Origin: Oscillospiraceae bacterium | GTDB taxonomy: Bacteria > Bacillota > Clostridia > UBA1212 > UBA1255 | Assembly: GCA_015069165.1 (NCBI GenBank) | Contig: SVJD01000004.1 | Span: 4,091 to 68,090 of the forward strand | DNA: 64,000 nt | Reading direction: 5' to 3' | In this document: in pieces, positions 1-64,000 of the stretch | Layout of the letters: each line of letters opens with the position of its first letter | Position numbering within the stretch: position 1 is the first letter of the stretch | Program-made: the position numbers and the translations under genes | The notes under the pieces: model-generated | Databases searched by the model: none | What the model was told of the DNA's origin: nothing | The model's input: the letters and a program-made list of their open reading frames with translations, nothing else

Positions 1-8
1 GACCAGCA

Positions 9-674
9 ATGAAACTTTTACTTAAAGCAATCGCAAAATTTATATTTGGGCTTTTAATTGTCGGAATGCTTTTATTCCTCCCGGCAGGCACTTTTGCATA
101 TACAAACGCATGGCTTTTTATAGCACTGCTCTTTGTTCCTATACTTATTCTCGGAATAGTTTTATTTATAAAATCGCCTGAGCTTCTTGAAAAAAGACTC
201 AATGCAAAAGAAGACGAATCTACGCAAAAGGGCGTTGTGGCAATTTCGGGAGTTTTGTTTTTGGCAGGTTTTATTGTTGCGGGACTTGATTTTCGTTTTT
301 GTTGGTCGCACATTCCGAATTGGGTAGTAGCCATAGCTTCTGTTGTACTCCTTGTCTCGTACGCTTTATATGCTGAAGTTATGAGAGAAAACGTATATCT
401 TTCAAGAGCCATAGAAATCCAAGAAAACCAAAAAGTGGTAGACACAGGTTTATACGGAATTGTTCGTCACCCGATGTACGCTGCAACTTTGTGGCTCTTT
501 TTAGCAATTCCGATAGTACTCGGTTCGTGGTGGTCATTTCTTTGCTTTTTACCATACATTCCGGTAATTGCGGTCAGAATAATCAACGAAGAAAAAGTGC
601 TTTCAGAAGGGCTTGAAGGATATACAGACTATAAAAAACGAGTTAAACACAGAATAATTCCGTTTGTTTGGTAA
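9..674 (+). CDS. ICMT/PEMT-family membrane methyltransferase (isoprenylcysteine carboxyl methyltransferase-like)
   Basis: Polytopic hydrophobic protein. The C-terminal half has 'GLYGIVRHPMYAATLWLFLAIP', which matches the RHPxY region of ICMT/phospholipid methyltransferase families. There is no stop in the 8 nt upstream, so the N-terminus could extend past the window edge. Confidence 0.7.
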   Translation: MKLLLKAIAKFIFGLLIVGMLLFLPAGTFAYTNAWLFIALLFVPILILGIVLFIKSPELLEKRLNAKEDESTQKGVVAISGVLFLAGFIVAGLDFRFCWSHIPNWVVAIASVVLLVSYALYAEVMRENVYLSRAIEIQENQKVVDTGLYGIVRHPMYAATLWLFLAIPIVLGSWWSFLCFLPYIPVIAVRIINEEKVLSEGLEGYTDYKKRVKHRIIPFVW

Positions 675-758
675 ACAATTGAAGAATATACAGAAAATTT
701 TAAAAATATGATATAATATGGCAGATAACAAATAGTATTTAAAGAAAGAGAACTAATT

Positions 759-1643
759 ATGTTTAAAGATATATTTTCAGATATTAAACAACTCAGATGG
801 CAAAATTTTATTTTTTTGCTCATTGCCGGCTGCATAAATGCTTTTGGAGTTACATTGTTTTTGGCACCGGTAAACCTTTACGACAGCGGAATTTCGGGAA
901 CATCGATTCTGCTTTCGCAGTTTACTCCGGAGTATATGTCGTTATCTCTCTTTTTGGTAATCTTAAATGTGCCGCTTTTTTTATTCGGATTAAAAAAACA
1001 AGGGGCAACATTTACAATATATTCCATATTTGCCGTTTCGGTATATTCAACAGCCGCATGGCTTATAACAGATGTTTTGCCTGTAGATGTAAGCATTGCA
1101 TCTCCGCTTGCAGGCGAAGATTTGCTTTTGTGCGCACTCTTTGGCGGATTGATTTCCGGTGTCGGCAGCGGTATGACAATACGTTATGGCGGAGCAATAG
1201 ACGGTGTTGAAGTTATGGCAGTTATTTTTGCCAAGAAATTAAATATTACCGTCGGAACGTTTGTTATGATATACAATGTGCTTTTGTATATTGTGTGTGG
1301 ATTTGCGATTGAAAGTTGGATTTTGCCTCTTTATTCTATTGTAACATATGCCGCAGGGCTTAAAACCGTTGATTTTGTTGTAGAAGGTTTTGATCGCTCA
1401 AAAGAAGTTATGATTATAACAGATCATCCCAATGAAATCAGTGTGGCTCTTATGGAAGCATTTAAATGCGGCACAACAAAAATTGCGGCGACCGGTGGTT
1501 ACTCCAATACGGAGAAGACAATTATATATTTTGTTGTAAACCGCTTCCAAATATCTCGTATGAGAACAATTATTCATACTATTGACCCGAGAGCTTTTGT
1601 AACTATCAGTGAAGTAGCTGACGTTTTTAAAGCAAACGATTAA
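759..1643 (+). CDS. YitT-family membrane protein (DUF2179 C-terminal domain)
   Basis: N-terminal multi-TM region. The soluble C-terminal ~80 aa, 'GTTKIAATGGYSNTEKTIIYFVVNRFQISRMRTIIHTIDPRAFVTISEVADV', is typical of the YitT/DUF2179 tail. An extended -10 (TGaTATAAT, 709-717) lies upstream. Confidence 0.75.
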   Translation: MFKDIFSDIKQLRWQNFIFLLIAGCINAFGVTLFLAPVNLYDSGISGTSILLSQFTPEYMSLSLFLVILNVPLFLFGLKKQGATFTIYSIFAVSVYSTAAWLITDVLPVDVSIASPLAGEDLLLCALFGGLISGVGSGMTIRYGGAIDGVEVMAVIFAKKLNITVGTFVMIYNVLLYIVCGFAIESWILPLYSIVTYAAGLKTVDFVVEGFDRSKEVMIITDHPNEISVALMEAFKCGTTKIAATGGYSNTEKTIIYFVVNRFQISRMRTIIHTIDPRAFVTISEVADVFKAND

Positions 1644-1700
1644 TCAATTGCGTCTAATTTACCACGGCAAAACACGAAAAATGTGTTGATTCTGATATTA

Positions 1701-1754
1701 AAAAATTGAAAAAATGTGTTAAAACACCGTTATAAAAATTGAAAAAATGTGTTA
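1701..1754 (+). repeat. 21-nt perfect direct repeat AAAAATTGAAAAAATGTGTTA x2 (1701-1721, 1734-1754), plus a third degenerate copy GAAAAATGTGTTGA at 1676-1689
   Basis: Read directly from the sequence. Copy spacing is 32-33 nt. The last copy overlaps an extended -10 (TGtTATACT, 1750-1758) for the downstream ATPase gene. An inverted repeat ACTATC-N5-GATAGT (1756-1772) follows. Confidence 0.8.
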
Positions 1755-1789
1755 TACTATCATCGCGATAGTTTTGCGAGGTGAGTTTG

Positions 1790-3082
1790 ATGAGAAGAAA
1801 TGCATTAGAAGAACTTATAAAATGGAAAAGGGACGAAGAACGCAAACCGATGATCTTGCGTGGTGCACGTCAGGTTGGCAAGACCTGGCTAATGAAAGAA
1901 TTCGGTAGGACGAATTATAAAAGCTATGTTTATTTTAACTTTGATGAAGAAGATGAATTGAAATCGATTTTTGAGTCAAACAAGAATCCAACCCGTATTA
2001 TCGAATTGCTGTCTATGGTGGCGGGAGAGAAAATTTTACCTAAGGATACTTTAATAATTTTCGATGAAGTTCAGGAATGCCCTGCCGCTTTAAATGCTCT
2101 GAAGTATTTCAAGGAAAAGGCAAATGAATATCACGTCATTGCTGCGGGTAGTCTACTTGGAACATTACTTGCTCAACCTAAGTCATATCCTGTCGGCATG
2201 GTTAATCTTTTGGATATTGCACCGCTTACTTTTGACGAATTTCTTAAAGCAACTGATGAATCGCTATTTGAATTTTATCAAAGCATTACCAAAGAACAGC
2301 AAATTGAAGATATTTTCCACAATCGTTTAATGGAAGCGTATAATAATTACTTGATTATTGGCGGTATGCCTGAATGTGTTTCATCTTGGGTGAAAAACAA
2401 GGATCCAAATAAGATTTCACAGATTCAAAAAGAATTGATTCAAATATATGAGAATGACTTTTCAAAGCATAATGGAAAAGTGAACAGTGGAAGGATTCTT
2501 ATGGTTTTTCGCAGTATCGTTACACAGCTTGCGAAGTCGAATGAAAAGTTTATGTATGGAGCTGTACGTGAAGGCGCAAGAGCACGCGATTTTGAAGAAG
2601 CTATCGAATGGCTTGTTTCTGCGGGCATGCTAAATCGAGTTTATAACGTTTCTAAGTTGGAGCATCCTTTATCCGCATTTGAAAAATTAGATCAGTTCAA
2701 GCTCTTTGTATTTGATACCGGTTTGTTAAAACATATGGCCGGTATTGATAATAGCGCAATTTTGTTAAAGGCAGATTATCAGTTTAAAGGCCCTTTAACT
2801 GAAAACTATGTACTGCAGCAACTTTGTGGACAGTATGACGTTGCTCCTCGTTATTACTCAGAGCGAAGCGGTGAAATTGATTTCGTAGTCCAGTACGGAA
2901 CAACCATCATCCCTATTGAAGCAAAAGGCGGAGAAGATAAGTCTGCGCCGACATTCAAGAGATATGTCTCAGAGCATCAACCTGAATACGTTGTGCGTTT
3001 CTCCAAACGTGGCTATCGCAAGGATGGCTATATTACCAATATGCCGTTGTATCTTGCTCGCAAAATGAAGGAATTGCTTTGA
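1790..3082 (+). CDS. AAA+ ATPase with C-terminal DUF4143 / PD-(D/E)xK-like domain (AAA_14 family ATP-binding protein)
   Basis: Walker A 'GARQVGKTW' and Walker B 'LIIFDEVQ'. The C-terminus 'GEIDFVVQYGTTIIPIEAKGGEDK' looks like a D...ExK nuclease-fold motif. I placed the start at ATG 1790, 7 nt after GAGGTG; the ORF track uses GTG 1781. Confidence 0.8.
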   Translation: MRRNALEELIKWKRDEERKPMILRGARQVGKTWLMKEFGRTNYKSYVYFNFDEEDELKSIFESNKNPTRIIELLSMVAGEKILPKDTLIIFDEVQECPAALNALKYFKEKANEYHVIAAGSLLGTLLAQPKSYPVGMVNLLDIAPLTFDEFLKATDESLFEFYQSITKEQQIEDIFHNRLMEAYNNYLIIGGMPECVSSWVKNKDPNKISQIQKELIQIYENDFSKHNGKVNSGRILMVFRSIVTQLAKSNEKFMYGAVREGARARDFEEAIEWLVSAGMLNRVYNVSKLEHPLSAFEKLDQFKLFVFDTGLLKHMAGIDNSAILLKADYQFKGPLTENYVLQQLCGQYDVAPRYYSERSGEIDFVVQYGTTIIPIEAKGGEDKSAPTFKRYVSEHQPEYVVRFSKRGYRKDGYITNMPLYLARKMKELL

Positions 3083-3161
3083 AGTTATTAAGGGTTGATT
3101 TTCAAGTGATTTGTGATACGACATTGATACTAAAATTCGTAGAGGCTACACGACACTGCTA

Positions 3162-3190
3162 TTGAAAAAAGAAAGATATTGTAATATAAT
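3162..3190 (+). promoter_or_regulatory. sigma-A-type promoter TTGAAA-17 nt-TATAAT for the yhhQ leader
   Basis: TTGAAA at 3162-3167, an exact 17-nt spacer, and TATAAT at 3185-3190. Confidence 0.6.
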
Positions 3191-3211
3191 GCTATAACAT
3201 CTTAACAGATG

Positions 3212-3256
3212 ACGACAGTTCGTTTGTACCATCCTGTCGTAAAACAAAACCAGGAC
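3212..3256 (+). promoter_or_regulatory. candidate preQ1-I-type riboswitch aptamer
   Basis: P1 is ACGACAG/CUGUCGU. The loop starts with UUC, and a C lies immediately 5' of the P1 3' strand. The A-rich tail UAAAACAAAACCAGG closely resembles the Thermoanaerobacter preQ1-I tail UUAACAAAACAAGG. It sits between a promoter and a terminator, upstream of a queuosine-precursor transporter gene. The loop is longer (about 14-15 nt) than in the classic aptamers. Confidence 0.5.
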
Positions 3257-3283
3257 TGCTTTTTGAAATTATAAAATAAAAGC

Positions 3284-3310
3284 GGCTTTGCGTTTTGCAA
3301 GGCCTTTTTT
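3284..3310 (+). terminator. intrinsic terminator / attenuator of the yhhQ leader
   Basis: Stem GGCUUUGC / GCAAGGCC (8 bp including one G-U), a 5-nt loop, then UUUUUU. It ends about 20 nt before the yhhQ start. The loop/3' strand GUUUUG is complementary to CAAAAC in the aptamer tail, which could act as an antiterminator. Confidence 0.6.
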
Positions 3311-3331
3311 ATTTCCTTTTTGGAGGAAAAA

Positions 3332-4075
3332 ATGAAACTTATAAATTGTATAAAACGCGAAAAAGAAGAAACTTCAATTTTGCTTCGCAGCATTCCGTCA
3401 ACAGTAGTTACACTTTTTGTTGTAAGTGTAATCTGTATGAATCTGCTTGCAAATAAAACGCTCGTTCAGAACACTTGGATTGCGCTTGATGGCGGAATTT
3501 TAATATCGTGGCTGTCTTTTATGTGCATGGATATTATTACGAAATACTTTGGACCGAAAGCTTCCAATAAAATTGCAATTTTGGCGTCTGCTATAAATTT
3601 ACTTACATGCCTTATTTTTTATGTAGCAAGCATAATTCCTTCAAATGCAGACGATTATACGGCGCTGAATGAAATTCTCGGCGGAACATGGTTTATTCTT
3701 TTGGGCAGTACCATTGCGTTTATTTCTTCCGCAATAATAAATAATTTTTTAAATTGGATAATTGGAAGAGCATTTATAAATAATCCTGACGGAAAGTTGG
3801 CTTTTGCTACGAGAACATATGTTTCCACTTTTATAGGACAGTTTTTGGATAATTTTATTTTTTCAATAATTGTATTTGTGGGCTTTGCACCGATTTTTTG
3901 GGACGGATTTCATTGGACAGTATTGCAATGTGCAATGTGCGCTTTGACGGGAGCTGTTGCAGAACTTATTATGGAAGTGTTGTTTTCTCCCATTGGATAC
4001 AAAATATTACAAAAATGGAAAAAGAATTCTATAGGGAAAGATTATCTTTGTTATATCAATAAGGATGGTGAATAA
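3332..4075 (+). CDS. yhhQ: queuosine precursor transporter (YhhQ/DUF165, VUT family)
   Basis: Polytopic protein with the YhhQ-like pattern '...TFIGQFLDNFIFSIIVFVGF'. ATG 3332 follows GGAGG; the track's TTG 3320 lies inside the RBS. Confidence 0.75.
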   Translation: MKLINCIKREKEETSILLRSIPSTVVTLFVVSVICMNLLANKTLVQNTWIALDGGILISWLSFMCMDIITKYFGPKASNKIAILASAINLLTCLIFYVASIIPSNADDYTALNEILGGTWFILLGSTIAFISSAIINNFLNWIIGRAFINNPDGKLAFATRTYVSTFIGQFLDNFIFSIIVFVGFAPIFWDGFHWTVLQCAMCALTGAVAELIMEVLFSPIGYKILQKWKKNSIGKDYLCYINKDGE

Positions 4076-4076
4076 A

Positions 4077-4730
4077 ATGAAAATTTTAATTACAGGTACA
4101 TCACAAGGAATAGGAAAAGCAATAGCCAAAAAGTTTTTGGCAGAAAAACACGAAGTTATAGGCATTGATAGATGCGAAAGCACTATTGAAAGTGCGGATT
4201 ACACACATTTCTTGCTTGATGTAAGGGATTATAACAATTATCCGCAGATCAAAGATGTCAATGTTTTGATAAATAATGCCGGAACGCAAAACGAAGACGA
4301 TATTGAAATAAATTTAAAAGCCCTTATTAAAATAACGGAAAAATACGGTGTGCAAAAAAACATTAAATCTATTTTAAATATTGGTTCTGCCAGCGCACAC
4401 ACCGGTTCGGAATTTCCGGAATACTGCGCAAGTAAAGGCGGAGTGTTGGCATACACGAAAAATGTTGCAATGAGAGTTGCGGAATTTGGCGCAACTTGTA
4501 ACAGTCTTGACCCGGGAGGCGTTTTGACACCGCTCAATGACTGCGTAATACAAGATAAAGACCTATGGTCGCAGATTATGGATGAAACGCCGCTAAAAAA
4601 ATGGGCAACACCTGAAGAAATTGCACAGTGGGCGTTCTTTTTGACGGTAACAAATACTTTTTGTACAGGTCAAAGCATTGTTGTTGACGGCGGGGAATCT
4701 ATTAAGCATAATTTCGTTTGGAAAGAATAA
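4077..4730 (+). CDS. SDR-family oxidoreductase
   Basis: 'ITGTSQGIGKA' (TGxxxGxG), 'NNAG', and the catalytic 'YCASK' (YxxxK). I preferred ATG 4077 over 4065 on RBS spacing. Confidence 0.85.
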   Translation: MKILITGTSQGIGKAIAKKFLAEKHEVIGIDRCESTIESADYTHFLLDVRDYNNYPQIKDVNVLINNAGTQNEDDIEINLKALIKITEKYGVQKNIKSILNIGSASAHTGSEFPEYCASKGGVLAYTKNVAMRVAEFGATCNSLDPGGVLTPLNDCVIQDKDLWSQIMDETPLKKWATPEEIAQWAFFLTVTNTFCTGQSIVVDGGESIKHNFVWKE

Positions 4731-4747
4731 TAAAAGATATATAAAAA

Positions 4748-4781
4748 GCAAGCAGATTTTAAATTCTGCCTGCTCTTTTTT
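4748..4781. terminator. bidirectional intrinsic terminator between the SDR gene and nagB
   Basis: GCAAGCAGA / TCTGCCTGC stem (8 of 9 bp), an 8-nt loop, a T-run downstream and an A-run upstream. Confidence 0.6.
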
Positions 4782-4808
4782 CATTTGTGACAAAATTAGG
4801 GAGTTTAA

Positions 4809-5594
4809 TTATCTCTCGTTTTTGTAAATTTCTTTAAAGTATTTATATGTGTCAACTTTCAACTCACCGCAAGCAGCCTCGTCGCAAGCAATGATTCCGT
4901 CCGGGTGAAGTTGTAAAGCGCTGATTGTCCAAGCGTGATCAACGCCGCCTTCAACACAGTGACGTAATGCACGAGCTTTGTTGTGACCGTTGATTACGAG
5001 CAATACTTGTTTTGAATCGCAAACAGTACCAACACCAACAGAAAGAGCTGTGTGAGGAACTTTCTCGGGATCGTTATCGAAGAAACGAGAGTTTGCAATC
5101 AAAGTATCCTCTGTCAAAGCGCGTACTCCCGTGCGAGAAGTAAGAGAAGTAAAAGGCTCGTTAAATGCAATGTGTCCATCAACGCCGCTGCCTCCGAGGA
5201 ACAAATCAATGCCGCCGTAAGAAGCGATTTTATCTTCATAGCGTTGGCACTCTGCTTCCAAATCGTCAGCCATACCATTAAGGATGTTGATGTTTTCTGC
5301 GGGAATATCAATGTGGTTAAAGAAATTATCGTGCATAAAATACCAATAGCTTTGGTCATGCTCTCTGGGAAGGCCAACATATTCATCCATGTTGAAAGTA
5401 ACTACATTTTTAAAAGTTACTGCTCCGGCCTTATTCATTTCAATGAGTTTTTTGTAAACGCCGAGCGGAGAAGAACCAGTGGGAAGTCCGAGAACAAAAG
5501 GACGACCTTCTTTGTGATTGTTGATAGCGTCGGCGATATGCTGAGCTGCCCATGCGCTCATGTCTTCATAGTTGTTTTTAATGATAAGTTTCAT
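4809..5594 (-). CDS. nagB: glucosamine-6-phosphate deaminase
   Basis: 'GLPTGSSP', 'TFNMDEY' and '[18 protein letters not shown]' are NagB signatures. ATG 5594 lies 9 nt after GGAGTG; the track starts at TTG 5600. Confidence 0.9.
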
Positions 5595-5641
5595 TGTCAA
5601 TCACACTCCATTTTAAGAATTTGGAATTTTCCAACGGAAAT

Positions 5642-5669
5642 ATTATACTGCTATTTTTTGTATTGTAAA
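5642..5669 (-). promoter_or_regulatory. putative nagB promoter TTTACA-16 nt-TATAAT (minus strand)
   Basis: The reverse complement of 5642-5669 reads TTTACAatacaaaaaatagcagTATAAT. An inverted repeat TTGGAA-TT-TTCCAA (5621-5634) lies between it and the RBS. Confidence 0.45.
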
Positions 5670-5849
5670 GAAAAATTTATACGCAAAATATTAAGTTTTC
5701 TAATCATTTTTTGCCATTTATTTTAAAAATTTTATGAAGTTTTTTTAAAACACCAAAGTTCTGTTGCTGTTAGGGAAAAGCCGGCGGGACAGCACTGTTG
5801 AAAAACCAAGGGCGTGATGATAAAATAGGCGGGCGAGGAGAAAGAAGAT

Positions 5850-7364
5850 ATGATAGAAAAAGTTATAGAAATCAATAAAATATTAAATGACTTTATTTGG
5901 GGAGTTCCGGGTCTTGTGTTACTTATAGGAACAGGTATATTGATGACGTGTTGCACTAAATTTTTCCAAATTACCCATATCGGTCATTGGTTTAAAGAAA
6001 CTATAGGTTCTCTTTTTAGAAAAAACAGTGAATCTACCAAAAAGACAGACAAAAAGTCTATTTCTCAATTTCAGGCACTTTGTACGGCTTTGGCTGCGAC
6101 CGTAGGTACGGGAAATATCGCAGGTGTGGCGGCGGCAATAGTTGTGGGTGGCCCCGGTGCGGTCTTTTGGATGTGGATTGCGGCATTCTTTGGCATGATG
6201 ACAAACTATTCTGAAAATGTACTCGGAATTTATTATCGCCGGAAAAATACAAACGGTGAGTGGTCCGGTGGCGCCATGTACTATCTCAAAGATGGTCTTG
6301 GAATTAAAAAAGGTTTTAAAACAATTGCTTCCGTTTTGGCAATACTTTTTGCTTGTTTTACAATTCTTGCCTCTTTTGGAATCGGTAACATGGGACAAGT
6401 TAACAAAATAACACTTAATATAGAATCTGCATTTCTTTCTGAAGTTGAACTGGGCACAATTGGAGGAATACCTGTTTTAGGATTAATTATAGGTACTCTC
6501 CTTGTTATTTTCGGAGGACTAATTATACTTGGAGGATTGCAGCGAATAGCATCTTTTGCCGAAAAAGTTATTCCTTTTATGGCCGGTGCTTATGTTATCG
6601 GTGCTTTGATTATTCTATTTATGAATATCGAGAACCTGGACTCAATGTTTGCGGCTGTTTTTAAGTTTGCTTTTACTGAAAGGGCAGCATACGGCGGAGT
6701 TGCCGGTACCATTTTTTTGTCAATGACACAAGGCTTTAAACGTGGAGTATTTTCCAATGAAGCCGGTCTTGGTTCTTCTGTTATAGTGCACAGTGCTTCA
6801 AATGTAAGAGAGCCGGTCCGTCAAGGAATGTGGGGCATTTTTGAAGTGTTTTTTGATACTATTATAATTTGTACCATGACGGCAATCGTTGTTCTTTCGT
6901 CAGGGTACATTGATCTTAACACAGGAAATCCTACGGTTGCAAATTTGGATGATTCTACTTTGGTTTCACGTGTTTTCGGAGACACTTTTGGTATTGCGGG
7001 AGAGATGTTTATTGCTGTTGCGCTTTTTCTTTTTGCGTTTACTACAATACTTGGCTGGTCCCAATACGGCTCAAAAGCTGTTGAATATCTTTTTGGCATA
7101 AAAGCAGTAAAAGTATATAAAATAGTATTTGTATTGATGATTGTGACCGGTGCAATTATGACTTCATCTTTGGCTTGGGATATTTCAGATACTTTTAACG
7201 GATTTATGATGGTACCTAACCTTATTGCTGTGGTGGCATTGTTCCCGCTGGTTACAAAAATTACTAAGAATTATATAAATCGCAGAATTAAACATAAAGA
7301 CGAAAAACCTATGCTTTCTTATAACGAAGAAATTCAGAAAGAATCAGAAGAATTTGTAAAATAA
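5850..7364 (+). CDS. alanine/glycine:cation symporter (AGCS family)
   Basis: 'SQFQALCTALAATVGTGNIAGVAAAI' is the AGCS signature. The protein has about 10-11 TM segments. Confidence 0.9.
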   Translation: MIEKVIEINKILNDFIWGVPGLVLLIGTGILMTCCTKFFQITHIGHWFKETIGSLFRKNSESTKKTDKKSISQFQALCTALAATVGTGNIAGVAAAIVVGGPGAVFWMWIAAFFGMMTNYSENVLGIYYRRKNTNGEWSGGAMYYLKDGLGIKKGFKTIASVLAILFACFTILASFGIGNMGQVNKITLNIESAFLSEVELGTIGGIPVLGLIIGTLLVIFGGLIILGGLQRIASFAEKVIPFMAGAYVIGALIILFMNIENLDSMFAAVFKFAFTERAAYGGVAGTIFLSMTQGFKRGVFSNEAGLGSSVIVHSASNVREPVRQGMWGIFEVFFDTIIICTMTAIVVLSSGYIDLNTGNPTVANLDDSTLVSRVFGDTFGIAGEMFIAVALFLFAFTTILGWSQYGSKAVEYLFGIKAVKVYKIVFVLMIVTGAIMTSSLAWDISDTFNGFMMVPNLIAVVALFPLVTKITKNYINRRIKHKDEKPMLSYNEEIQKESEEFVK

Positions 7365-7436
7365 GCGAAGGTGTGTTACAATTTTTGGTGTATAATGCGT
7401 ATTTACGTGAAAAACTAATTTCAGTAGGTGAATTTT

Positions 7437-8426
7437 ATGGATAGACTTCTTACGGGACTTCAGCCCAGCGGTTGCTTAACTATAGGAAACTATAGCGGCG
7501 GTATAAAACAAGTTATTAACTATCAGGATAATTACGAAACATTTTTGTTTGTTCCTGATATGCACGCCACAACAGTTACACAAGATCCCGAGGCTTTAAG
7601 AAAAAATATTAAAAGCGCAGTAGGCTTGTATCTTGCATGCGGAGTAGATGTGACACTTCCCAATATGCATTTATATATTCAATCGGAGAATTTGTATCAC
7701 GCAAATCTTTCGTGGATTTTAGAGTGCCATTCATATTACGGCGAAATGGCAAGAATGCACCAATTTAAAGAGAAGTCAAAACAACACGAGAATTTTACTT
7801 GCGGACTTTTTACATATCCCGTTTTGATGGCTTCCGATATTTTGCTTTATGATGCAAAATATGTGCCGACAGGTATCGACCAGAAACAACATGTAGAGCT
7901 TGCCCGTAATTTGGCAATTCGCTTTAATAATCGTTATCAAGGAGAATATTTTGTTGTTCCGGAGCCGGTTGTGCCTACAATAGGAGCTAAAATCCGTGAT
8001 TTGCAAGAGCCTACAAAGAAGATGAGCAAATCTACAGCAAATCCGAAGTCGGCAATTTTCCTTTTGGACAATGAAAAAGATATTCGCAAAAAAATTATGA
8101 GTGCGCAGACTGACAGCGAGGCACGTATTGCATTCGATGAGGAAAATAAACCGGGCGTATCCAATTTGTTGTCTATATTCTCTGTTTTCAGCGGACTTTC
8201 TGTTGAAGAACTTGTTGAAAAATTCAGCGGCGGAGGTTACGGAGATCTCAAAAAGGCACTTGCCGAGGTGCTCGTAGAAAAACTCACAGCAATTCAGGAC
8301 AATTATACTAAAATAATGCAATCAGGCATTATTGATGAAGCACTTGATAAAGGCAGAGAGTACACAACAGCAATTGCTGCCGAGAAATACGAACTTATAC
8401 GCAAAGCGGTAGGTTACGGACGTTAA
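7437..8426 (+). CDS. trpS: tryptophan--tRNA ligase
   Basis: 'GLQPSGCLTIGNY' (the HIGH-equivalent of TrpRS) and 'KMSKS'. ATG 7437 lies 8 nt after AGGTG. Confidence 0.92.
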   Translation: MDRLLTGLQPSGCLTIGNYSGGIKQVINYQDNYETFLFVPDMHATTVTQDPEALRKNIKSAVGLYLACGVDVTLPNMHLYIQSENLYHANLSWILECHSYYGEMARMHQFKEKSKQHENFTCGLFTYPVLMASDILLYDAKYVPTGIDQKQHVELARNLAIRFNNRYQGEYFVVPEPVVPTIGAKIRDLQEPTKKMSKSTANPKSAIFLLDNEKDIRKKIMSAQTDSEARIAFDEENKPGVSNLLSIFSVFSGLSVEELVEKFSGGGYGDLKKALAEVLVEKLTAIQDNYTKIMQSGIIDEALDKGREYTTAIAAEKYELIRKAVGYGR

Positions 8427-8432
8427 TTTAAT

Positions 8433-9017
8433 ATGAAAATTTTCATGTTCTTGTTTAACAGCATATTACTTGGTGTAGGCCTTGCGATGGATGCTTTCTC
8501 TGTTTCTTTGGCTAATGGTCTTAATGAGCCTTGTATGAAACGCCGTAAAATGTGCGGCGTGGCAGGCGTATTTTCTTTTTTTCAATTTGCCATGCCGATG
8601 CTGGGTTGGATTTGTGTTCATACCATTTCCAAAACATTCAACGCTTTTGAAAAATATATTCCGTGGATAGCTTTTTCTCTTTTGCTTTTTATAGGAGGAA
8701 AAATGCTTGTTGAAGGCTTTCGCACAAAAGCTTCGGCTTGTACGGAAAGTGCAGTAGGCTTCGGGGCACTTTTGGTGCAGGGAGTTGCAACTTCCATTGA
8801 TGCACTTTCGGTAGGTTTTACAATTTCGGAACATACCGCATCAGAAGCATTTAGTTGTTGCTTACTGATTGCTTTTGTTACATTTTTTATTTGCATGACG
8901 GGCATTCTTTTAGGTAAAAAATTCGGAACAAAAATGGCAGGAAAGGCATCGGTTTTAGGCGGTGCGATACTGATTGCAATCGGCGTTGAAATACTTATTA
9001 CAGGGGTATTTTTGTAA
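8433..9017 (+). CDS. mntP: manganese efflux pump MntP
   Basis: Duplicated 'GLAMDAFSVS' / 'SIDALSVG' motifs and 6 TM segments. It starts only 6 nt after the trpS stop. Confidence 0.85.
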   Translation: MKIFMFLFNSILLGVGLAMDAFSVSLANGLNEPCMKRRKMCGVAGVFSFFQFAMPMLGWICVHTISKTFNAFEKYIPWIAFSLLLFIGGKMLVEGFRTKASACTESAVGFGALLVQGVATSIDALSVGFTISEHTASEAFSCCLLIAFVTFFICMTGILLGKKFGTKMAGKASVLGGAILIAIGVEILITGVFL

Positions 9018-9039
9018 AATCAAATGGAAAATTTTCTGC

Positions 9040-9069
9040 TTGATATAGGGTTAAGCAGTATGGTAGAAT
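9040..9069 (+). promoter_or_regulatory. putative promoter TTGATA-18 nt-(TGg)TAGAAT for the 9.1-11.1 kb operon
   Basis: TTGATA at 9040-9045 and the extended -10 TGgTAGAAT at 9061-9069. Confidence 0.45.
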
Positions 9070-9124
9070 TAAAAAGTGTGGATAAGTTTTTATAATTGTT
9101 TTGAAAGGATTTTTGGTTTTAATT

Positions 9125-9559
9125 ATGAAAAAGACAAAATTATTTTTATTTACATTATGTTTAATAAGTGTTTTGATTTTGCTTGTTTCCTGTAATGAGG
9201 AAAACTACAATGAAGGGTTCAGCGTTAAAACGCCGTCAAGGGCAACTGCAACTACTGAGGCTTCGGCAACAAGTGCCGGTATTTCGGATTCGACGGAAAG
9301 CGGAGCTACTTTGGCACCTACTGCAACACCCACAATGAATGAAAATGAGTTTGGCGAAGAAGTTCTTTTGCCTACTCCGCCTGCAGATGAAGATACGGAT
9401 ACAGATGCAACTGCAAATGTAACTGGGGATAGTTCTGATGTGACGACAACAGGGACTCCTTCTGCGGAGACTGCAACGCCGACACAGCAACCGGTAACAC
9501 AAGTTACCCCGGCAGAAAAAACAGGAATAAATCTTCCGCCTATTTGGTTTAAAAAATAA
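9125..9559 (+). CDS. Ser/Thr/Ala/Pro-rich low-complexity lipoprotein
   Basis: 'MKKTKLFLFTLCLISVLILLVSC' is a signal peptide with a lipobox (LVSC). The remainder is a compositionally biased, acidic T/A/S/P region that ends in 'INLPPIWFKK'. Weak RBS; the track's TTG 9101 is an alternative start. Confidence 0.6.
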   Translation: MKKTKLFLFTLCLISVLILLVSCNEENYNEGFSVKTPSRATATTEASATSAGISDSTESGATLAPTATPTMNENEFGEEVLLPTPPADEDTDTDATANVTGDSSDVTTTGTPSAETATPTQQPVTQVTPAEKTGINLPPIWFKK

Positions 9560-9571
9560 TATTTTGTGAAA

Positions 9572-10291
9572 ATGAGCAGATATAATAAGATGTATTTGTT
9601 TGCGGAGATTCCTGTTCTCGCAAGATATAATTATGATTATTTGGAAAAACAATGTGTTGACTATGTTACGGATAAAGAGCCTCAAATGGTAATAGAGGTA
9701 ACAGAGGAAGATGTTGCAAAAGAAAGAGCGGCTGCCGACGACGGGATAAAATATCCCGCCGGTTATTTGGAGTCCTTAGCTTTTTACCGTAAGTTTTGTG
9801 AGGCAGTTGCATTGCAAAATGTTCTTTTGTTCCACAGTGCGGCAGTAGAAGTTGATGGCAAAGCGTATTTGTTTACTGCGCCTTCAGGTACGGGGAAAAC
9901 TACGCATATAGCTCTTTGGAAGAAGATTCACGGAGAAAAAATGACGATAGTAAACGGAGATAAACCGCTTTTGAAGGTTAATTCCGATGAAATAATTGTT
10001 TACGGCACTCCGTGGGATGGTAAAGAAAGGCAAAGCACTAATGCTTCGGCAAAAGTGGCGGGAATTTGCATACTTACAAGAGGAAAAGAGAATAAAATAA
10101 CAAGAATTGCTTCAAGTGAAGCTCTTGCAACATTGATGTCACAGACATTCAGACCTGCAGGTGCGGAAAGCTTAAAAAAAGTGGTTGAGGGAGTGATAAC
10201 TCTTTCAAGCAGAGTGCCGGTGTGGAAACTTGAGTGTAACATTTCCGAAGAAGCTGCAAGAGTGTCATACGAAGCTATGAGTAAGGGGTAA
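9572..10291 (+). CDS. HPr kinase/phosphorylase C-terminal-like P-loop protein (HprK-related kinase family)
   Basis: 'FHSAAVEVDGKAYLFTAPSGTGKTTHIALW...IVNGDK' matches the HprK pattern H-x3-V-x3-G-x3-L-x2-G-x-SG-x-GKS/T...DD. It starts 12 nt after the lipoprotein stop. Confidence 0.55.
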   Translation: MSRYNKMYLFAEIPVLARYNYDYLEKQCVDYVTDKEPQMVIEVTEEDVAKERAAADDGIKYPAGYLESLAFYRKFCEAVALQNVLLFHSAAVEVDGKAYLFTAPSGTGKTTHIALWKKIHGEKMTIVNGDKPLLKVNSDEIIVYGTPWDGKERQSTNASAKVAGICILTRGKENKITRIASSEALATLMSQTFRPAGAESLKKVVEGVITLSSRVPVWKLECNISEEAARVSYEAMSKG

Positions 10292-10294
10292 AAA

Positions 10295-10549
10295 ATGAAA
10301 CTTAAAGATGTAATTATAAGTGAAGCAAACGGACAAAAAATTGCAGTAAGTGTGGGAGGCAGTTTTAACGGAATGTTAAAACTTAATGATACTGCGGCTT
10401 TTATAGCGGATTTGTTACAGCAAGAAACTACCATAGAAGAAGTTGCACAGAAGCTTTGCGAAGCTTATGAAACAGATATGGAAACAGCAATAAAAAGTGT
10501 AGAATCTGTAGCAGAACAATTCCGTAAAGTCGGACTTATTGAAGAATGA
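10295..10549 (+). CDS. PqqD-family protein (RiPP recognition element-like peptide chaperone)
   Basis: 84 aa. The profile '...AVSVGGSFNGMLKLNDTAAFIADLLQQETTIEEVAQKLCEAYETDMETAIKSVESVAEQFRKVGLIE' is typical of stand-alone PqqD/RRE proteins (beta strands followed by a winged helix). The RBS AAGGGG lies 6 nt upstream. Confidence 0.6.
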   Translation: MKLKDVIISEANGQKIAVSVGGSFNGMLKLNDTAAFIADLLQQETTIEEVAQKLCEAYETDMETAIKSVESVAEQFRKVGLIEE

Positions 10550-11136
10550 AAGAGTCAATAGCAGTAAAAGAATTTCTTGATAAAGAGGGCTATATAATTC
10601 ACCGAATAAAAGGTGTCAGTATGCTTCCTATGCTTGAAGAGGGAAGCGATTTAGTCAAACTTGAGGCCGTAAAAGAAAAAGATAAACTTAAACAATTTGA
10701 CCTTATACTCTTTGAAAGAGAGGGCGATGGGGCGTTGGTGTTGCATCGCATTATAAAGGTCAAAAAGAAATACTATATTACTTACGGGGATAACTGTGTA
10801 AATTACGAAGTCGTTCCGTTTGATTCTGTTTTGGCTTTGGCTGTGGGCTTCTATAAAAAAGAGAAGTATGTTTCCTGTGATAATCCGCAGTATTTGGAAT
10901 ATGTAGAAAAAAGATGCAGCTGCATCAAAAACAGAGAAATTTATAAAAAACAACGCCTTGAAGATGAACAAAGAGCACAGCATATAAAAGAACGTTCCTT
11001 TATAAGAAAAATTTTTCCGTCAAAAAGGTTTATGAAACAGGCATTTCCTTTATTGACAATATATCCTGTTTTGTTGCCTTATTTTTGGTTTGTCAGATTG
11101 ATAAGAGGGATAAAACGTCAAATTACAAAAAAATAG
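10546..11136 (+). CDS. S24/S26-family Ser-Lys peptidase with a C-terminal membrane anchor
   Basis: 'IKGVSMLPML' (Ser nucleophile motif, GxSMxP) and 'LHRIIKV' (candidate general-base Lys). C-terminal hydrophobic helix 'AFPLLTIYPVLLPYFWFVRLI'. It overlaps the PqqD gene through ATGA. Confidence 0.6.
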   Translation: MKESIAVKEFLDKEGYIIHRIKGVSMLPMLEEGSDLVKLEAVKEKDKLKQFDLILFEREGDGALVLHRIIKVKKKYYITYGDNCVNYEVVPFDSVLALAVGFYKKEKYVSCDNPQYLEYVEKRCSCIKNREIYKKQRLEDEQRAQHIKERSFIRKIFPSKRFMKQAFPLLTIYPVLLPYFWFVRLIRGIKRQITKK

Positions 11137-11145
11137 CAAATAAAA

Positions 11146-11175
11146 AGCGCCGGCTTGACCGGCGCTGATTTTTTA
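11146..11175. terminator. bidirectional intrinsic terminator
   Basis: AGCGCCGG-cttga-CCGGCGCT followed by a T-run, with an A-run on the other side. It closes both the + operon and the converging M23 gene. Confidence 0.7.
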
Positions 11176-11871
11176 TTTCCAATATTGTGTGGGATCAAGA
11201 GGGATGTCATTTTCTGTCAATTCAAAGTGAATGTGAGCACCTTGTGCTTTCTCACAGAAAATGTCGTCACCAACAACACCGATTACACTTCCGGCTTTTA
11301 CTTCACTGCCGGCAATGATGCCTTCGGCTGTATTTGCCAAACCGCAATATACTGTTGAAAAAGTTCTGCCGTTTGTTTCGTGATTTATTACAATGCTGAG
11401 ACCGTATCTGGGGTCAGATTTTATTGCAGAAACGATACCGTTTGCCGCTGCTTTTACCTGAGTGCCTGCAGCTGCTTCGATGTCGATACCGCTATGTGTG
11501 CGCCACTCTTGTAAAGTTGTATTGTATACGAGCTTTTTCGCCGCAAATTCTGCTTGGATTTCTCCTTCAACAGGCTTCATTATAACAATTTCGCCTGAAT
11601 TGTCGGTATTATTTCCCGATTGCTCGCCCGATTGAGAATCATCTACAGGCTTTGAAGCCTGCGCAGATTGCGTGGGTGTGGGCTCTTTGGGCGGATTTGT
11701 TGGGGAAATCGGGTTTGAAACAGGCGTATTGTAGGAAATTATAGGCTCATCTACTGTGGCGTTTCCGGAATAAATTACGGAAATTCCAACCACTACTACA
11801 ACAGCAAGACAAATAAGAGCTAAAAGAATATAGCCCTTGTTTTTAATAAAATCAACAATCGTATCTTTCAT
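11173..11871 (-). CDS. membrane-anchored M23 (LytM) metallopeptidase; SpoIIQ-like architecture
   Basis: N-terminal TM, a Pro/Thr-rich linker, then 'HSGIDI' (HxxxD) and 'HIHFE' (HxH). The size and layout resemble clostridial SpoIIQ, but I cannot distinguish it from other M23 peptidases. Confidence 0.8.
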   Translation of the reverse strand: MKDTIVDFIKNKGYILLALICLAVVVVVGISVIYSGNATVDEPIISYNTPVSNPISPTNPPKEPTPTQSAQASKPVDDSQSGEQSGNNTDNSGEIVIMKPVEGEIQAEFAAKKLVYNTTLQEWRTHSGIDIEAAAGTQVKAAANGIVSAIKSDPRYGLSIVINHETNGRTFSTVYCGLANTAEGIIAGSEVKAGSVIGVVGDDIFCEKAQGAHIHFELTENDIPLDPTQYWK

Positions 11872-11949
11872 GTATAAAGCTTCCTTTCAAAAGTAAATTG
11901 GATTTGTGGATATTATTGCCTTTAAACTGAAAGAATATACAACTTTTTC

Positions 11950-11978
11950 TTGCAATAATTGCAGTAAAAATGTATGAT
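11950..11978 (+). promoter_or_regulatory. pheST promoter TTGCAA-17 nt-TATGAT
   Basis: Hexamers at 11950-11955 and 11973-11978. They lie only about 38 nt upstream of the pheS ATG. Confidence 0.5.
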
Positions 11979-12015
11979 ATACCTTGTATGCGTGTATAAA
12001 GGAGGACTTATTACT

Positions 12016-13035
12016 ATGAAAAATAAATTGGAAGCAATTCAGAAGGAGTTTGACGAGAGACTTTCACTTGCCGTATCACTTGACAAGTTAGAAGAACTCA
12101 AAGTGGCATATTTGGGTAAAAAAGGCGAACTTACTTCGATATTAAAAGGAATGGGACAACTCAGCCCCGAAGAGCGCCCTGTTGTAGGACAAATGGTTAA
12201 TACCGTAAGAGCTGCAATGGAGCAAAAAATCACAGAGAAAACAGAACAGCTTAAAGCAGAAGAAACAGCTAAAAAGCTTGAAGCTGAAAAAGTGGATGTA
12301 ACGATGCCCGGTAAAACAAAAAAATCCGGTTCACTTCACCCTATAAATCAAATAAGCGATGAAATGAAAGATCTTTTCATCGGTATGGGTTACGAGATTG
12401 CAGACGGTCCCGAGGTAGAGTTTGATTACTATAACTTCGAAGCACTCAACTTACCTGAGGGTCACCCTGCTCGTGATACACAAGATACATTTTATATTAC
12501 AGAACAGATGCTTTTAAGAACACAAACTTCATCTGTTCAGATTCGTGTAATGGAAAACAAAAAGCCTCCTATTAAAATTATTTGCCCCGGTAAAGTATAC
12601 AGAGCAGATAATGTTGATGCTACACACTCCCCTATTTTCCACCAAATTGAAGGTCTTGTTGTTGACAAAGGCGTAACAATGGGCGACCTTAAAGGCACAT
12701 TGGAAGTTTACGCAAAACATATGTTCGGACCCGAGACAAAAATCCGTCTTCGCCCGCATCACTTCCCGTTCACAGAGCCCAGCGCAGAAGTAGACGTATC
12801 TTGCTGGACTTGCGGCGGAAAAGGCTGCAGAATGTGTAAGGGAGAGGGTTGGATTGAGGTTCTCGGTTGCGGAATGGTACACCCTGATGTGTTGCGCCGC
12901 TGCGGAATAGACCCTGAAGTTTACAGCGGTTTTGCTTTCGGAATAGGTGTTGAAAGAACAGCTATGGCACGTTTCGGAGTAACGGATATGCGCCAATTCT
13001 TCGAAGGCGATACACGTTTCTTGTCGCAGTTTTAA
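12016..13035 (+). CDS. pheS: phenylalanine--tRNA ligase alpha subunit
   Basis: Full-length PheS pattern: '[11 protein letters not shown]', '[10 protein letters not shown]', '[11 protein letters not shown]', '[13 protein letters not shown]'. ATG 12016 follows AAAGGAGG. Confidence 0.95.
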
Positions 13036-13069
13036 TTAGGGTTAAGCACTTTAGAAAGGAGCAATAAAA

Positions 13070-15520
13070 ATGATAGCACCGTTAAAATGGCTTTTGAGTT
13101 ATACAGATATAAATATAAATTCCAAAGAGGAACTTCACGATTTCACAGAAGAAATGACACTTACAGGAACAAAAGTTGAAGGTGTCACAGCAAAAGGCGC
13201 AGATATAAGCCGTGTAGTAGTTGCTAAATGTTTGCAAGTGGAAAAGCACGAGAATTCCGACCACCTTTTTGTTTGCCAATTGGACATAGGCGCAGGAGAG
13301 CCTATCCAAATCGTAACAGGCGCACAAAATATGAGAGTGGGAGCGTACGTTCCGGCAGCACTTGACAACTCAACTATTTCAGAAGGCCGCACAATTAAAG
13401 CAGGCAAACTCAGAGGAGTTCCGTCAAACGGAATGATGTGTTCTTTCGAGGAAATAGGCCTTGATTGCAACGATTACGAGAACGGCAACAACGACGGAAT
13501 TATGATTCTTCAAGATTTGGGTGAGTTCAAAGATTGTACAGAAGAATATTTCGAAAGCATAGTAGGTAAAGACATTATCCCCGTTTTGGGAGCAGATGAA
13601 ACAGTTATAGATTTTGAGCTTACATCAAACAGAGCAGATTGTTTCAGCATTTTGGGTCTTGCAAGAGAAGCCGCCATCACAATGCATGGCAAATTTATTA
13701 AACCGCAAATTTCCGTTAAAGAAGAATGTAACGAAAACGCTGCCGATTTGATTTCAGTAGAAGTGCAAGCACCCGACCTTTGCCCCAGATATGCAGCAAG
13801 AGTTGTAAAAGACGTTAAAATCGGACCTTCACCCAAATGGATGAAAGAGCGTTTGCAAGCAGCAGGTGTACGTTCTATAAATAATATTGTAGATATTACA
13901 AACTACGTAATGTTAGAGTACGGTCAGCCTATGCACGCTTTCGACAAGAGAACAATAAGAGGCAATAAAATCATAGTTCGCAGAGCGGCAGACGGAGAAA
14001 AAATCACAACTCTCGATGAACAAGAACGCACACTCGACAGTTCGATGCTCGTTATTGCCGATGCACAAGGAAGTACGGCGATTGCCGGAGTAATGGGTGG
14101 ACTTAATTCCGAAATAGAGCCCGATACTACGGAAATTGTATTTGAATCAGCTATTTTTGATGCGGTAACAGTTCGCAGAGGAGCTAAAAAAGTAGGTCTC
14201 AGAACAGAAGCGTCACTTCGTTTTGAGAAAGGACTTGATACGGTTCTTTGCCTTGAAGCTTTGGACAGAGCGGCTCAGTTGGTTGAAGAACTTGGTGCAG
14301 GTAAAGTTTGCCAAGGTGTTATAGATTGCAGCACCGGCGAGAAAGTAATGCCTAAGATTAAATGCAGTGTTGAAGGAATAAACACATTTATAGGAATTTC
14401 CGCAACACAGGAAGAAATGGAAAAAATTCTCATTGACCTTGAGTGCACACCTTGCTTTGATAAAGGATATGTAATTCCGCCCAGCTTCAGAGGAGACTTG
14501 ATTTGCGATGCTGATATTGCAGAGGAAATCGCGAGATTTTATGGATATAACAAAATCGAATCACGTTTGCTTAACGGATGTGCAACTACTTTGGGTAGCA
14601 GAAATCGCACACAAAAAATACAGGACCGTATGAGAAAACAGATGACAGGTATGGGCTACAACGAAATGCTTACATTCTCATTTATCAGCCCTTCTGTATT
14701 CGATAAGCTTAATTTGCCTGCAGAGTGCACACTTCGCGACGCAGTTACGATTCAAAATCCCCTCGGAGAAGATTACAGCATTATGAGAACAACAATGATG
14801 CCTTCTTTCTTGGAGTCGATTGCAAACAACTACGCACACAGAGTAGAAGAAGCAGCGTTGTTTGAAATATCTTATGTTTATATTAAAACGGATAAATATC
14901 CCGAAGAGCTTCCCGAACATCGCGAAATGCTTACTTTCGGTAAGTATGCAGCTAACGGAAATGCTGATTTCTTCGAATTTAAAGGCGATGTAGAAGCTTT
15001 GTTGGAATCACTTAAAATTACTAAATATGAGTTTGAGCCTGAGAAAGAAATTGCATTTATGCATCCCGGACGTACAGCAAGACTTTTCGTAAATGGTAAA
15101 GATGCCGGAATATTCGGACAGATTCACCCGACCGTTGCTAAAAAATGGGGCTGTCCTGCGAATACTTTTGCGGCAATGTTCAGAACAGATGTGCTTATGG
15201 CAAATGTTACTGACATTCCGAAGAACAAAGAACTTCCGAAATTCCCGGCAGTAACTCGTGACATTGCAGTTGTGCTTGATGCGGACGTTCCTGCAGGCCA
15301 CGTAGAAAAACTCATTAAACAGCGCGGCGGAAAGGCATTGGAATCTTGTACTTTGTTTGACTGCTATATCGGAGCGCAAGTACCCGAGGGCAAAAAGAGC
15401 TTGGCGTACGCATTGTCATTCCGTGATGCAACAAAGACACTTACTGATGAAGATGTAAGTAAATTTATGAAAAAGATTCTCAACGGACTTGAAATGCAAT
15501 TCGGCGCAAGCTTGAGATAA
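13070..15520 (+). CDS. pheT: phenylalanine--tRNA ligase beta subunit
   Basis: 816 aa. N-terminal tRNA-binding domain, B3/4 and B5 domains, and an FDX-ACB C-terminus. It lies immediately downstream of pheS. Confidence 0.95.
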   Translation: MIAPLKWLLSYTDININSKEELHDFTEEMTLTGTKVEGVTAKGADISRVVVAKCLQVEKHENSDHLFVCQLDIGAGEPIQIVTGAQNMRVGAYVPAALDNSTISEGRTIKAGKLRGVPSNGMMCSFEEIGLDCNDYENGNNDGIMILQDLGEFKDCTEEYFESIVGKDIIPVLGADETVIDFELTSNRADCFSILGLAREAAITMHGKFIKPQISVKEECNENAADLISVEVQAPDLCPRYAARVVKDVKIGPSPKWMKERLQAAGVRSINNIVDITNYVMLEYGQPMHAFDKRTIRGNKIIVRRAADGEKITTLDEQERTLDSSMLVIADAQGSTAIAGVMGGLNSEIEPDTTEIVFESAIFDAVTVRRGAKKVGLRTEASLRFEKGLDTVLCLEALDRAAQLVEELGAGKVCQGVIDCSTGEKVMPKIKCSVEGINTFIGISATQEEMEKILIDLECTPCFDKGYVIPPSFRGDLICDADIAEEIARFYGYNKIESRLLNGCATTLGSRNRTQKIQDRMRKQMTGMGYNEMLTFSFISPSVFDKLNLPAECTLRDAVTIQNPLGEDYSIMRTTMMPSFLESIANNYAHRVEEAALFEISYVYIKTDKYPEELPEHREMLTFGKYAANGNADFFEFKGDVEALLESLKITKYEFEPEKEIAFMHPGRTARLFVNGKDAGIFGQIHPTVAKKWGCPANTFAAMFRTDVLMANVTDIPKNKELPKFPAVTRDIAVVLDADVPAGHVEKLIKQRGGKALESCTLFDCYIGAQVPEGKKSLAYALSFRDATKTLTDEDVSKFMKKILNGLEMQFGASLR

Positions 15521-15541
15521 TAAGATTTTAGGAGAAAGCCT

Positions 15542-16486
15542 ATGAGTATTTATGAGTATTTGCAGGGAAAAACGTTGGCGGAAATAGCCGAAGCCGGTTA
15601 CAGACTTCCGGATTTGGATATAGAAAAAGGCGAAATGTGGGTGCCCGGTGCTTATGAGGGTATAATGCTTCGTTCAAATGTGTTTTTTAAAGTGCATACA
15701 GGCATAAATTTCTTCACGGCTTTATCCGTTAGAAAGCAAGCACTTAAACCTTCCGAAAAGAACAAATCAAAAATGCTGAAAAAATTGCTGAAATATCCTG
15801 CAATTTATACGGTTGACCCGATTTGTTCTTTTTGCGTAGCTTTTAAAATGATAAAAAAAGAAGAGCAAAAAGAAGCTTTGAGAGCTTTGGCGATTGATTT
15901 GGCAAAAAATTCCGAGAAGCGCGAGCTTGTAAAAATCGGTATTGCACTTTTGGGTATTTGCGGAAATAAAGAAGATTTGAATATATTGGAAGTGCTTGGT
16001 GCTCACGATGAGTTTACTTTGTATTGCGCAGGCTCTGCAGAAAGGCTTTTAAAGGACAAAGAATTAAACGGCTTTTTGATAAATCTCGGAGAAAAAGCAG
16101 ACGGTTGGGGAAAACTCTCTGTTTTGTATGCGCTTGATTATTCAGACGAAAAAGCTAAATTGTGGGCGGTAAAAAAAGGCTGTAAAAATACCGTTGGTCT
16201 TTCTTATGCGGCAAATGTATGCGCAACAAAAGGTTGTATGGCAGATATTCTTCGTAAAATTGAAAATGGGGAATATGAGCAAACAGAAGCTGCTGAAATA
16301 TTCCGAGGAGTATGCGATATATTCAGCGGACTTTTGTGGCCGGAGGAAAATCAGGACGGCATAAAAGAATACGGCGAAGCGCTAAGAGCAGCAGCTTCGT
16401 TTAAAAATATTTATCAAAATATGCCGGAATTGGCAGCTAATTATGATAACGCGGCAAAAATTGCAGAGAAATTAGCCGACTGTTAA
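15542..16486 (+). CDS. hypothetical alpha-helical (HEAT-like repeat?) protein
   Basis: Clean 314-aa ORF with RBS TAGGAGAAAG. It has no signal peptide and no catalytic motif I recognise. Segments such as 'ALRALAIDLAKNSEKRELVKIGIALLGICGNKEDLNILEVLGAHDE' look HEAT/PBS-lyase-like. Confidence 0.55.
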   Translation: MSIYEYLQGKTLAEIAEAGYRLPDLDIEKGEMWVPGAYEGIMLRSNVFFKVHTGINFFTALSVRKQALKPSEKNKSKMLKKLLKYPAIYTVDPICSFCVAFKMIKKEEQKEALRALAIDLAKNSEKRELVKIGIALLGICGNKEDLNILEVLGAHDEFTLYCAGSAERLLKDKELNGFLINLGEKADGWGKLSVLYALDYSDEKAKLWAVKKGCKNTVGLSYAANVCATKGCMADILRKIENGEYEQTEAAEIFRGVCDIFSGLLWPEENQDGIKEYGEALRAAASFKNIYQNMPELAANYDNAAKIAEKLADC

Positions 16487-16569
16487 CTATTTATTAAAAA
16501 TAATGCCTTAACTTTGTACAGGCACTATACTATACTTGAAACAGAAATGTATTTCGGAGGTCAGTTTTT

Positions 16570-17529
16570 ATGATTGAAATAAAAAATCTCACAAAGCGGT
16601 ATGGACAGATACCGGCTGTAAACGACATATCGCTTACAATAAAAAAAGGCGAGATTTTAGGATTCCTCGGACCGAACGGTGCCGGTAAATCTACAACAAT
16701 GAATATTCTCACAGGATATTTGGCTGCGACTTCGGGAACGGTTTCCATTGATGGATTTGATATTATGGATTCTCCCCAAGAGGCAAAAAAGCGCATTGGT
16801 TATTTACCTGAGTTGCCGCCGCTTTACCAAGATATGACAGTAAACGAATATCTTAAATTTATTTCAGAGCTTAAAAGTGTCCCTCTCAAACAGCGTAAAC
16901 GCCAACTTGATGAAATTTTATATCTCGTAAAGCTTGGCGATATGCAAAATCGTCTTATAAAAAATCTTTCAAAAGGTTATAAACAAAGAGTTGGTGTGGC
17001 TCAGGCTTTGGTAGGAAATCCGCAAGTCCTTGTACTGGACGAGCCTACCGTAGGACTTGACCCCAAACAGATAATCGAAATAAGAAAATTGATAGGTGCT
17101 TTAAGACACGAACATACAATTATATTAAGTACACACATTTTGCAGGAAGTTAATGCAGTTTGCAGCAATGTTGCAGTAATAAATAAAGGAAAACTCGTGG
17201 CATCCGGATCGGTTTCCGACTTTACTGCATCGGAAGGTACGGTAAATAAGTTTGTTATAAGTGTGGTAGGTACACCGTCAAGAACAGAAGCGCAAAATGT
17301 ACTTAAAGAAGTAGACGGTATTCGCCGTGTTGATTTTATAAGAGTTGACAAAGATGCGTATATATTCAACATTGAATCTGAACGCAACAGTGACGTAAGA
17401 CGAGGTGTGTTTAACGCTCTCGCTCACAACAATATGGCGATAATCGAACTCAGACCTGTGGGCAGAACTCTCGAAGAAATCTTTATTGATATTGTAAGCA
17501 ACGAGCAAGGCTCGGAGCAAGAGCAGTAA
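16570..17529 (+). CDS. ABC transporter ATP-binding protein (ABC-2 / GldA-like)
   Basis: Walker A 'GPNGAGKST', signature 'LSKGYKQR', Walker B 'LVLDEPT'. Confidence 0.9.
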   Translation: MIEIKNLTKRYGQIPAVNDISLTIKKGEILGFLGPNGAGKSTTMNILTGYLAATSGTVSIDGFDIMDSPQEAKKRIGYLPELPPLYQDMTVNEYLKFISELKSVPLKQRKRQLDEILYLVKLGDMQNRLIKNLSKGYKQRVGVAQALVGNPQVLVLDEPTVGLDPKQIIEIRKLIGALRHEHTIILSTHILQEVNAVCSNVAVINKGKLVASGSVSDFTASEGTVNKFVISVVGTPSRTEAQNVLKEVDGIRRVDFIRVDKDAYIFNIESERNSDVRRGVFNALAHNNMAIIELRPVGRTLEEIFIDIVSNEQGSEQEQ

Positions 17530-17543
17530 GCGGAGGTGTTTTT

Positions 17544-18257
17544 ATGTTAACTATTTATAAAAGAGAAATGGGTTCATATTTCCGTTCGCCTGTTGCGTAT
17601 TGCATTATAGGCTTCTTTATGGCGATAGTGGGTTTGATGTTTTGGGTGAATTCTATATTGCAAGCTTCTGCACAGTTTTCTACAACATTGAGCTCGATTG
17701 GCGTGTATTTGACATTTATTATACCGATTATAACAATGAGACTTTTGGCAGATGAAAAGAAAAACGGAACGGAAGTTTTATTAAGAACTTGCCCTGTTCC
17801 CATGTGGAAAATTGTACTTGGCAAATATCTTTCGGCGGTAACATTGTTCCTTGTTATGGTAGTTTTGTCGTGTATTTACCCTATTTTAATTGCTTTTCTC
17901 GTTGAAGAAGGTGCAGTGGTGGGCTCTGCACAAGATTTTGGCAGTTATATAGGTTTCTTTATGTTGGGAATGGCATATTTGGCAGTGAGCCTTTTCGTAT
18001 CTTCGTTTACGGAAAGTCAGTCGGTAGCCGCAGTTTCCGGCATAGTAGTATTGCTTATTTTATTTTTCCTGCAATCAATCGGAGCTTCTTTGGGAACAAG
18101 CTTCGGAGCAGTTTTGCAATGGTTTGCGCCGCTTACAAGGTACAGTGACTTTATGGTAGGCGCATTTAACATAGCATCTCTTATTTTCTATTTTACTTTT
18201 TCTGCTATGTTTGTATTTTTGACATATGTAAACCTTGAAAGGAAAAGAGTAATATGA
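17544..18257 (+). CDS. ABC-2 family transporter permease (GldF-like)
   Basis: Six-TM protein directly after the ATPase gene. It overlaps the next gene through ATGA. Confidence 0.75.
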   Translation: MLTIYKREMGSYFRSPVAYCIIGFFMAIVGLMFWVNSILQASAQFSTTLSSIGVYLTFIIPIITMRLLADEKKNGTEVLLRTCPVPMWKIVLGKYLSAVTLFLVMVVLSCIYPILIAFLVEEGAVVGSAQDFGSYIGFFMLGMAYLAVSLFVSSFTESQSVAAVSGIVVLLILFFLQSIGASLGTSFGAVLQWFAPLTRYSDFMVGAFNIASLIFYFTFSAMFVFLTYVNLERKRVI

Positions 18258-19714
18258 GTAAAAATAAAGATAAATCAGGTACATTTAAAAAGCGTATTAA
18301 TTACAGCGTAGGTTATGTTCTGCTCGTTGTAGCCATAGTTGTTGTTTTCATATTGGTAAACATCATAGTTGAACAACTTCCCATGACACTTGACTTTACG
18401 ACAAATGAGCAATTTTCAATAACAGAAGAAACAGAAACGCTTTTAGACGGTCTTAAAGAAGACGTAGAAATTATAGCTCTTTATGACAGAGTAAAAGGCG
18501 AAGCTGATACAAAACAAGCGGAAGTAATCAGAATTCTTGACATTTATGACAATTATGACCATATAGATGTTTCTTATGTGTCTTTGAATGATAATCCTAA
18601 CATAGTAAATGATTCTGTAGGTGCTGTTGCCGGAGCATCGTATGCAGAGGGCGACTATATAGTAAAAAGTGCCAAGAGAAACAGAAGGATTGCTGCAGAC
18701 GAAATGTTCGAGACGGAAATCGGTTATGTTGCAGACATTTTGCCGATGTCGTACACAACAGGCAACAAAACAGAACAAAGAGTAAGTACAGCAATCAAAT
18801 ATGTAACATTGGATATTATCCCGAATCTTTATGTTTCTACCGGACTTCAAGAAAATTCAAAAGAAAATTACGGCGTGATTTTCGAAGATATTGATAAAAT
18901 GAATATTAATGTTAAAGAAACTGACCTTTCAAAACTTACTAAGATGCCTGAAGATGCCGGAATGCTTGTATTCCTCAGTCCTAAAAGAGATCTTTCTCAG
19001 ACAGAATACGATATGCTTCATCAGTGGTTATCATACGACGGCGGAATGATTTTTATAGCCTTTGATTCGGATATGACAGGAACACCGATGACACGTTTCA
19101 ATAAGTTACTTTCTGAACTTTACGGAATGGAAATCAGAAATGACATTGTTTCTGATGATGAAAATTACCAGATTACTGCAGCGGCGAAACCTACAGTAAT
19201 AACGGCATCGGCGATGAAATACGGACCTTTTGAGGCAAATCCGCTTACAAAAACATTTATTTCTTATGATTCAAGAAGTATTAACTTATTAAATACTACT
19301 GATTACTTTGAAACACATCCTTTGATTCAGACATCAAAAACAGGTAAAAGTACAGCGTATGTCACAGGTGAGGAGATTACGGGAATAACGACACTTGCGG
19401 CTTGCGGAGAGTTTTATCCTAATACAAAGCACTCAAAGGCAGTTGTGCTTGGTTCCGGTCTTGGTTTAACTGATGAATACATCCAAAAATATGCAGATTC
19501 ATCTTCTGAGTTAACATTCCTTTATTGTGTGGATTGGATGATGGGCGAGAATGCGATGGAATCTTTGAAAATTGAAGCCAAAACATACAACACAACAACT
19601 GTAACAGTGGATAAAACACAAAGCAAATGGATATTTGCATTTTCCGTAATTATTTATCCTCTTTCAATTATTGGTATTGGTGTGTTTGTCTGGGTTAGAA
19701 GACGCCATTTGTGA
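18254..19714 (+). CDS. GldG-family ABC-transport auxiliary protein
   Basis: N- and C-terminal TM anchors flank a large extracytoplasmic domain. The position after the ABC-2 permease is typical of GldG-like proteins. Confidence 0.6.
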   Translation: MSKNKDKSGTFKKRINYSVGYVLLVVAIVVVFILVNIIVEQLPMTLDFTTNEQFSITEETETLLDGLKEDVEIIALYDRVKGEADTKQAEVIRILDIYDNYDHIDVSYVSLNDNPNIVNDSVGAVAGASYAEGDYIVKSAKRNRRIAADEMFETEIGYVADILPMSYTTGNKTEQRVSTAIKYVTLDIIPNLYVSTGLQENSKENYGVIFEDIDKMNINVKETDLSKLTKMPEDAGMLVFLSPKRDLSQTEYDMLHQWLSYDGGMIFIAFDSDMTGTPMTRFNKLLSELYGMEIRNDIVSDDENYQITAAAKPTVITASAMKYGPFEANPLTKTFISYDSRSINLLNTTDYFETHPLIQTSKTGKSTAYVTGEEITGITTLAACGEFYPNTKHSKAVVLGSGLGLTDEYIQKYADSSSELTFLYCVDWMMGENAMESLKIEAKTYNTTTVTVDKTQSKWIFAFSVIIYPLSIIGIGVFVWVRRRHL

Positions 19715-19733
19715 TTTTTGAAAGGGTGCATTT

Positions 19734-21158
19734 ATGAAACAGTATAAAACCACAATCATTTCATTAGTTGTAATCGTTGTTGTGTTGGTTGGCTTTTTTG
19801 TGGCATCGTCATTAATTGATAAAAACAAAACAGAACCTGAGGCAACACCTACAGAAACAATAGAAACTGAGAGCGTTTTCGGTTTTTATTCAATCAACGA
19901 AATACAGTCCTATGAGTGCAACATTGTAGATGATATAAAATTACAAAGAGATAGCAGCGGTGGTTGGTTGTGCACGACGCACGAGGACATTGATTTGTAT
20001 ACAGCAGGCATAAATACAGCGTTAAACTCTGTAAAGTCTTGTAAAGCGGCATCTGTTTATGAAGGTGAAATAACAGATGAAGTCATCAAAAATTACGAAA
20101 TATCAAGAACGGAGCAAATCAAAATAACACTCAAAGACGGTAAAACATATACACTTCGTTTCGGAATGCAAAAGCCGGGAGAGTCGATGTATTTTGCGGC
20201 GGTAATGGAAAAAGAAAAAGTTTACCTTATAAACAGCACTTATAAAAATTCCGCTACGCTTACTTTGGAAAATCTTTTATATACGCAAATATTTAATTTT
20301 AATGATCCGGGCAAGATAAAAACTGTTGAGATTTATAAAAAAGGCGACTTGTTTATGACACTTAACAGCGAATTCACAGAAGATAGCAGAACTTGGAAAA
20401 TGAAATATCCTCTTGAACGTCCCGGCGACGATTCTTATATAGAGGAACTTTTATCTGCTGCAACATCGTTGTTTACTTCCGAATATATAGAGGGAAATTG
20501 TGAAGATTTAGCGAAATACGGTCTTGATAAACCTGCTTATGAGTTAGTGCTTACAGACAATAAAGGTACGCAAACACTTTCTGTTGGAAACAGAGTGCCT
20601 CAAGGAGGAGAGTTCTATTGTATTTTCGGCGGAGAAAAAAATGTATTTACAATATCAATGGAAGCCATAGCGTTTACCGATGACTCCGTTTTGAAATATA
20701 TGAATCCCAATATATTTAACAGAATGTATACAACTCTTGAATCTATAAAAGTAGAAATTACTTGCGGTGATATAAACGAAACATTCACCATGGGTTATGA
20801 TATTTGGGAAGACGGAGAGCAACTTTACTTTAACGAAAAACCGTTGCCGGACGATTACGACACGATAAGAGCATTCAGAAGAATGAATACAGCAGTATAT
20901 TCACTGGATCTTGTGGGCTTGGAGCCTGAGCCGGAAGAAAAAGGCAAGCTCCTGATAAGAATAACCTACACAATGTTAGAAACAGGCGAGGTTGTTGTCG
21001 TTGAAGGATACCAAAGAGACGAAACTATAATGAGCCTTTATGAAAACGGTGTATATTGCGGTGGTTATGATTATATAAGACAGATAACCGGTGACAATAA
21101 CAGCTACGGAATTATGGGCACAATGGAGAATTTCAAAACTATTTCAGGCATGAAATAA
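19734..21158 (+). CDS. DUF4340-like membrane-anchored extracytoplasmic protein
   Basis: N-terminal TM plus repeated beta-rich modules. It occupies the canonical fourth position of ABC/ABC-2/GldG/DUF4340 operons. Confidence 0.5.
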   Translation: MKQYKTTIISLVVIVVVLVGFFVASSLIDKNKTEPEATPTETIETESVFGFYSINEIQSYECNIVDDIKLQRDSSGGWLCTTHEDIDLYTAGINTALNSVKSCKAASVYEGEITDEVIKNYEISRTEQIKITLKDGKTYTLRFGMQKPGESMYFAAVMEKEKVYLINSTYKNSATLTLENLLYTQIFNFNDPGKIKTVEIYKKGDLFMTLNSEFTEDSRTWKMKYPLERPGDDSYIEELLSAATSLFTSEYIEGNCEDLAKYGLDKPAYELVLTDNKGTQTLSVGNRVPQGGEFYCIFGGEKNVFTISMEAIAFTDDSVLKYMNPNIFNRMYTTLESIKVEITCGDINETFTMGYDIWEDGEQLYFNEKPLPDDYDTIRAFRRMNTAVYSLDLVGLEPEPEEKGKLLIRITYTMLETGEVVVVEGYQRDETIMSLYENGVYCGGYDYIRQITGDNNSYGIMGTMENFKTISGMK

Positions 21159-21286
21159 AGCAAACACACATAAAATTTACGGAATGGCATTGAAAAGGGC
21201 TGTTTCCCATAAAGAAATCGTTTATAATCGGCGCCGTTTATCTTTCTGCGATTCTCGGCGCCGGTTTTGCTACAGGAAGGGAGATT

Positions 21287-22204
21287 ATGACATATTTTGC
21301 CTGTTTTGGATATGCGGGCTTGATAGGTCTTTTTTTCTCTTGTGCGTTAATTGCATTTTGCGGTGCAAAAGCACTGCTGATTGTAAAAGAAAACAATATA
21401 GAAGGACCGCATGCTTTAAACAAGAAAATCGGCGGTAAAATCGGAGGAAGACTTTTAACTTTGTGTTGCGGGTTCTTTTCGTTTTTTGCATACGTGGTTG
21501 TGCTTTCCGGCATGAAACAAATATGCAATGAAAGTCTGATTCCTGTAATAATAGCTACCGTTTGCGCGTATATCGTTTTGTATCGCGGCTTTACGACAAT
21601 GGCTAATATTTGCGGAGTATTTGCGCCCTTGCTTGCCGGAATAATTGCGGTTATAACTCTGGCGGGAGCTTTTTCCGGTTTTGGGGACAATGTTACAAAG
21701 ACGGAAAATTATGCTTCTTTTGACTTTATGCCTGTAAAAATTTTTCTGTATGCGGGATATAATGTTCTCACGTCACTTTGCGTATTAGGCCGCGCCAAAG
21801 ATTTGCTTACAAGAAAAAGAAATGCAGTATTGGGTGGGATTTCTTGCGGAATAATGCTTTTTGTTTCCGGTGCGGCAATACTTTGCGGAATGGTTTACAG
21901 TAAAATTTCGCCGTATGCATACGAAATGCCTGTGTTGGCACTTTTTGGAAGTAAAAGCATAATAATTGAAATTATTGTTTTTACAACAATGTTTTTATCT
22001 GCAGTAACGGGTCTTACGGGAACGTGTGTTTTTTTTGAGGAATATTTGCCGCAAAGACAATTTGGCGTTTTTGTGGCTTTGGCAGCGGTGCCGCTTACAT
22101 ATATATCATTCGGACAGTTGCTTGATTTCATTTATCCTGTTTTTGGATTCGTGGGAATTTTTTTGATGATTATACTTGCGCTTTTGGGAAGTAAAAAGGT
22201 ATAA
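21287..22204 (+). CDS. ykvI: YkvI-family membrane protein (start uncertain; conserved N-terminal motif lies upstream of the first ATG)
   Basis: Polytopic protein. The same frame is open from 21194 and encodes 'KKSFIIGAVYLSAILGAGFATGREI' before ATG 21287, which matches the YkvI N-terminal 'GAGFATGxEI' motif. There is no ATG, GTG or TTG in that stretch. Confidence 0.6.
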   Translation: MTYFACFGYAGLIGLFFSCALIAFCGAKALLIVKENNIEGPHALNKKIGGKIGGRLLTLCCGFFSFFAYVVVLSGMKQICNESLIPVIIATVCAYIVLYRGFTTMANICGVFAPLLAGIIAVITLAGAFSGFGDNVTKTENYASFDFMPVKIFLYAGYNVLTSLCVLGRAKDLLTRKRNAVLGGISCGIMLFVSGAAILCGMVYSKISPYAYEMPVLALFGSKSIIIEIIVFTTMFLSAVTGLTGTCVFFEEYLPQRQFGVFVALAAVPLTYISFGQLLDFIYPVFGFVGIFLMIILALLGSKKV

Positions 22205-22228
22205 TGTAGAAAAGTTATTTTAGAGAGG

Positions 22229-23473
22229 TTGGAGAGAAACTTGCCTAATACAAAAGATGTCAACGAAGAAACAAAAGTTATAAATAATACAGAAATTGAT
22301 AAACGCCGTGAAAATAAAAAGAACACAAAGATGCGAATAACAATCGTTTGCGTTGCTGCAGCGGTTTTTGTTTTTCTCGTTATCTTCTTCGCAATGGGCG
22401 GATATGAGAAAATATTGGACTTTGTGGGAATAGAAAGCGATGTTTCCGTAACACCTACCGTTATTTCTATAGAAGCTCAAATAAAAGGTAATGTTATACT
22501 TGCGGGGAATCAAGGAACTACAATTGTATACGATGAACAAGGTGTGACAGGATATGGCACAGACGGCAAATGGAAATGGAACGAAAAATGTTCCGTAAGT
22601 AATCCCGCTGTTTTCGACTGCGGAGATTTTGTTGTTGTGGCCGATGTGGGAGGTACGGCTGCGTATGCTTTTAACAAAGAAGGGCAAGTTTGGAAATACG
22701 GCAGTCAAGAAAAAATTAAATCCGTATTCGGCAAAGGCAAATATGTTTGCATAATTCACGAAGAAAAGGAGTATTCGTCGGCAGCTACCGTATATGAGTA
22801 CGATTCAAAAACATCATCACTTAAAGAAAAATTTACACGAAAATTTGGCTCGTATTATATGCTCACGGGAGCAATAAGTAACGACGGTAAACAAATGGTA
22901 CTTTCCGGAGTTTATTCGGAAAGCGGTGTTGCGAGCGGAATTATTTCTTTCTTAAGAATGTCAGACGGAGAAATTTTTTCCAACAGTAATACAGAACAAA
23001 ATGCTTATGTAAAAGTATTTTATACAGCAGATAACAAAGTTTTTGCTGTAAACAGTGATTCGGTAAAAGTGATTTATAAAACCCTCAGCGTTTCTACCGG
23101 CGATGATTACGAAAAAACGCTTTGGAGCAGAGACGGCAAACAAGAAAAGATAATTGATGCAGATATAGTTGACGGGAAGTATTGCGTAGCAGCAATAGGA
23201 AGCGAAAATTCAGTAAAAGCCGTATTGAAAGGTTTTGATTCAGATGGTGAAGAGAGTTTAAATATTGAAATAGATGGAAATATTACAGGTGTTGACTCTG
23301 TGGGAGAAACATTTATGGTTTATACACAGAAACTTGCTCACTTATACAATTCGAGAGGATTTTTGATAGGTACGGCAGAAGCGGGGTTTGCGATTTCAAA
23401 AGCGGTTTGTGCCGATAACAGACATATCGGGATTTGCGGTGAAGACAAGTTATCTGCGGCATCTTTTGAATAG
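22229..23473 (+). CDS. membrane-anchored hypothetical protein, beta-propeller-like (possibly DUF5711-type)
   Basis: Lys/Glu-rich cytoplasmic tail, one TM ('ITIVCVAAAVFVFLVIFFAMG'), then about 330 aa of repetitive beta-rich sequence. The start is uncertain (TTG 22229, or ATG 22331). Confidence 0.5.
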   Translation: MERNLPNTKDVNEETKVINNTEIDKRRENKKNTKMRITIVCVAAAVFVFLVIFFAMGGYEKILDFVGIESDVSVTPTVISIEAQIKGNVILAGNQGTTIVYDEQGVTGYGTDGKWKWNEKCSVSNPAVFDCGDFVVVADVGGTAAYAFNKEGQVWKYGSQEKIKSVFGKGKYVCIIHEEKEYSSAATVYEYDSKTSSLKEKFTRKFGSYYMLTGAISNDGKQMVLSGVYSESGVASGIISFLRMSDGEIFSNSNTEQNAYVKVFYTADNKVFAVNSDSVKVIYKTLSVSTGDDYEKTLWSRDGKQEKIIDADIVDGKYCVAAIGSENSVKAVLKGFDSDGEESLNIEIDGNITGVDSVGETFMVYTQKLAHLYNSRGFLIGTAEAGFAISKAVCADNRHIGICGEDKLSAASFE

Positions 23474-23485
23474 GGGGTTTTCTGA

Positions 23486-24169
23486 ATGTTAGTGGATATT
23501 ATTATAATTGCGCTTTTGGCATTATTTGTTTTTATAGGATGGAAAAGAGGACTTGTAATGTCTGTTTTCTTGTTGGCATCTACGATTCTTGCGATTTTTT
23601 TAGCAAGTATTTTTGCCCCTGTTGTATCTTCCGGATTGGAAAAACTGGGAGTTGCTGACAAATTGGCACCGAAGTTTTCTGCACAAGTGGAAGAAGCCAT
23701 CACAGAAGAAATAGGAGAAAATGCCGTTGTAAAAGTAGAAATTGCGGCAGATAAATTACCGCTTCCTTCTTTTGTTAAAGACGAAGTTGTACAAAAAATC
23801 GACGAAGTTGCCGATAAAGAGATTTCGGAAATTGCAGACGCGATAGGACTTGAAGCCGCTAAGATAGTTTGCGCTTTAATTGCATTCGTAATTGTATTTG
23901 TTTTGGTACTGATTCTTATGCAAGTTGTTAAAGGTGTATTGAAAATTGCTGTCAGTTTGCCGCTTGTGAAACAGGCAGATAAGATAGGCGGAATAGCAAT
24001 CGGCTTTGTTCAGGGAGCTTTGTTTATACTTGTTGCGTTGCTTCTTATATCGATATTCTCGTCATATTCTTGTATGCAAACGATTGTAAAGGAAATAGAA
24101 AAATCCACAATAACCAATTTTATATATGAAAGTAATTTAATAGGGGAATTTATTTCAAAATTATTATAA
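23486..24169 (+). CDS. cvpA: CvpA-family membrane protein
   Basis: The N-terminus 'MLVDIIIIALLALFVFIGWKRGLV' is the typical CvpA start. Four TM segments with an inserted acidic loop. Confidence 0.75.
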   Translation: MLVDIIIIALLALFVFIGWKRGLVMSVFLLASTILAIFLASIFAPVVSSGLEKLGVADKLAPKFSAQVEEAITEEIGENAVVKVEIAADKLPLPSFVKDEVVQKIDEVADKEISEIADAIGLEAAKIVCALIAFVIVFVLVLILMQVVKGVLKIAVSLPLVKQADKIGGIAIGFVQGALFILVALLLISIFSSYSCMQTIVKEIEKSTITNFIYESNLIGEFISKLL

Positions 24170-24252
24170 ATAAAGAAAAAAAGTGTTGACAAACCAATGC
24201 CGTATATGTTACATTAGTCAATGCGCTTTAGGCGATGGAGGTGTTAAGTAAC

Positions 24253-24402
24253 ATGAGAGTAAAAGTAACTATGGCTTGTACTGAGTGTAAACAAAGAAAT
24301 TACACAACAATGAAGAATAAAAAAAATAACCCTGACAGAATAGAAATGAGCAAATATTGCAAATTCTGTAAGAAACATACAGCACACAGAGAAACAAAGT
24401 AA
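24253..24402 (+). CDS. rpmG: 50S ribosomal protein L33
   Basis: Not in the ORF track (49 aa). My own translation is [49 protein letters not shown], with the CxxC...CxxC zinc ribbon. RBS GGAGGTG. It sits in the conserved position before secE. Confidence 0.95.
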
Positions 24403-24487
24403 GATTTTTCTGATTAGGTGTTAATGAAACGGTAGCTTTTATAAAACAATCGGCTGCCGGTGGTTATAAATTAAGGATGTGTTCATA

Positions 24488-24724
24488 ATGGCTAATGACA
24501 AAAAAGAAAAGAAACCTAATTTCTTTAAAAGAGCAGGCAAAGCAATTGCAGGTTTCTTTAAAGGAATTGTTTCTGAAATTAAAAAAGTAACATGGCCTAC
24601 AAAGAAGCAGGTTGTATCCAATACGCTTTCAGTTTTGGCTTTTTGTTTGGTTGTGGGAGTTATTATTTGGCTCTCAGACTTTGGTCTTGATGCATTGATG
24701 AGCTTGATTTCAAGATTAAGCTGA
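24488..24724 (+). CDS. secE: preprotein translocase subunit SecE
   Basis: 'IVSEIKKVTWPTKKQVVSNTLSVLAFCLVVGVIIW' is the SecE core. It lies between rpmG and nusG. Confidence 0.9.
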   Translation: MANDKKEKKPNFFKRAGKAIAGFFKGIVSEIKKVTWPTKKQVVSNTLSVLAFCLVVGVIIWLSDFGLDALMSLISRLS

Positions 24725-24791
24725 TAGAGTATCATTTCCGTAGACAAGCAAAAACAGTTAATTCAAGTAAAGCAAGGAGAGGAGGACAATC

Positions 24792-25325
24792 ATGTTTTTG
24801 GAGGATGTTTCGAGCGAGCCCATGTGGTATGTAGTGCATACTTATTCAGGCTACGAAGATAAAGTTAAAAAAAGTCTTGAAACAGTTATAAAAAACAGAG
24901 GAATGCAGGATTATTTCTTTGATATTATCATTCCTATGTTAGAAGAAGTTGAAATTAAAGATGGACGTGAGAAGTCTGCTCTTAAGAAGATATTCCCGGG
25001 ATATGTCCTCGTTAAGATGATTCTTACCGATGACACATGGTACATTGTGCGTAACATCAGAGGTGTTACGAGTTTCGTTGGATTCGGAAACAAACCTCAG
25101 AGTTTGACAGACGAAGAAGTATGTGCATTGGGTGTAGATCAGACAAAAACAGTCGATTACGAGATTGGAGATACAGTACGTATCATTTCCGGTCCGTTGG
25201 AAAATTTCACAGGTGTGGTTGAAAGCATTAATGTTGAAAAATCACAAGTTAAAGTTCTCGTTTCAATGTTCGGACGAGAGATTTCTGCGGAATTGGAATA
25301 TTCTCAAATTCAGAGAATATTTTAA
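24792..25325 (+). CDS. nusG: transcription termination/antitermination factor NusG
   Basis: 'WYVVHTYSGYEDKVKKSLE', 'FPGYVLVKM', and the KOW motif 'GDTVRIISGPLENFTGVVESI'. Confidence 0.95.
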   Translation: MFLEDVSSEPMWYVVHTYSGYEDKVKKSLETVIKNRGMQDYFFDIIIPMLEEVEIKDGREKSALKKIFPGYVLVKMILTDDTWYIVRNIRGVTSFVGFGNKPQSLTDEEVCALGVDQTKTVDYEIGDTVRIISGPLENFTGVVESINVEKSQVKVLVSMFGREISAELEYSQIQRIF

Positions 25326-25367
25326 TTATAAATTTTTTGTTTCTTAAATTTTTTGGGAGGTGGAAAC

Positions 25368-25793
25368 ATGGCTAAAAAAGTAGTAGCATTGGTAAAGTTG
25401 CAGATTCCGGCAGGAAAGGCTGCACCGACACCACCGGTTGGACCAGCATTGGGTCAGCATGGCCTTAACATCATGGGTTTCTGTAAGGAATTCAACGACA
25501 GAACTAAGAACGATGCAGGATTGATTATTCCTGTTGTTATCACAGTTTATGCCGATAAGACGTTTTCATTCATTACAAAAACTCCTCCTGCAGCAGTTCT
25601 TTTAAAGAAAGCTTGCAAGATTGAGACCGGCTCAGGTAAACCTAACCGTGACAAAGTTGCAAAGATCTCTAAAGCAGATCTTTTAAAGATTGCAGAGCAG
25701 AAAATGCCCGATATGAACGCAGGTTCAGTTGAAGCAGCTGCAAGCATGCTGGCAGGTACAGCAAGAAGTATGGGTATAGTTGTAGAAGGCTAA
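25368..25793 (+). CDS. rplK: 50S ribosomal protein L11
   Basis: '[43 protein letters not shown]'. Confidence 0.97.
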
Positions 25794-25827
25794 TCCCCCG
25801 GAATTTTTGTAAAGGAGTGTGAACAAC

Positions 25828-26517
25828 GTGTTCAGAGGTAAAAAATATCAAGATAGTGCTAAACTCATAGATAGCGCAAAACTTTATGATCCTTCCGAGG
25901 CTCTTGGTTTGGTAGTTCAGACTGCAAAAGCTAAATTTGATGAAACTGTAGAAGTTCATATCAGACTTGGCGTTGACTCAAGACATGCGGATCAGCAAGT
26001 TAGAGGTGCCGTAGTTCTTCCTAACGGTACAGGTAAAACAACTAAAGTTCTTGTTTTTGCTAAAGGAGATAAAGCTGCTGAGGCAGAAGCTGCAGGTGCG
26101 GATTTTGTCGGCGCAGAGGATCTCGTAGCAAAGATTCAAGGTGAAAATTGGTTTGGTTTTGATGTAGTTGTTGCTACACCTGATATGATGGGTCTTGTAG
26201 GCCGTCTCGGTAAAGTACTCGGACCTAAAGGCTTAATGCCTAACCCTAAAGCAGGTACAGTTACAATGGATGTTAAAAAAGCCATTGAAGAATTGAAAGC
26301 CGGTAAGATTGAATATCGTTTGGATAAAACGAACATTATTCATTGCCCCTTGGGAAAAGCTTCTTTCGGTGCAGACAAGTTGATGGAAAACTATACTACT
26401 CTTTATGATGCAGTATTGAAAGCTAAACCTTCAGCTGCAAAAGGTCAGTACATGAAGAGCATTGTTATTTCAACAACAATGGGCCCCGGAATAAAAATTA
26501 ACCCTGCAAAGGCTTAA
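25828..26517 (+). CDS. rplA: 50S ribosomal protein L1
   Basis: 'GKKYQD...[30 protein letters not shown]'. GTG 25828 lies 10 nt after AAAGGAG; the track's GTG 25819 is too close to the RBS. Confidence 0.95.
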
Positions 26518-26520
26518 TAA

Positions 26521-26701
26521 TTTCGGTATGTTGCAATAAAAACAGAATACATTTTGCCGAAGACAGCGGGCATCGCTATTGCGAGTAAGGCCGGCCGAGG
26601 TTAATTGATTTACAGATCTTTACCCTTTTGTGTCTTTGGCGCAAAAGGGTTTTCTGATTTTATAGATGATGGGACAATTTGATAAGGAGGTGTTTGTAAG
26701 G
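26521..26701 (+). promoter_or_regulatory. ribosomal protein L10 leader (rplJL autoregulatory leader) with attenuator hairpin
   Basis: A 180-nt structured gap precedes rplJ. It has the helix UUCGGU...GCCGAA, a GC-rich core 'GGCCGGCCGAGG', and the hairpin CCCUUUUG-N11-CAAAAGGG followed by UUUUCU (26623-26655). Confidence 0.6.
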
Positions 26702-27196
26702 ATGCCAAGCAATAAAATTTTGAAAGAAAAAGAAGCAGTTGTAGCTTCTATTGTTGAAGATATTAAAAATGCCAGCACTGTAATCTTTGTCGATGCAAGA
26801 GGTTTGACAGTTGAGAAAGATACAGAGCTCAGAGCAGCTTTGCGTAAAGCAGACGTTAGTTATAAGGTTCGTAAGAATACTTTAACAACAAAAGCTGTTG
26901 CTCAATTGGGACTTGAAGGAGTTGAAGAATTCCTCAAAGGACCTACAGCAGTTGCAGCTTGCCCCACTTTGACAGATGCAGCTAAAATCATAAATGAATT
27001 TGCTAAAGAAAATAAAGCAGTTGAGATTAAAGGCGGTATCATGGAGGGCAAAGCGATTTCAGCAGACACTGTAAAAGAGCTCGCAAGTTTGCCTTCAAAA
27101 GAAGTTCTTATCGCAAGACTCTTGGGCAGCTTGAACGGACCTATTACAGGACTTACTATTGCGCTTAATGAATATGCAAAAAAACTTGAAGCCTAA
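26702..27196 (+). CDS. rplJ: 50S ribosomal protein L10
   Basis: '[43 protein letters not shown]'. ATG 26702 follows AAGGAGG. Confidence 0.95.
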
Positions 27197-27252
27197 GTTT
27201 AATAATAAAAAATAGGCTAACAAACAAAAATTTTAATTGGAGGAAATTTAAA

Positions 27253-27636
27253 ATGGCTAGTGAAAAAATACAAAAATTTATTGACGATGTTAAAGCTTTG
27301 ACAGTAATCGAACTTAACGAGCTCGTTAAAGCTATGGAAGAAGAGTTTGGTGTATCTGCAGCTGCATCTGTAGCAGTTGTTGCAGGACCCGCAGCAGCAG
27401 GAGATGCTCCGGCAGCTGCTGAGCAGACAGAATTCGATGTAATTCTTAAGAGTGCAGGCCCCAACAAAATGAACGTTATCAAGGTTGTTAAAGAGCTTAC
27501 AGGCGCTTCTCTTATGGAAGCTAAAAAGATCGTTGACGAAGCTCCCAAGCCGCTCAAAGAGAAAGTTAGCAAAGATGATGCAGCAGCTATCGAAGCTAAA
27601 CTTAAAGAAGCAGGAGCAGAAGTTGAGATTAAGTAA
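27253..27636 (+). CDS. rplL: 50S ribosomal protein L7/L12
   Basis: Ala-rich hinge and '[32 protein letters not shown]'. Confidence 0.97.
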
Positions 27637-27671
27637 TTTATTTACTTAAATTGTACCATCAAATAACAAAA

Positions 27672-27708
27672 ACGGATTTGCGCAGATTGCGTAAATCCGT
27701 TTTTTTTT
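27672..27708. terminator. bidirectional intrinsic terminator after rplL
   Basis: ACGGATTT...AAATCCGT outer stem with inner CGCA/TGCG pairs, then T8. An A-run lies on the opposite side. Confidence 0.8.
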
Positions 27709-27949
27709 ATTCCATTACATCAGGAATCATTGATTCTAACGGGCTTTCTGTGTTGCTCGCAGAAGGAGCTATTGTCGCAGAAGGTGATGTTGTCGCAGAT
27801 GGCGAATTTGTTGCAGTCGGTGAGTGAGTTGCGGAATGATCCGGATTATCTCCTACCTCACCGTCACGTTTTGTACAACTGCAAAGGAAAAGAGTCATAC
27901 AAATCATGACAACAGTCAAAATACTGAGTATTAATTTTTTTAAATTCAT
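27707..27949 (-). CDS. small Ser/Pro/Thr/Ala-repeat lipoprotein
   Basis: 'MNLKKLILSILTVVMICMTLFLCSC' is a signal peptide plus a lipobox-like Cys. It is followed by tandem 'SPSATx' repeats. ATG 27949 follows GGAGGT; the track start at 28018 has no RBS. Confidence 0.6.
   Translation of the reverse strand: MNLKKLILSILTVVMICMTLFLCSCTKRDGEVGDNPDHSATHSPTATNSPSATTSPSATIAPSASNTESPLESMIPDVME
27753..27824 (-). repeat. four tandem 18-nt units (consensus nTTGTCGCAGAnGGnGnn on the + strand) encoding hexapeptide repeats
   Basis: Units at 27753-27770, 27771-27788, 27789-27806 and 27807-27824, read directly from the sequence. Confidence 0.7.
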
Positions 27950-28109
27950 ATTAACCTCCGAAAGTTTGTGATTTTTGTATTGAGAAAAATTTCTCGTGTA
28001 TAATGTTTGCAAAAACAAATTTTTTATACAAAATCTTTATTAAAATACTTGCTTATTTTTACAAAATATATGATAATATATATGATTATTATTTATGGAG
28101 GTTGTTCTA

Positions 28110-28478
28110 ATGGATTTTAAGAAAATTTTAGACACGAAAGATACTACTTCAGAGTATACTCAAGAAGAAATCAATAAAGATAAAGTTGTTTGCGGTTTGG
28201 CATATATTCCGATTCTTTTTTGGCTTCCTTTGGTTGCAGGCACAAAGAATTCAAAATACTGCAAATTCCACGCTAATAACGGTTTGATTTTGTTGATTCT
28301 TGAAGTAATCATAAGCATCGTAAGCACAATTTTGAGCATTATTCCTTTTGTTGGTACTATAACAGGTTCACTTCTTGGTTTGGTTTCACTTGCTTTTATA
28401 ATTTTCGGCATGGTATTTACATTCCAGGGCAAAGTTAAAGAGCTTCCCATTATCGGCGGCATCAAAATTCTTTCTTAA
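28110..28478 (+). CDS. DUF4870-like small membrane protein
   Basis: 'KVVCGLAYIPILFWLPLVAGTKNSKYCKFHANNGLILLILEVI' fits the DUF4870 pattern. ATG 28110 lies 8 nt after GGAGG. Confidence 0.55.
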   Translation: MDFKKILDTKDTTSEYTQEEINKDKVVCGLAYIPILFWLPLVAGTKNSKYCKFHANNGLILLILEVIISIVSTILSIIPFVGTITGSLLGLVSLAFIIFGMVFTFQGKVKELPIIGGIKILS

Positions 28479-28484
28479 TTTTGC

Positions 28485-29258
28485 TTATAAAGAAACATAG
28501 TTTAGGCGGAGCTGGTCGGCAATTAGTGCGATCAGCTCTTTTGCATTTAAAGTGTAATTTGAAGTATTTACGCTGTAACCTAAAATGGTGTTAAAGATGT
28601 ACTCCTTTGTGCATACGGAATTTATATGGTTTACCGCTTTGCAAATTGCTCTTTCCACATGGCGAGGCGTTGTTTCAAACTCCTCGGCAATTTTAGCGTA
28701 TAATTTGCAAGAAACATCAGGTAGTTTTGTTTCTCTCGTCGCAGTGCGAATAAGTGCGCTTCTGAGGTAATAGTATGCGGAATAATGTACAGGAAGCTTT
28801 AGGCTGTGAAGTATTTCATCGGTTTTTAGATATAAATTATGCTTTAAGACTTCTGAATCCGGCAACTCTTTTGTGTGACGGCTTATAATTTTTAAAGTAC
28901 TTCTTAAAATGTCAGGATTATCCAGATTTTCCATAAAGATATCTGCCCCGTTTTGAATAGAATCAGAGATATAAGCTTCGCCTTCCTTTGAATAAGCTGT
29001 TGCGATCACTTGAAAAGGCGGATGTTGCTGATTTTTACAAATTTTTTTAATTGCAGTGCTCATTTTACCGTTTTCGCCCGACACATCGCATATTAAAACA
29101 TCAGGCGAAAGCGCGGTGCAAAGATCAATAATATCTGTAGAACTTCTTGTGTATGCAAGTATAGAAGTGTTATTCATGCGTGAAATGTTCTCCACGACTT
29201 TTTTAAGATAATCAGTATTTTCTATGGCAGTAATTATTTTTATGTTTTCTTGTCGCAA
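28485..29258 (-). CDS. Spo0A-like paralog: degenerate receiver domain plus Spo0A_C-type DNA-binding domain
   Basis: The C-terminus 'LKLPVHYSAYYYLRSALIRT...LYAKIAEEFETTPRHVERAICKAVNHI...LNAKELIALIADQL' aligns with the Spo0A effector domain of the neighbouring gene. The receiver keeps 'LICDVSG', but the N-terminal acidic pair and the conserved 'KP' are not recognisable. TTG start lies 6 nt after AGGAGG. Confidence 0.6.
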   Translation of the reverse strand: MRQENIKIITAIENTDYLKKVVENISRMNNTSILAYTRSSTDIIDLCTALSPDVLICDVSGENGKMSTAIKKICKNQQHPPFQVIATAYSKEGEAYISDSIQNGADIFMENLDNPDILRSTLKIISRHTKELPDSEVLKHNLYLKTDEILHSLKLPVHYSAYYYLRSALIRTATRETKLPDVSCKLYAKIAEEFETTPRHVERAICKAVNHINSVCTKEYIFNTILGYSVNTSNYTLNAKELIALIADQLRLNYVSL

Positions 29259-29287
29259 AATAAGCCTCCTAAATGAGTATGTTGGTT

Positions 29288-29316
29288 ATAATATCATAAT
29301 ATACGAAAAAAGTCAA
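29288..29316 (-). promoter_or_regulatory. putative promoter TTGACT-17 nt-(TGa)TATTAT for the Spo0A paralog
   Basis: The reverse complement of 29288-29316 reads TTGACTtttttcgtatattatgaTATTAT. Confidence 0.5.
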
Positions 29317-29364
29317 ACATATTTATGAATTTGGAAGAAGATGGATAGTTATTACGGAATTGAA

Positions 29365-29380
29365 TATTTCCCGGGAAATA
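29365..29380. promoter_or_regulatory. perfect 16-bp palindrome TATTTCCCGGGAAATA (candidate operator/activator site)
   Basis: Read directly from the sequence. It lies 10 nt upstream of the -35 of the putative spo0A promoter, within the divergent intergenic region. Confidence 0.4.
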
Positions 29381-29389
29381 CTGATATTT

Positions 29390-29419
29390 TTGACAAAATG
29401 AAAAGGTATGTGATAAAAT
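29390..29419 (+). promoter_or_regulatory. putative spo0A promoter TTGACA-18 nt-(TGa)TAAAAT
   Basis: TTGACA at 29390-29395 and the extended -10 TGaTAAAAT at 29411-29419. Confidence 0.45.
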
Positions 29420-29487
29420 CCAACCTAATCGGTAATACAAAGAAAAATCGCAGCACGCCGGTAATATACAAAAGAAATTAATTACAA

Positions 29488-30315
29488 ATGAGAAAGGTGA
29501 TTGCTGTGAGAAAAGATTCTTATTCAGTATTGATTGTAGATGCAGATCACGAATTTGCAGATACATTGGGAATGCACATTATTGCGCGAAACAATATAAC
29601 TTTGTGCGGTAAAGTATATAGCGGGGATGCCGTTTTGTCCGTTGTAAAGGAAAAGCGCCCTGACGTTATTGTAATGGATTTGACTTTACCTGCCCTTGAC
29701 GGTATAAGTGTTATTCGTATGCTTCAAAAAGATTTACCCTATAAACCTATAATCGTAATTACATCAGCGTATTCAAACGATATGCAGAGGTATCTTATAA
29801 ACGATATTCCGAATGCATATTTTGTAAGAAAACCTGTTTCTTGTGAGCATCTTCTGGACAGAACAGGAGAACTTTATAGGGCGGCTTCCGGTTTTTATGC
29901 AAGAGCTGCGGGAGAAAATATAGAAGCAGAAAGAGCTTTTTACAGAATTATGAAGTATAACAACGAAGATTCAGCCTTTAAGAGGGTAACAAACTTGTTG
30001 CATGACCTTGGTGTTCCGGCACATCTTATAGGTTACGGATATTTAAGGGATGCGGTTTGTATGCTTATAGAAAATCCGATGCTTGTAAATTGCATGACAA
30101 AGGAAGTGTATCCGGCTTTGGCGGCAAAAAGCGGAAAAAGTGTAGCAAGCGTTGAAAAGGCAATTAGAACGGCCGTAGAAGTATCTTGGAACAGAGGAAA
30201 ATTGGAAATACTTGAAGAAGTTTTCGGGTTTACCGTAAATTTACAAAAAGGAAAACCTACAAATACGGAATATATAGCTATGCTTGCTGACCGTTATAAT
30301 GTTTGGATGAAATGA
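29488..30315 (+). CDS. spo0A: sporulation transcription factor Spo0A
   Basis: Receiver motifs 'LIVDADHEF', 'DVIVMDLTLPALDG', 'FVRKP'. Effector-domain motifs 'LLHDLGVPAHLIGYGYLRDAV', 'VEKAIRTAVEVSWNRG', 'GKPTNTEYIAMLADR'. An alternative start is GTG 29506. Confidence 0.88.
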   Translation: MRKVIAVRKDSYSVLIVDADHEFADTLGMHIIARNNITLCGKVYSGDAVLSVVKEKRPDVIVMDLTLPALDGISVIRMLQKDLPYKPIIVITSAYSNDMQRYLINDIPNAYFVRKPVSCEHLLDRTGELYRAASGFYARAAGENIEAERAFYRIMKYNNEDSAFKRVTNLLHDLGVPAHLIGYGYLRDAVCMLIENPMLVNCMTKEVYPALAAKSGKSVASVEKAIRTAVEVSWNRGKLEILEEVFGFTVNLQKGKPTNTEYIAMLADRYNVWMK

Positions 30316-30387
30316 GTCTTTATTGCCTGTTAAAAGACATTAAAAAGCCATATAAAGCTTGTATTATATAAAATAAACATATTCAGT

Positions 30388-30416
30388 TTAACAAATAGTT
30401 GTTTAACTGTTATAAT
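30388..30416 (+). promoter_or_regulatory. putative promoter TTAACA-17 nt-(TGt)TATAAT for the two-component operon
   Basis: Hexamers at 30388-30393 and 30411-30416. The direct repeat GTTTAAC (30386-30392 and 30401-30407) overlaps it. Confidence 0.45.
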
Positions 30417-30448
30417 AAAGATGTTAATAACTTTAATGGAGTGGTTTT

Positions 30449-31129
30449 GTGGCTAAATTATTGATTGCAGACGATAATAAGCAGATTACCTCTGTCCTTA
30501 GTGAATATGCAAAAAAGGAAGGACATACGGTAGAAATAGCAACAGATGGCGTCGAAACAATAGATAAATTTAAGAAATTTGAGCCGGATTTAATATTGCT
30601 TGATGTTATGATGCCCAGAATGGACGGTTTTGAAGTTTGCCGCAATATTCGCAGGGATTCAAATGTGCCTATTATAATGATTACGGCAAGAGGAGAGGAC
30701 TTCGAAAAAATTATGGGACTCGATATAGGTGCGGACGATTATATAGTAAAGCCGTTTTCTTGCGGAGAAGTCATGGCGCGTGTCAGAGCGATTTTACGCA
30801 GACTTAATATAAGCACAGAAAACAGTAAAATTTTCACTTGCGGAAATCTTACGATTAATCTTGAAAATTATATGGTGGAAATCAGCAATAAACCTGTTCG
30901 GCTCACTAAAAAGGAAATTGAAATATTGTGGACTTTAGCCTCGGCTGCAAATAAAGTTTTTTCAAGGGATTTGCTTTTGGATAAACTTTGGGGTTTTGAT
31001 TTTTACGGGGACAGCCGAACAGTTGATTCGCATATAAAAAGACTCCGTGCGAAATTGGAAGAGTACAGCCATGAGGGTTGGGAAATAGAAACTATTTGGG
31101 GCGTAGGCTACAAATTTGCAATTAAATAG
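30449..31129 (+). CDS. OmpR/PhoB-family response regulator
   Basis: 'LLIADDN', 'LILLDVMMPRMDG', 'DDYIVKPF', and the winged helix 'IWGVGYKF'. GTG start. Confidence 0.9.
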   Translation: MAKLLIADDNKQITSVLSEYAKKEGHTVEIATDGVETIDKFKKFEPDLILLDVMMPRMDGFEVCRNIRRDSNVPIIMITARGEDFEKIMGLDIGADDYIVKPFSCGEVMARVRAILRRLNISTENSKIFTCGNLTINLENYMVEISNKPVRLTKKEIEILWTLASAANKVFSRDLLLDKLWGFDFYGDSRTVDSHIKRLRAKLEEYSHEGWEIETIWGVGYKFAIK

Positions 31130-31147
31130 CGCCTATACAATGTAATT

Positions 31148-32677
31148 ATGAAGCAAAAAACAAAGAAATTCAGATTTAAAATAGCGGAAAAACTGACGGT
31201 ATGTTTTACAGTGTCGATTTTATTGTTTGCAATAGTAATCGGCACCGTATTTGCCGTGCTTTTTCGTGAGCATACGCAGGATCTCTATAAAGAAAATATG
31301 AAACAAACCGCAAGGTCGATTTCGGCGGTTATGGCAAATATTATCCGTGAAGAAGGAACAAACTCCTTGTGGGAAGCCCATTCTTTTTTAAAAGACAGCA
31401 GAAAACAGACCGGACCTGTGTATCTGGACGGACCGCGCCTTATAAAATACATAAATGAAATTACCGATGCGGATGTTTGGCTTACAGATTCTAAATATAC
31501 GATTTTATCAACTTCGCAGGATTCCGGAACACAATACAGCTCAAAATATATTTTTGAGGAACTTCCGGAGGAAACAAAACGATTTATACTTAAAATTTAT
31601 CAGGATAAAGGTTATGAGGTCTTTGGTGAGAGCTTTTCCGGTGTGCTTGGCGAAGAAACTATGACGGTTGGTATTCCCATATATACTCAAAAAGGCGAAG
31701 TAACGGGGGCTGTTATTCTGCACACGCCTAAAAGCCAAATGACAGAGGCAATAGGCAGCGGTTTATTCATTTTGTTGATAAGTTTGTTGATGGCTTTGGG
31801 AATAGGTATTATTATAGCAATTGTGATTTCAAGAACAATTGCAAAACCTCTTAAAAAAATAAACAGTGCGGCATTGCGGCTTTCCGAAGGCGATTATTAC
31901 GTAAAAACATATGTGCAGGGTACAGATGAAATAGGGGAATTAGCGCATACAATCGATGAAATGGGCGAAAAATTGCGCAGCGCAGAAGCTGAAAGTGAAA
32001 AGTTGCAAAAAATGAGGCAGGATTTTGTTGCCAATATTTCCCACGAGCTCAGGACTCCTGTTACTGTTATAAGAGGTTCTATGGAAGCCTTATGTGACGG
32101 GGTGGTTTCAGAACCGGAAAAGGTTGAAGAATATCACGACCAGATTTTGGGTGAAAGTATATATATGCAAAGGCTCGTAAATGATTTGCTCGACCTTTCC
32201 AGATTGCAAAATCCGGATTTCAGCATCAATATTACTGAGTTTTCTTTGGGTGATTGTGTAAGTGATGCCGTAAGAAGCGGCAAAAGAATAGCGGTTGAAA
32301 AAGGAATAAATATTGATTTTATGCAAAATCAGCAAGTTTTTGTTGTTAAAGGCGATTATGACCGCATAAGGCAGATGCTTTTGATAATTATTGATAATGC
32401 TATAAAATTCACGGACAATTCTGAAAACAGTGTTGTGGTTAAATTAGAAGAAAATAAAATAAGCGTGACTAATATCGGAGTGGGAATAAAAGCAGATGAA
32501 TTACCTATGATTTTTGAGAGATTCCATAAATCACGTTCCGAGAAAAATAAAAACGGAACGGGACTCGGACTTGCCATAGCAAAACAAATAGCAACCAGAC
32601 ATAATGCCGATATCACTGTAAGCAGTGTTGAAGGCGGCGAGACAACATTTACAATTGTATTTCCGATAAAAATATGA
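31148..32677 (+). CDS. sensor histidine kinase (2 TM, HAMP, HisKA, HATPase_c)
   Basis: H-box 'FVANISHELRTP', N-box 'IIDNAIKF', G-box 'GTGLGLAIAK'. Confidence 0.9.
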   Translation: MKQKTKKFRFKIAEKLTVCFTVSILLFAIVIGTVFAVLFREHTQDLYKENMKQTARSISAVMANIIREEGTNSLWEAHSFLKDSRKQTGPVYLDGPRLIKYINEITDADVWLTDSKYTILSTSQDSGTQYSSKYIFEELPEETKRFILKIYQDKGYEVFGESFSGVLGEETMTVGIPIYTQKGEVTGAVILHTPKSQMTEAIGSGLFILLISLLMALGIGIIIAIVISRTIAKPLKKINSAALRLSEGDYYVKTYVQGTDEIGELAHTIDEMGEKLRSAEAESEKLQKMRQDFVANISHELRTPVTVIRGSMEALCDGVVSEPEKVEEYHDQILGESIYMQRLVNDLLDLSRLQNPDFSINITEFSLGDCVSDAVRSGKRIAVEKGINIDFMQNQQVFVVKGDYDRIRQMLLIIIDNAIKFTDNSENSVVVKLEENKISVTNIGVGIKADELPMIFERFHKSRSEKNKNGTGLGLAIAKQIATRHNADITVSSVEGGETTFTIVFPIKI

Positions 32678-32721
32678 TATTGTAAGTATCAATATATTTC
32701 GATTCGGAGAATTGGTACTTC

Positions 32722-34776
32722 ATGTTTGACAGACAATGGGTTTTTGACATAAAACATCATAATGAGTATATAAATTTTTGTGAAGAAAAAGGCTTAAAAG
32801 GTTCTTTTGTTGACGAAATTATGTATAAACGCGGTTTTGACGGCAAAACAGGCGGTGTTGAAAGTTTATCTGACCCGTACATTTTGCCGGATATGGCAAA
32901 AGCTGTGGATAGGATTTTAACTGCTGTTGAAGATGGAGAAAAAATAGCAATTTTCGGAGATTACGATGCTGACGGAGTGACGGCAACTGCTGTTTTATAC
33001 CACTTTTTGCAAAATATAGCAGAAGCGGATGTTGTTGCCTACATTCCGAATCGTCTTACAGAGGGTTACGGAATGTCCGCAAATGCTATTGATACACTTT
33101 GCGAAGAAGGCGTAACGCTGATTGTTACGGTGGATAACGGAATTTTGGCTTTTGAACAAATTGCACATGCTAAGGACATGGGCATAGATGTTGTCGTTAC
33201 TGACCATCATAAATGCGGCGAAGTGCTTCCGGAGTGTTGTGCGGTTGTAAATCCTTGTATTTTAAAAGAAGATACGCCTTTAAATTGCTTATGCGGTGCA
33301 GGAGTATCATTTACACTTGTAAGGGCTCTGGCAGACGAAATCGGAGTTTATGAAGAAATTAACAGATATATACCGATTGTTATGATAGGAACTTTGGGCG
33401 ATGTAGTGCCTTTGTCCGGAGATAACAGAATTATTGTAAAATACGGCATGGAAAATTTGAGGAATTTTGATTGGATTGGCATTGAAACTTTAGTTGCTAA
33501 AATTACAGAGGGAAAAAACAATCCTAAAATTTCATCCATGTTTGTGTCCTTTCAACTTGTGCCCAAAATTAACGCGGCAGGCAGAATCGGTAATGCGATG
33601 CGTGCATTTGAGCTTATTGTTTGTGAAGACGAAAGTGTAGCTGAAAAGCTTGCGGCAGATTTAATTTCCGACAATGCGCAAAGGCAAATTACAGAAGCCG
33701 AAATTGCAGAAAAAGCCTTGCAAGAAGAAAATTTAAAAACAAAAGACACAGACTTGGTAGTTGTGGCTTTGGGAGACGATTGGCACCACGGTGTAATAGG
33801 CATCGTGGCTTCAAGGCTTACCGAAAAACACAAAAAACCATCATTCGTTCTTTCTGTGGAGAGGAATGAAGACGGAAAATTAGTGGCAAGAGGTTCGGCA
33901 CGTTCCGTAAAAGGATTCAATTTACATAGTGCATTGACGGAATGTGCGCACTTGCTTGAAAGATTCGGCGGTCACGAAATGGCGGCAGGTTTGACTATTC
34001 GAGTGGATAACATTCCGAAATTTATAGACTCTTTGAATGAATACGGAAAGAAAATAATGCAACAACAAGAGCCTGCCAATGCGGAAATAGATGCAGTTGT
34101 TTTGCCCCATGAGATTACGGTAGAGGCGGTTGAAAGACTTGCAGATTTAGAGCCTTTCGGACAAGGAAACGAACAACCTGTTTTGTGCATAAGGAACTTA
34201 AAACCGATTTCCTGTACAAAAGTCGGAGAAAGCGGCAAACATTTGAAGTTTTCGTTTTGTGCGGAAAATCCGGACGGTAAACCTTTCACATTAGAGGGAA
34301 TTGCGTTTTCTCAGGCTGCGTATGAAAATATGATAAAAAGCATCGGAAATACATGCAGTATTTTGTGCAGGGCAGAAATTAACAATTGGCAAGGCAGAAA
34401 AAGTGTTTCTTTAATTATTTCAGATATACATGATGACGATTATAATATTGATAACATATTAAGATGTGTGTATAATAGCGATTACATTACCGGGCGAGGT
34501 TTTGTGATAGACCGGAAAATGCTGGTAATTATGTATAAGCTCATATTGCAGTATGGAGAAGGTTTTAAATTTAACGATTTATTCCGTATAAGGGAAAATA
34601 TGAGACAACACGGTGTGCCGTGTACATGGTACGAAATACGAAGCGGACTTGATATTTTTACGGAGCTTGGATTGGTTACAAGAAAAGACAAACAGACTTT
34701 TTCAGTAGCAAAAAATTCAGAAAAAGTAGATTTAACAAAGTCTTTAATATATAAAATGGTACAGGTGGAGGTGTAG
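32722..34776 (+). CDS. recJ: single-stranded-DNA-specific exonuclease RecJ
   Basis: DHH motifs 'IFGDYDADGVTA', 'VTVDNG' and 'VVTDHH', plus the DHHA1 motif 'GGHEMAAG'. Confidence 0.92.
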   Translation: MFDRQWVFDIKHHNEYINFCEEKGLKGSFVDEIMYKRGFDGKTGGVESLSDPYILPDMAKAVDRILTAVEDGEKIAIFGDYDADGVTATAVLYHFLQNIAEADVVAYIPNRLTEGYGMSANAIDTLCEEGVTLIVTVDNGILAFEQIAHAKDMGIDVVVTDHHKCGEVLPECCAVVNPCILKEDTPLNCLCGAGVSFTLVRALADEIGVYEEINRYIPIVMIGTLGDVVPLSGDNRIIVKYGMENLRNFDWIGIETLVAKITEGKNNPKISSMFVSFQLVPKINAAGRIGNAMRAFELIVCEDESVAEKLAADLISDNAQRQITEAEIAEKALQEENLKTKDTDLVVVALGDDWHHGVIGIVASRLTEKHKKPSFVLSVERNEDGKLVARGSARSVKGFNLHSALTECAHLLERFGGHEMAAGLTIRVDNIPKFIDSLNEYGKKIMQQQEPANAEIDAVVLPHEITVEAVERLADLEPFGQGNEQPVLCIRNLKPISCTKVGESGKHLKFSFCAENPDGKPFTLEGIAFSQAAYENMIKSIGNTCSILCRAEINNWQGRKSVSLIISDIHDDDYNIDNILRCVYNSDYITGRGFVIDRKMLVIMYKLILQYGEGFKFNDLFRIRENMRQHGVPCTWYEIRSGLDIFTELGLVTRKDKQTFSVAKNSEKVDLTKSLIYKMVQVEV

Positions 34777-34779
34777 CTC

Positions 34780-36984
34780 GTGGAATACGTAGAGCAATTT
34801 GAAGCCCTAAGAGAAAATTTAAAGAAAAAGAACCCGAATATAGACCTTTCTGTTCTTGAAAAAGCATTTAATATTGCTGACAGTATGCACAAGGATCAGA
34901 AAAGAAAATCCGGAGAGCCCTTTGTTATTCACCCTGTTGCGGTAGCTACAATGCTCGCTGATATGGATATGGATATGCCGTCTATTGTAGCCGGTATGCT
35001 TCATGATGTCATAGAAGATACACCCGTTACCACAGACGAAATGAGAGAAATGTTTGGAGATGAAATAACATACCTCGTTGACGGTGTAACGAAATTGAAA
35101 AGAATTCCGTATTCCACAAAAGAAGAACTCCAAGCAGAAAATTTGCGTAAAATGTTCTTGTCAATGGCTTCCGATATCCGAGTAATTGTCATTAAATTGG
35201 TAGACAGACTCCATAATATGCGAACGCTTCAGTATATGAATACAGATTCGCAAATTACAAAAGCAAGAGAAACATTGGAAATTTATACACCTCTTGCACA
35301 TCGTCTCGGTATGACGAAAATTAAGTGGGAGCTTGAGGATTTGTGCTTTAAATATTTGGAGCCTGAATATTATAATAATCTTGTTACGCAAATTACTCAA
35401 AGACGAGACCAACAAGAAGCTTATATAAAAAAAGTTCTTGAAGCAATACGAGGAAAACTTGACGAGGCAAATATTACTGCTTTCTTGGACGGCAGACCGA
35501 AACATTTTTACAGTATTCATAAAAAAATGATAGCGCAAAACAAGGCGCTTAATCAGATTTACGATTTGCTTGCAATTCGTGTTATCGTTGACACGGTGCA
35601 GGAATGTTATACGGTTTTGGGAATTATTCACGAAATGTATACGCCTATGCCCGGCCGATTTAAAGATTATATTGCCATGCCAAAGCCTAATATGTATCAA
35701 TCTTTGCATACTACATTGATTGGTCCCGACGGACAACCTTTTGAGGCACAGATTCGCACATGGGAAATGCATAAGACTGCAGAAATCGGTATTGCGGCGC
35801 ATTGGAAATACAAGGAAAAGGGTAGCAAAGGCGGTTCCGGCAAGACGTCGGAATATGACGGCAAGCTGGAGTGGGTACGTAATCTTCTTGACAACCAAAA
35901 AGAAATCGAGGACCCCGATGAATTTGCGCAGACATTTAAAATGGACCTTTTCACCGACGAAGTTTTCGTATTTACACCAAAAGGCGATGTGAAATGTTTG
36001 CCGAAAGGCTCAACACCTATTGATTTTGCTTATGCGATTCATACTGCAGTTGGTAACAAAATGGTTGGCGCCAGAGTTAACGGCGAGATAAAACCGCTTA
36101 ACCATAAGCTCAGAACGGGAGACTTTGTTGAAATTATTACTTCGCAATCACAAAACAACGGGCCCAGCCGAGATTGGCTTAATATAGTAAAAAGTTCTGA
36201 GGCGAAGAGTAAAATTCGTCAATGGTTTAAAAAAGAGTGCCGAGATGAAAATATTGAGCGCGGCAGAGAGATTATAGAAAGAGAAATCAAAAAACAAGGC
36301 TATAAATACGATCAACTCATAAAAAATGAGTGGATTGAGCCGATTTTAAAGAAATATAAGTTCTTGTCGTATGATGATTTGCTGAATGTTATAGGTTTTG
36401 GCGATATAAGTGCCCAAAAGATTGTAAACATTCTCAGAGAAGAATATGTAAAATCAATAAGCGGCAGCAAGGAAGAAGAGCTTCTTGCTAAAATGGAAAG
36501 CAATAAGAACAAAAAGGAAAAACCAAAACAGACATCTGACCACGGTATTATTGTTAAAGGCGTAGAAAATTGCCTTGTAAGACTTTCCAGATGTTGTAAT
36601 CCTGTACCGGGTGATTCCATTGTGGGATATGTTACAAGAGGGCGCGGTGTTTCCGTACACAGAACAGACTGTCCGAATGTTGTTTCAATGAGCGAGACAG
36701 AAAACCGTATGATTGATGTGCGCTGGGCGGAGAAAAGCAAAAGCACATATATTGTGGATATTTGTATTCAGGCAATCGACAACAGCACGCTGCTTTTGCA
36801 GATTGCAAAGCTTATTGCAGAGTCGAAATTGCCAATGAAGGCAATAAATGCCAGAACTACACGCGATAATTATGAGCTTATTGACCTTACGATAGAAATT
36901 ACGGACAGAAGCGAACTTGATAAGCTTGTAAAGAAAATAAGCGGACTTGAAAATGTTTTGGATGTAAGCAGAACCGTAAAATAA
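34780..36984 (+). CDS. relA: bifunctional (p)ppGpp synthetase/hydrolase (RelA/SpoT homolog)
   Basis: HD domain 'HPVAVA...LHDVIEDT', synthetase 'RFKDYIAMPKPNMYQSLHT', and TGS and ACT C-terminal domains. GTG start after GGTGGAGGTG. Confidence 0.95.
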   Translation: MEYVEQFEALRENLKKKNPNIDLSVLEKAFNIADSMHKDQKRKSGEPFVIHPVAVATMLADMDMDMPSIVAGMLHDVIEDTPVTTDEMREMFGDEITYLVDGVTKLKRIPYSTKEELQAENLRKMFLSMASDIRVIVIKLVDRLHNMRTLQYMNTDSQITKARETLEIYTPLAHRLGMTKIKWELEDLCFKYLEPEYYNNLVTQITQRRDQQEAYIKKVLEAIRGKLDEANITAFLDGRPKHFYSIHKKMIAQNKALNQIYDLLAIRVIVDTVQECYTVLGIIHEMYTPMPGRFKDYIAMPKPNMYQSLHTTLIGPDGQPFEAQIRTWEMHKTAEIGIAAHWKYKEKGSKGGSGKTSEYDGKLEWVRNLLDNQKEIEDPDEFAQTFKMDLFTDEVFVFTPKGDVKCLPKGSTPIDFAYAIHTAVGNKMVGARVNGEIKPLNHKLRTGDFVEIITSQSQNNGPSRDWLNIVKSSEAKSKIRQWFKKECRDENIERGREIIEREIKKQGYKYDQLIKNEWIEPILKKYKFLSYDDLLNVIGFGDISAQKIVNILREEYVKSISGSKEEELLAKMESNKNKKEKPKQTSDHGIIVKGVENCLVRLSRCCNPVPGDSIVGYVTRGRGVSVHRTDCPNVVSMSETENRMIDVRWAEKSKSTYIVDICIQAIDNSTLLLQIAKLIAESKLPMKAINARTTRDNYELIDLTIEITDRSELDKLVKKISGLENVLDVSRTVK

Positions 36985-37012
36985 TGGCTTTTGCTTAAAA
37001 TAAGGAGTTTTT

Positions 37013-37639
37013 ATGGTAAAATTCAAACGATTTACACAAGGTTTGTTAGGCTCTAACACATATATTGTATGGGATGAAGCTTCTTTGGAAGCTGCCGTTA
37101 TAGATACGGGAAATCCCGTGGAATTGGTAAAAAATGTAACAGATGCCGAAAAGTTACAACTTAAATATATAATTCTCACGCACGCACATTACGACCACAT
37201 ACACTTTTTGCCTGAATATAAAGAAACTTTTCCTATGGCAAAAGTTGTAATACATTTGCTGGACAACGGAATGCTGGGAAATCCCAGACTGAATGCATCG
37301 GTGCTTTTTGGGCCTGCGCACATTTACGATAAAGCAGATGTTACCGTAGAAGACGGCGATGTATTGAAACTTGGAGAAAGTGAATTGGAAATAATATCCA
37401 CACCCGGACATACTCCCGGCGGAATATGCATACTCACGGGGAAAATGATGTTTTCGGGAGATACGCTTTTTTATTCCGGATTTGGCAGAACGGATTTAGG
37501 CGCGGGGGATGTTACATTAATGGCAGCATCAATAGATAAACTTTACTCTATGGAAAGGGATATTCAAGTTTATCCCGGACATGGCACAAAAACCACAATT
37601 GGCAGAGAAAAAGACGAGAGTCCTTATTTATATTTTTGA
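37013..37639 (+). CDS. MBL-fold metallo-hydrolase (glyoxalase II-like)
   Basis: 'LTHAHYDH' (HxHxDH) and 'TPGHTPG'. Confidence 0.85.
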   Translation: MVKFKRFTQGLLGSNTYIVWDEASLEAAVIDTGNPVELVKNVTDAEKLQLKYIILTHAHYDHIHFLPEYKETFPMAKVVIHLLDNGMLGNPRLNASVLFGPAHIYDKADVTVEDGDVLKLGESELEIISTPGHTPGGICILTGKMMFSGDTLFYSGFGRTDLGAGDVTLMAASIDKLYSMERDIQVYPGHGTKTTIGREKDESPYLYF

Positions 37640-37644
37640 TAAAA

Positions 37645-39099
37645 ATGCAAGCAGAGATTGATAACAACAAAATATATATGGGTTTTCCGGAAGATTTGCC
37701 GCCTCACTATGCTTATGAGGCAGTGCAGATATTTAACGATTGCGGTGGATTTCCGGAATTTATTCCCAATAGTGGATTGGCAGATGCTTACAAAAGTGGC
37801 ATTTGGCTAAAAAAAGGCTCCGAAAAATACGATATTCCTTGTTTTGGGGAGACAGACGAAAAGTTAGAGCACAAACTTCAAAAACGCGAAATATATAAAA
37901 TAATGAGTAAATTTACCGGCTATAGTTCTCCTTGGGGCTGTATGACAGGTGTGCGCCCTGCAAAAATCGTAAACGGTCTTTTTAATTCCGGGGCAACGTA
38001 TCAAGAAGCGTTGGAAGAACTGGAAAATTTTTACATGGCAAGAAGCGAAAAGGCAGAACTGGCTGTAAAAACTGCTTGCAATCAAGATTCTTTCTTGAAA
38101 GAACAAGCAGAAAATCCTAAAAATATTGCCATATATGTGGGAATTCCTTTTTGTCCCACAAGATGTCTGTATTGTTCTTTTACATCACACCCGATAGGAA
38201 AATATATTAAAATCGTAGATAAATATTTGGAGCTTTTGGAAGCCGAAATGCGCGCCGTTGTGCCTGTTTTGGCAGAAAAAGGGTATAACATAGAGTCGCT
38301 TTATATAGGAGGAGGTACACCCACCTCTTTGTCGGAAAAGTCTTTTGCGAAGTTTATGGAATTTGTTACAGATATTGTAAACCCGACCAATTTAAAAGAG
38401 TTTTCTTTAGAAGCAGGCAGACCTGACAGCATTACGGCAGAAAAATTGCATGTTGCGAAGAATTCAAGAGTTACAAGGATAAGTGTAAATCCGCAGACGA
38501 TGAACAATTCTACTTTGGATTTAATCGGCCGCCGCCATAGTGCAGAGGAAGTTATAAAAGCTTTTGAGTTGGCAAGAATGGCAGGATTTACTAATATAAA
38601 CATGGATATTATAGCAGGACTTCCCGGGGAAGAATTATCACATTTCGAATATACATTAGAAAAAATTTCAGAGCTCAATCCCGATGGCCTTACCGTACAC
38701 ACTTTAAGCGTAAAACGTGCCGCTGACCTTAAAAGAGATGCCAAAGCAGAGCTTTTACGTCATGATATTACAGGAAAAATGCTTATTGAAGCGCAAAAAA
38801 CTGCCGCAAACATGGGATTGAATCCTTTTTATATGTACAGGCAAAAAAATATGCTGGGAAATCACGAGAATGTTTCTTATTGCCGCCCGGGTTGCGAAAG
38901 TCCTTACAATATCCATATTATGGAAGAGGACCAGACTATTTTTGCATTCGGTGCAGGCGGAGTAACCAAAATATGTCAATATAATTCTGCCAAAAATGCA
39001 GGCGAAAAGGAAATAATACGTTCCTTCAATGTAAAAAGTGTGGAAGATTACATGTTGCGCAGCAAAGAAATGGCGCAAAGAAAACTAAGTCTTATTTAA
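37645..39099 (+). CDS. hemZ: HemZ-type oxygen-independent coproporphyrinogen dehydrogenase-like radical SAM protein
   Basis: 'IPFCPTRCLYCSF' (CxxxCxxC), an approximately 485-aa HemZ-like length, and 'GGGTPT'. The start could be TTG 37636, which overlaps the MBL stop. Confidence 0.75.
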   Translation: MQAEIDNNKIYMGFPEDLPPHYAYEAVQIFNDCGGFPEFIPNSGLADAYKSGIWLKKGSEKYDIPCFGETDEKLEHKLQKREIYKIMSKFTGYSSPWGCMTGVRPAKIVNGLFNSGATYQEALEELENFYMARSEKAELAVKTACNQDSFLKEQAENPKNIAIYVGIPFCPTRCLYCSFTSHPIGKYIKIVDKYLELLEAEMRAVVPVLAEKGYNIESLYIGGGTPTSLSEKSFAKFMEFVTDIVNPTNLKEFSLEAGRPDSITAEKLHVAKNSRVTRISVNPQTMNNSTLDLIGRRHSAEEVIKAFELARMAGFTNINMDIIAGLPGEELSHFEYTLEKISELNPDGLTVHTLSVKRAADLKRDAKAELLRHDITGKMLIEAQKTAANMGLNPFYMYRQKNMLGNHENVSYCRPGCESPYNIHIMEEDQTIFAFGAGGVTKICQYNSAKNAGEKEIIRSFNVKSVEDYMLRSKEMAQRKLSLI

Positions 39100-40144
39100 A
39101 AATTTCATTTATTAAACTACAAGCTTCTTCAAGTGTGCGAGCTTTGAAAATGCGGTCGCGTACTGCAGCTGCACCCTTAACACCTTTTGTATACCAAGCT
39201 AAATGTTTGCGCATTTCGGTAATTCCGTGATTTTCGCCTTTGAAGCAAACTGCGTGTTCTATGTGAGCGTTAATTGTTGATATTATGTCTTCTTTTGAAG
39301 GAATGTAAGGATTTTCCGCAGGTGTTAAAAGTTCCCTAAAAAGCCAAGGTTTGCCAAGAGCCGCACGGCCTATCATAATGCCGCTGCAACCGGTAGTTTC
39401 AAACATATTAAGTGCAGTTTCCGCACAAACAATATCACCGTTTCCTATAACGGGAATTTTTAGCACATTTACCACTTTTTTTATGGCTTCTGTATTGCAT
39501 TTGCCCGAATAATATTCGTCGCGGAATCTTCCGTGCACAGTAACCGCAGCAGCACCGCCGGATTCCGCCGCAAGAGCAGCTTCCACGCAAAGCTCATTGT
39601 CAATCTCATAACCTCTGCGAATTTTTACAGTAACAGGCAAACCGCAAGCCGATACGCTGTTTACGATTTTTTCAATTAAAAGGGGATTTTTGAGAAGTGC
39701 ACTGCCTTCTCCGTTAGAAGTTACTTTTTGCATGGGGCAGCCCATGTTTATATCGATGGCAACTACGCCTCTGCCTTTGAAAACAGCGGCACATTCTGCC
39801 ATGATTTCCGGCTCACTTCCAAAAATTTGCACGGAAAGAGGTGCTTCTTTAGGGTCGGAATCTGCCAGCGCAATACTGTTGTTTCCTTTATAGTGAACGC
39901 CTTTAGCGCTTATCATTTCAGAAAAAACAAGACCGGGGGAATATGGTGAATTTTTACAAACGAGGCGAAAGGGCAAATCTGTAACGCCGGCAAGCGGTGC
40001 AAGCCACACATTGTTTTCTACGCATAAATCGGTTTCTTTGCCGTGAAGCGTGATGGGGTTAATGTATTGCTGTAATTTGCTCAAAGCCTCAGTGTTTTGT
40101 GAAGCTGTATTTTGTTTTATTTCGCCGCTGCGTTCAAAATTCAT
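39092..40144 (-). CDS. dusB: tRNA dihydrouridine synthase B
   Basis: 'LAPLAGVTDLPFR', 'DINMGCP', 'VTVKIRRG', 'VTVHGR'. ATG 40144 follows GAGGT; the track start at 40204 is less likely. Confidence 0.9.
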   Translation of the reverse strand: MNFERSGEIKQNTASQNTEALSKLQQYINPITLHGKETDLCVENNVWLAPLAGVTDLPFRLVCKNSPYSPGLVFSEMISAKGVHYKGNNSIALADSDPKEAPLSVQIFGSEPEIMAECAAVFKGRGVVAIDINMGCPMQKVTSNGEGSALLKNPLLIEKIVNSVSACGLPVTVKIRRGYEIDNELCVEAALAAESGGAAAVTVHGRFRDEYYSGKCNTEAIKKVVNVLKIPVIGNGDIVCAETALNMFETTGCSGIMIGRAALGKPWLFRELLTPAENPYIPSKEDIISTINAHIEHAVCFKGENHGITEMRKHLAWYTKGVKGAAAVRDRIFKARTLEEACSLINEIFK

Positions 40145-40204
40145 AAAGTTACCTCGCAATTGAAAACTGTAGACAAGTTTAAACGAAGAAAAGAGATGTG
40201 TCAA

Positions 40205-40234
40205 TTGTTTGTGGGGAGGAAATTGTGGTACAAT
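40205..40234 (+). promoter_or_regulatory. putative promoter TTGTTT-18 nt-(TGg)TACAAT heading the tad leader
   Basis: Extended -10 TGgTACAAT at 40226-40234. It would give a 5' leader of about 215 nt before cpaF. Confidence 0.35.
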
Positions 40235-40456
40235 CCGTCAAAAAATTTTTCAGACAAAATATCTAAATAAATTAAGGAAGCTTCATAGGTTTTGCATACA
40301 TTATTTCGCTCGAAATGAGTCGGAAACGGTCGAATACGGACGAACGAAACTTCTTGCTTTACAATACAAAAACGGCTATATTAAGCATACAAAAACCAAG
40401 GAGGTGGTTTCATAGATGACAGATATTTAGTCGAAATAGTTGAGAGAAATTTAGCA

Positions 40457-41518
40457 ATGCGTATGGATATGTCAAGAGAATACAGCGATATTGAGTTGAA
40501 AAGACTTATTGATGATTGCATTGAAGACGTTTTAAGAAAAATACCGGCTATGCAGATAGATACGAAACATTTGTCGGCAGAGGTTTTTAACGGCAGACGG
40601 CGTATGGGAATTATTCAGCCGTTCTTTGAAGATTCTGCGGTAAATGAAATAATGATAAACGGTACGGATGGTATTTTTTTGGAGAAAGATGGCGCTCTTG
40701 TGGATTCGGGAGTGCGATATGACAGCAAAGAAGAACTTTTTCACAATATTCAAACAATGCTCACTCAGAGCAACAGAACAGTCAATGAAAGCAGTCCGAT
40801 AGTAGATGCGAGGATGCCAAACGGTGCAAGGATAAATGTGGTTTTAAATCCTTTGGCAATTAACGGACCTATAGTAACAATCAGAAAATTTACGAAGCAA
40901 CAATACACAATTGAAGATTTTATAAAAAACGAAACGCTGACAGAAAAAATGGCAGAGTACTTGAAGCACGCAGTTTTTTCGGGGAAAAGCTTGGTGATTT
41001 CAGGAAGTACTTCTTCGGGGAAAACTACATTTTTAAATATGCTTGCAACGTTTATTCCGCCTGAGGAGAGGATTATAACGATAGAAGACTCTGCAGAGCT
41101 TAAAATTAAGCATAGCAACATAGTAAAAATGGAAACGAGAAATGCAAATACAGAAGGGTGCGGCGAAATTAAAATGCGTGCGCTTATAAAAGCGGCACTT
41201 CGTATGAGACCGGACAGGCTCATTATCGGAGAAGTGCGTGACGAAAGTGCATTGGAATTGCTTACTGCAATGTGTACAGGGCACAGCGGCTCGATGTCTA
41301 CAATACACGCAAATTCGGCAGAAGATACGCTTGTAAGGCTTGAAACGATGGCTTTGTGGGAAGGACACGTTCATTCAGAGGCAATAAAAAGAATGATAAT
41401 TTCGGGAGTAGATGTAATTGTTTATCTTGAAAGAAGCAAAAACAAAAGGCGTGTAAAGGAAATTGCGGAGGTAAATAAGAATGAAAAAGAAAGGATTTCA
41501 TTGGAATACGTGTTTTAA
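40457..41518 (+). CDS. tadA: CpaF/TadA-family type IV pilus (Tad) secretion ATPase
   Basis: Walker A 'GSTSSGKTTFLN', 'ITIEDSAEL', Walker B 'RPDRLIIGEVRD', and the His box 'TGHSGSMSTIHA'. Confidence 0.88.
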   Translation: MRMDMSREYSDIELKRLIDDCIEDVLRKIPAMQIDTKHLSAEVFNGRRRMGIIQPFFEDSAVNEIMINGTDGIFLEKDGALVDSGVRYDSKEELFHNIQTMLTQSNRTVNESSPIVDARMPNGARINVVLNPLAINGPIVTIRKFTKQQYTIEDFIKNETLTEKMAEYLKHAVFSGKSLVISGSTSSGKTTFLNMLATFIPPEERIITIEDSAELKIKHSNIVKMETRNANTEGCGEIKMRALIKAALRMRPDRLIIGEVRDESALELLTAMCTGHSGSMSTIHANSAEDTLVRLETMALWEGHVHSEAIKRMIISGVDVIVYLERSKNKRRVKEIAEVNKNEKERISLEYVF

Positions 41519-42203
41519 TTATGTGCTTGTGTATGTTTTTGCGGCAATTTGTGTTTTTCAAGCGATGTTTGCCAGATGGGATATAAGTTTTTTGCTGATG
41601 CTTTGCACTTTGCCGGTGTTTTTAAAGAAAATAAAAATTTATATCCGTAAAAAAAGACAAGAAAAGATTGAAAAGGAATTCTATAAGCTTTTAAGTCATA
41701 TTTCTGTGACAATGTCCTCCGGCAGTTCTTTGGAAAGTGCAATAAAAGAAGCCGCTTTGCTTGGGAAAAAGGAGTATAAAGTGCTTTGGAAAGAGCTTGA
41801 AAGTTCATACAGAATGCTCCAAAACAATTATTCGCCGGAATATGTGTTTTTGTCGCTTGCTAAAAAAACAGATAATCACGAAATTAAAACGTTTTCCGAG
41901 ATACTTTCTGTTGGTATACCGGCCGGTATAAATCTTACCGGATTGATCAGATGGTTGTCTTCTGCATACAGAATGCGTTTTGATACAGAGAGTGAAATAG
42001 CGAGGATTTTAAATGCACCTAAATACAACAATAGAATCATGATGATAATGCCTGTTGTTTGTATAGTGCTTTTTAAACAAATAGCTCCTTCGTATATGCA
42101 ACCTCTATATTCAGGGGCAGGCAGAATTGTAATGATAGCAGTGTTTGTGCTTGTTTTATTTGCGTGGTTAATAGGAGATAAATTGGGAGATATAGAGTAT
42201 TAA
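41481..42203 (+). CDS. tadB: TadB-like type II secretion system F-domain membrane protein
   Basis: T2SSF-like cytoplasmic domain flanked by TM segments. It overlaps the tadA 3' end. Confidence 0.7.
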   Translation: MKKKGFHWNTCFNYVLVYVFAAICVFQAMFARWDISFLLMLCTLPVFLKKIKIYIRKKRQEKIEKEFYKLLSHISVTMSSGSSLESAIKEAALLGKKEYKVLWKELESSYRMLQNNYSPEYVFLSLAKKTDNHEIKTFSEILSVGIPAGINLTGLIRWLSSAYRMRFDTESEIARILNAPKYNNRIMMIMPVVCIVLFKQIAPSYMQPLYSGAGRIVMIAVFVLVLFAWLIGDKLGDIEY

Positions 42204-42225
42204 ATATTAAAAAGGGGGAGAGTGA

Positions 42226-42855
42226 TTGAAATTAAATAACAAAATTGTTTGTGTTTTCTGCGGAGTTGTTTTTTTGATTTTGTCCTTAATTATGGGAGAA
42301 AGCATACCTTTTTGCATCGGAATGGGTATAGGGTGCGGAGTGTTAAGCTTTATTATCATAAGAGTAACAGAACAGAAAAAAATACGAATGCGAAACAGAA
42401 GCTACGAAATGGAGTTACCTGACTTTATGACATATATTGCTATGTTCACACAGGCAGGTATGGGAATACAGGAAGCTTTGGAAAGAGCTGCAAACATAGG
42501 AGATAAAAACAAACAGCTTTATGAAGACTTAAATCAAGTTTTTATAAAAGTTCGCAAAGGTGCTACAAAAGATTTTATTACAGGATTGGAAGAATTGGCA
42601 GATTACAGAAAATCGGCGGCACTAAGCAACTTTTGCATAACAATTGTACAGAATATGAGAAAAGGAAGTGCGGAGATAAGTGAGTTGTTTACGATGCAGG
42701 CACAGCTTTACAGAAATGAAAGACGGCGTATTGCAGGTAAATTAGCAGACGAAGCGGCTACTTTGTTGTTAATTCCGTCTACACTTGTTTTGGTTGCGCT
42801 GATAGTAATGCTTTTGGCACCGGCATTGATGGAAATATTTAACGGACTTCAGTGA
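42226..42855 (+). CDS. tadC: TadC-like type II secretion system F-domain membrane protein
   Basis: Second T2SSF-type protein ('AGMGIQEALERAA...', C-terminal TM). TTG start after GGGGGAGAGTG. Confidence 0.7.
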   Translation: MKLNNKIVCVFCGVVFLILSLIMGESIPFCIGMGIGCGVLSFIIIRVTEQKKIRMRNRSYEMELPDFMTYIAMFTQAGMGIQEALERAANIGDKNKQLYEDLNQVFIKVRKGATKDFITGLEELADYRKSAALSNFCITIVQNMRKGSAEISELFTMQAQLYRNERRRIAGKLADEAATLLLIPSTLVLVALIVMLLAPALMEIFNGLQ

Positions 42856-42880
42856 AAGATAAAAGAAAGGAATTTTATAG

Positions 42881-43087
42881 ATGGGCGTTATGCTATATAT
42901 AAAGGTCAAATCGTTCTGGGACAGATTGGTAAAAGGAGAATCGGGAATGGGAACAATAGAGATAATAATCATTATTGCCGTTTTGGTGGCATTAGCTCTC
43001 ATTTTCAGAAATTTTATTATGGAGCTTGCGGACATGGTTTTTGAGAAAATAAAGTCAAAAACAGAATCGACAATCAATTCTCTTTGA
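42881..43087 (+). CDS. flp: Flp-family (Flp1-like) type IVb pilin
   Basis: 'KGESG/MGTIEIIIIIAVLVALALIF' fits the Flp G/xxxxE(Y) processing motif followed by a hydrophobic helix. An internal ATG at 42947 with a strong SD is an alternative start. Confidence 0.65.
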   Translation: MGVMLYIKVKSFWDRLVKGESGMGTIEIIIIIAVLVALALIFRNFIMELADMVFEKIKSKTESTINSL

Positions 43088-43116
43088 TGGGATTGTTGCG
43101 TAAACAGGAGGCTGAC

Positions 43117-44106
43117 ATGAAATTAAATAAAGAGAGAACCGGTAGAGGTTTAATAGTTAAATCTCGGTATCAACCGAGTGAGTTAAAAGAAAAAATGAAT
43201 ATGGTAGCTGAAAATATAAAAGGCGTTTTTGTACCTTCTGATGTGAGTTGGGAGGGTATGAACTATTCTTTTTATATCAGTCACAGGCAATCTTTAAAAG
43301 ATTTTATAAGTGAAAACAGTATATCAAAAGATGATTTTTTGCTCTTTGTAAAGAGTGTTTCGGAGTTATTTGATAAAGCAGAACAATGCGGTATTGATGC
43401 ACATGAATTTGTCTTTGATTACGAATGTGTTTTTGTCGGAGAATCATTGGCATCTTTAGAGTTTATTTATGCGCCGGATGCCGAAACGTATAAGGATGGG
43501 TTTGTTGCATATAATAGATACAGCGATATGGCATCTCTTGTTTCTTTGTATATTGAATATAACTCTTTGGAAAAAAGAGGCAATCACGAAAACGAAGTTG
43601 CCGAGATATTGAGAATTCTTTCAGAAAGAGAGAAACTTCCTGTTTCTGCCGGTGTTTCTTTTCCGAAAGAGGAAATATTACCTTTTGTTGTAAAAGATAG
43701 TATGCAACTCCGTATAAGCAATTACTTAAAAAATAAACTTCATGAGGCTATGGATTATTTCGTCGTAAAAGGCAATACCATAAAAGGAGCAGCAAAAATG
43801 AAATTAAATGGAGAAATGCTTTTAAAAGGGGTAAAATATACGAGCAACGAGAATTCGATGCAAACAGTTAATATCGGTCGTGACTATAATTGGGCGGATA
43901 TAAAAGTTGATACTGTTTATGTCAGCAGAAAACACGCTATGATATATAAAGATAACGAAAAGTGGTATATAAGAGATTTAAATTCTAAAAACGGTACTTT
44001 TGTAAACGGCACAAGAATTGCATCAGAAAGACCGTTTTCTCTAAACGACGGATATGAAATAAGCTTTGGTTTGCCGGAATCAAAACTCATTTTCTGCTTG
44101 CCCTAA
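43117..44106 (+). CDS. FHA domain-containing protein (Tad locus-associated)
   Basis: C-terminal FHA motifs 'VNIGRDYNWADIKVDTVYVSRKHAMIYKDNEKWYIRDLNSKNGTFVNG'. I do not recognise the N-terminal ~230 aa. ATG 43117 lies 5 nt after AGGAGG. Confidence 0.75.
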   Translation: MKLNKERTGRGLIVKSRYQPSELKEKMNMVAENIKGVFVPSDVSWEGMNYSFYISHRQSLKDFISENSISKDDFLLFVKSVSELFDKAEQCGIDAHEFVFDYECVFVGESLASLEFIYAPDAETYKDGFVAYNRYSDMASLVSLYIEYNSLEKRGNHENEVAEILRILSEREKLPVSAGVSFPKEEILPFVVKDSMQLRISNYLKNKLHEAMDYFVVKGNTIKGAAKMKLNGEMLLKGVKYTSNENSMQTVNIGRDYNWADIKVDTVYVSRKHAMIYKDNEKWYIRDLNSKNGTFVNGTRIASERPFSLNDGYEISFGLPESKLIFCLP

Positions 44107-44166
44107 AAAACAGCTTATGGTAATATTTAACGCAGAAAAATCAAAAGAAATTCGGGGGGCTTTGAG

Positions 44167-45189
44167 ATGGGCTTTTTTAAACAAAATATAGCTATAGATT
44201 TGGGCACGGCAACCGTACTTGTCAGCGTGGGCGGTAAAGGAGTTGTCATAAAAGAACCATCGATTGTGGCAGTTAAAGACGGAACTAACGAAGTTATTGC
44301 CATAGGAGAAGAAGCTCGTCTTATGATGGGAAGAACACCTTTTGACATAAAAACTGTCAGACCTGTGCAAAACGGTGTTATATCAAGCTATACAATAACA
44401 AGAAAAATGATTGCTTATTACTTAAGTAAAGCAATTACAAATCCCATTGCAAGAAAATTTAAACCCGATGTTCTTGTCTGCATACCGAGTAATACCACAA
44501 ATGTTGAAAAAAGAGCTGTTTATCAAGCTGCAATGAGTGCCGGTGCAGGAAGAGTTTTCCTTGTAGAAGAGCCTTTGGCTGCTGCCGTTGGAGCAGGTCT
44601 TGATATATCGCGTCCTACGGGAAATATGATTATTGATATTGGCGGCGGAACGACAGATATAGCTGTTATTTCGTACGAAGGTATTGTAAACAGTAAAAGT
44701 GTACGTGTTGCAGGCGATGCCTTCGATGATACGATAAAAAGTTATTTAAAAAAGAAACATAATCTTATGATAGGAGACAGCACCGCAGAAGAAATAAAAA
44801 TTGAGGTAGGTTGTCTTTATCACGGAGCAAAAAAGAGTTCTATTGAAATCAGAGGAAGCGACCTTATAACCGGACTTCCCAGTGAAAGAGTTATTACATC
44901 AGAAGAAATTCTTGAACCTCTTATTGATACAGCAGTTCCGATTTTAGACGGAATTCATGCTGTTTTGGAAGAAACACCGCCGGAGCTTGCTGCAGATATA
45001 TTCTGTAAAGGCATTGTTATGACAGGCGGCGGAGCACAAATTGCCGGATTTGATGAACTTATAAGAAAAAGCACAGGTGTGGATGTTATGCTTGCTGAGA
45101 ATCCGCAATATTGCGTAGTTCAAGGATGTATCAATATATTAAACGATATGGATAATGACAAAAAACGTCATTATGCTATTACAAGATAA
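44167..45189 (+). CDS. mreB: rod shape-determining protein MreB/Mbl
   Basis: 'IAIDLGTATVLV', 'EPLAAAVGAG', 'IDIGGGTTDIAV', 'GIVMTGGGA'. Confidence 0.93.
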   Translation: MGFFKQNIAIDLGTATVLVSVGGKGVVIKEPSIVAVKDGTNEVIAIGEEARLMMGRTPFDIKTVRPVQNGVISSYTITRKMIAYYLSKAITNPIARKFKPDVLVCIPSNTTNVEKRAVYQAAMSAGAGRVFLVEEPLAAAVGAGLDISRPTGNMIIDIGGGTTDIAVISYEGIVNSKSVRVAGDAFDDTIKSYLKKKHNLMIGDSTAEEIKIEVGCLYHGAKKSSIEIRGSDLITGLPSERVITSEEILEPLIDTAVPILDGIHAVLEETPPELAADIFCKGIVMTGGGAQIAGFDELIRKSTGVDVMLAENPQYCVVQGCINILNDMDNDKKRHYAITR

Positions 45190-46549
45190 TTTCGGGGATA
45201 ACTTTATTTATATCTCCTGCACCCAAAGTTATTACTATATCGCCCTCTTTTACTTCGGAACGTATTGTTTTGGCTATTTCGCTGAAATTTGATATATACG
45301 TTGCGTTTAAACCCTTGTTGGCGAAATCTTTTGCCATTGATAATCCTGAAACAGTTCCCGGGTCTTTTTCTCTTGCAGCGAAAATATCGGAAACTATTAC
45401 AGTATCGGCAAGTTTTAAGGCATCGGCAAAATCATCTGCAAAAGCGAGTGCACGCGAATATGTGTGTGCTTGGAATATCGCATATATTTTGTTGTTCCCT
45501 GCTACTTCTTTGGCAGCAGAAAGTGTTGCATGTATTTCTGTGGGATGGTGAGCATAGTCATCTATAACCAAAGCTCCGTTATAATGACCTTTTTTTTCGA
45601 AACGTCTGCCGGTGCCGCCAAACGCCTCAAGGCCCGCTTTTATACTTTCCGGAGAGCAACCGAGCTGTATTGCAGCTGCAGCCGCAGCGACGGAGTTCGA
45701 AATGTTGTGCATTCCCGGAACATTTAGTGTTATATCCGTTACGGGATTGTTTTTATGATAAAGAGTATATGTACAACAAGCATTGTTGTGTGAAATGTTT
45801 TTTGCAACAAAGTCAGCGTTATCGCTTTTTGTACTGTATGTTATGATATTTGTTTTTGCTTTTTCACAAACAGCTAAAGCATTTTTGTCATCTGCACATA
45901 CTACAATAAACCCTTCGGGAGGACAGTATGTTGTAAATTCGGAGAAACACTCCATTATGTGCTCGAGATCTCTGTAAAAATCAAGATGCTCGGCTTCAAT
46001 ATTTAATATTATTTCGCCAAAGGGACGAAGATTAAGAAAATTGGCATGATATTCACAAGCTTCTGTTACAAAGTAATCGCTGTTTGTTGCCAATACATTA
46101 CTATTGATACGCGGGAAAAAACCGCCTATGTGTATACTGGGATTAACATCTGCAGAAAGCAGAATGGAACTTAGCATAGAAGTTGTTGAAGTTTTGCCGT
46201 GAGTGCCTGCAACTGCTATGGGATATTTATAATGAGAACAAATCTTACCTAAATAAACGCCGCGTTCCATTATGGGAATGTTTCTCTTTGCTGCCTCTGC
46301 AAGCTCCGGATTATCGGAAGGAACTGCAATCGTATATATGACGAGATCGACATCGTTCGCAATGTTTTGGGCTGAATGAAAAGGATAAACAGTTATTCCT
46401 TTCTCTTGAAGATTTTTTAGTTTGTCGGTGGATGTTTGGTCGGAGCCGCTTACTTTATAGCCTTGCTTTAAAGCAAGCTCTGCAATGCCGCTCATACTTG
46501 AGCCGCCGATTCCTACAAAATGTATATGTCCTTTATGCGAATTGTTCAT
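45179..46549 (-). CDS. murC: UDP-N-acetylmuramate--L-alanine ligase
   Basis: 'HFVGIGGSSMSGIA', 'AVAGTHGKTSTTSM', 'DDYAHHPTEI'. ATG 46549 follows AGGAG. The 3' end overlaps mreB by 11 nt (convergent). Confidence 0.93.
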   Translation of the reverse strand: MNNSHKGHIHFVGIGGSSMSGIAELALKQGYKVSGSDQTSTDKLKNLQEKGITVYPFHSAQNIANDVDLVIYTIAVPSDNPELAEAAKRNIPIMERGVYLGKICSHYKYPIAVAGTHGKTSTTSMLSSILLSADVNPSIHIGGFFPRINSNVLATNSDYFVTEACEYHANFLNLRPFGEIILNIEAEHLDFYRDLEHIMECFSEFTTYCPPEGFIVVCADDKNALAVCEKAKTNIITYSTKSDNADFVAKNISHNNACCTYTLYHKNNPVTDITLNVPGMHNISNSVAAAAAAIQLGCSPESIKAGLEAFGGTGRRFEKKGHYNGALVIDDYAHHPTEIHATLSAAKEVAGNNKIYAIFQAHTYSRALAFADDFADALKLADTVIVSDIFAAREKDPGTVSGLSMAKDFANKGLNATYISNFSEIAKTIRSEVKEGDIVITLGAGDINKVIPEIIL

Positions 46550-46795
46550 GTCAAAATCTCCTATCAAAAAGAATATGCTGTGACGATAATAGAGTATAAC
46601 ATACGGCAGATGTAATTTCTATACATCTGCACAAAAACATTATATAGAATGAGATTGTATTTTATGATATAATCAAAAAGTATGCTGAAAAAGCAAACGG
46701 CGAGATTTGAAGCTTTAATTTACAGAGTAATTGCGTGATTTAATTTACAATGGTATAATCTATCACGAAATAAATTCGTATTGGGAGAAATTAAC

Positions 46796-47809
46796 ATGAG
46801 TTCAATGCATGAATTTTTCAAAAGAATAAAAACAAGACCTTTTGTATACCTCGGAATGTTATTGATTTCCGTTGTATTCAGTGCTTTGGAAGCATATAAT
46901 CCGATAATAAAAAATTATGGTTCGCTCAGCTATATATTGAAACATAATTATATAAAAACACTTTCTGGTTGGACTGCAAAGGTCGGAGAATTTTTTTCGC
47001 AAGGTAATTCGTTGACGGTAAGTTTATTGACTGTTCTTGCGGTGTTAGCTTTAGCGGCAATTATTTCCGTGTTCCTGTCGGGATACATGAATGTATTGAT
47101 TTCCTCCGTCGAAGATAAACCAAAAGTAAAAGGTGAGTTTGTATCGGGAATAAAAAGAAATTATTTAAAAACATTTATATGTTTGTTCTTGACAATAGTT
47201 TTGTCTGCAGCGTTGTTTTTCTTCGTTTTATATTCGGCAATTCCTACAGTGTTCTTGCTTAAATTGTTTTTAGACGGAGATACCGGAGTAATATTCACGA
47301 TGCTTATAGTGGCACTCCTTACAATAATAGTAATGCTGTTTTGTGTGCTTTTCTATGGAATGTATATTTCATACATATTGCCGTCGATTGCGGGACTTAG
47401 AAAGAAAAGTATTCGTTCGGGTATAAAAATGACAAATATGTATGCTTGGTATTTACTTCCTAAAACAACATTATTTTTACTTATAGCAGCAATATTGAGA
47501 TTTTTGTTGTTTGTTATTGATTACGGTTCTCGCACAATAGTTTTCAGTGTGGTTGTTTTGCTGATTACGGCAGTGTTACGTTCTGTATTGTATTATATAT
47601 ATTTTTATTTCGTATTTAACACTTTTGTTGCCATGAGAGAAGATCTCTTCCCTAATTATCAAGAAGAAGTTCCCGCACCGACAAAGCATATGGCACGTGT
47701 TCCGCAACAGAGAAAAGTACAGGAACAGGAACAAGCACAAGAAAAAGTACAAGAAACAGAGAGCAAAGAAACAATCGAAGATGAGTATGATGACTCTTTC
47801 GATATGTAA
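46796..47809 (+). CDS. hypothetical polytopic membrane protein with an acidic/Gln-rich C-terminal tail
   Basis: About 6 TM segments with the tail 'QQRKVQEQEQAQEKVQETESKETIEDEYDDSFDM'. No family recognised. Extended -10 TGgTATAAT at 46751-46759. Confidence 0.55.
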   Translation: MSSMHEFFKRIKTRPFVYLGMLLISVVFSALEAYNPIIKNYGSLSYILKHNYIKTLSGWTAKVGEFFSQGNSLTVSLLTVLAVLALAAIISVFLSGYMNVLISSVEDKPKVKGEFVSGIKRNYLKTFICLFLTIVLSAALFFFVLYSAIPTVFLLKLFLDGDTGVIFTMLIVALLTIIVMLFCVLFYGMYISYILPSIAGLRKKSIRSGIKMTNMYAWYLLPKTTLFLLIAAILRFLLFVIDYGSRTIVFSVVVLLITAVLRSVLYYIYFYFVFNTFVAMREDLFPNYQEEVPAPTKHMARVPQQRKVQEQEQAQEKVQETESKETIEDEYDDSFDM

Positions 47810-47844
47810 GTGATCGTATACAAAAGAAAAGGAATGGTGTTTTT

Positions 47845-48945
47845 ATGAATGCTGAAAACAAAGTACGCCATAATATAATAGTTTTGTGTTGTTGTATTGT
47901 TTGCGTTATTGCGGCTGCTGTATGTTTGGCAGTTTCTTTCTCAGCGAATAAGAAAAAAACGCAAGAAGCTGTAGGCAACAAGGTTGTTGCACAAGTAGGA
48001 GATTTAAAAGTAACAGAAAATCAATTTAAATTTTTTGCAGGATTGATTTTGAATCAGGAAGAAGAAACGGTGCGAACATTGTATACTTCTTCTAATCTTT
48101 CGGACAAAGACGAAATTAAACAATATACTTCTAATTTTGCACATGAATACCTTGTCAGAGTAGCAGAAGCCAAAGAACAAGGCGTTACTTTGACAGAAGA
48201 TGAATTGTCTGACTTGGAAAAACAATTTAAAACAGATTATGAAAACAACAAAAATGTTGATGGAGAAGTTCTTGATGAAGAGGATTTTTATTTATACTAC
48301 TACGGAATAACAAGCAGTGAGTATAAAGAATTCTGGAAGAATTGGTATATTATAGACAAACATACAAACATATTGGAAAATTCTGCTGATGTAAGTGAAA
48401 ATGCACAACAACTTGCATTTGAAGAGTATTATGACTATCTTTATTCATATACAATTTCTGTAATTGAGCTTAAAGTAAATACCGAGAATACAAAGGCGGA
48501 TTTGCTTACGAAAGCAGAGGCAATAAAGACTCAGTTGGAATCCGGTGCGGATTTCGTTTCTCTTTTAAAAGAAAACTGTACAGATGAAACTTTGTTGAAA
48601 AACAACGGAGTTAAAGAGTTTTATCCTATTCATAAAACAGAAGCAAGTGAAATATATGATTTTGTAAGAACAAGCGCAATCGGGGAGATAGGGATTGTAT
48701 CTACGGAATATGAAGTTTATATTTTAAGACTTGACGCAATAAAAGATTTTGAAAAGTTGAAGAATACCGAAACCCTCTTGAAATGGACAAGAACTTTTCA
48801 TGTTAACAAGACTGTTGCTGATTTGGTTTCTTCTGATAAATATGACTATGAATTACAAAAAGATGTTTATGATTCAATAGATTTAAGCGGTGTGCTTCAA
48901 GAAGCTTATACTTATTGGGAATCTGTATGGGAGGAAAACAAGTGA
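47845..48945 (+). CDS. membrane-anchored SurA-N/PrsA-like foldase (parvulin-like domain appears degenerate)
   Basis: N-terminal TM, then '[18 protein letters not shown]' (SurA_N-like) and '[18 protein letters not shown]' (start of a parvulin-like segment). The assignment is weak. Confidence 0.45.
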
Positions 48946-50039
48946 ACGTAAAAGATTTTTATTATGATTTGCCTGAAGAATTAATAGCGCAAACTCCCCT
49001 TGCAGACAGAGCTTCTTCTCGTCTTTTGGTATTAGACAAAGAAACGGGAGATATAGAACACGGAAGCTTCAGAGATATTAAAAAGTATTTAAAACCGGGC
49101 GACTGCCTTATTTTAAACGATACGAGAGTAATTCCTGCCAGACTTTTCGGAGTAAAAGAAGAAACGGGAGGTCCTATTGAATTTGTTCTTTTAAAAAACA
49201 AAACCGAAGAAGAAGTAAAAAAAGAAATACAGGAAATTCCGGAAAAAAGTGAAAAATGCCCGGGAAAAGCGTGCTCATATTGGGAAGTTTTGGTGCGGCC
49301 CGGAAAAAGAGCTAAACCCGGAGCAGTTTTTTCATTTGGAGAAGGAATTTTAAAAGCCGAAGTGCTTTGTGTGGTTGAAGGCGGAAACCGTTATGTGCGT
49401 TTCACTTTTGACGGAGTTTTTGAAGAAATTCTCGACAAAATAGGTATAATGCCGTTGCCTCCGTATATTAAGGAAAAATTGGAAGATCCCGAAAGATATC
49501 AAACGGTATATTCAAGAGAAAAAGGCTCTGCGGCAGCGCCTACGGCAGGACTTCATTTTACAAAAGAACTTCTTGAAGAAATAAAATCAATGGGTGTAAA
49601 AGTGGCTTTTGTTACACTTCACGTAGGTCTGGGAACATTCAGACCGGTAAAAGAAGAAAAAGTCGAAGATCACATTATGCATCAAGAGTATTACACCATA
49701 ACAAAAGAAACTTGTGATGTTATAAACAGCACAAAGCAAAGCGGAGGCCGAGTTTTTGCAGTAGGCACAACATCTTGCAGAGTGCTCGAATCTGTGGGAA
49801 ACGAAGATGGTACCATTAGTGAAAAATCAGGATGGACTGGCATTTTTATATATCCCGGATACAAATTTAAAATTGTTGATTCGTTGATAACAAATTTCCA
49901 TTTGCCTGAATCCACTTTGCTTATGCTTGTAAGCAGTTTGGCCGGCAGAGAGAATATTTTAAAAGCATACGAAGAAGCTGTAAAAGAAAAATACAGATTT
50001 TTCTCCTTCGGAGATGCTATGCTTATAAAACAACCGTAA
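48942..50039 (+). CDS. queA: tRNA preQ1(34) S-adenosylmethionine ribosyltransferase-isomerase
   Basis: '[16 protein letters not shown]', '[13 protein letters not shown]', 'MPLPPYI', 'ERYQTVY', '[10 protein letters not shown]', '[16 protein letters not shown]', '[12 protein letters not shown]'. GTG 48942 lies 7 nt after GGGAGG. Confidence 0.95.
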
Positions 50040-51637
<1,598 letters not shown>

Positions 51638-51660
51638 TATCAAAAAAGATACATTATGCC

Positions 51661-51710
51661 GTCCGCCGTACCCGAAGCAATATCGGGTATTGGCGGACTG
51701 TTTGGGTTTT
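51661..51710 (+). terminator. probable intrinsic terminator after yajC
   Basis: GUCCGCC...GGCGGAC outer stem with inner ACCCGA/UCGGGU, followed by the interrupted U-tract UGUUUGGGUUUU. Confidence 0.5.
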
Positions 51711-51726
51711 AGAGAGAAGGAAAAAT

Positions 51727-53556
51727 ATGGCAGAGAATTTCAGAGAAAACATCAGAAATATAGCAATTATAGCTCACGTTGACCACGGTAAAACAACTCT
51801 TGTAGACGGGCTTTTAAGACAGAGCGGTACTTTCAGAGATAATGAAGCGGTGCAAGAACGAGTTATGGACTCCAATGACTTGGAAAGAGAACGCGGAATT
51901 ACCATTTTGTCAAAAAACACGGCACTTAATTACAACGGGTATACAATTAACGTCGTAGATACACCCGGACACGCAGATTTCGGCGGAGAAGTAGAAAGAG
52001 TTCTGGGAATGGTTGATGGCGTGCTTTTGCTTGTAGATGCTTTTGAAGGAGCAATGCCGCAAACACGTTTTGTGCTTTCAAAGGCACTTTCTATGAATTT
52101 AAAACCGGTTGTTGTAATAAATAAAATAGACCGTGACGGAGCGCGTCCCATGGAAGTGCTTGATGAGGTTTTGGAACTTTTCATGGATTTGGGAGCAGAT
52201 GATAATCAGCTCAATTTTCCTGTGGTTTACGCATCTTCTCGTGATGGCTACGCATCTTTGGAGCCTGACGGAGGCGACAGAAAAAACTTACAACCTCTTT
52301 TTGAAACAATTATAAAAGAAATTCCCGCGCCTAAAGCTGACATAGAAGCCCCGTTCCGTACATTGGTTTCAAATGTAACAACTGACGAATATGTAGGACG
52401 TATTGCGGTGGCGCGTGTAGACAGAGGACGTGTTACAATAGGTCAACCGGTGGTGGTTTGTAACAGCAAAGACGGCAGTAAAAAAAGTGCAAGAGTAACA
52501 TATCTTTATAAATTCCAAGGTTTAAAAAGAGTAGAAACACAAGAAGCATTGGGCGGAGATATTATAGTACTTGCAGGAATTCCGGAGATAAATATCGGAG
52601 ATACCATATGCAGCCATGATGCAATAGAGCCCATTGAGTTTGTAAATATTGATGAACCGACAATTTCTATGAATTTCTCTGTAAACAACAGTCCGTTTGC
52701 AGGTCAAGAGGGTACTTTTGTTACATCAAGACATATCAGAGAAAGATTGATGAAAGAGCTTGAAACGAATGTAAGTATGAGAGTAGAGGAAACAGATGCT
52801 CCCGATACATTAAAAGTTTCGGGAAGAGGAGAGCTTCACCTTTCGATTCTTATTGAAACAATGAGAAGGCAAGGTTATGAGTTCCAAGTTTCCAGACCGA
52901 GAGTAATTTACAAAGAGGTTGACGGTGTTCTTCACGAGCCTATGGAAAGACTCACAATTGATACTCCGGAAGAAACAGTCGGCGTTGTAATCGAAAAAAT
53001 AGGCAGAAGAAAAGGCGAAATGATAAATATGCAGCCTACTTTGGAAAATTATGTAAGGCTTGACTTTAGAATTCCGTCAAGAGGACTTATCGGTTATAGG
53101 TCGGAATTTTTGACGGATACAAGAGGAAATGGTATAATGAACCATATATTTGACGGGTTTGAGCCTTATAAAGGTGACATAGATGCAAGACAGCATGGCT
53201 CTTTGGTAGCTTGGGAGCAGGGAGAAACAGTAACATACGGTTTGTTCAATGCACAAGAAAGAGGAAAGCTCTTTATAGGCCCCGGAGAAAAAGTTTATGA
53301 GGGAATGATTGTCGGCGAATGTGCACGAAACGAAGATCTTGTAATAAATGTTTGCAAGAGAAAGCATATTACTAATATACGTGCATCGGGTTCGGATGAA
53401 GCTTTGAAATTGACACCGCCCGTTTTGTTGAGTCTTGAACAAGCTTTAGAATTTATTTCCGATGACGAGCTCGTTGAAATTACGCCAAAGACAATAAGAT
53501 TGAGAAAAAAGATTCTCAACACAGAGCAAAGAGCGAAGGTAAGAGCAAAGGGGTGA
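51727..53556 (+). CDS. typA: translational GTPase TypA/BipA
   Basis: '[16 protein letters not shown]', '[12 protein letters not shown]', 'NKIDR'. 609 aa. Confidence 0.95.
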
Positions 53557-53560
53557 TTCC

Positions 53561-54805
53561 TTGGGAAGCGGCATAAGAAAGCCGGGCGAAATGCAAAGAA
53601 ACAGAAATTCTGCACCTACACCGACTCCGAGACGTGAATCTCAAATGGTGCGGAGGCCTGCTTCTGTGAAAAGCAAAGAAACGCCTGTCGAGAATAAAGC
53701 AAAAGAAAGAACAAAAAGAATGAAAAAGAAGAGGTACAAAGTACCCCTCATAATGTTCTTTGTGCTTTTTTTGATTTGCGTAGTATTTTTCAGCTCGTAT
53801 TTATCCTATACTTATCTTGTTGATAAATACGAAAATCCCGTTACCGTCGAGTCTATTTACCTTGATGAAACAACATCTGTGAAATTCAGAATCGATAAAG
53901 GAATGACCACGAAAGACATTGCGGACAATCTTTTTGACATGGGTTTGATAGAAAACAAAAATATGTACAGATTCTTGTCGAAATTTAATGGTTTTGACGG
54001 ACAGTACAAAGTTGGAACATATACACTTTGCGAAGGTCTTACCTATGATGAGGTTATGACTTTGCTCGCAGGAGAACCTGAAACAGTTAAAGTCACATTT
54101 CCCGAAGGCTTTACAACTGAGCAAATTGCAGCAAGATTGGAAGCAAATAACGTAATTACTGCAGAAGCATTTTTAAACGCATTGGAAACGATAGATATTT
54201 CGTCGTATACATTCTTGGACGGAGTATCGGTAAAGGACAGAGACCACAGGCTTGACGGATATCTTTTCCCGGATACGTACGAGTTTGATATTAAGGCAAA
54301 TGCCGAGGATGTTATTTATAAAATGCTTAACAGATTCAATGAGCTTTATCTGCCGGCTTATTATGAAATGGCAGAGGAAATGGGGCTTAGTGTTGATGAT
54401 GTTATAGTGCTTGCATCTATTGTTGAACGTGAAGCTAAGTTAAAATCAGACAGACCTAAAATTGCAGGAGTATTTATAAATCGTCTTAACAGCTCAGACA
54501 AAAATCTTAAAAAGCTTCAATCATGTGCAACGATAAGATATGTTCATAAAAAGCTGTATAACGAGGATTTAATAAACATATTGGAAGAACATGAGAAAGA
54601 GGACGATCCGTACAATACGTATATGTATGACGGATTGACTCCGGGACCTATTTGCAGCCCGGGCATTGAGTCGATAAAATCCGTGCTTAAATACGAAAAG
54701 AGCGATTATTACTTCTTTGTTCTCAATGCTAAAGACGGAGTAGGCTCGCATATTTTCTCAAGAACATATCAAGAGCATTTGCAAGCGAAGAATCAATATG
54801 GATGA
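53561..54805 (+). CDS. mltG: endolytic murein transglycosylase MltG (YceG family)
   Basis: Basic N-terminal tail, one TM, then the YceG domain with 'LASIVEREA' and 'YNTYMYDGLTPGPICSPG'. The start is uncertain (TTG 53561 or ATG 53591). Confidence 0.88.
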   Translation: MGSGIRKPGEMQRNRNSAPTPTPRRESQMVRRPASVKSKETPVENKAKERTKRMKKKRYKVPLIMFFVLFLICVVFFSSYLSYTYLVDKYENPVTVESIYLDETTSVKFRIDKGMTTKDIADNLFDMGLIENKNMYRFLSKFNGFDGQYKVGTYTLCEGLTYDEVMTLLAGEPETVKVTFPEGFTTEQIAARLEANNVITAEAFLNALETIDISSYTFLDGVSVKDRDHRLDGYLFPDTYEFDIKANAEDVIYKMLNRFNELYLPAYYEMAEEMGLSVDDVIVLASIVEREAKLKSDRPKIAGVFINRLNSSDKNLKKLQSCATIRYVHKKLYNEDLINILEEHEKEDDPYNTYMYDGLTPGPICSPGIESIKSVLKYEKSDYYFFVLNAKDGVGSHIFSRTYQEHLQAKNQYG

Positions 54806-55433
54806 TAATACTAAAATATTTATAGAAAGTCTGCTTCCGGCAGAATCTGAAATTGAACAAGAATTAAGAGAGTATGCACAAAGATACCGCGTTCCCATAT
54901 TAAGGAGCGACGCAGCTGCTTTTGTGCGTACCCTTGTAAGCATAAAAAAACCTGCACGCATACTTGAAGTAGGCACTGCAATAGGATATTCGGCAATTTT
55001 GATGAGCGAAATCGTGCCGGAGGCGCATATCGATACTATAGAGATTGATCCGGATAGTGTAATCGAAGCAAGAAAAAACATAAAAAAAGCAGGTGCGGAA
55101 GATAAAATTCGCGTTATAGCAGGTGATGGCAACGAAGTTTTACCGGCATTGAGACAAACATACGATATGATTTTTATGGATGCGGCAAAAGGACAATACA
55201 TTCATCTTTATGAAGATGCAATGAGGCTCTTGAATAAAGATGGTTTGCTGTTGTGCGATAATTGCATATTTTACGGAAAAGTGCTTTCTAAACCGGAAGA
55301 GGCACCCCACAAACATAGAACAATAGTGGCCAATTTAAGAGCTTTTTTGGAGAAAGTTATGTCAGAGGAGAGCTTGGAGGCATCTCTTCTTGATGTTGGA
55401 GACGGAATGCTTGTTGCTTGCAAGAAGTTTTAA
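54798..55433 (+). CDS. trmR: SAM-dependent O-methyltransferase, YrrM/TrmR-like (tRNA 5-hydroxyuridine methyltransferase)
   Basis: 'ILEVGTAIGYSAI', 'IFMDAAKGQY', 'VGDGMLVACKK'. It closely parallels B. subtilis YrrM and sits in the conserved mltG-yrrM-U32 context. Confidence 0.75.
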   Translation: MDDNTKIFIESLLPAESEIEQELREYAQRYRVPILRSDAAAFVRTLVSIKKPARILEVGTAIGYSAILMSEIVPEAHIDTIEIDPDSVIEARKNIKKAGAEDKIRVIAGDGNEVLPALRQTYDMIFMDAAKGQYIHLYEDAMRLLNKDGLLLCDNCIFYGKVLSKPEEAPHKHRTIVANLRAFLEKVMSEESLEASLLDVGDGMLVACKKF

Positions 55434-55455
55434 AGTATAAAACAGGAGAGTAGAA

Positions 55456-56688
55456 ATGATTGAACTTTTAGCGCCCGGCGGTAATAAAGTGAAAATGAAG
55501 ACAGCCTTTGAATACGGTGCAGATGCCGTATACATAGGCGGCGATGTTTTCGGTTTGAGAGCAAATGCGGACAATTTTACTTTGGACGAAATTGCTCAAG
55601 CGGCTGATTTTGCTGACAGTATAAACAAAAAAATATACGTAACAATGAATATAATTGCCAGAAATCAGGATTTGCCTGATATGGCAAAATATGCCAAAGA
55701 GTTATCGCAAGCAGGTGTTCACGGTGTGATAATTTCAGATCCCGGAGCATTTATGACAGTTAAAGAAGCAGCGCCGGAGCTCCCTATCCATGTAAGCACG
55801 CAAGCGAATAATTTGAATTGGCGTACTTGCGAATTTTGGCAAAAAATGGGAGCAGTTCGCGTGAATTTGGCAAGAGAGCTCACTTTACCCGAAATTGCCG
55901 AAATACACCGTAATTTAGAAGGAAGAGATTGCAAGCTTGAATTGGAAGCTTTTGTACACGGAGCAATGTGTATGTCCTTTTCCGGCAGATGTATGCTCAG
56001 TGACTATTTCGTAAATCGTTCATCAAACAGAGGCGATTGCGCACAACCTTGCAGATGGAATTATAAAATAATAGAAACAACACGCCCCGACGACATTCTT
56101 GATATTGAAGAAAACGACAGAGGTACATTTTTGTTCAATTCAAAGGATTTATGTATGCTTAAACACCTTAAAGAATTTAAAGATGCCGGTGTTTCATCCT
56201 TTAAAATCGAAGGACGAATGAAAAGCGAGTTTTATGTAGCAGTTACGGTAAGAGCATACCGCCTTGCAATAGATATGTTAGAGCGCGGCGAAGAAATGAA
56301 TGAAGAAACATTAAACAATCTTCTTTCTGAAGTATGCAGCGTAAGCCATAGGGATTATTGCAGCGGATTTTATTTAGGCGAAAAAGGCAGCCAAATTTAT
56401 GAAACTTCCTCATATAAAAGAGAAACGGACTTCATCGGTACGGTTGATTCTTGCGAAAAGCTCAGGGAAGGCATATTTAAACTTACATTGACAGAAAGAG
56501 GCGCGTTCTCTGTAGGAGATGAATTGGAATTTGTTCCCGCAACAGGAAAAATTATAAACCACATTGTAACAGAAATGGAAAATTCCGACGGAGAAAAAAT
56601 AGAAAGAGCGCCTCACGCAATGATGAAAGTAACAATGGAAGTTCCGTTTGAAGTTGCAAGCGGCACGGTAATAAGACGCAGAAAATGA
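55456..56688 (+). CDS. trhP: U32-family peptidase-like protein (YrrN/YrrO / TrhP-type tRNA hydroxylation factor)
   Basis: 'ELLAPGGN...A...GADAVYIGG', 'HVSTQAN', 'ELEAFVHGAMCMSFSGRCMLS', 'CAQPCRW'. Confidence 0.75.
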   Translation: MIELLAPGGNKVKMKTAFEYGADAVYIGGDVFGLRANADNFTLDEIAQAADFADSINKKIYVTMNIIARNQDLPDMAKYAKELSQAGVHGVIISDPGAFMTVKEAAPELPIHVSTQANNLNWRTCEFWQKMGAVRVNLARELTLPEIAEIHRNLEGRDCKLELEAFVHGAMCMSFSGRCMLSDYFVNRSSNRGDCAQPCRWNYKIIETTRPDDILDIEENDRGTFLFNSKDLCMLKHLKEFKDAGVSSFKIEGRMKSEFYVAVTVRAYRLAIDMLERGEEMNEETLNNLLSEVCSVSHRDYCSGFYLGEKGSQIYETSSYKRETDFIGTVDSCEKLREGIFKLTLTERGAFSVGDELEFVPATGKIINHIVTEMENSDGEKIERAPHAMMKVTMEVPFEVASGTVIRRRK

Positions 56689-56701
56689 CGGAGGACAGAC
56701 G

Positions 56702-57301
56702 ATGTTTGAGTATATAAAAGGAGTTTTGCAATATAAAGGCACTGATTATTGTGTAATAGATGTAAATGGCGTGGGATTTAAAATTTTTACATCTCATATT
56801 ACGGCAGCCGGCGTAGGCGAGAGCGGACAGACGGTTACTCTTTACACATATATGAATGTAAAAGAAGACGAAATTTCGCTTTTCGGCTTTGCTTCAAGAG
56901 AAGAACTTTCCGTTTTTAATATGCTGATAAGTGTAAGCGGTGTAGGACCTAAAATGGGACTTGCTGTGCTTGTGGCTATGTCACCGTCGGAATTTAGTTT
57001 GGCTGTTGCTACCGGAGATTTCAAAGCAATCAGTAAAAGTAAAGGCGTAGGTCCTAAACTTGCACAAAGAATTGTTTTGGAGTTAAAAGATAAAATAAGC
57101 AAAGATATAAAAGTGCAAGAGCAAACGGCAGAAGAAACATTCGAGCCGGTACCTACAGGTTACATAAGTAACGATGCGATTTCGGCACTTATGGTGCTGG
57201 GTTATACATCAAAAGAGGCGGCAAAATTAGTCGCAAAAGTGTATGAGGACGGTATGACATTGGAAGAAACCGTACGCAAAGCATTAAAGCAAGCATTTTG
57301 A
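56702..57301 (+). CDS. ruvA: Holliday junction DNA helicase RuvA
   Basis: 'MFEYIKG', 'LFGF', and the HhH motifs 'LISVSGVGPKMGLAVL' and 'SKGVGPKLAQRIVLELK'. Confidence 0.93.
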   Translation: MFEYIKGVLQYKGTDYCVIDVNGVGFKIFTSHITAAGVGESGQTVTLYTYMNVKEDEISLFGFASREELSVFNMLISVSGVGPKMGLAVLVAMSPSEFSLAVATGDFKAISKSKGVGPKLAQRIVLELKDKISKDIKVQEQTAEETFEPVPTGYISNDAISALMVLGYTSKEAAKLVAKVYEDGMTLEETVRKALKQAF

Positions 57302-57325
57302 CAGAAGAAAAAATAAGGTGATGTT

Positions 57326-58372
57326 ATGAGTTTTGACGAAAATCGTCTTGTTACGGGAGCAGTATCATTTGAAGATACAGAAGAAACAAGCTTAAGACCA
57401 AAAAAATTCGAAGAATATATAGGACAGGAAAAAGTTCGCAGTAACCTTTCTGTTTTTATAGAAGCAGCCAAGAAAAGAAATGAGCCTTTGGATCACGTAC
57501 TTTTGTACGGCCCTCCCGGATTGGGAAAAACAACACTTGCCGGCATTATAGCTGCGGAAATGGGTGTTAATTTAAGAATTACAACAGGACCTGCGATAGA
57601 AAAAGCGGCAGATTTGGCAGGATTGCTTACTAATTTAAATGATAACGATGTCTTGTTTATTGACGAGATACATAGATTAAACAGAGCCGTTGAAGAAATT
57701 CTTTATCCGGCAATGGAAGATTTTGCCTTTGATATAATAATGGGAAAAGGCCCTGCGGCAAGGTCGTTAAGACTTGATTTGCCAAAATTTACATTAGTTG
57801 GAGCAACTACCAGAGCAGGACTTTTGACAGCGCCGCTTCGCGACAGATTCGGAGTAATCAGCAGACTTGAAATGTATACACCTGAAGAATTATCAAAAAT
57901 CGTAAAGCGTTCCGCCAACATTTTGCAAGTGGAAATAGACGAAAAAGGCGCGCATGAAATAGCACTTCGCTCAAGAGGAACACCGAGAATTGCAAACAGA
58001 CTTTTAAAAAGAGTGCGCGATTTTGCCGAGGTTAAAGGCGACGGCATAATTACAGGAAATATATCAAAAATAGCCTTGGATGCTTTGGAAGTAGACAAGT
58101 TGGGACTCGACAATATTGACAGAAATTTGCTGACAACCATAATTGTGAAGTTTTCGGGCGGTCCTGTTGGTCTTGACACTTTAGCAGCCGCAACGGGAGA
58201 GGAACATACCACAATAGAAGATGTGTACGAGCCGTATTTGATTCAGTTGGGATTTATAAGCAAAACGCCCAGAGGAAGAATCGCTATGCCGCTTGCATAC
58301 GAACATTTAGGACTTTCTCATTTGCTGAATTGTTGCAACAATAACCCGACACTTTTCGACATTGAAGAATAA
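57326..58372 (+). CDS. ruvB: Holliday junction DNA helicase RuvB
   Basis: '[13 protein letters not shown]', '[14 protein letters not shown]', 'LFIDEIHRL', '[15 protein letters not shown]'. Confidence 0.96.
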
Positions 58373-58388
58373 AATTCGGCGGTGAAAT

Positions 58389-58874
58389 ATGATTATTATG
58401 GGTGTGGACCCCGGCTTTGCGATAACGGGATACAGTATAGTTGAATATCAAAACAATAAGCTTAAATTGCTTGATGTGGGCGCAGTAAGCACAAAAGCAG
58501 GGGAGCTTTTTACATGGCGGCTTTTGCAGATTGACGAGAAACTTAATGAAATCATGCAAAAATATAAACCTGATGCCTTTGCGATAGAGGAACTTTTCTT
58601 TAACAATAATGCCAAAACTGCCATTGCGGCAGCACAAGGCAGGGGAGTTGCAGTTATGGCGGCAGTAAAAAACGGAATTCCCGTGTACGAATATACTCCG
58701 CTTCAAGTAAAGCAAGCTGTGGCAGGATATGGCAGAGCTGACAAAAACCAGGTACAGCAAATGGTTAAGACCATTTTTCACATGGATAAAATCATAAAGC
58801 CCGACGATGCGGCAGATGCCGCGGCAATTGCAGTTTGCCACGCATTTTCCCACAGATTTGCAGAAAGGATTTAG
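58389..58874 (+). CDS. ruvC: crossover junction endodeoxyribonuclease RuvC
   Basis: 'IIMGVDPGFAITGY', 'AIEELFFNNN', 'KPDDAADAAAIAVCH'. Confidence 0.92.
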   Translation: MIIMGVDPGFAITGYSIVEYQNNKLKLLDVGAVSTKAGELFTWRLLQIDEKLNEIMQKYKPDAFAIEELFFNNNAKTAIAAAQGRGVAVMAAVKNGIPVYEYTPLQVKQAVAGYGRADKNQVQQMVKTIFHMDKIIKPDDAADAAAIAVCHAFSHRFAERI

Positions 58875-58877
58875 CTT

Positions 58878-59402
58878 ATGGCAAGTGGAGTTTTGTTGCA
58901 TATTTGTTGCGGTCCGTGCAGCCTTTATTGCATTGATGAGTTGAATACGGAATTTCGCGGGGAAATTACAGGTTATTACGCAAATCCGAATATACATCCG
59001 TACGATGAATTTATGAGGCGTAAAGGTTCTACGGCGGAAGCGTGCAGAGCGAAAGATATTCCGCTTATAACGGAAGATATCTACGACATACAAAGATGGA
59101 AAGCCTTTAAAAGTTCGTGTGCAGAAAGATGTGAAATGTGCTATACTGTGAGAGCAGAACTTTCTGCTAAAAAAGCGGCAGAACTCGGTTTTGAATATTA
59201 TACAAGTACATTGTTTGTCAGTCCGTATCAGAACCACTTTTTGATGAAGGAAATATTTGACAGAGAAGGCAAAAAGTACGGAGTAAAGTTTTTGTACAAA
59301 GATTTCAGAGATGGTTTTCGCACAGGGCAAATGCAAGCGAAAGAATTGGGGCTTTACAGACAAAAATACTGTGGTTGCATAAAATCTTTATATGGGGAAT
59401 GA
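58878..59402 (+). CDS. queH: epoxyqueuosine reductase QueH (DUF208)
   Basis: 'LLHICCGPCS', 'CEMCY', 'SPYQN', 'YRQKYCGC' match the QueH Cys pattern. Confidence 0.88.
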   Translation: MASGVLLHICCGPCSLYCIDELNTEFRGEITGYYANPNIHPYDEFMRRKGSTAEACRAKDIPLITEDIYDIQRWKAFKSSCAERCEMCYTVRAELSAKKAAELGFEYYTSTLFVSPYQNHFLMKEIFDREGKKYGVKFLYKDFRDGFRTGQMQAKELGLYRQKYCGCIKSLYGE

Positions 59403-59407
59403 TTTAG

Positions 59408-60217
59408 ATGAGTGATATTTTAGAAAACAAAGACGAAAATTTGCAGGAGATTTCCGAGGAAGTAACACAAGAAGTTGCACCGGAAATTGCAAACGAAACG
59501 GTTGAAGCAACGGCCGAAGAAACAACCGAAGAAAATTTAGAAGTGTTTTCAGAAGAAGTAACTGAATTTTTGGAAGAAGAAACAAAAGCGGAACAGCAAG
59601 TTGCTCATGAGAAAAAACACTTAATAAAAAACAAGATTGTGAGAGAAATTGTGAGTTGGATAGGAACGATTTTACTGGCAGTTATTATCGCGATAGTGAT
59701 AAACACTTATTTCTTTAGAATAAGCAGAGTTTCTGGCGACTCTATGTTGCAGACATATAAAAGCGGCGAAACCGTATTTGTTACTAAACTTCCGTACATT
59801 TTCGGGGATGTAGAGAAAAACGAAGTGGTAATTTTAGATTCTACGCTTGAAAAAAGAACTTTCTTTACAGATATTTATGAATCTTTGAAATATAATGCTA
59901 TTTCTTATAAAATTTTCGGTGTTGAGCAACCGAAAAAATATTTTATTAAAAGAGTAATAGCTGTTGCCGGTGATACACTTCAAATAAAAGAAGACGGCGT
60001 TTACGTAAACGGCAAGCTTCTCGATGAGCCGTATGTAAACAATGAAAGTAAGCCTAATTACAGCAAGGTTTCTCAAGAATTGAAAAACGGCGTAACTGTG
60101 CCGGATGGTCACATTTTTGTAATGGGTGATAACAGAAATCACAGCAGAGACAGCAGGGATAGCAGTATTGGCTTTGTGCCGGTTAATGATGTTCTTGGTA
60201 AAGTAATAGGAACGTAA
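59408..60217 (+). CDS. lepB: signal peptidase I with a long acidic N-terminal extension
   Basis: 'VSGDSMLQTY' (Ser box), 'IKRVIAVAGD' (Lys box), 'VMGDNRNHSRDSR'. About 80 Glu-rich residues precede the TM. Confidence 0.9.
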   Translation: MSDILENKDENLQEISEEVTQEVAPEIANETVEATAEETTEENLEVFSEEVTEFLEEETKAEQQVAHEKKHLIKNKIVREIVSWIGTILLAVIIAIVINTYFFRISRVSGDSMLQTYKSGETVFVTKLPYIFGDVEKNEVVILDSTLEKRTFFTDIYESLKYNAISYKIFGVEQPKKYFIKRVIAVAGDTLQIKEDGVYVNGKLLDEPYVNNESKPNYSKVSQELKNGVTVPDGHIFVMGDNRNHSRDSRDSSIGFVPVNDVLGKVIGT

Positions 60218-60235
60218 TTATTTCGGAGATAAGGT

Positions 60236-60922
60236 ATGGGAAAACTTTTAATTATTGCAGCAACCAACAACAAACATAAATTAGTTGAGTTTAAAGAGAT
60301 TTTTTCTCAAACGGCAGATGCCGATACTCAAGTTATGGCACTGCGCGATGCAATTGACTTGTTTGCAGGCGAAAAAGCGAATTACGATGATCCGGAAGAA
60401 ACGGGAGAAACTTTTGCGGCAAATGCTTTTATAAAAGCTTCGTCTTTGTACAATTTTTTGGGTGATGCTATAAAGAATAACATATCAAATGATATTTTGA
60501 TTGTGGCAGACGATTCCGGTTTGTGCGTGTCCGCGTTAGACGGTGCGCCCGGGGTTTTCTCGGCGAGATATGCTTCTGAAAATGGTGAAAATGCCACAGA
60601 CAGCCAAAATGTTGAAAAATTACTTCGTGAAATGGAGAAAGTGCCTAATGGAGAGAGACAAGCAGCTTTTGTTTGCTCGGTGGCAGGCATTTTAATAAAA
60701 CCCGATTTGAAAGACTTTGTTTTGCTTACGGCACAAGGTCAAATGCCGGGAATAATAGCACATGAAAGACATGGCCAAAACGGATTCGGATATGATCCTG
60801 TTTTGTTTTTGCCTGAATACGGCAAGTGTGTTGCGGAACTTTCCGCCGAAGAGAAGAATGCAATCAGTCACAGAGGACAAGCTTTAAGAAGATTGGCAGA
60901 CAGATATTATGGTTTGCGTTAA
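60236..60922 (+). CDS. rdgB: XTP/dITP diphosphatase (RdgB/HAM1 family)
   Basis: 'LIIAATNNKHKLVEF', 'DDSGLCV.ALDGAPGV.SARY', 'GFGYDPV', 'SHRGQA'. Confidence 0.9.
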   Translation: MGKLLIIAATNNKHKLVEFKEIFSQTADADTQVMALRDAIDLFAGEKANYDDPEETGETFAANAFIKASSLYNFLGDAIKNNISNDILIVADDSGLCVSALDGAPGVFSARYASENGENATDSQNVEKLLREMEKVPNGERQAAFVCSVAGILIKPDLKDFVLLTAQGQMPGIIAHERHGQNGFGYDPVLFLPEYGKCVAELSAEEKNAISHRGQALRRLADRYYGLR

Positions 60923-62072
60923 AAAATGTGAAACATACGAAAAAGAAACAATCTTAAAATGTATTCGCGAAATATTTGAGCAAAATAAAGTGCTCGAAGG
61001 TATTTCGGGACTTACTGTTGCCGTAAAACCCAACCTTGTTTGCAAAAAAACGCCTGAACACGCGGCAACCACCCACCCCGTAGTTGTATGGGCAGTTTGC
61101 AAACTGTTAAAAGATTCAGGTGCAAACGTAATTATTGCAGAAAGCCCCAGCGGTTTTTATGAAGCGGGACTTTTGAAATCTCTATATAAAATTACGGGAA
61201 TTGAAAAAGCAGCACTCGAATCAGGAGCGGAATTAAATTTCGACACATCGGTAACGGAAGTAGAAAATCCTGACGGAAAATATTTAAAAAAGCTGAAAAT
61301 TTTAACTCCTTTGGCAAAAGCTGACAGGATTATAAATATTGCAAAATTAAAAACACACAGTATGATGGTTTATACGGGAGCAGTAAAAAATCTTTTTGGC
61401 TCTATTGCAGGATTGGAAAAAACACAGTACCATTTCCAATTGTCTGATTATGATGATTTTGCCGATTGTATAATAGATATTTTCTTGGCAAATTCCCCGG
61501 TATTTAACATTATAGATGCAGTTACGGCAATGCATAAAGTAGGGCCTACCGCAGGTGAGCCGTATCAACTTAATAAAATTTTTGCAGGAAATGATGCTTT
61601 TGAAGTTGACGTTGTTGCAACAAGGGCAGTAAACATAGATTGTATGAGAGTTCCTGTTTTAAAGCGCGCCGCAGAAAGAGGGCTTGTTTCATCAGAAGCA
61701 GATAAAATAATTCTTGCCGGAGATGTAAAAACGGGGCAACTTGTACCTGCAGCGGATTTTGTTGTAAAATATAACGATTCCTTGTCAAGACTTCATTTTT
61801 CTGATGGTATTTTGGGTAAGATTATGGCATATTCCATGCGCCCGCGTCCGGTGTTCAACAAAAATAAATGCAAGGCTTGTGACGAGTGCGTAAAATGTTG
61901 CCCGGCAAAAGTTATCCATATAGAAATTCGCGGCAAAAACAAATACGCAAAGGTGAATTTAGATGGTTGCATTCGTTGTTATTGCTGTCAGGAAGTTTGT
62001 ATGTTTAAAGCAATTGATATTAAAAAACCGCTGCTTAACAAAATTGTAGTGAGAAATAAAAGCAGTAAATAG
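60909..62072 (+). CDS. DUF362 domain protein with C-terminal 2x[4Fe-4S] ferredoxin motifs
   Basis: DUF362-type N-terminal region ('VAVKPNLV', 'KTHSM'), plus 'CKACDECVKCCP' and 'CIRCYCCQEVC'. It overlaps rdgB by 14 nt. Confidence 0.75.
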   Translation: MVCVKKCETYEKETILKCIREIFEQNKVLEGISGLTVAVKPNLVCKKTPEHAATTHPVVVWAVCKLLKDSGANVIIAESPSGFYEAGLLKSLYKITGIEKAALESGAELNFDTSVTEVENPDGKYLKKLKILTPLAKADRIINIAKLKTHSMMVYTGAVKNLFGSIAGLEKTQYHFQLSDYDDFADCIIDIFLANSPVFNIIDAVTAMHKVGPTAGEPYQLNKIFAGNDAFEVDVVATRAVNIDCMRVPVLKRAAERGLVSSEADKIILAGDVKTGQLVPAADFVVKYNDSLSRLHFSDGILGKIMAYSMRPRPVFNKNKCKACDECVKCCPAKVIHIEIRGKNKYAKVNLDGCIRCYCCQEVCMFKAIDIKKPLLNKIVVRNKSSK

Positions 62073-62084
62073 GAAGGTAATAAA

Positions 62085-62609
62085 ATGACAGACAAAGAAA
62101 TAAAAGGCATAAATATAGTTTTGGTAGAGCCGGAAATTCCGCAAAACACAGGAAATATTGTGCGTACTTGCGGCGGAATAGGTGCACATCTTCATTTGGT
62201 TAAACCGCTTGGCTTTGAAGTTACCGACAAACATTTAAAACGCGCCGGACTTGATTATTGGCACATGGTAGATATTACTTATTATGACAATTTTAAGCAA
62301 TTGTTAGAAAAATACGGGGCTGACTGCAATTTTTATTACTGTACAACAAAAGGAGCACGCCGTCATACACAAGTAGAATTTAAAGACGGTGATTTTCTCG
62401 TTTTCGGAAAGGAAAGCCGCGGACTTCCGGAAAATCTTTTGGCAGAACATTACGATGAATGTATTCGCATACCTATGCGCCCTGATTTTCGCTCGTTGAA
62501 TCTCAGTAATGCTGTTGCTGTAGTGGCATTTGAAGCTATGAGACAATTGGATTTTGCCGGAATGGAAGAAGTCGGCGCACTTACAGGCCGCCCTGAGTTT
62601 GCTGATTGA
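62085..62609 (+). CDS. trmL: tRNA (cytidine/uridine(34)-2'-O)-methyltransferase TrmL (SpoU/TrmH family)
   Basis: 'IVLVEPEIPQNTGNIVRTC', 'FGKESRGLP', 'RSLNLSNAVAVVAFEA'. Confidence 0.88.
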   Translation: MTDKEIKGINIVLVEPEIPQNTGNIVRTCGGIGAHLHLVKPLGFEVTDKHLKRAGLDYWHMVDITYYDNFKQLLEKYGADCNFYYCTTKGARRHTQVEFKDGDFLVFGKESRGLPENLLAEHYDECIRIPMRPDFRSLNLSNAVAVVAFEAMRQLDFAGMEEVGALTGRPEFAD

Positions 62610-63453
62610 CTTCTTCATACATATCGTAAACTTTGTTTTTGGGCAAATTAAAATAAGCAGCGACATCTTTTATGATGTCGTTTTTTTTGCGGCGAATACC
62701 GGAAGCTTTATCGCTTTCTGCAATTTCGTTAAACTTATTAAAAATATCTTCAGCAGTAGTCGGAACGGTTTCTTCGTTTAGAGTTTTTTTGTCCGCTCCC
62801 TCTATAACCAAAACAAACTCGCCTCTCGGCTCATTTTCACTGAAATGAGCAATATGCGAAGCAACAGTTCCGCGAAGAATTTCTTCGTGGGATTTTGTAA
62901 GCTCGCGGCAAACAGCAACTTTTCTTTCTCCGATGTAATTTGCTAAAAATTCCAAAGTTTTTACAAGTCTGTGGGGAGCTTCGTAGATTATAACAGTACG
63001 CGTTTCAGATACAATCATATCTGCAAATTCCTGCTTTTTCTTATTGTCAGTGCCGATAAAACCCTCGAAAACAAACTTGTCTGTGGGAAGTCCCGAAAGT
63101 ACAAGCGCAGTAATTCCGGCAACAGGCCCGGGAATCATAGAAACTTCCAATCCGGCATCAGTAGCCGCTTTTATTAAGTCGGCACCCGGATCGGATATTC
63201 CCGGTGTACCTGCATCAGAAACAAGAGCAATATTTTCGCCGTTTACAAGTTTTTCTATAAGAACAGGACCTCTTACTGTTTTATTGTGTTCATAATAAGA
63301 AATAAGAGGCTTTTTAATGCCGAAATGCATAAGAAGCTTTTGAGTGTGGCGTGTATCCTCTGCGGCAATAACATCACAATTTTTCAAAACTTCCAATGCT
63401 CTTTGGGAAATATCTCCTAAATTACCAATTGGTGTAGCAACTACGTAAAGCAT
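62581..63453 (-). CDS. rsmI: 16S rRNA (cytidine(1402)-2'-O)-methyltransferase RsmI
   Basis: 'LYVVATPIGNLGDISQRALEVLKNCDVIAAEDTRHT', 'SDAGTPGISDPG', 'YEAPHR'. The 3' end overlaps trmL by 29 nt (convergent). Confidence 0.93.
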   Translation of the reverse strand: MLYVVATPIGNLGDISQRALEVLKNCDVIAAEDTRHTQKLLMHFGIKKPLISYYEHNKTVRGPVLIEKLVNGENIALVSDAGTPGISDPGADLIKAATDAGLEVSMIPGPVAGITALVLSGLPTDKFVFEGFIGTDNKKKQEFADMIVSETRTVIIYEAPHRLVKTLEFLANYIGERKVAVCRELTKSHEEILRGTVASHIAHFSENEPRGEFVLVIEGADKKTLNEETVPTTAEDIFNKFNEIAESDKASGIRRKKNDIIKDVAAYFNLPKNKVYDMYEEVNQQTQGGL

Positions 63454-64000
63454 TTATTTAACCTCAATTCCTTTTTCGATTACAAGATTTTTACCGCCGA
63501 AAAGAACTCCGCGAATTAAAAACAATACCGGCTTTTCAACAATGTTTGAATAAACAAATTTAAGTTCTTTTGGCTCGATTTTGTTTTTTCGCATTTCTTC
63601 TATGGCATCAGCAAGTCTTTCTGTGTGATTTATCATTAAAAATTCTCCGCTTGGTTTAAGTAAATAAGCAGCCTTTTCAATAATATCGCCTAAAGTGCAG
63701 GAAAGTTCATGTCTTGCAATATTAAGTTTATCGCTGTCGTTTAAAATACCTGCTCCTCGCCTTTTGTATGGAGGATTTGTTACGATTGCATCTAAAGAAC
63801 GTCTGTCAAAAAGCTCTGCGGAATTATTTATATCCCCGCATTTTATTGTAATTCTGTTTTTTTCGAGCGCCCCGGAATCCTCGTTCATTTTTACTGAACG
63901 TGCGGCAAGTTCTGCCATTTCTTCCTGTATCTCAAGACCAATGAGTTTTTTTGCATTTGTCTTTGCACTGAGCAAAATCGGCAAAATACCGGTTCCGGTA
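63454..64000 (-). CDS. SAM-dependent N6-adenine methyltransferase, YfiC/TrmN6-like (5'-truncated by the window edge)
   Basis: 'IVTNPPYKRRG' (NPPY). The frame stays open to position 64000 and encodes '...TGTGILPILLS' (motif I), so the real start lies outside the window. Confidence 0.75.
   Translation of the reverse strand, partial: TGTGILPILLSAKTNAKKLIGLEIQEEMAELAARSVKMNEDSGALEKNRITIKCGDINNSAELFDRRSLDAIVTNPPYKRRGAGILNDSDKLNIARHELSCTLGDIIEKAAYLLKPSGEFLMINHTERLADAIEEMRKNKIEPKELKFVYSNIVEKPVLFLIRGVLFGGKNLVIEKGIEVK

Follow-up and report, generated by a model that had tools for sequence, protein, structure and literature searches.

The four genes at positions 9125-11136 of the window (the whole stretch of DNA that was analysed, 64,000 nucleotides) form one operon. 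Sequence comparison indicated that this operon is a reduced form of a peptide-processing cassette that is very widespread in gut and rumen Clostridia and has so far not been described; a literature search found no paper on the cassette or its peptides. The neighbouring lipoprotein is the likely partner of the cassette in the window. We regard the chances as evenly balanced for the complete reading, in which the operon is a reduced peptide-processing cassette, the lipoprotein is its partner, and the mechanism is the one proposed below.

The open reading frames and the spacings read off the sequence confirmed a preliminary description of four packed, co-directional genes, and every sequence motif quoted there was present (Table 1). 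The genes are separated by gaps of 12 nt and 3 nt, and then by a 4-nt ATGA overlap. The last of them, encoding the 196-aa peptidase, spans 10546-11136 on the + strand in the ORF list. The promoter-like element described earlier does exist upstream of the lipoprotein gene, but promoter-like sites occurred in the region at chance frequency (11 found, 10.6 expected in the consensus scan), so this site is weak evidence. The strong bidirectional terminator was borne out. Its hairpin has a stem of 8-9 bp with seven G-C pairs and T-runs on both strands, and it is common to the operon and a convergent M23 peptidase gene on the minus strand (11173-11871). None of the four proteins matched the PADLOC anti-phage defence models at E<=0.01.

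Table 1. Features of the operon and its flanks, in window coordinates
Feature	Position	Strand	Basis
Promoter-like site TTGATA-18 nt-TAGAAT, extended -10 TG	9040..9069	+	Consensus scan; upstream of lipoprotein gene
Lipoprotein, 144 aa	9125..9559	+	ORF and sequence
ScmC-like P-loop protein, 239 aa	9572..10291	+	Pfam PF27840 'ScmC', precomputed
Stand-alone PqqD-type RiPP recognition element, 84 aa	10295..10549	+	Pfam PqqD
S24/S26-fold peptidase domain, residues 1-135 of the 196-aa protein	10546..10950	+	AF2, Foldseek
Helical linker and C-terminal tail of the lost NTP_transf_5	10951..11136	+	BLASTP, clade alignment, NTP5 HMM
G+C-rich hairpin, bidirectional terminator	11146..11166		Terminator scan of both strands and sequence

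The enzyme genes were strongly co-conserved in a check of their neighbourhoods. Across 87 related loci, a PqqD gene was present in 69, an S26-like gene in 60 and an NTP_transf_5 nucleotidyltransferase in 35. Fusions of the ScmC-like domain also occurred, with PqqD in P0331, with the S26-like domain in P0302, P0401 and L029, with NTP_transf_5 in P0363 and with a radical SAM enzyme in P0413. An ABC exporter occurred in 33 of the 84 loci clustered, and its correlation with the lipoprotein is confounded by shared ancestry. The fuller cassettes carry the nucleotidyltransferase, the ABC exporter and precursor peptides, and sometimes radical SAM maturases. The window cassette, first regarded as an orphan, is instead a reduced member of this large family. 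A check of the 64-kb window turned up neither a cyclase nor a B2 protease, and no radical SAM gene, intact nucleotidyltransferase, exporter of the cassette type or peptide with a leader, in line with the absences stated before for the locus. At 18 of the 87 loci, the ScmC-like gene stood without PqqD or peptidase, and the peptides described below also occur without the cassette. Linkage is thus frequent but not obligate.

The ScmC-like protein is a putative peptide kinase or phosphotransferase, on the evidence of its modelled structure. The AF2 model (pLDDT 94.3) retrieved PEPCK (E~1e-6) and HprK/P (3tqf, 1kkm and 1jb1; E~2-4e-5) with Foldseek, and the protein had the features of a PEPCK/HprK-type kinase fold, with His88, APSGTGK[ST]TH and Asp130 invariant in the catalytic layout. 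The invariant residues were His88, the P-loop APSGTGKTTH (9878-9907), NGDKP (9953-9967) and GTPWDGK (10004-10024). Pfam lists a precomputed PF27840 'ScmC' match for the window protein and all its homologues, marked 'weak' in some of them. The curated profiles gave less. The NCBIfam ScmC model (TIGR04249) covered the P-loop part only, with 21.3 bits against a cut-off of 125. HprK_rel_A (TIGR04352) covered only residues 75-114, about 40 around the P-loop, with 21.9 bits against 200, and Pfam Hpr_kinase_C (PF07475) did not match at E<=1. Therefore, the description of this protein as HprK-like held at the level of fold and superfamily but not of Pfam or NCBIfam profile membership. The ScmC-like family comprises 12,383 representative clusters.

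The PqqD-like nature of the 84-aa protein was upheld. Pfam PqqD (PF05402) scored 56.7 bits against a cut-off of 23.4, with residues 16-82 aligned on profile positions 3-67 of 67, and the conserved strand and helix region SFNGMLKLNDTAAFI lies at 10361-10405. Its nearest NCBIfam models were the lasso B1 chaperones NF033530 (32.7 bits, cut-off 70) and NF033536 (27.7 bits, cut-off 80), both below cut-off. The ScmD model (TIGR04248) gave 12.4 bits against 100, and the HPr-rel-A PqqD model had no match at E<=1.

The 196-aa protein combines the S24/S26 clan fold with S26B-type catalytic boxes, namely G-V-S25-M-L-P (10612-10629), L-H67-R68 (10741-10749) and G81-D-N (10786-10794). Ser25, His67-Arg68 and Gly81-Asp82-Asn83 were invariant in 57/57 homologues, while Lys71 of 'HRIIKV' was conserved in only 26/57. 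This is the SipW/Sec11/archaeal (S26B) pattern, and not the Ser-Lys pattern originally proposed. The peptidase model (AF2 pLDDT 86) retrieved SpsB, SEC11C, SipA, LexA and UmuD with Foldseek. The scores for sigpep_I_arch (TIGR02228, 34.9 bits against 51.85), SipW (NF046067, 29.1 against 190) and Pfam PF10502 (13.8 against 22.9) all remained below cut-off, so that the S24/S26 assignment stood for the fold and failed for the curated families. No N-terminal transmembrane anchor, hydrophobic segment or signal peptide was present in the protein, and the active site should therefore be cytoplasmic. The sole hydrophobic stretch is C-terminal and borderline, with a Kyte-Doolittle 19-residue maximum of 1.5 (the median of stand-alone homologues is 0.92). 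This helix, PLLTIYPVLLPYFWFVRLI at 11047-11103, was identified in alignments as the retained helix of a nucleotidyltransferase protein, and good evidence for a membrane peptidase with a C-terminal transmembrane helix was not found.

Beside related cassettes we found 37 short peptides. A database search extended this family to at least 2,942 clusters; none of these has a name, and no Pfam or NCBIfam model matches the peptides. A lasso-type register was seen in 150/157 peptides, with YxxPxM at -17 to -12, V/I at -2 and Ser at +3, and the V/I at -2 is followed by T-T-S-G. Leaders of the YxxPxL type with a conserved -2 residue were thus seen in the peptides beside related cassettes, and no such peptide was present in the window. 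The same register has been described for the Bsf lasso leader, Y-x-x-P-x-(L/M) at -17 to -12 with V/I at -2 and Ser3 in the core (PMC10368454). In those lasso peptides, the core Ser3 is phosphorylated by an HprK-like kinase, and the RRE aids both kinase and protease (PMC10368454).

Comparative sequence data showed the lipoprotein to be a recurrent component of the cassette. Its signal peptide ends in the lipobox LLVS-C23 (9179-9193), and MKKTKLFLFTLCLISVLILLVS-C23 fits the bacterial lipobox [LVI][ASTVI][GAS]C and is conserved in the clade. The protein is syntenic throughout the clade, with conservation limited to the lipobox, a mid motif (TATPTMNENEFGEEVLLPTPP, 9320-9382) and a C-terminal tail (KTGINLPPIWFKK, 9518-9556); the linker is hypervariable, rich in T/A/E/P/S and of low complexity, and dN/dS was 0.27-0.49. 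In many loci, the cassette adjoins similar low-complexity proteins, either lipoproteins or otherwise anchored, that have an LP-type tail. The strict tail motif was found in only 19 of 12,168 ORF C-termini, 17 of which were cassette-associated. The tail, K-T-G-I-x-L-P-P-I-W-F, is the same kind of motif as the core ends of some leader-bearing peptides, and a search begun from the peptides also recovered the pair of peptide and tethered protein. Within a locus, the tails of the two were more alike than between loci (122 of 5,040 permutations reached the observed score). The earlier suggestion that the adjacent lipoprotein may be involved gained good comparative support from this recurrence, synteny and shared motif, with the lipoprotein as a candidate for the role of substrate.

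From the gene content, folds, conservation, domain fusions, peptide family and shared motif that we observed, we infer every catalytic step and the identity of the substrate. A full cassette comprises the ScmC-like enzyme, PqqD, a small cytoplasmic S26B-type Ser/His peptidase, NTP_transf_5, in many cases as one protein with the peptidase, and an ABC exporter. Since it has no cyclase and an S26-type peptidase stands in the B2 position, short linear peptide products would be expected. In the window lineage, the nucleotidyltransferase core was deleted in frame, no exporter or leader peptide lies nearby, and the lipoprotein would serve as partner. PqqD would dock the substrate. The ScmC-like enzyme, with ATP, would then phosphorylate a serine or threonine close to the motif, which in the short peptides would be the invariant Ser at +3, and the S26-like peptidase would cut adjacent to the phosphorylated residue. 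Within the tail motif neither Ser nor Thr is conserved, which makes the motif an unlikely site of phosphorylation. Export would rely on the Sec/lipobox signal of the lipoprotein, and not on an ABC pump, and would bring the product to the surface as a tethered peptide. Modification of a protein in the cytoplasm before Sec export would be unusual, which counts against this mechanism.

It is possible, if somewhat unlikely, that the enzymes act on a short leader peptide encoded elsewhere, and that the lipoprotein is a surface partner with the same epitope. It could then be a tethered ligand, a decoy or competitor, or a protein that confers immunity to the secreted peptide or mimics its receptor. 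The window PqqD keeps 16/24 columns conserved in the PqqDs of peptide-containing loci, and in the window clade all invariant residues of those PqqDs are retained, so the true ligand could be such a peptide. The peptide family is also very large, and its members are sometimes encoded away from the cassette. A leader within the lipoprotein was without statistical support, with HMM scores of at most 1.3 bits, no better than shuffles, and an hhalign match of only 7 columns (P=0.043). Moreover, a peptide and a tethered protein exist side by side in L016, L017, L033, L043, L070, L091 and L093. However, a search of the 64-kb window revealed no leader peptide, nor did the flanks, about 3-8 kb to either side of the gene, in the six clade relatives examined, all of which carry the lipoprotein instead. 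No ABC exporter that could secrete a free peptide was found near the cassette in this lineage, and the lipoprotein gene lies 12 nt upstream in the same operon.

We consider it improbable that the S26-like protein works as a signal or pro-peptide peptidase reserved for the lipoprotein, as SipW does for TasA, with the kinase-like protein and PqqD as export chaperones or regulators. This reading draws on the best family matches, to archaeal-type and SipW-type signal peptidase I, on the fold shared with SpsB, SEC11C and SipA, and on the secreted protein that adjoins the gene in many loci. The window peptidase does share the beta-barrel and the boxes G-x-S-M-x-P, H-R and G-D-N with S26B signal peptidase I (ER, archaeal and SipW). 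In contrast to those enzymes, it falls below their cut-offs, has a domain of about 135 aa without the N-terminal anchor, which should place its active site in the cytoplasm, and is genetically coupled to, or in some cases joined in one protein with, a nucleotidyltransferase, an RRE and a kinase-like protein. Furthermore, the classical lipobox makes the lipoprotein a substrate of signal peptidase II, and many loci pair the peptidase with non-secreted leader peptides and an ABC exporter.

Alignments showed that the 196-aa gene derives from a 515-516-aa peptidase-nucleotidyltransferase fusion by an in-frame deletion of about 300 aa. In L001, the syntenic gene encodes the 516-aa S26-NTP_transf_5 fusion, and residues 144-188 of the window protein aligned by BLASTP to its residues 441-489. 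The retained NTP_transf_5 tail, IKERSF...ITKK, lies at 10984-11133, and the NTP5 HMM still detected the protein at 29.7 bits. The whole clade shares the deletion, L087-L089 included, and the outgroups (L090, L007 and L001) have the full-length gene. The nucleotidyltransferase had been reported as lacking; the window indeed has no intact gene, but the core was lost by deletion inside the 196-aa gene, and what is annotated as an 'S24/S26 family peptidase' is the remnant of the fusion. This deletion, the absence of exporter and precursor from the window, and the truncated ScmC remnants in other lineages (L093 and L094) could together suggest that the whole cassette is a decaying, non-functional remnant, which we judge very improbable. 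All four ORFs were intact in four lineages separated by dS values of 0.5-1.2, and dN/dS was 0.03-0.21 over the three enzyme genes (ScmC-like gene, 0.08-0.14; PqqD gene, 0.03-0.09; whole 196-aa gene, 0.09-0.21). These values showed that the cassette genes remain under purifying selection. The catalytic boxes are also kept, and the S26-like gene of other loci is most commonly a stand-alone one of about 145 aa, with no nucleotidyltransferase.

Among known systems, the full cassette resembles, in its parts and its leader logic, the phosphorylated and phosphoglycosylated lasso pathways with K, B1, N and D components (paeninodin PadeK/B1/B2/D, pseudomycoidin PsmK/PsmN and Bradymonas BsfK/B1/B2). The shared parts are the HprK-like kinase, the stand-alone PqqD/B1, a nucleotidyltransferase beside or fused to the leader protease, and the ABC exporter. 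A nucleotidyltransferase N, also fused to the protease, and a kinase K occur in lasso pathways (PMC8498205). In contrast to these pathways, no cyclase or B2 was found in any cassette locus examined, and the S26-fold Ser/His peptidase takes the protease position. No lasso cyclase (Asn-synthase-like) or transglutaminase-like B2 gene was recurrent in the 84 loci clustered, and a Pfam scan found neither among 16 large neighbouring ORFs. The window differs further in its PqqD, which is below the B1 cut-offs, in the absence of N, D and a leader peptide, and in the lipoprotein with a core-like tail that belongs to the system. A canonical lasso cluster that misses its cyclase, B2 and precursor only through misassembly would explain the similar parts list and leader register, but it is extremely improbable given the absence of such genes from the loci and ORFs just mentioned and the same gene order, from trpS/mntP through the cassette to the M23 peptidase and pheST, in the independent assemblies L087-L090 and L001.

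The pair of ScmC-type P-loop protein and PqqD-like protein also recalls the SynChlorMet system (ScmC/ScmD; TIGR04249/TIGR04248, PF27840), and some relatives of the cassette carry or are fused to radical SAM/SPASM maturases, as in that system. However, the window proteins scored below both SynChlorMet cut-offs, as given above, and the window has no radical SAM genes. The SCM cassette is found in other taxa and, to our knowledge, includes no peptidase or lipoprotein. The HPr-rel-A system (TIGR04352) offers the concept of an HprK-related P-loop protein working with a PqqD-family protein, together with a PF14907 nucleotidyltransferase seen in cassette relatives. The preliminary description had invoked this system, but the assignment did not survive the low TIGR04352 score of the kinase and the lack of a PqqD match, and a literature search found no paper using the term 'HPr-rel-A'.

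A broader proposal, which we hold to be unlikely as a whole, is that the cassettes represent a new class of ribosomal peptides with linear products and a toolkit like that of the phosphorylated lasso peptides. This toolkit would have descended from the phosphorylated lasso toolkit or been assembled in a like manner. The short C-terminal LP-x-[IV]-[PW] epitope would be presented both free, cut from a leader-bearing precursor and exported through the ABC pump, and tethered at the cell surface on the long disordered linker of a lipoprotein, and the window lineage would keep the tethered form only. The RRE, the HprK-like enzyme and the S26 peptidase would then act on a Sec-exported lipoprotein, the first such case among RiPPs. 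That a single peptide epitope is used in a free form and on a surface tether is a testable idea. If the model of the cassette given above is right, an S26 Ser/His peptidase would replace the transglutaminase-fold Cys protease, a swap of the leader protease by an unrelated enzyme, and the dominant gut anaerobes would make a large family of small peptides, linear and probably phosphorylated, that is so far unexplored. Known lasso-mining rules rely on the cyclase and the B2 protease. Neither was found in the cassette loci, so current rules would probably miss them. The cassette and peptide proteins are nearly all annotated as 'hypothetical protein', with no curated model for the peptides. In metagenomes of gut and rumen both reach very high numbers, with about 12,000 representative clusters of ScmC-like proteins and at least 2,900 of peptides.

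The cassette is best filed as a RiPP-type, lasso-like toolkit, of which the window holds a reduced form. It comprises genes for a ScmC-like P-loop protein, a PqqD-type RiPP recognition element (RRE) and an S26-like peptidase, with or without an NTP_transf_5 nucleotidyltransferase, an ABC exporter and a radical SAM enzyme. The four closely packed, co-directional genes of the preliminary description were present in the window, and the intergenic spacings read off the sequence were 12 nt, 3 nt and a 4-nt ATGA overlap, as described. The bidirectional terminator was also confirmed, as a G+C-rich hairpin with T-runs on both strands that is common to the operon and a convergent M23-peptidase gene. 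The proposed promoter contained a sigma-70-like site, but such sites occurred at chance frequency (11 found vs 10.6 expected). The G+C content was 0.384 in the operon and 0.383 in the window. Neither a second cassette copy nor any missing part was found elsewhere in the 64-kb window, and PADLOC defence-system models gave no match.

Features of the window and of related loci
Feature	Location	Strand	Length
Lipoprotein ORF	window 9125-9559	+	144 aa
ScmC-like ORF	window 9572-10291	+	239 aa
PqqD ORF	window 10295-10549	+	84 aa
S26-like peptidase ORF	window 10546-11136	+	196 aa
Proposed promoter	window 9040-9069
Terminator hairpin	window 11146-11166
Antisense ORF	window 10000-10434	-
Peptidase_M23-type gene	window 11173-11871	-
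Ribosomal protein L10 leader	window 26539-26664	+
Six peptide genes	L012:2215-3220
Four to five peptide genes	L025:851-1333
Leader-bearing peptide	L095:7001-7156
Leader-bearing peptide	L096:1459-1614
Truncated ScmC-like ORF	L093:7701-8012		103 aa
Truncated ScmC-like ORF	L094:6733-7200		155 aa
Tail-motif lipoprotein, then ScmC-like gene	L022:6501-7681
Tail-motif lipoprotein, then ScmC-like gene	L047:6379-7681
Radical SAM/SPASM maturases, one or two	L031:8461-11415
Radical SAM/SPASM maturases, one or two	L067:8046-9389
Radical SAM/SPASM maturases, one or two	L058:4285-5595
DUF4097 lipoprotein	L003-L005:7113-7991		292 aa

The description of the ScmC-like protein as HprK-like held at the level of the fold, but not for membership of the named families. 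Its AF2 model (pLDDT 94.3) matched PEPCK (E ~1e-6) and HprK/P (E 2-4e-5). Pfam Hpr_kinase_C gave no match, and HprK_rel_A (21.9 vs 200) and the NCBIfam ScmC model (21.3 vs 125) matched weakly, over the P-loop only. The precomputed Pfam accession PF27840 'ScmC' was assigned to the protein and to all 1,807 homologues found, and the family reached 12,383 representative clusters at E<=1e-3. His88 and the motifs A-P-S-G-T-G-K-[ST]-T-H, N-[GD]-D-K-P and G-T-P-[WY]-D-G-K were invariant in the alignment. An antisense ORF inside this gene, at an equivalent position in 18 loci, formed what looked like a family when neighbourhoods were clustered; we take it to result from codon conservation on the sense strand and not to be a gene. 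The second enzyme gene product was PqqD-like as proposed, with 56.7 bits against the Pfam PqqD cut-off of 23.4. Its nearest NCBIfam models were lasso B1 chaperones, with scores under their cut-offs.

The third enzyme was predicted earlier to be a membrane-bound Ser-Lys peptidase with a C-terminal TM helix; the dyad was rejected and the anchor lacked good support. The residues invariant in 57 homologous domains were G-x-S25-M-x-P, D52, H67-R68, G81-D82-N83 and E88, and Lys71 was present in just 26 of them. Judged from this alignment, the predicted catalytic pattern is the Ser/His/Asp of S26B enzymes. The C-terminal stretch was borderline hydrophobic (Kyte-Doolittle 1.5), stand-alone homologues were not hydrophobic, and there was no N-terminal anchor. 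The protein scored under the cut-offs of the signal-peptidase models, the best being the archaeal type (34.9 vs 51.85) and SipW. Its AF2 model (pLDDT 86) matched SpsB, SEC11C, SipA, LexA and UmuD. PDB sequence searches with the kinase-like and peptidase-like proteins yielded nothing useful.

Comparison with related loci pointed to a deletion in this gene. In the related locus L001, the third gene, in syntenic position between trpS and M23/pheST, encodes a 516-aa protein made up of an S26-like domain, NTP_transf_5 (PF14907, 141.9 bits) and a C-terminal tail. The window protein aligned to residues 1-137 (61% identity) and 441-489 of this fusion. The same short gene (197-220 aa) was found in L087, L088 and L089, where the ScmC-like protein is 75-90% identical to that of the window, and the full fusion in L090, L007 and L001, where this identity is 65-71%. 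This distribution indicates that a nucleotidyltransferase core of about 300 aa was lost in the clade ancestor. At dS 0.5-1.2, the ScmC-like gene had a dN/dS of 0.08-0.14, PqqD of 0.03-0.09 and the peptidase of 0.09-0.21; the flanking TrpRS and MntP had 0.01-0.07. By these ratios, the enzyme genes of the window are not decaying. The convergent M23-type gene was syntenic in all clade members (L001, L087-L090). A GH43 gene separated it from the cassette in L001 and L090, both with the full-length fusion, and was missing from the deletion clade.

A reference-genome scan gave 80 loci, mostly from uncultured gut and rumen Clostridia (Ruminococcus, Acutalibacteraceae, Lachnospiraceae, Oscillospiraceae), with a few in Bifidobacterium, Bacteroidales, Synergistaceae, Atopobiaceae and Bacilli. 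Related cassettes are also carried by two isolates, Porcipelethomonas ammoniilytica (L023) and Blautia aquisgranensis (L079). Among 87 loci, many of them broken by contig ends, 69 had PqqD, 60 the S26-like gene and 35 NTP_transf_5. The typical gene order was ScmC, PqqD, S26, ABC exporter, NTP_transf_5; the exporter (ABC_membrane + ABC_tran) occurred in 33 of 84 clustered loci, and 18 loci had a ScmC-like gene without PqqD or peptidase. Fusion proteins also occurred in which the ScmC-like domain was joined with PqqD, the S26-like domain, NTP_transf_5 or a radical SAM enzyme, a strong argument that the parts work together. Neither an asparagine-synthetase-like cyclase nor a transglutaminase-like B2 leader protease was found among the recurrent neighbours and 16 large ORFs.

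Short ORFs beside the cassettes shared the leader M-x-K-Y-E-x-P-E-M-E-[VI]-[IV]-x-F-E-x-E-D-V-I-T-T-S-G, and their variable cores were short and rich in Gly, Thr, Asp and Glu. Some 25 loci together yielded 37 such peptides, and one locus had as many as six in tandem. The tandem arrays of L012 and L025 combined near-identical leaders with differing cores, which is typical of diversifying RiPP precursors. No Pfam or NCBIfam model covered these peptides, and a profile search returned at least 2,942 clusters (31-65 aa), either without a name or labelled 'hypothetical protein'. Literature searches, RRE surveys included, found no paper describing the cassette or the peptide family.

In work on phosphorylated lasso peptides, the leaders are described with YxxPxL at -17 to -12 and Ile/Val(-2) variants, and the HprK-like kinase BsfK phosphorylates core Ser3, the B1 RRE aiding both kinase and protease (PMC10368454). 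The nucleotidyltransferase N attaches a sugar to the phosphate and in some cases forms a fusion with the protease (PMC8498205). With the register anchored on Ser(+3) and Ile(-1), neither of which is thus an independent observation, 150 of 157 leader-bearing peptides fitted the lasso register, with Y at -17 (97%), P at -14 (57%), M/I/L at -12 (100%), D at -3 (99%), V/I at -2 (100%), T at +1 (93%) and +2 (85%) and G at +4 (80%). Together with the parts list, this fit indicates that the cassette parallels the lasso kinase, RRE chaperone, nucleotidyltransferase and exporter (K/B1/N/D) toolkit and its leader logic. Unlike the phosphorylated lasso systems, the cassette has no ring-forming cyclase and has an unrelated peptidase. 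Signal peptidases follow a small -1/-3 residue rule. If the rule applies here, as we infer, an alternative cleavage between Ser and Gly of T-T-S-G would fit it.

The lipoprotein of the window clade was hypervariable and of low complexity, with conservation confined to the lipobox, one mid motif and a K-T-G-I-x-L-P-P-I-W-F tail. In many divergent loci, the cassette adjoined a low-complexity lipoprotein or anchored protein with the ending (P)IELPF[IV]P, IRLPIIWF or IDLPIDWN. The strict motif [LM]P[FPIV][IVD][PW] occurred within the last 12 residues of 19 out of 12,168 ORFs, and 17 of these were cassette-linked lipoproteins or anchored proteins, or leader-bearing peptides. The tail motif ended the core in about 16% of peptides (TASG-ELPFVPAE, ...TVMPIIWN). 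Next to peptides on long contigs, the following gene encoded an anchored low-complexity protein (...TIELPFVPAE in L091, ...NELPFVPVF in L093). Peptide and protein tails were more alike within than between loci (122 of 5,040 permutations reached the observed score). In L093 and L094, truncated ScmC-like ORFs came after an intact pair of peptide and tail-motif lipoprotein, which looks like decay of the cassette with retention of the pair. In L022 and L047, the only cassette gene after the tail-motif lipoprotein (…AIELPFIPIENIQ; …PVELPFVPIN) was the ScmC-like one, PqqD and the S26-like gene being absent, so the tightest functional pairing may be that of the ScmC-like enzyme with the tail-motif protein.

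By eye, the lipoprotein mid motif TATPTMNENEFGEEVLL aligned with the peptide leader YETPEMEVIEFETEDVI. The leader HMM gave at most 1.3 bits for all 22 lipoproteins, no better than 2,200 shuffles (best 4.6), and hhalign found the same register over 7 columns only (P=0.043, probability 1.2%). On these profile comparisons, an embedded leader in the lipoprotein is not established. The search for a leader peptide was negative in the window and in the available flanks (~3-8 kb each side) of six clade relatives. The window-clade PqqD kept 16 of the 24 columns conserved in the PqqDs of peptide-containing loci, including all invariant ones. Since the lipoprotein leader is unsupported and these PqqD columns are conserved, either of two substrate readings may hold: the enzymes may act on the lipoprotein, or their substrate may be a peptide whose gene lies outside the 64-kb window, the lipoprotein then being a surface partner. 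Exporter presence tracked the type of substrate gene in the expected direction (1 of 8 loci with the lipoprotein alone, 4 of 11 with the peptide alone and 3 of 3 with both), a trend that is no more than suggestive, since the comparison is confounded by shared ancestry, six of the eight lipoprotein-only loci forming one clade.

We infer a scheme in which PqqD would dock the substrate, the ScmC-like enzyme would phosphorylate a Ser or Thr close by (Ser+3 in the case of the peptides), and the S26-type peptidase would cleave in the cytoplasm. In fuller cassettes, NTP_transf_5 would decorate the phosphate and the ABC pump would export the product. In the window lineage, the motif would reach the cell surface by the lipoprotein's own Sec/lipobox route.

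Several further features were noted. Radical SAM/SPASM RiPP maturases occurred in four loci. Cassettes with one or two of them include L031, L067 and L058, and fusion protein P0413 is a further case. The L031 peptide core contained Cys-Cys (…SGDNCCDNGG…); maturases and core together suggest a sub-branch of thioether type within the same leader family. L095 and L096 had no ScmC, PqqD or S26 cassette close to the leader-bearing peptide (…TTSGDNNELPPMPIQ), whose neighbours were an Acyl_transf_3 protein, a two-component system and an ABC ATPase; this context hints at a signalling role or a different maturation route. The L10 leader (57.3 bits vs a gathering score of 44) was the sole Rfam match at the gathering threshold in the window. 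Very large secreted proteins (~700-1,700 aa) were encoded directly upstream of the peptide gene or cassette in L013, L027, L030, L036, L039, L041, L052, L069, L078 and L091-L094. Some had faint 'Glug' Pfam matches and several a common C-terminal A-x-Y-x-Y-x-x-A-x-x-x-F/Y motif, and they may be a further component or target of the system. In L003-L005, a DUF4097 lipoprotein without the LP-type tail replaced the low-complexity lipoprotein upstream of the cassette.
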